Source of the DNA: Brochothrix thermosphacta DSM 20171 = FSL F6-1036
Lineage (GTDB): Bacteria; Bacillota; Bacilli; Lactobacillales; Listeriaceae
Direction of reading: 5' to 3'
Assembly (NCBI RefSeq): GCF_036884295.1
Contig: NZ_CP145608.1
Coordinates: forward strand, 2,290,285-2,314,284
DNA: 24,000 bases
Below the pieces are notes generated by a model, which saw only the letters and a list, made by a program, of their open reading frames with translations, had not been told where the DNA came from and ran no database searches. Both the position numbers and the translations under genes were made by a program. The first letter of the stretch is position 1. Each line of letters opens with the position of its first letter. Shown in pieces: positions 1 through 24,000 of this stretch.

Positions 1-828
1 CAATTTTGCTTCTGAAGTGTTTTTATCACTTCCTTTTTCATTCATTGCTAAATTAACAAGTTCATCTTCACCAATCATATCTTCACGTTTGAAGCTATCC
101 TCTTTTGAGAATGCTGCTGGAACTTCTGCTGTAATCAATCCTTCTTTTTCTATCTTTTCTAATCCCGCTTCTATCTTTTCTAATCCCGCCAAATCAATAG
201 CATAAGCAGCATTACCAGTCACTTTTTCACCAGCGTTTATTTTGAATTTTTTACTTGTAACCATTGATGAAAAATCTTTAGACTCATCACTCAACAAACT
301 TTTAGTACTCGAATAAGAATTTGTAGCACCTGTAAAAGTCAAATTAATACTTGGTGTAAAGTAAACTGGCTCTTTACCTTTATTTTCAACAGTAAATTCT
401 GCTAAAACAACGCCACCTTTATCTGTGTTACCTTTAAATGGTATTTCAAAGTCACTATGAAAATCTGTCACTTCATCTAATTCAAAACCATTAATGCTGA
501 CAATTGTATCTTCGCGCTTAACTGCTTTAGCCTCTCTATCAGTGAAAATTGTTTTTACTTTCTCAGCTGACATCGTATCTTTTACTTCAGAACGTAATGA
601 ATTAAACATGTCCTCTGTTTTTTCTTCTTTAGTATTTTTATTTTCTGTTACTTTTTTTTCATCCGTACTTGGTTGTGAAGCATCATCCGTTTTTTCTGTT
701 TCCTTTTTGCTATCTGATTGTCCAACTTTTTCTTTTTCTACCGTTTCTTTTTTATTATCATCATTATTACACGCTGCCAAACCAACTACTGCCATTAATA
801 GCAGTAATCCCATACCAATTTTTTTCAT
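1..828 (-). CDS. Putative secreted lipoprotein, 3' end cut by the window edge; absent from the supplied ORF track
   Basis: The reverse frame is open from the ATG at 826-828 down to position 1 (276 codons translated by hand, no stop). The N-terminus MKKIGMGLLLLMAVVGLAAC is a signal peptide plus lipobox L-A-A-C. It is followed by a K/E/T/D-rich linker and then a beta-rich domain (…VSINGFELDEVTDFHSDFEIPFKGNTDKGGVVLAEFTVENKGKEPVYF…). AAGAGGAG lies 8 nt upstream of the ATG. The plus-strand track ORFs 17-205, 494-925 and 669-851 are antisense shadows. Confidence 0.85.
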   Translation of the reverse strand, partial: MKKIGMGLLLLMAVVGLAACNNDDNKKETVEKEKVGQSDSKKETEKTDDASQPSTDEKKVTENKNTKEEKTEDMFNSLRSEVKDTMSAEKVKTIFTDREAKAVKREDTIVSINGFELDEVTDFHSDFEIPFKGNTDKGGVVLAEFTVENKGKEPVYFTPSINLTFTGATNSYSSTKSLLSDESKDFSSMVTSKKFKINAGEKVTGNAAYAIDLAGLEKIEAGLEKIEKEGLITAEVPAAFSKEDSFKREDMIGEDELVNLAMNEKGSDKNTSEAKL

Positions 829-1227
829 ACAAAACACTCCTCTTAAGTTAATTTGTTACTACTTAACATTATCATTAAAACTATTAAATTATTTTTCTAT
901 ATTTAGTCTATCTACAAAAAAATAAAAATAAACTACGCTCTAATTTAAGTTATTAGCCGAAATTATGTTATTATTTTCAAACAACTGGTTGAACAACACG
1001 GAATTACTTCCCAGACTTCCGCGCGCCCCTCTTTATAACTAGCCTTTAATAATCACAATTAAAAGGAAATCACTAAATAATAACACGAAATAACCATTCC
1101 AAAGTTTTTTTTTGCTTTGAAAGGTGAAAAAACGAAACTTATCATAAATTGTTTTTATTTTTCACAAAAGGACTACAAAAAAGGACTGCATTAACTAAAA
1201 ACAGGACATTTTCCACTTTTTGAGGCA

Positions 1228-1260
1228 AAAAAGAGAGATTCCTTGGATAGGAACCTCCCT
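1228..1260 (-). terminator. Rho-independent terminator ending the beta-glucoside operon
   Basis: The minus strand reads GGGAGGTTCC-TATCCAA-GGAATCTCTC followed by TTTTTTG, about 27 nt after the stop of the last GH1 gene. Confidence 0.7.
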
Positions 1261-1286
1261 TTTATTAATTTATGATGGTTTTATAT

Positions 1287-5683
<4,397 letters not shown>

Positions 5684-5709
5684 TTATTGTGGCTCAAAAG
5701 CTTAATTAC

Positions 5710-7623
5710 CTATTTTAATTCAAGTACTGCATCACCCACAGCAACATTCCCCTCTGCAATAGCTTTCACAGTGTTGTATTCACTCGTATTGGTTACAATC
5801 ATCGGTGTAATCACTTCATAACCCGCCGCTTTAATTTGCTCAATTTCAAACGTCACAAGCAGCGTACCTTTTGTAACCATCAACCCTTTTTCAACGTGTG
5901 TTTCAAAGAATTGACCATCTAATTGCACTGTATCCATACCGATGTGCATTAATACTTCAGCGCCTGCATTTGTTTTCATCCCAACAGCATGACCTGTAGG
6001 GAATACAAGCGTCACTTCACCATCTGTTGGGGCATATAACTTACCTTCAGTCGGTAAGATAGCTACACCGTTCCCCATCGCTCCTGAGGCAAATACTTCA
6101 TCACTAATACCACTTAACTCTTGTAAACTACCTGTTAGTGGACTAACCAGTGTTTCTTCTGTCAAATCAACTGTTTTGATAATGTCTTCTACCACTGGTT
6201 CTGCAAAAACTTCATTTTTATGTGATTTATCCATTAACAACGTTATCAATAAACCTAGAAGAAGTGCGACCACGATTGCAACCAAGTTACCGTAAAAACC
6301 GGTATCGATTCCTTTGGGTGAAATTTTACTTGGGATTGCGAAAATCCCTAATCCACCAACCATATAAGATTTTGTCCCTGCAAAGCCCATAATAGCGCCA
6401 CCGACACCTGATGCAATACAGCTGGCAATGAATGGTTTTTTACGTGGTAATGTAATCCCATAAATCGCAGGTTCCGTTACACCGAAGATACCTGAAATGA
6501 ATGCTGATATTCCCAAACCTTTTGTTTTTGGATCTTTTGTACGCAGTGTTACTGCCAACACTGCACCGATTTGTGCAAATGATGCAGCGCCTGTTAATAC
6601 TAAAACAGGTTCAAATCCTAGTGTGCTGATATTTAATAAACCGATTGGGACAAGTCCCCAATGTAAACCGAAGACAACTAAAACTTGCCAAACGGCACCT
6701 AAAATGAAGCCTGCTAAGATGGGATTAAACGTGTATACTGCTAAACTTCCCGCTCCAATTGCAGTTCCTAACCATGTTGAAATCGGTCCAATTACAAGGA
6801 ATGTCACTGGCACGACAACAAGTGCTGCACAGAATGGCACTAAAAATGTTTTAACGACATCTGGCATAATTTTTTTGAAGAAAGGTTCTACTTTTGAAGT
6901 TAACCAAACCGCTAAAATAATCGGAATAACTGATGATGTATAGTTCATCATGATCAGCGGAATACCTAAGAATGTAAGATAAACTGGTGATTCAAAAATG
7001 GTGCCACTAAATAGTGTATATAATGGTGTCGCATCTGACCCCATCATCGTTAAAGGGTTCAAAGCAGCAATCGTTGGATAAACGAGTGTCGCCCCTATGA
7101 CCATGGCCAAGAATGGATTAACTTTGAATTTTTTACTCGATGTGTAAGCTAACATGATTGGTAAGAAGTAGAAGAACGAATCTCCCAACGCATTTAAAAT
7201 GATATACGTCCCTGACTTATCACTGAGCCAACCAAATGTGGTGAAAATTGCTAAGAAACCTTTAATCATACCTGTTGATGCTAATAAACCTAACGTCGGT
7301 GCGAAAATACCAGAGATTAAATCTATTGCCTTATCTAAAACGGAACCCCCTTTTTCCTCAACACCGCCTTCTTCGGATAAACCTGTTTGCTTAACAATTT
7401 CGGCATACACGTCAGATACATGGTTACCAATCACCACTTGATACTGACCGCCACTTTGAACGACCGTGACAATACCATCCGCTTTTTTAAGAAACTCTGT
7501 ATCTGCTTTTTTTTCATCTTTCAGTTTAAAACGTAAACGTGTTGTACAATGAACCACACTATTCACATTCTCTTTTCCGCCTATTTTTTCGATAATCATC
7601 GAGACGAGCTGTTCGTATTTCAT
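5710..7623 (-). CDS. bglP: PTS beta-glucoside-specific EIIBCA component
   Basis: 637 aa. It has [14 protein letters not shown], an EIIC core, and a C-terminal EIIA(Glc-type) domain with GHAVGMK…VLMHIGMDTV histidines. GGAGG lies 7 nt before the ATG. The gene is preceded by a RAT/terminator. Confidence 0.93.
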   Translation of the reverse strand: MKYEQLVSMIIEKIGGKENVNSVVHCTTRLRFKLKDEKKADTEFLKKADGIVTVVQSGGQYQVVIGNHVSDVYAEIVKQTGLSEEGGVEEKGGSVLDKAIDLISGIFAPTLGLLASTGMIKGFLAIFTTFGWLSDKSGTYIILNALGDSFFYFLPIMLAYTSSKKFKVNPFLAMVIGATLVYPTIAALNPLTMMGSDATPLYTLFSGTIFESPVYLTFLGIPLIMMNYTSSVIPIILAVWLTSKVEPFFKKIMPDVVKTFLVPFCAALVVVPVTFLVIGPISTWLGTAIGAGSLAVYTFNPILAGFILGAVWQVLVVFGLHWGLVPIGLLNISTLGFEPVLVLTGAASFAQIGAVLAVTLRTKDPKTKGLGISAFISGIFGVTEPAIYGITLPRKKPFIASCIASGVGGAIMGFAGTKSYMVGGLGIFAIPSKISPKGIDTGFYGNLVAIVVALLLGLLITLLMDKSHKNEVFAEPVVEDIIKTVDLTEETLVSPLTGSLQELSGISDEVFASGAMGNGVAILPTEGKLYAPTDGEVTLVFPTGHAVGMKTNAGAEVLMHIGMDTVQLDGQFFETHVEKGLMVTKGTLLVTFEIEQIKAAGYEVITPMIVTNTSEYNTVKAIAEGNVAVGDAVLELK

Positions 7624-7747
7624 AAAAATTCCTCCAATATTAAATTTAGTTTCTATTAGGTTGTTGTTGCGTGTTATTAAAGTGGCGTATTATTATAGCA
7701 AGTGGATTTAACAGGTATTTTTTTCTGAATCTCTTTAATTTTATGAA

Positions 7748-7797
7748 CAAAAAAATGATCCAAAAAACACCAAAGTATGGTTGTTTTCCGGATCATG
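7748..7797 (-). terminator. Conditional terminator of the bglP leader, overlapping RAT-1
   Basis: The minus strand reads ATGATCCGGAAAACAACC-ATACTTT-GGTGTTTTTTGGATCAT followed by TTTTTTT. Its 5' arm shares nucleotides with the 3' half of the RAT. Confidence 0.8.
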
Positions 7798-7818
7798 CCT
7801 AATTGAATAGTCACACGC
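7790..7818 (-). promoter_or_regulatory. RAT (ribonucleic antiterminator) element 1, target of the LicT/BglG protein
   Basis: The minus strand reads GCGTGTGACTATTCAATTAGGCATGATCC. The Bacillus RAT consensus is GGATTGTTACTG-N-CAGGCAAAACC. The internal helix CTG/CAG is replaced here by CTA/TAG, a compensatory change. Confidence 0.7.
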
Positions 7819-7835
7819 CACTCTTTTTATGCTAT

Positions 7836-8690
7836 TTATAATTCTTGTTTATTTGTTACACGCCAGATATGCAGGCAAAGGTATAATTTTTCATCTTGTG
7901 TTAACTGCCAGCCTTCCGTTTTTTCTAAATAGACTGCAATTTTCCCCACTGTTTTATAGGCTTCAGCATACTTGATGCGCATCATTTCGAGTAAACCAGA
8001 GTCTAGCGGCTCTATCAGTACACTTTCATTATCCAAGTGCCTCAACACAAAATACCGTAAGTGAGAAATAAAACGATCATAATGAAACGACTCTTCATTG
8101 AGAATAATTTGATACTTCATTTGAATAATTTCGAGAATATTATGAATTAATTTAGACATTTTCATCGTTTCTTCCAATTTACCTTCACTCGATTGCGCAT
8201 TTACAAAATGATACGTTAAGAAAACATCTTCGCCTCTCGGTAAATCAATCGCAAAATTTTTCGTTAAAATTTTGATTGCTACTTTTGCGGCTTCGTATTC
8301 TTTAGGAAATAATTTTTTAACTTCCCAACGAATTGTACTATTAGTCATTTCTATTCCTTTTGTTGCACGTTCTATCACAAAACTAATGTGATCTGCCAAA
8401 ATTAAATAATTATAGTTCTCAAACTTGATGTTCAGGCTGTGTTCTACTTTCCGTGTAATTTCTGATGCTGTTTCAACTATTTTTGAATCCATTTTCAACA
8501 ATGAAATGACACCTTCATCCATCAAAGCGCTGCGTGATTCAGCCACAAAACGCCGCTCAATTTTAGATTTGTCAATCGCATCATTCACCTTCTTATTAAA
8601 ACCAATACCATTTCCGATAACAATCCATTCTGTTAAGTCCACATCTTTAACAAGTACCGCATTGTTATTAAAGCTCCGGATGACCTTCAT
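7836..8690 (-). CDS. licT: BglG/LicT/SacY-family transcription antiterminator (CAT RNA-binding domain plus PRD1 and PRD2)
   Basis: The N-terminus MKVIRSFNNNAVLV is a CAT domain. PRD histidine contexts are ADHISFVIER, LTYHFVNA, FISHLRYF and LCLHIW. The first M in the track is a TTG codon. The ATG at 8688-8690 has GGGAGGG 6 nt upstream. Confidence 0.92.
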   Translation of the reverse strand: MKVIRSFNNNAVLVKDVDLTEWIVIGNGIGFNKKVNDAIDKSKIERRFVAESRSALMDEGVISLLKMDSKIVETASEITRKVEHSLNIKFENYNYLILADHISFVIERATKGIEMTNSTIRWEVKKLFPKEYEAAKVAIKILTKNFAIDLPRGEDVFLTYHFVNAQSSEGKLEETMKMSKLIHNILEIIQMKYQIILNEESFHYDRFISHLRYFVLRHLDNESVLIEPLDSGLLEMMRIKYAEAYKTVGKIAVYLEKTEGWQLTQDEKLYLCLHIWRVTNKQEL

Positions 8691-8710
8691 CAACGTCCCT
8701 CCCGTAAACT

Positions 8711-8783
8711 AAAAATTACCTGTTAAAATACAATGCTCTATCACCTCAATCGTAATAAAAAACACTCTATTTCAACAGGTAAT
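8711..8783 (-). terminator. Leader terminator upstream of licT, with a long loop, overlapping RAT-2
   Basis: On the minus strand the arms are ATTACCTGTT and AACAGGTAAT, separated by 49 nt and followed by TTTTTAG. The 5' arm overlaps the 3' end of RAT-2. The stem is perfect for 10 bp, but the loop is unusually large, so confidence is moderate. Confidence 0.55.
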
Positions 8784-8805
8784 GCCTGACTTATCAGTAA
8801 CACCC
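8778..8805 (-). promoter_or_regulatory. RAT element 2, in the leader of licT itself
   Basis: The minus strand reads GGGTGTTACTGATAAGTCAGGCATTACC, a close match to the RAT consensus GGATTGTTACTG…CAGGCAAAACC. Confidence 0.8.
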
Positions 8806-8820
8806 TCTTGTATAAGACTA

Positions 8821-8849
8821 ATAGTACATCAGGCTGAAAGCGCTGTCAA
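8821..8849 (-). promoter_or_regulatory. SigA-type promoter of the licT-bgl operon
   Basis: The minus strand has TTGACA (8849-8844), a 17 nt spacer, then TACTAT (8826-8821). It lies about 15 nt upstream of RAT-2. Confidence 0.65.
8835..8848 (-). promoter_or_regulatory. cre (CcpA catabolite-responsive element) overlapping the -35 box
   Basis: TGAAAGCGCTGTCA matches every constrained position of TGWAANCGNTNWCA. Confidence 0.7.
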
Positions 8850-8968
8850 GACTATTTTTGAAAAAGTGTGTGTTTCACTAGTCGAAATTCACAAAATGTG
8901 AATATCTTTTGACTATTCTAATAAAAAAACATTTTCTTGCTATTGTAAAAACCAATAATCCTATAGAC

Positions 8969-8996
8969 AAAAGAAAACAGCCATTACTGACTGTTT
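8969..8996 (-). terminator. Probable terminator after the permease gene
   Basis: The minus strand reads AAACAGTC-AGTAAT-GGCTGTTT followed by TCTTTTG. The stem is short with one mismatch. Confidence 0.45.
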
Positions 8997-9035
8997 AGTT
9001 GTATTTATCTTCTCAAATTCGAACATAACTATTAG

Positions 9036-10331
9036 TTACGAGTTAACGGAGTTCACTTTATGCTCTTTTGTTTTTGGTCGCATGTTGAAAACAATGTTCA
9101 GTATAATTGCACATACACTTCCTGCAACAATGCCGTTGCTAGTAAAGAGTTGTACAAATTTAGGCAATACCGCGAATAACTCGGGTACTGTTGTTACGCC
9201 TAATCCTAGACCAACGGAACAAGCAATGATTAACAAGTTTTCTTGTGAAGCGAAATCAACACTGCCTAACATTTTAATACCTTGTGCGACAACCATTCCA
9301 AACATCGCTACCATTGCCCCACCTAAAACTGGTGTGGGAATGGTTGTTGTAATAGCTCCAATTTTAGGAATTAAACCTAAGATTACTAAAAACGAAGCGG
9401 CTACATAAATAACATTTTTCGTTTTCACTCCTGATAACTGGACTAAACCGACGTTTTGCGAATATGCTGTGTAAGGGAATGTATTAAAAATCCCACCTAA
9501 TATAATGGCTAAACCTTCTGAACGATAGCCGCGTGATAAATCTTTGGTCGTTAGCTTTTGTTTTGTGATATCACTGAGTGCGAAATAAACACCGGTTGAC
9601 TCCACCATGCTGACTAATGAAATAATTATCATCGTCAATATCGCTGATAAATTGAATGTGGGCGCTCCAAAAAAGAACGGTGTTGGCACATGTACCCAAG
9701 CCGCTTCAGAAACGGATTGAAATGAAATACCGCGGTAGAAATAAGCAAACAAGCTCCCTGCTAAAATCCCTACTAATACAGCAATTGATCGTAGAAAACC
9801 TGAACCAAAACGATACGTTAGAATAATAACAATCAGCGTTCCAAATCCTAAACTCAGATTAAAAATAGATCCAAAATCTTTACTGCCTTGTCCACCAGCA
9901 AGGTTATTGATTGCTACTGGAATGAGTGTTAAGCCAATAACTGTAACAACGGATCCCGTAACAACCGGAGGAAAGAAACGGACAACTTTAGAAAAAACGG
10001 GGGCGATTAATAATACAAATAATCCTGAAACAATAATAGCACCATAGATAGCACCTATTCCGATATCCTGTCCAATTAATACAATCGGGGCAATCGCTTG
10101 TACTGCACATCCCAAAACAACGGGTAAGCCGATTCCCATAAAACGTCCCACGCGTAATTGCAAGAAGGTTGCAATCCCACACATGAAAATATCAATCGAT
10201 ACTAAATAAGTCGTTTGCATCACTGTAAAATTCAATTGATTTGCAATTAGCAAAGGTACAATCACAGCACCTGCATACATCGCGAGTACGTGCTGAAAAC
10301 CCAATGCCACTATCTTCCCTTTTCCAAACAT
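9036..10331 (-). CDS. pbuX: Xanthine/uracil (NCS2/NAT family) permease, PbuX-like
   Basis: 431 aa, polytopic. The N-terminus …GFQHVLAMYAGAVIVPLLIA and the sequence GGIFNTFPYTAYSQNVGLV are typical of NCS2 xanthine permeases. The gene sits behind a guanine-class riboswitch. GAGAGGAG lies upstream of the ATG. Confidence 0.9.
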   Translation of the reverse strand: MFGKGKIVALGFQHVLAMYAGAVIVPLLIANQLNFTVMQTTYLVSIDIFMCGIATFLQLRVGRFMGIGLPVVLGCAVQAIAPIVLIGQDIGIGAIYGAIIVSGLFVLLIAPVFSKVVRFFPPVVTGSVVTVIGLTLIPVAINNLAGGQGSKDFGSIFNLSLGFGTLIVIILTYRFGSGFLRSIAVLVGILAGSLFAYFYRGISFQSVSEAAWVHVPTPFFFGAPTFNLSAILTMIIISLVSMVESTGVYFALSDITKQKLTTKDLSRGYRSEGLAIILGGIFNTFPYTAYSQNVGLVQLSGVKTKNVIYVAASFLVILGLIPKIGAITTTIPTPVLGGAMVAMFGMVVAQGIKMLGSVDFASQENLLIIACSVGLGLGVTTVPELFAVLPKFVQLFTSNGIVAGSVCAIILNIVFNMRPKTKEHKVNSVNS

Positions 10332-10370
10332 TTACTTAAAATCTCCTCTCGAATTCCACAAAAATTATAC

Positions 10371-10396
10371 AAAAAACCACTTCTCAAATGAGAAGC
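10371..10396 (-). terminator. Expression-platform terminator of the purine riboswitch
   Basis: The minus strand reads CTTCTC-ATTT-GAGAAG followed by TGGTTTTTT. The 5' arm CTTCTCAT can alternatively pair with the 3' strand of aptamer P1 (ATGAG), forming an antiterminator. A second small hairpin, AAAGAG-TCGA-CTCTTT, lies at 10412-10427. Confidence 0.6.
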
Positions 10397-10448
10397 AGCT
10401 AAAAAACATCAAAAGAGTCGACTCTTTTAAATATTTTGGCTAAAATCT

Positions 10449-10519
10449 CACTCATAGTCCAACTATTTACGGCAGTTGGGTAGAAACGCGTCATCCATAT
10501 TATGACTATTATATAAGTG
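10449..10519 (-). promoter_or_regulatory. Purine riboswitch aptamer, guanine/xanthine class
   Basis: The minus strand reads CACTTATATAATAGTCATAATATGGATGACGCGTTTCTACCCAACTGCCGTAAATAGTTGGACTATGAGTG. It has the conserved cores UAUAAU, AUAUGG, GUUUCUACC and CCGUAAAU. P1 is CACTTAT/ATGAGTG and P3 is CCAACT/AGTTGG. The specificity position reads GACUAUG (C), as in the guanine class, rather than GAUUAUG as in the adenine class. Confidence 0.9.
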
Positions 10520-10577
10520 TTTTTATCTGGTTGATAAGAAACAACCAACTGAAGGGTTCTTATCTTGTATTTCACTA

Positions 10578-10606
10578 ATTTTAGCGGTTTTTCAAGTAAA
10601 GGTCAA
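10578..10606 (-). promoter_or_regulatory. SigA-type promoter of the riboswitch-pbuX transcript
   Basis: The minus strand has TTGACC, a 17 nt spacer, then TAAAAT. A 5'-proximal hairpin, GATAAGAA…TTCTTATC (10533-10564), lies between the promoter and the aptamer. Confidence 0.6.
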
Positions 10607-10651
10607 TAGTTTATTTGGTTTTTAGAGAATATTTTGTCTTATATTAGACAG

Positions 10652-10664
10652 AATGTTCGGTTTT
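10652..10664 (-). promoter_or_regulatory. PurBox (PurR operator half-site)
   Basis: The minus strand reads AAAACCGAACATT, which fits the Bacillus PurBox consensus AWWWCCGAACWWT at all 13 positions. A degenerate inverted copy (AATATTCTCTAAA) lies about 18 nt downstream. The palindrome TGTCT-TATATT-AGACA (10635-10650) sits between them. Confidence 0.55.
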
Positions 10665-10707
10665 ATGTCTATTTCAACTTGATGATAGATACTATCGTTC
10701 CCTTTTC

Positions 10708-10757
10708 AAAAAAACAATCTTCCTACTGACGAAAAAGCTCGCAGTAAAAAGATTGTT
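10708..10757 (-). terminator. Rho-independent terminator after the dehydrogenase gene
   Basis: On the minus strand the outer arms are AACAATCTT and AAGATTGTT, enclosing an inner stem TACTGCGA/TCGTCAGTA and followed by TTTTTTT. Confidence 0.7.
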
Positions 10758-10819
10758 ATTAGGAGTGCTTTCTATTTCAAAAATAGGCTAACCCTTATCA
10801 TTAAAATAGTTATAAGCGC

Positions 10820-11869
10820 TTATTTTTCGCCGCTTAACTCAACCAAAATTTTAGCTTGTGTTTTATCAGTTGTTAATGCTTCAAATCCTTTAGCAACAAT
10901 ATCATCTAAGACGATTTTAGAAGTTACAATTCCTTGAGGTTTTAGTTGGCCTGTCCCCATCAAATCAACTGTTTGTTGGAAAGTTGTTGGTGTATAAGCT
11001 ATTGTTGATGTTAACTTAACACCTGTATTTGTAAGATGAATCGGGTTCCATTCAATTGGACGCGCAAAAATTGAGACGATAACCACGGTTCCACGAGCAC
11101 GCGTTGCATCAATCGATGCTTTGAAGGTTGGTGCAACACCAGCGACTTCAAACGTTACGTCAACTCCACCAGGAACGATATCGCGCACCGCCTTAACACC
11201 ATCAACTTCACCAGAGTTAACGGCATGCGTTGCACCTAACTCCAATGCTTTTTCTAAACGATTTGCTGAGAGATCAAGCACGATGATTTTACTTGCTCCT
11301 GCAGCTTTTGCAGCAATAATCGTTAATAAACCAATTGGACCTGCACCAAAAACAGCCACTGTATCGCCAAATAACATTTCACTTTCTTTCACGGCTTGTA
11401 CAGCAACAGCCATTGGTTCCACAAGTGCACCATCTTGAAGTGACAGTGATTCTGGTAATTTATACACTTGTTTTTCAGGAGCGTTTGCAAACTTCGTAAA
11501 ACCACCGTCTCCATGTAATCCGATGAAACTAAAACCATCGTATGTATCTAATGCTTCTGGTAAGTTGCCGTGTGTTAATGTTGGATTAATCGCTACACGA
11601 TCCCCTACTTTATATTTTGTTACTTCACTACCGATTTCTTCAATCACACCAGCGAATTCATGCCCCATAATTAACGGTGCCACTTCTCCTGTTAACTCGT
11701 CTTCCTTGTCAACTGGAATAAATACTGGTCCTTCTTGATATTCATGTAAATCACTTCCACAAATCCCTGCCCAAGCGACACGTACTTTCACTTCATCAGC
11801 TTTCATTGGTTTTAAATCCCTGTCTTCAATACGCAAATCTTTTTCTCCATACCATACAGCTGCTTTCAT
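10820..11869 (-). CDS. bdhA: Zn-dependent medium-chain dehydrogenase, (R,R)-2,3-butanediol/acetoin dehydrogenase-like
   Basis: 349 aa. The catalytic Zn motif is GICGSDLHEY…GHEF and the Rossmann motif is VFGAGPIGLL. The protein is collinear along its length with my recollection of B. subtilis BdhA/YdjL (…VKILV at the C-terminus). GGGGG lies 10 nt upstream of the ATG. Confidence 0.85.
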   Translation of the reverse strand: MKAAVWYGEKDLRIEDRDLKPMKADEVKVRVAWAGICGSDLHEYQEGPVFIPVDKEDELTGEVAPLIMGHEFAGVIEEIGSEVTKYKVGDRVAINPTLTHGNLPEALDTYDGFSFIGLHGDGGFTKFANAPEKQVYKLPESLSLQDGALVEPMAVAVQAVKESEMLFGDTVAVFGAGPIGLLTIIAAKAAGASKIIVLDLSANRLEKALELGATHAVNSGEVDGVKAVRDIVPGGVDVTFEVAGVAPTFKASIDATRARGTVVIVSIFARPIEWNPIHLTNTGVKLTSTIAYTPTTFQQTVDLMGTGQLKPQGIVTSKIVLDDIVAKGFEALTTDKTQAKILVELSGEK

Positions 11870-11913
11870 TAATAAAAACCCCCTATTTTAATTAACTAAG
11901 AAGCAACGCACAA

Positions 11914-11928
11914 ATGCAAGCGCTTCCT
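11914..11928 (-). promoter_or_regulatory. Candidate cre site in the bdhA leader
   Basis: ATGCAAGCGCTTCCT fits WTGNAANCGNWNNCW at all constrained positions. It lies just downstream of a candidate promoter, TAGACA-17-TATACT (11969-11941, minus strand), which is a roadblock position. Confidence 0.4.
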
Positions 11929-12040
11929 CTTTGTAATTATAGTATAAACCTCATAACTTTTATTGTCTACACTTTATATCTTTTTAGTTATATGTTTATC
12001 TTTTTTCAATTTCTTATTTTTAACCGTCTAAATTTCTTAC

Positions 12041-12069
12041 TTGTAGCAAGGCATTCCATTCGTTAAAAT
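12041..12069 (+). promoter_or_regulatory. Candidate SigA promoter of the asparaginase gene
   Basis: TTGTAG, a 17 nt spacer, then TAAAAT, about 32 nt upstream of the ATG. GGAGG lies 8 nt before the start. Confidence 0.5.
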
Positions 12070-12101
12070 AGAGACAGTTACATCATTAACGGAGGTTACT
12101 T

Positions 12102-13124
12102 ATGAAAATACTTGTTTTAGCAACTGGCGGGACCATTGCGTCTGTTGAGACAGACAATGGCTTGCTTCCTGGTCTGAATGTTGAAGAATTACGTCGCTAC
12201 TTTACTGAACAAAATAAGCAATATAGTCAATCAGAACTTGATTTTGACTTTCATCTTTTAATGAACAAAGACAGTACAAATATCAGCCCTCATGATTGGG
12301 TAACGATTGCTCAGGCGGTCGAAACACACTATAACGACTACGATGCTTTTATTATTACGCATGGTACGGATACTTTAGGTTATACCGCCGCCGCATTATC
12401 CTATATGTTACAGGGATTTGATAAAGCTGTCGTGCTGACTGGCTCTCAAATACCCCTCAGCTTCCATAAAACAGATGCTAAACGGAATGTTCGTGATGCT
12501 CTTACTTATTGTTTAGAAGGCCAACCAGGTGTGTTTGTTGTCTTTGATGGCAAAGTGATTCAAGGCACTCGAGCAGTTAAGATTAGAACCAAAAGTTATG
12601 ATGCTTTCGAAAGTATCAATCATCCCTATATCGCTAAAATCATTGATGGCCATGTGGAAATGTGTGCATCTCCTGCCCAAAAAACAGAACGATTACAATT
12701 TGAAACACAATTGTGTTCAGATATCTTTCTGCTCAAGTTATTCCCTGGGCTTAAAGCATCGTTTTTTGACGCAATTGCTGACAATTACAAAGGTATTATT
12801 ATCGAAAGTTTTGGTAATGGCGGCTTACCCTTTGAAGATGAAAATATCCTCGATCGTGTCGGTAACTTAACAAAGCGCGGTATCTCGGTTGTTATGACCA
12901 CTCAATGTCTTGAAGAAGGCGAAAATCTTCTATTATATGAAGTTGGACAAAAAGTGGCTCAATACCCCATTATTCTATCGGGTGATATGAATACGGAAGC
13001 AATTGTCCCTAAATTAATGTGGGCGCTCGGACAAACGACGGATCCAACAGAAGTAAAAACATTATTTGAAACACCTATCGGTGGCGATTTATCTGCTGAT
13101 TGGGATATGCAAATAACACCATAA
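12102..13124 (+). CDS. ansA: L-asparaginase, type I (cytoplasmic)
   Basis: 340 aa. The active-site motifs are ATGGTIAS (threonine 1) and THGTDTL (threonine 2). Size and layout match type I AnsA. Confidence 0.9.
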   Translation: MKILVLATGGTIASVETDNGLLPGLNVEELRRYFTEQNKQYSQSELDFDFHLLMNKDSTNISPHDWVTIAQAVETHYNDYDAFIITHGTDTLGYTAAALSYMLQGFDKAVVLTGSQIPLSFHKTDAKRNVRDALTYCLEGQPGVFVVFDGKVIQGTRAVKIRTKSYDAFESINHPYIAKIIDGHVEMCASPAQKTERLQFETQLCSDIFLLKLFPGLKASFFDAIADNYKGIIIESFGNGGLPFEDENILDRVGNLTKRGISVVMTTQCLEEGENLLLYEVGQKVAQYPIILSGDMNTEAIVPKLMWALGQTTDPTEVKTLFETPIGGDLSADWDMQITP

Positions 13125-13179
13125 AAAAACGCCCGTCGGGTTCTCCTCTATATTGAGGAAGTACCTGACGAGCGTTTTT
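13125..13179. terminator. Bidirectional terminator between convergent ansA and the PTS gene
   Basis: A long imperfect hairpin, AAAAACGCCCGTCGGGTTCTCCTC-TATAT-GAGGAAGTACCTGACGAGCGTTTTT, is flanked by an A-run on the left and a T-run on the right. Confidence 0.8.
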
Positions 13180-13186
13180 AGTTTAT

Positions 13187-15055
13187 TTATTTTACTGTAA
13201 CTATTTCTTCGTTCATTTTCACTTGACCATTTTCTTTAGCGTATGTGAAATCTGTATAATCAGCTGTATTTGTTACGATAACCATTGTAGTGGTATCATA
13301 CCCTTTTTCTTTAATACCTGCGATATCAAATGACCCTAGAACGTCGCCACGTTTAACCGTTGCACCCGTTTCTGTTGTCATTGTGAAACATTCACCATTC
13401 AATTCAACAGTATTAATACCGATATGAATGAGAACCTCTAAACCTGTCGTTGATTTAATACCGATGGCATGTTGTGTTCCATAAAGAATAACAATTTCAC
13501 CATCGACAGGTGCTGTTACAACACCTTCTGTTGGTACAACCGCAAAACCTTTACCCATAATTTCTGCACTAAATACTGGATCATTCACATCTTTAAGTGG
13601 AATTAACTCACCTGTTAACGGGCTGGTAATTGTACTATCTGAAACGTTTGCTACGGGTACAACGTTTTCAGGCGTTGTCACTGCAGGTACTGGTTCTGCT
13701 TTTTTCGGTTTTGGAAGTCCAAAGAAAAGCGCACCGATAAATGCAATCACAATTGTAATCGCTGAAGCGACAAGCAATGCAGCAAAGTTAGAATCTTTCC
13801 CAATAAATAACGGGTAGAATAATGGGTTTAAGATTGGTGTAAAAGCAAAGATTTTAACTTCAAAGAAGCTAACAATCCCACCACCTACGGCAGCTGCAAT
13901 TAAACCTATAATAAACGGACGTTTATATTTCAAGTTAACCCCGTATAATGCGGGTTCTGTAATCCCAAAGAAACCAGGGATTAACGCTGATACTGCGATG
14001 CTACGATCGTTACCTTTAAGACGCGCTACCATACCGGCAACTGCAGCTACTTGACCGTAAACTGCCATAAACATAACTGGTAAGATCGTATCGTATCCTT
14101 GAGTGTTCACATTGATCATTGCAATCGGCAAAATTGCCCAGTGCATACCAAAGACAACTAATAGTTGGAAAACACCCCCGAGAACAGCACCAGCAATCAT
14201 TGGGCTTAAGCCATATGCTGATGAATAACCTTTAGAAATCATCTCACCCACAAACGTTCCTAGTGGTCCGATGAAAAGGAAAGCTAATGAACCCGCAACA
14301 ATTAATGTTGCAAATGGTACAAGTACAATTTGTGCTGCTTTAGGAATCCAACGTTTAAAGAAACGTTCAACATAAGCAGTAACCCAAATCGCTAAGATTG
14401 TTGGTACAACGGCACCACCATATTTATCAAAGTAAATTGTATAACCAAAAGGTGCAAACGTTAATTCACCTAACGCATCAGTTAACGGGAAAACCATTGC
14501 CGCGGCAATTGCTAATGCGATAAAACGGTTGGTCTTAAATGCATCTGCAGCTGTGACAGCAATAAACAAAGGTAAGAACTTGAAAATACCTGTTGATAGT
14601 GCTGTAAGCATAACGTAAGTTAATGATTTATCAGAGATAACACCGTACATTTCTAACGTCATGACTAATGCCATAATAATACCTGCACCTGTCAATACAC
14701 CGATATATGGTGTAAAGAACGACGCGATGACAGCTAATAAACCACTTAATGATTTTTTAGAAGGCGTATCCGACTCATTACTATCTTTCGCTTCTTTATT
14801 GTTAACATTGAAGTTGGCTTCGATTGAGCTGAACACATCATTGACTTCTGCCCCAATAACCACTTGATATTGTCCGCCTGCTTGAACGACTGACATTACC
14901 TTATCAATATCTTGTAATACTTCTTTATTAGCCTTTGACTCGTCTTTCAATACAAAACGTAGTCGTGTTGCACAATGTACAACTGATTTAACATTTTGTT
15001 CACCACCGACATTGTCGATGATTTTGGTAGCAATACCTTTGTATTTATCTGCCAT
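13187..15055 (-). CDS. PTS glucoside-family EIIBCA component (second system)
   Basis: 622 aa. It has EIIB VVHCATRLRF, an EIIC with GITEPALYGV, and an EIIA with QHAIGIK…VLIHIGINTV. AGGAGGG lies 9 nt upstream of the ATG. The gene is preceded by RAT-3 and its terminator. Sugar specificity cannot be read from the sequence. Confidence 0.9.
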   Translation of the reverse strand: MADKYKGIATKIIDNVGGEQNVKSVVHCATRLRFVLKDESKANKEVLQDIDKVMSVVQAGGQYQVVIGAEVNDVFSSIEANFNVNNKEAKDSNESDTPSKKSLSGLLAVIASFFTPYIGVLTGAGIIMALVMTLEMYGVISDKSLTYVMLTALSTGIFKFLPLFIAVTAADAFKTNRFIALAIAAAMVFPLTDALGELTFAPFGYTIYFDKYGGAVVPTILAIWVTAYVERFFKRWIPKAAQIVLVPFATLIVAGSLAFLFIGPLGTFVGEMISKGYSSAYGLSPMIAGAVLGGVFQLLVVFGMHWAILPIAMINVNTQGYDTILPVMFMAVYGQVAAVAGMVARLKGNDRSIAVSALIPGFFGITEPALYGVNLKYKRPFIIGLIAAAVGGGIVSFFEVKIFAFTPILNPLFYPLFIGKDSNFAALLVASAITIVIAFIGALFFGLPKPKKAEPVPAVTTPENVVPVANVSDSTITSPLTGELIPLKDVNDPVFSAEIMGKGFAVVPTEGVVTAPVDGEIVILYGTQHAIGIKSTTGLEVLIHIGINTVELNGECFTMTTETGATVKRGDVLGSFDIAGIKEKGYDTTTMVIVTNTADYTDFTYAKENGQVKMNEEIVTVK

Positions 15056-15107
15056 TTTTTATACCCTCCTATTATGTTATCAAATAGAAAATCACCTTTT
15101 TCAGAGC

Positions 15108-15160
15108 AAAAAAAATAACCAAAGCTACCCGACATTATATCGAGTAAAACTTTGGTTATG
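15108..15160 (-). terminator. Conditional terminator of the second PTS leader, overlapping RAT-3
   Basis: The minus strand has ATAACCAAAG and CTTTGGTTAT separated by 26 nt and followed by TTTTTTTT. The 5' arm overlaps the RAT 3' end. Confidence 0.75.
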
Positions 15161-15183
15161 CCTGATCGAATCAGTAACAGTCC
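15154..15183 (-). promoter_or_regulatory. RAT element 3
   Basis: The minus strand reads GGACTGTTACTGATTCGATCAGGCATAACC, a very close match to the RAT consensus. Confidence 0.85.
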
Positions 15184-15257
15184 ATTTATATATGAAATCA
15201 GTTCCATCTGTAACCGATTTCTTTACTACGTTAGTATAACTGAATTCAAATATAATA

Positions 15258-16076
15258 TCAATTCACATTTCGATGAATATGTATCATTAGATAAAATTTT
15301 TCATCAATATTCAAATTCCAACCATACATTTCGTTTAAATAGTGCTCAATTTTATTGACACACTGATATTCTGAAACATAACGTTCTTTAAAAAGCTGAT
15401 ACATTTCGCTTTCTTTTTCAGAAGAATCTTCACCGCTCAAGTGTCGAATAACAAAATATTTGAGATGGGTGATAAAACGCTGATACATAAATGATTCTTC
15501 ATCAAACTCAACATTATAATGGTATTTTACAATATTCAACACATTTGTCAAAATCAGCATAACTGAAGTAGTTTCATGAAAATTCGATCGACCAATTTCA
15601 TCATTGATAAAGTGCATTGCGATTGAACTCGCTTCATCTTTGGGAATAATAAGACCGGTCTGTTTCTCAATGTAGCGAATGGCTTCTAATCCAATTTCAT
15701 AATGTAGCGGGAAAAAATGTTTTATTTCCCAATTCAAGGGGTTTGTTATTTCCATCTTTTGTTCTAAGCGCTCTATTGCAAACGATATATGATCTGCTAA
15801 AGTTAAGAACACTGACATGTTCAATTGTTTACTGAGTATACGTTCACCGATATTTACTACAGCATGTGTGTATTCAATTACCTCTGGTGAAAAACTTTGC
15901 AGTAAATCAATTGTTGTATCTTGTGGTACCTTATAAATTTTTTCTATTTTTGTCGAATCTTCTAATTGATAAGGTGTTTTTGGAAAGCCGATGCCCTTAC
16001 CTGCAACAATAACCTCTTGCCCTGTATCATTGAGTGCCATCGCAAAATTATTGTTTATTTTTTTGATAATCTTCAT
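15258..16076 (-). CDS. BglG/LicT-family transcription antiterminator (second copy)
   Basis: 272 aa. The CAT domain is MKIIKKINNNFAMAL. PRD histidine contexts are ADHISFAIER, AMHFINDE, FITHLKYF and LMIHIHR. AAAGGTGG lies upstream of the ATG. Confidence 0.9.
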   Translation of the reverse strand: MKIIKKINNNFAMALNDTGQEVIVAGKGIGFPKTPYQLEDSTKIEKIYKVPQDTTIDLLQSFSPEVIEYTHAVVNIGERILSKQLNMSVFLTLADHISFAIERLEQKMEITNPLNWEIKHFFPLHYEIGLEAIRYIEKQTGLIIPKDEASSIAMHFINDEIGRSNFHETTSVMLILTNVLNIVKYHYNVEFDEESFMYQRFITHLKYFVIRHLSGEDSSEKESEMYQLFKERYVSEYQCVNKIEHYLNEMYGWNLNIDEKFYLMIHIHRNVN

Positions 16077-16147
16077 TGCATCAGTACCACCTTTCTGACT
16101 ATTTGAAGGAATTATCTTTTCACTTCATTTTTAACCATATGAAGTTA

Positions 16148-16176
16148 ATTTTATACATCCACTTTTTTTTTGTCAA
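16148..16176 (-). promoter_or_regulatory. Candidate SigA promoter of the second antiterminator-PTS operon
   Basis: The minus strand has TTGACA, a 17 nt spacer, then TAAAAT. I found no RAT in this leader. Confidence 0.55.
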
Positions 16177-16244
16177 TTTTTTATTACGCGTGACAAAACG
16201 AAACAGGTTACAACGCTATACCTGTCTCATTATTATTTTCCCAC

Positions 16245-16337
16245 AAAAAAAGAGAATACTAAAGGGGATTAGTATTCTCTAGGGAATAAGGGATATTTTT
16301 TAAAGGGATAATTATTATAGGGAAATAATTATATTCT
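16245..16337 (-). ncRNA. Candidate C-rich (UCCC-motif) small RNA, sibling copy A, LhrC-like architecture
   Basis: The minus strand has its own promoter: TTGGAA (16372-16367), 17 nt, TATAGT (16349-16344). The transcript is about 93 nt: …AUAAUUAU-UUCCCUAUA-AUAAUUAU-CCCUUUAAAAAAUAUCCCUUAUUCCCU-AGAGAAUACU-AAUCCCCUUU-AGUAUUCUCU-UUUUUUU. This gives an A/U hairpin exposing UCCC, a single-stranded tract with three more UCCC motifs, and a perfect 10 bp terminator whose loop is also C-rich. There is no ORF. The transcript ends are estimates. Confidence 0.6.
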
Positions 16338-16399
16338 AAGTATACTATATTTTTTGTTATATATTATTCCAAAAAAGGTAATCTAGGGCGCACTTTTTG

Positions 16400-16414
16400 A
16401 AAAAAAAAAAAAAA
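16400..16414. repeat. A15 homopolymer tract (T15 on the minus strand)
   Basis: There are fifteen consecutive A residues, preceded by TTTTTG. They lie about 30 nt upstream of the -35 box of sRNA copy A. Confidence 0.95.
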
Positions 16415-16753
16415 CGTGCTGCACTATTTTATTTCAACGAGTGCATGAACACTTTATATGCTTATTTATCTCGGCTCTATAATTTATGCTGTTGATGATT
16501 CTTAGTGAAAAATAGCAATAAAATTAAATCGCATAAAAAATTTATAAGCGATGAATTAAAATTATCAGCAACCTCCCCTAACTGAAATACGACTTCCAAA
16601 ATCAGATGAATCGATAGAATAGTAACTATTAGAAAGATATTAAAAAATGGAGTAGTACTCTCAAGATATAAAAAAATGGATTGGTACTCGCTTTCGCTCC
16701 GTCCCATACTGGCCTTGTATGCTCATGTCTTCGCAACAATGTCAGCACCCATA

Positions 16754-16790
16754 CTGTTCTCGTAAGCGAATAAATTCGCTACGAGAACAG
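16754..16790. repeat. Long near-perfect inverted repeat (hairpin) with no U-tract
   Basis: CTGTTCTCGTAAGCGAA-TAAA-TTCGCTACGAGAACAG forms about 16 bp with one bulge. It directly abuts the T-run of the sRNA copy B terminator. Confidence 0.85.
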
Positions 16791-16791
16791 T

Positions 16792-16885
16792 AAAAAAGAG
16801 AGAATGGCTAAAGGGGATTAGCATTCTCTCAGAAATAAGGGATATTTTTTAAGGGATAATTATTATAGGGAAATAATTATATACT
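16792..16885 (-). ncRNA. Candidate C-rich (UCCC-motif) small RNA, sibling copy B
   Basis: A direct repeat of about 110 bp links copy A (16245-16356) with 16792-16904. The promoter is TTGAAA (16920-16915), 17 nt, TATAGT (16897-16892). The hairpin loop UUCCCU and the terminator loop AAUCCCCUUU are the same as in copy A. The terminator stem differs by a compensatory A-U to G-C change (GAGAGAAUGCU/AGCCAUUCUCUC). One internal UCCC is lost (UUUCUGAG). No terminator separates it from the upstream yjdM gene. Confidence 0.6.
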
Positions 16886-17007
16886 AAGTATACTATATTT
16901 TTTCGCGTCCGTATTTTCAATAATAGTCTTTTAAGAAGCAATTTTTGAAAATATTTAATGATCAGCTACTAAAATAACATCCCTTATAAAATCCTATTAA
17001 ATTATCG

Positions 17008-17349
17008 TTAGTTTTTCTTAACGAACTCTGATTTTAACTTCATTGGTCCAAAACCATCAATTTTACAATCAATGTTATGGTCCCCCTCAACGAGACGGAT
17101 ACTTTTAACTTTAGTTCCTAATTTCAAATCAGATTGAGCACCCTTAACTTTAAGATTTTTAATAACAGTCACCGAATCTCCATCAGCTAGTAGGTTGCCA
17201 TTCACATCTTTTACAACCAAGCCTTCTTCAGTTGTTTCAGTTGTCGTTTCATTGTTCCATTCAAACGCACATTCAGGACAAACGAAATTGCCACGATCTT
17301 CATAAGTATATTCTGATTGGCACTCAGGACAGTTTGGTAAATTACTCAT
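17008..17349 (-). CDS. yjdM: Zinc-ribbon protein YjdM/PhnA family
   Basis: 113 aa. The N-terminal CPxC…CPxC ribbon is [21 protein letters not shown]. The C-terminal domain is …[14 protein letters not shown]…[44 protein letters not shown] lies 6 nt upstream of the ATG. Confidence 0.9.
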
Positions 17350-17392
17350 TGTAGCCTCCTAATTAGTTCATTTTATTTAACACTTACTATCT

Positions 17393-17420
17393 ATTATACC
17401 TAATAGCTCAATAAATTCAA
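17393..17420 (-). promoter_or_regulatory. Candidate SigA promoter of yjdM
   Basis: The minus strand has TTGAAT, a 16 nt spacer, then TATAAT, about 45 nt upstream of the ATG. Confidence 0.4.
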
Positions 17421-17601
17421 ATCCACTTTTATGATTATTCACTAGTTAAACAGCTGTAATAGCTTATTTGTTTGACTTACTCCAAAATCTGTCACATTTT
17501 CCCTATAAAACAATCATGACCTTACATTATAATAACAAGGTCGTGTATAATGAAAGCGTGAACATTTTATGCAGAATCTACGCTTTAAAGGAGTGCAAAC
17601 A

Positions 17602-18447
17602 ATGGAAAATAAACTCATATTTATGGATGTTGATGGTACCTTATGCAACCCCTCAGGTATTGTACCTGACTCTGCCAAAACGGCAATTAAAACAGCTCGC
17701 TCTAACGGTCACAAGATATTTCTTTGTACCGGGCGCTCTAAACCTGAAATCATTGATGAAATTCTAGCAGTTGGTTTTGATGGTGTCATTGGTGCTGGTG
17801 GTGGTTATATCGAAATTAAAAACACTGTTTTAGAGCATAAACTGATGCCAGAAAAAGATGTCCGAGATATCATCGATTATTTTGAAAAGCATACTATCGG
17901 TTATTATATTGAGTCTAATAGCGGTCTCTTTGGTAGCGCTAATTGTCTTTCCTCAATCATCTCTCAAATCTCAAATGGTGCGATAGAAGGTAGTGTTGAA
18001 TACGAACAAGCAATCGCTGAATTTGATTGGTTCAAGAAAATACTAGATGATAATGCAGGCAAAGCCATTGATTACGGTTTTGTTAATAAGATCTCTTTTA
18101 TTAGTAACGGTCATCCGTATGACGCAGTTGCTTCTAAATTTGGCGATACTTTCCAAATGCATCGGACAACAGTGGCACAGTTTGGCCCTCAAAGTGGCGA
18201 AGTGTCCATTAAAGATGTCAATAAAGCCACTGCTATTGCAACAGTTTTAGATGAATTAGACATTGATATTAAGCATACCCTTGGTTATGGTGATGGGAAT
18301 AATGATATCGATATGTTCAATGCGGTTGCACATGGTGTCGCAATGGAAAATGCCACGCCCTCTTTAAAAGCACTTTCACATGAAATTACCCCAACAGCAG
18401 ATGATCATGGAATTGCTCTCAGTTTCAAAAAAAACGGCTTCATTTAA
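17602..18447 (+). CDS. HAD-superfamily hydrolase, Cof-type (HAD-IIB) sugar-phosphate phosphatase
   Basis: Motif I is FMDVDGTL, motif II is CTGRS and motif IV is GDGNNDIDM. The track start at 17569 lacks an RBS. The ATG at 17602 (MENKLIFMDVDGT) has AAGGAG 8 nt upstream. Confidence 0.88.
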   Translation: MENKLIFMDVDGTLCNPSGIVPDSAKTAIKTARSNGHKIFLCTGRSKPEIIDEILAVGFDGVIGAGGGYIEIKNTVLEHKLMPEKDVRDIIDYFEKHTIGYYIESNSGLFGSANCLSSIISQISNGAIEGSVEYEQAIAEFDWFKKILDDNAGKAIDYGFVNKISFISNGHPYDAVASKFGDTFQMHRTTVAQFGPQSGEVSIKDVNKATAIATVLDELDIDIKHTLGYGDGNNDIDMFNAVAHGVAMENATPSLKALSHEITPTADDHGIALSFKKNGFI

Positions 18448-18477
18448 AGAAGACCTCTAAAAAGGAGTTTTTGTATC

Positions 18478-18894
18478 ATGCCAACGTTCAAACAACTTAA
18501 TGCACAAAAAGCTGCACTTGCGCTTTCACCAAAATTTCAGTTTAGTACAGTAACTGCTGATTCTATTTCAGAAGATGCCGGTGTTTATTTTATCGCCCGT
18601 CCCACAATTAGCAAGTATGGTGAAAAACATGAACAAATCCTTTATATTGGGCAAAGTAATAATTTACGGCATCATCTTTATGTCGAGCAATTTATTGGTC
18701 ACACTGATACTGCCCGTTTGAAAAAAAGACTCATTGCCGATTATGATTATCCCGAAATAATGACCTTTGAACACGCCCAAAAGTTTTTAACCGACAACTG
18801 TTATTTTAAATATCACCTCGTTGAAACACCACGTGACCGCTCATTTTTAGAACATGGATTAAAATTTTCCTTATCACCCATGTACTTAGAGTGA
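18478..18894 (+). CDS. Small stand-alone GIY-YIG nuclease-fold protein of unknown function
   Basis: 138 aa. GVYFI…ILYIGQSNNLRHHL fits GIY…YIG plus the conserved Arg, and a downstream Glu (FLEHGL) is present. AAGGAG lies 10 nt upstream of the ATG, 30 nt after the HAD gene, so the two are probably co-transcribed. The family assignment comes from motif reading only. Confidence 0.6.
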   Translation: MPTFKQLNAQKAALALSPKFQFSTVTADSISEDAGVYFIARPTISKYGEKHEQILYIGQSNNLRHHLYVEQFIGHTDTARLKKRLIADYDYPEIMTFEHAQKFLTDNCYFKYHLVETPRDRSFLEHGLKFSLSPMYLE

Positions 18895-18927
18895 AAGCAC
18901 CTTCACCTACTTTCAAACATGTAAAGT

Positions 18928-19111
18928 GCGAGAAAATAAATAAAAGCAAAAACAAACGTTTAACTACAAAGAAATTGGAGAAAATAAAACTTTGATTCTT
19001 TTTATCACAATGTTATTTTTGAAATTTCACTGTAGTTGTTTGGCTTTTACTGGAGAAAAAATAAAAGTGAAAAAAGACGGTCAGAACTAAAGAGATTGGA
19101 GAAAATAAAAG
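18928..19111 (+). repeat. Duplicated A-rich module carrying four (T)GGAGAAAA(N)ATAAAA motifs
   Basis: Unit 1 (18928-18990) and unit 2 (19050-19111) are about three-quarters identical by eye. Each ends in ATTGGAGAAAATAAAA. Motif copies start near 18930, 18977, 19052 and 19098, giving spacings of about 46, 75 and 46 nt. Confidence 0.7.
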
Positions 19112-19150
19112 GCGTGAACTATCTATTAAATCGTCACTAGATAAAAAAAC

Positions 19151-19182
19151 AAAAACACGGTACATTCACTGACCATGTTTTT
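19151..19182. terminator. Bidirectional terminator between the HAD/GIY-YIG unit and the convergent response-regulator gene
   Basis: AAACACGGT-ACATTCACTG-ACCATGTTT has one mismatch and is flanked by an A-run on the left and TTTTT on the right. Confidence 0.6.
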
Positions 19183-19244
19183 GCGCGTTGTGAAATTATT
19201 ATAAAGATACATTCGGCTATTTTGTTCAACTATATTAGTTTTAT

Positions 19245-20063
19245 CTAACATTCTTTAGTGACCTTCGATTTGTTATTATTTTTAGCATATTGCATAAACT
19301 CGCTAGGCAGTATATGTGTGTATTTTTTAAAGATATCAATAAAGTAGCGATAATTGCTGAATCCGACATCCAATGCAATTGTACTGATTTTATCTTCACC
19401 TTTTTCTAATAATAAGATTGCCTGTGAAATACGATACCGATTGAGATAATCATTAAAAGTGTAGCCCGTAATTGCCTTGAATTTTTGATTAAGATACGTT
19501 TTACTTCTTCCCAGTTCATCAGCAATATCTTGCACGCTGATTTTTTCATCATAACGCTCTTCAATCAAAGCTAATAATGCTCTGATACTTTTTGATGGCT
19601 GTACGGCTGCCTCTGTCTGTTTAAAGACAAATAATTCACGTTCACTTACTTCATGAATCTTTTCTTTAAACGTTTGATATTGACGTTTTAGCAATAGAGA
19701 TTCCTTACAACGGTGGAGTGCCTGTATTAATTCCTCATGATCTAATGGTTTTAAAAGATAGTCTGTCACACCATACTTAATCGCTTGCTTAGCCTTTTCA
19801 AAATCGTTGTAACCTGAAATAATAATCGTCGCAAACACTTGTTTTTCTATTTGGCAACGTTGTAATACTTCAAGACCATTCAACAATGGCATGTTGATAT
19901 CCAATAAAACGATATCTGGTGCCAATGTCTTTATTTGACTAACTGCCATTTCACCATCACTCGCTTCACCAACAATACGACAGTCTATTTTAGCCCAATT
20001 AATACTCATTTTAACACCTTCGCGCATAATATCTTCGTCTTCAATCAGCAACACTTTATACAT
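19245..20063 (-). CDS. Two-component response regulator, receiver plus AraC-type HTH (YesN-like)
   Basis: The receiver domain reads MYKVLLIEDED…DIVLLDINMP…KPL. The C-terminal AraC/XylS HTH reads ISVQDIADELGRSKTYLNQKFK…GFSNYRYFIDIFKK. I call the ATG at 20061-20063, which overlaps the kinase stop as ATGTATAA. The 17-codon extension in the track has no receiver homology. Confidence 0.88.
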   Translation of the reverse strand: MYKVLLIEDEDIMREGVKMSINWAKIDCRIVGEASDGEMAVSQIKTLAPDIVLLDINMPLLNGLEVLQRCQIEKQVFATIIISGYNDFEKAKQAIKYGVTDYLLKPLDHEELIQALHRCKESLLLKRQYQTFKEKIHEVSERELFVFKQTEAAVQPSKSIRALLALIEERYDEKISVQDIADELGRSKTYLNQKFKAITGYTFNDYLNRYRISQAILLLEKGEDKISTIALDVGFSNYRYFIDIFKKYTHILPSEFMQYAKNNNKSKVTKEC

Positions 20064-21750
20064 GCTTTTCACCCTTTGCGATTGGCAATACGAGTCGAAC
20101 ACTAGTCCCTTCACCTAATTGGGATTGTATCGTTAATCCATAGTTTTCACCGTGAAGTAAGACTATTTTACGATGGGTATTATACACTCCGATTCGATCG
20201 CCATTATTTAGTGGTTCATGTAACGTTTCAGTGATTTCACGTAGCTTTTCAGGTGCAATCCCATGGCCATTATCGACAACAAGTAAATGTAATTCCTCAC
20301 CTACTTGCTCAACCGTAATCGTAATCATCAATTGAAGTTGCTTTTCATAACCGTATTTTATAGCATTTTCAACTAACGGTTGTAATAATAGTTTTGGAAT
20401 TTCAATATCATGCAAATCGTCTGGAAGATTTACTTTATAGTGTAAACGATCATTATAGCGGTAGGCGTGTAATTTCAAATAATCTGCGATGTAATCCATA
20501 TCTTTTTTCAATGTCGCATGCTGTTCACCTTGATTAATACTATATCGTAAAATGCGTGACAAAGTCAGAATAATACGCTGCGCTTTTTCTTCATCTACTC
20601 TCATAGTATAACGAATCGTTTCAAGCATGTTAAAAAGAAAATGGGGATTGAATTGACTTTGAAGAAATCTAATTTCATCTCGTTGCAAAATATATGTGAG
20701 TTCCTGGTTGCGTAATAACAATAAATCAAGGCTTTTCAACATCTCGTTGTAACGATGCGCTAACTTTTCAAATTCATCACCTGTAGGTATTTCTACATAA
20801 TTATTCAATTCACCACTTTTCAAATGATCCAGCGCATTCATCATTGTATTGAGCGCCATCGAGTGTTGGACTGACATTCTTCTAGATAAATAATGGAGCA
20901 AAATAAATAGTACGCCACTTGAAATTGTGGTAAACAGTACATAAAAAATAAATAACTCCTGATAATTAGGGCTAGCAATTAAGGAATACACCCGAAGCGG
21001 ATAGGCCATCGCAACTTGTTCATTCATATAATAGGCTTTATTTCCCAGTTGAACGCGTTGTCCGTGTTCTCGTTTATACGTGAATTTCCCCATTAAACCT
21101 TTGACACTATTACTGTTTGAGACAATCACACGATCATATTTATCTGTTACAACTAACACATCCGCTTTGTTGCCAAAAAACATGCGTTGAAAATCCTCAT
21201 CTTTCAATCGTACAACGAGATAACCAATAATTTCACCTTGATCTTTTACTGCTTGTGAAAGTAATAACACGGTCTTTTTATTGTGTGCTAAATTTTTTGT
21301 TTCCGCTTCAATTATCAATTGATCAGAGCGAGACCATCGCTTCAGTCGATAACTAGATATATCTAAGGACGTGCTATCTTCTAACATGGCTGAAGATAAA
21401 CCTTGTCCTTGAGAATCAACTAATTGAAAAACACTTTGAACTTGTTGTTGGCTATTGAACGCATAAAAAGCGGCAAAAACCTTGTTGCTGTGCTGCTTAT
21501 ATTTCAGATAATTGATAACTGCTTGATTTTTAGCTAATTCATCAAACCCAGTTTCATAATTCCGGAGCACTTTACTAATATCTGCTACTGTTGTTTCACC
21601 CACTTTTTCAGCATCATGACTTACTTTCCAAGCAGAGAAGCTAAAAAGTCCAATGCCAAAAACAATAAACAAAAAGATAATCGGGATCAGTGTATATTTT
21701 AAAAATAGTACACGTGTCTGTTCTTTAAAATTACGTACCTTTTTCGACAT
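20056..21750 (-). CDS. Sensor histidine kinase, YesM/LytS-type (His_kinase plus HATPase_c) with a large extracytoplasmic domain
   Basis: There are two TM segments (about aa 20-42 and 265-290) bracketing a sensor domain of about 220 aa. A HAMP-like linker follows, then the H-box LQSQFNPHFLFNMLE and ATPase motifs VENAIKYG and DNGHGI. I call the ATG at 21748-21750, with AGGGG 8 nt upstream. The first M in the track is GTG. Confidence 0.88.
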   Translation of the reverse strand: MSKKVRNFKEQTRVLFLKYTLIPIIFLFIVFGIGLFSFSAWKVSHDAEKVGETTVADISKVLRNYETGFDELAKNQAVINYLKYKQHSNKVFAAFYAFNSQQQVQSVFQLVDSQGQGLSSAMLEDSTSLDISSYRLKRWSRSDQLIIEAETKNLAHNKKTVLLLSQAVKDQGEIIGYLVVRLKDEDFQRMFFGNKADVLVVTDKYDRVIVSNSNSVKGLMGKFTYKREHGQRVQLGNKAYYMNEQVAMAYPLRVYSLIASPNYQELFIFYVLFTTISSGVLFILLHYLSRRMSVQHSMALNTMMNALDHLKSGELNNYVEIPTGDEFEKLAHRYNEMLKSLDLLLLRNQELTYILQRDEIRFLQSQFNPHFLFNMLETIRYTMRVDEEKAQRIILTLSRILRYSINQGEQHATLKKDMDYIADYLKLHAYRYNDRLHYKVNLPDDLHDIEIPKLLLQPLVENAIKYGYEKQLQLMITITVEQVGEELHLLVVDNGHGIAPEKLREITETLHEPLNNGDRIGVYNTHRKIVLLHGENYGLTIQSQLGEGTSVRLVLPIAKGEKHV

Positions 21751-21768
21751 CACTGATTCCCCTTTAAA

Positions 21769-23424
21769 TTACATTGATATCTCTTTTTTACCAGTTAACT
21801 TGAAGAAAATCAATAGCGAAATTACTGTAATGGCTGTCAATATCGTTGATAACGCTGCAGCTGTACCATAGTTTCCTCGAATAACTTCTGTATAAATAGC
21901 GACTGACATCGTACGCGTACCGGATGTATACAAAATAATCGTCGTGCTCAATTCTGTAATAATAGTCACCCAACTTAAAATTGCCCCGGAAATAACACCT
22001 GGAAGCATCATTGGAAACGTAACTTTAAAGAATGTTTTGAGATTTGAAGCTCCTAAACTGGTTGCAGCTTCTTCAATACTAGGGCTAATTTGATGTACAA
22101 TTGCTGCACTCGACCTTATGGTATAAGGCAAGCGTCGAATCACAAATGAGATAATTAAAATCATCGCTGTCCCGCTTAATAATAGTGGTGGTTTATTAAA
22201 CGTTAGTAACAAGGCGATACCCATTACCGACCCCGGTACAATATAAGGAATCATTGAAACCACATCGAGTGAGTTTGTTAAAACATTGCGTCGTCTCACT
22301 GTTACATAAGCGATTAGTACAGCAATTAAAATAACAAAAATAATCGCAACAACGGCTAATGAGAATGTATTTTTAATTGCATCACCCGAACGATCCAGTG
22401 CGAGTTTAAAGCTATCTAACGAGTAACCTTTTACAAATATACGGCCTGACGTTTTAAGGAATGCTGTATAAATGACTGTTAGTTGCGGGGCAATTGCTGC
22501 AATAATAAAACCGTAAATATAAACATGAGCTAAAATGCTTTTCCAACCGGTTACTTTCTTGGCTTCAATTGGATGCAGAGCACTCATCGAGAATGATTTT
22601 CTATTTGTAATGTACTTCTGAATTAAGAATATTGTGATAGCAAAGATGATAACAATGATACTAATGGCCGCTGCAAACCCATCATCGCCACCCATTTCAC
22701 TGATAAATTCATTGAAGATCAACACAGGGATTGTACGGTATCCCTCACCAATTAACATCGGTGTCCCAAAATCTGCCAATGCGCGCATAAATACCAACAA
22801 GGCTCCTGCTAATAAGGTTGGTAATATCAATGGGAAAATTATTTTCCACATTTTACGTAATCCTGTACATCCCATACTTTCTGCGGCTTCGATAATTGAA
22901 TTGTCGATACTCTTTAACGCGCCCATTAAATACATATACACCAAAGGCACAAGTTGTAATGTTAATACCAAGACAATACCGACAAAACCATAGATATCCG
23001 GCGTCTGAATGCCAAATACATTGGATAAAAACTTAGTAACCGCACCGTTACGACCCAACAGTAAAATCCAAGAATACGCACCGATAAACGGTGGTGCCAT
23101 TGAAGATACTAAAATCAAAATTTGAAGATAGACCTTCCCTTTAATCTTGATTGTTGTCATTAAGTAAGCTAATGGCGTTGCTAAAATAACGGATAATAAT
23201 GTGACAGAAACAGTCACTTTAACACTATTGAATAATGCATCATAATAATAATTAGCTCCAAAAAACTTTGAAAAATAAGCCAGTGAAAAACCACCACTTG
23301 TCCCATCGGAAAAACCAGCCTTAAGCAATGTAAACAACGGGAACACAAGCATCACAAAGTAAAGTAATAAAATACCAATCGTTACATAAGTCCAGATATC
23401 TTTCTTCCTGCCTTTATTGAACAT
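21769..23424 (-). CDS. ABC importer permease, fused double-domain type (FbpB/ThiP/Fe3+-type, about 12 TM)
   Basis: 551 aa containing two tandem permease modules. Each has an EAA-like loop ([18 protein letters not shown] and [19 protein letters not shown]). The start overlaps the ATPase stop by 11 nt, with GGGGTGGTG upstream. Confidence 0.85.
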
Positions 23425-24000
23425 TGTTCACCACCCCTTTTGTGATACTTAATTCTGATTCGTATTCAAATACGTTAATCTTATCTATTTTTATTTTCAG
23501 TCCCACCCAAGTACCTGGTTCAATGATTTGACCAATTGTAGATTCTTGAATGATTTCAACCTGCTCACCATCAACAAGTTGCACATTATAGTGCGTGTTA
23601 AGTCCTAAGAACATATTATTAAGAACTTGTCCGCGAATCCCCTCATTATTTTCAGCAATAATAAACTCTTCGGGTCGGATTGAAATTTTAACCGTTCGTG
23701 TCTCATAATTAGTTGTGTCTAAGCTATTTAAAACCACACGATGGTTATCATCAAATACTAACGTTGCAATCTCACCATTGAATTGCAGCTCACGTTCAAT
23801 AATATTTGTACGCCCTATAAAATTAGCAACAAAGACATTGGCAGGACGATGATAAATGTTTTGTGGCGTTCCAACATGTTGAATTTTACCTAAATTCATG
23901 ACAGCAATTCTATCTGACACGGCCATTGCTTCCTCTTGATCGTGTGTCACATAAAGCGTTGTAATCCCTACTTCTTTTTGAATGTCTCGGATTGCATTAC
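23414..24000 (-). CDS. ABC transporter ATP-binding protein (PotA/FbpC-like with a C-terminal TOBE-type domain), 5' end outside the window
   Basis: The frame stays open to position 24000 (…[62 protein letters not shown]…). This contains the H-loop THDQ and the C-terminal regulatory domain. The GTG-start ORF in the track (23950) is only the tail of this gene. Confidence 0.88.

Follow-up and report, generated by a model that had tools for sequence, protein, structure and literature searches.

The two repeated units located downstream of yjdM in the stretch of Brochothrix thermosphacta DNA that we have analysed (24,000 nucleotides, hereafter "the window") are probably independent genes for two sibling, trans-acting small RNAs (sRNAs) of about 90 nt. 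We read the pair as new, apparently genus-restricted sRNAs with C-rich seeds, which would work in the manner of the LhrC sRNAs of Listeria; B. thermosphacta is a meat-spoilage bacterium, and Brochothrix and Listeria are sister genera within the family Listeriaceae. Our reading starts from what we have observed of the gene anatomy, the structure, the conservation, the covariation and the predicted accessibility of the sequence motifs.

On the minus strand, yjdM comes first, followed by copy B, a spacer and copy A; the promoter of bglG is located downstream of copy A. The YjdM and BglG proteins of the window match proteins named B. thermosphacta at 99-100% identity. The elements of the locus are the following:

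17349-17008, minus strand: yjdM, with its stop at 17008.
16793..16886, minus strand: sRNA gene copy B (covariance model R1, 110.1 bits; fold; four UCCC motifs).
About 450 bp, between copies B and A: spacer.
16245..16338, minus strand: sRNA gene copy A, from the body to the end of the U-run (covariance model R1, 105.3 bits; fold; five UCCC motifs, all predicted to be unpaired).
16176..16148, minus strand: bglG promoter, TTGACA-17-TAAAAT (promoter scan).
16076-15258, minus strand: BglG-type antiterminator gene.
15055-13187, minus strand: beta-glucoside PTS EIIBCA gene.

A direct repeat of about 110 bp had been claimed by the original prediction, and it is borne out by the repeat search, by blastn and by pairwise alignment: the repeat pairs window positions 16243-16375 with 16791-16923 at about 91-94% identity. 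Within it, the repeat search gives 97% identity for 16297-16355 against 16845-16903 and 90% for 16259-16306 against 16808-16855, and blastn between the copies gives 93.8% identity across 97 nt; in the pairwise alignment, copies A and B remain more weakly similar for another 70 nt or so on the upstream side, across the promoter and as far as a common TCAAAAA box. The DNA that separates the copies is unstable and rich in variable tandem repeats, the number of which differs among strains, and short-read assemblies break at the sRNA copies of this locus. The repeat is, in this practical respect, a cause of broken assemblies, and the spacer with its strain-variable repeat number is a possible typing marker.

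Two other readings of the locus have been rejected. A small open reading frame is rejected on account of the start codons: the only AUG or GUG in the two window RNAs is an AUG produced by an A-to-G change in the terminator stem of copy B, and the 33-aa ORF that it opens is missing from copy A. A RAT/antiterminator leader of the bglG operon is rejected because a strong promoter is located downstream of copy A, and because the corresponding pair of Brochothrix campestris is not adjacent to bglG.

Each copy is preceded on the minus strand by a core promoter of the sigma-A type, with TATAGT at a spacing of 17 nt, just as the original prediction had it; the promoter scan finds TTGGAA-17-TATAGT for copy A and TTGAAA-17-TATAGT for copy B. 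The promoter elements are located as follows:

16339..16372, minus strand: core promoter of copy A, -35 TTGGAA (16372-16367), -10 TATAGT (16349-16344), overlapping TATACT (16344-16339); 9/12 matches in the scan, and promoter alignment.
16394..16400, minus strand: upstream box TCAAAAA of copy A, 28 bp upstream of the -35, invariant in 6/6 aligned promoters.
16887..16920, minus strand: core promoter of copy B, -35 TTGAAA (16920-16915), -10 TATAGT (16897-16892), overlapping TATACT (16892-16887); 10/12 matches in the scan, and promoter alignment.
16942..16948, minus strand: upstream box TCAAAAA of copy B (promoter alignment).

The alignment of six promoters (A3) has three invariant elements, namely the TCAAAAA box, the -35 TTG that follows the box at exactly 28 bp, and GTATACT; the TCAAAAA box and the TTTTTTG(A) at the -35 together form an inverted repeat. 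TATAGT at 17 nt from the -35 occurs in B. thermosphacta only, the other lineages having GATAGT, CATAGT or nothing at that place, while TATACT is invariant in all lineages, but is located 21-22 nt from TTGNNA; the -10 element and the start site are, for this reason, ambiguous. An activator-dependent promoter is plausible, and the common elements TCAAAAA and GTATACT suggest that one shared transcription factor may act on all of these promoters; counted from the start site that TATAGT would give, the TCAAAAA box spans about -57 to -63. Visual inspection against the consensus motifs has led us to reject a SigB or ECF-sigma promoter. With either candidate -10 and an end at the U-run, a length of about 85-95 nt is predicted for the RNA; the transcript of about 93 nt that had been proposed falls within this range, but its length varies with the start site that is chosen.

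The structural parts of the two RNAs, from the 5' side to the 3' side of each, are located at these positions:

16308..16332, minus strand: stem-loop A of copy A, a 9-bp A/U stem with the loop UCCCUAU (16317-16323); the minimum free energy and centroid folds agree, and RNAalifold gives the same helix.
16281..16307, minus strand: linker of copy A, single-stranded and G-free, with three UCCC motifs (probability of being unpaired 0.78-1.00).
16244..16280, minus strand: intrinsic terminator of copy A, a 12-bp stem with the loop UCCCCU, followed by a U-run (terminator scan, 16280..16251; compensatory pairs).
16856..16880, minus strand: stem-loop A of copy B, identical to that of copy A (fold; pairwise alignment).
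16792..16830, minus strand: intrinsic terminator of copy B, a 13-bp stem with one bulged C, the loop UCCCCU and a U-run (fold).

Folding of both copies returns the structure that was first described, i.e. an A/U hairpin, an unpaired linker and a terminator, with two corrections of detail: the A/U hairpin is present, but its loop is the 7-nt UCCCUAU and not UUCCCU, and the terminators are indeed found (by the scan in copy A, by the fold in copy B), that of copy B having an extra bulged C that is strain-specific and absent in 5/10 other strains. Both window RNAs fold with far lower energy than shuffled sequences do (z = -5.6 and -6.2), none of the 200 shuffles being as good. Tandem Repeats Finder (TRF) reports a periodicity of 14-15 nt within each RNA: the RNA body consists of three or four modules, each formed by the palindromic AUAAUUAU and then UCCC, and stem-loop A is formed by two adjacent AUAAUUAU-UCCC modules that are paired together.

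The UCCC motifs are located at four kinds of site: in the loop of the 5' A/U hairpin, immediately 3' of the hairpin, in the G-free linker and in the terminator loop. Copy A has five (one in loop A, three in the linker, one in the terminator loop) and copy B has four (one, two and one, respectively), which are the counts that had been claimed. In partition-function folding, the probability that a UCCC is unpaired is 0.77-1.00, with the exception of the stem-adjacent motif of B. campestris copy 1 (Bc1), where it is 0.30; it is 0.78-1.00 for the motif of loop A, and 1.00 for the terminator loop AAUCCCCUUU, which is invariant in all copies. Two or three linker motifs are found in 4/4 distinct copies, and all UCCC motifs are invariant, except for the dispensable third motif of the linker. 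The base composition is skewed, with 19-22 C against 4-9 G in each RNA; G occurs only in the terminator stems and at the extreme 5' end, except for one position of stem A and a single G of the linker in the B. campestris copies.

Both copies are found in 10/10 of the other B. thermosphacta strains that we have examined; the third linker UCCC of copy A is changed to UCUC in one strain, matching its absence from copy B, and the top of stem A is weakened in one strain. In B. campestris DSM 4712, two tandem copies, about 170 bp apart, are located at the same site downstream of yjdM, and a third Brochothrix-like lineage, with a YjdM that is 83% identical, has at least one copy, inside which its contig ends. 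Terminators are also predicted in the B. campestris copies, where the scan gives a promoter for Bc1 only, the second copy being devoid of a canonical -35/-10 pair; in the third lineage, an sRNA promoter is predicted.

The comparison of siblings and relatives, which the original prediction had named as a check, supports it: the copies are conserved among Brochothrix species together with their promoters and terminators, and the DNA on either side is not. Identity between species is 80-85% for the sRNAs, compared with 78% for yjdM DNA (53% at its third codon positions), 73% for bglG DNA and 41-43% for the flanking intergenic DNA; since the sRNAs are more conserved than the DNA of yjdM and bglG and than the intergenic flanks, we consider them to be under purifying selection. 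Paralogues within a species are 87-91% identical, above the orthologues of different species, which suggests either concerted evolution or independent duplications.

This conservation has to be weighed against the possibility that the repeat is a duplicated intergenic element similar to REP or MITE elements, i.e. a terminator with AT-rich filler and chance promoter hexamers that has no function as RNA. Promoter-like sites are no commoner in the region than in shuffled sequences (8 found, 7.2 expected), which such an element would explain, as it would the unstable inter-copy region, full of variable tandem repeats, and the breaks of short-read assemblies at the copies. An element of this type is nevertheless unlikely, in our view: each locus has only two copies, at a syntenic position that two species share, and covariance model R1 finds no more copies in about 120 kb of Brochothrix sequence; the copies are better conserved than the coding DNA next to them; and the exposed C motifs, as well as TCAAAAA, TTG and GTATACT, are invariant. 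The unit is also absent from the collections in which a mobile element has been sought: BLAST of phage and plasmid collections and a scan of viral contigs give no match to it, the first scan of JGI metagenomes has found nothing, and the 20 loci of the second JGI scan are all chance matches (at most 26 bits with model R1).

In the genome collection, the pattern that we have used (TTTCCCT..ATCCCTT..ATCCCCTT) is too loose, and its at least 120 loci are almost all chance matches; B. campestris is among the matches listed, and the B. thermosphacta representative is not among them. YjdM is so conserved across phyla that it is of no use for tracing lineages; among four near relatives of it, two correspond to Brochothrix-like contigs whose end falls within the first sRNA copy, and two to unrelated loci. 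The homologue lists of the PTS and BglG proteins of the window include no Listeria protein.

The alignment of the RNAs (A2) comprises eight distinct sequences, from four independent lineages plus strain variants. RNAalifold independently returns the same two helices from it, and 96.6% of its cells are paired, a share that falls to 41-53% once the partners are slid. Compensatory double changes are seen at three pairs of the terminator, such as A-U to G-C in 4/8 sequences and U-A to C-G in 1/8; the A-U to G-C exchange that had been noticed between the terminators of the two copies is real (alignment columns 66/82). All of the compensatory changes are located in the terminator, stem A being nearly invariable (one G-U, one break), and terminator covariation alone, from four independent sequences, fits any plain terminator as well as it fits an sRNA. 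The stronger argument for an sRNA is the invariance of the parts that are unpaired, namely UUUCCCUA, UAUCCCU, AUAUCCCUUAU and CUAAUCCCCUUUAG.

That argument also bears on a purely local role, in which copy B would be the 3'UTR and terminator of yjdM, copy A an insulating terminator ahead of the bglG-PTS operon, and the C-rich loops incidental. The arrangement in B. thermosphacta is compatible with it, since the terminator scan finds no other terminator between the stop of yjdM and copy B, and about 70 bp lie between the end of copy A and the strong bglG promoter downstream of it; the terminator of copy B probably also ends read-through transcripts of yjdM. The relatives, however, are arranged differently: in the third lineage, the scan predicts a terminator of yjdM's own, upstream of the sRNA; in B. 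campestris, such a terminator is found by reading of the sequence, though the scan has reported none, and two inserted genes separate the pair from bglG, with the RNAs still conserved. The earlier suggestion that copy B could be a 3'UTR product is, in consequence, tenable for B. thermosphacta only, and not for these two lineages. A plain terminator, moreover, needs no conserved hairpin, no linker and no four invariant UCCC motifs, and we regard a role that is local only as quite improbable.

We return, then, to two sibling trans-acting sRNAs, for which we infer transcription, base-pairing, targets and a regulator as follows. Each copy would be transcribed from the minus strand by its own promoter, as the predicted elements indicate, and the transcript would end at its own terminator. 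By analogy with the characterised systems, the UCCC seeds would then pair with the G-rich Shine-Dalgarno regions (GGGA or AGGGG) of several mRNAs, and the pairing would block ribosome loading and often destabilise the message; silencing of this kind has been shown for LhrC1-5, Rli22 and Rli33-1 of Listeria and for RsaE/RoxS. The regulator, by the same analogy, may belong to the two-component systems that respond to envelope stress, as LisR does. RNAduplex against the 18 translation-initiation regions of the window has given only long, implausible A/U duplexes.

The even spacing of the UCCC modules within each RNA (TRF period 14-15 nt) could alternatively be explained by titration of a C-rich-binding protein, as CsrB and RsmZ titrate CsrA through GGA motifs; we know of no UCCC-binding global regulator in Bacillota. 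Such a protein sponge is very unlikely, as UCCC complements the G-rich core of the Shine-Dalgarno sequences of this window, and base-pairing is the mode of action of LhrC and RsaE/RoxS, the closest analogues that have been characterised (PMC8079631, PMC4132741).

Whether trans-acting sRNAs of this design are relatives of LhrC by descent is a separate matter. At the gathering thresholds, the only Rfam match in the window is a purine riboswitch that is located elsewhere, no family being assigned to the sRNA copies, and at E<=10, none of LhrC, rli22, rli33 and RsaE is found on either window copy. The LhrC model (RF00616) does align with Bc1, at 25.6 bits against a gathering threshold of 110 (E = 0.22 over all families), where a yardstick from a different model, R1, gives 18-26 bits for unrelated metagenome sequences that share the hairpin 20-mer; this match concerns one copy only and vanished in a narrower search. 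The alignment is full-length and in register, covering stem-loop A, the post-stem UCCC, the linker UCCCUU, the terminator and the C-rich loop. The Rfam models of LhrC and RsaE, which the original prediction had named as a check, thus give nothing at threshold, but a sub-threshold, in-register alignment of LhrC on Bc1.

Global alignment of the four RNAs to LhrC4, for which the LhrC sequence in the supplement of PMC4132741 has been taken, gives z = 2.4-2.9, which is marginal. In structure the two are closer: UCCC is located at the same four structural positions in LhrC4 and in copy B, with accessibilities of 1.00/0.76/1.00/1.00 and 1.00/0.77/1.00/1.00, respectively. The original prediction had proposed an LhrC-like architecture and had not gone as far as family membership; this architecture is upheld by these motif positions and accessibilities and by the in-register alignment on Bc1. 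As the Rfam scores are sub-threshold and the LhrC4 alignment is marginal, membership in the LhrC family by homology is not demonstrated; homology to LhrC is plausible, and the more specific idea that the Brochothrix RNAs are true, highly diverged relatives of LhrC is one that we hold only tentatively, with more doubt than belief.

In the full-text literature that we have searched, no paper connects Brochothrix with LhrC or small regulatory RNAs, and the three papers that name both B. thermosphacta and "sRNA" are unrelated, as judged by their titles and abstracts. An LhrC-like pair in the sister genus of Listeria would serve as an outgroup for the origin and diversification of multicopy, multi-seed sRNAs, and the comparison would show whether the link between sRNAs and envelope stress is ancestral to the Listeriaceae. 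If the Brochothrix RNAs are true LhrC relatives, sibling sRNAs with multiple UCCC motifs would predate the split of Listeria and Brochothrix, and the Brochothrix form would hint at how such RNAs could originate, namely by tandem amplification of the 14-15-nt module (palindromic AUAAUUAU plus UCCC), in which two adjacent modules fold to stem-loop A and the others stay as exposed seeds.

Three groups of known sRNAs are close enough for comparison. The streptococcal csRNAs, which depend on CiaRH, are likewise several sibling sRNAs, of about 90-150 nt, with C/U-rich anti-Shine-Dalgarno stretches; one two-component regulator governs all of them, and their effects on shared targets are additive. They differ in their seed, which is CCUCCU-like rather than the UCCC of Brochothrix, and Rfam gives no csRNA match for the Brochothrix RNAs; no CiaR-type direct repeat (consensus TTTAAG-N5-TTTAAG) is seen by eye in the Brochothrix promoters.

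RsaE/RoxS and the UCCC-motif Rsa sRNAs of Staphylococcus aureus share with the Brochothrix RNAs the unpaired, C-rich UCCC seeds followed by a terminator, and, in the case of RsaE/RoxS, Shine-Dalgarno pairing is the mechanism that we propose by analogy for the Brochothrix RNAs. RsaE differs in being single-copy, in its hairpin layout and in its conservation across the Bacillales, whereas the Brochothrix RNAs are siblings that appear to be restricted to the genus; the RsaE model (RF01820) gives 15.4 bits on Bc1, against a gathering threshold of 79.

The LhrC family (LhrC1-5, Rli22 and Rli33-1; RF00616, clan CL00114) is the third group. LhrC1-5 and Rli22 are induced by envelope stress or heme via LisRK, and Rli33-1 via SigB; the UCCC motifs of LhrC pair with the ribosome-binding sites of the surface-protein mRNAs lapB, oppA, tcsA and lmo0484. 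The Brochothrix RNAs differ from this family in several respects: they are shorter (about 90 nt predicted, compared with 105-121 nt) and have no 5' leader of about 22 nt, their stem A is purely A/U and made from two tandem palindromic modules, they carry up to five UCCC motifs, and their genomic site is between yjdM and bglG. The likenesses begin with the host family, the Listeriaceae, and with the presence of multicopy siblings that are partly in tandem, two per locus in both B. thermosphacta and B. campestris; they extend to the order of the parts (stem-loop A, single-stranded stretch, terminator), to the UCCC motifs in loop A and in the single-stranded stretch and, for the LhrC1-5 subtype, to the extra UCCC in the terminator loop. 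A conserved promoter element at about -55 to -65 is a further parallel, in position only, with the LisR-responsive residues of lhrC5, which are located at -55 to -75 (PMC4132741). The pair of Brochothrix RNAs adds incrementally to this well-known class of sRNAs, rather than introducing a new mechanism.

Inside each of the two predicted sibling LhrC-like small RNA genes (copy A, 16245-16338, and copy B, 16793-16886, both on the minus strand), a period of 14-15 nt has been found (16288-16331 and 16836-16879, respectively), in which the palindromic AUAAUUAU and the presumed seed motif UCCC recur in approximately three copies, with 83% matches; this internal periodicity suggests that the small RNAs originated by the tandem amplification of a short module. 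The elements that are located around the two genes, and a riboswitch from elsewhere in the window, are the following:

16754-16790, minus strand: perfect 37-nt hairpin with a stem of about 16 bp (CUGUUCUCGUAGCGAAUUUAUUCGCUUACGAGAACAG), immediately past the copy B terminator
16400-16790: spacer repeat, 45-bp unit (TACGAGAACAGTATGGGTGCTGACATTGTTGCGAAGACATGAG..), 1-4 copies by strain
16400-16790: spacer repeat, 29-bp unit (GAGAGTACCAATCCATTT..ATATCTT), 2-4 copies by strain
16400-16414: homopolymer, read as T15 on the minus strand, directly upstream of the conserved TCAAAAA box of copy A
16194-16225, minus strand: second terminator-like hairpin (ACAGGU..ACCUGU, then UUUCGUUUUGU)
10435-10536, minus strand: purine riboswitch aptamer (Rfam RF00167, 81.5 bits)

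In the spacer that separates the two genes (about 10560-10900 in the B. thermosphacta loci L001-L010) there are tandem repeats whose copy number differs from strain to strain, so that the intergenic region ranges from 928 to 1119 bp in 11 B. thermosphacta sequences; these repeats could serve as a marker for strain typing. The length of the homopolymer is also polymorphic, at 13-15 across strains. The 37-nt hairpin overlaps the first 45-bp repeat unit and its stem is not followed by a U-run. The second hairpin lies past the copy A terminator and ahead of the bglG promoter. The riboswitch precedes an ORF for a xanthine/uracil permease (9036-10331, minus strand).

Two possible pairing sites occur in the window. 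Just past the stop codon of yjdM, the 3'UTR (16969-16987, minus strand) carries AUAAGGGAUGUUAUUUUAG, which is complementary, at 84% along 19 nt, to the small RNA linker AAUAUCCCUUAU..; this stretch may pair locally or match by chance, and B. campestris has not conserved it. Upstream of the ORF for a histidine kinase (20056-21753), 8 contiguous base pairs could be formed between the Shine-Dalgarno region UUUAAAGGGGAAUCA (20115-20135, minus strand) and the terminator-loop seed UCCCCUUU; several other genes of the window likewise carry Shine-Dalgarno sequences of the GGGG or GGGA type.

Four independent short-read (Logan) contigs have an end inside a small RNA copy, with L131 and L132 stopping and L136 and L137 starting there, which indicates that the repeat breaks assemblies at this locus. 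The B. campestris locus (L135) is free of the 45-bp and 29-bp spacer repeats and carries, at 2946-4800, an insertion that is absent from B. thermosphacta: an ORF of 84 aa together with a Mga-like regulator of 490 aa (HTH_Mga, PRD_Mga), located between the small RNA pair and bglG.
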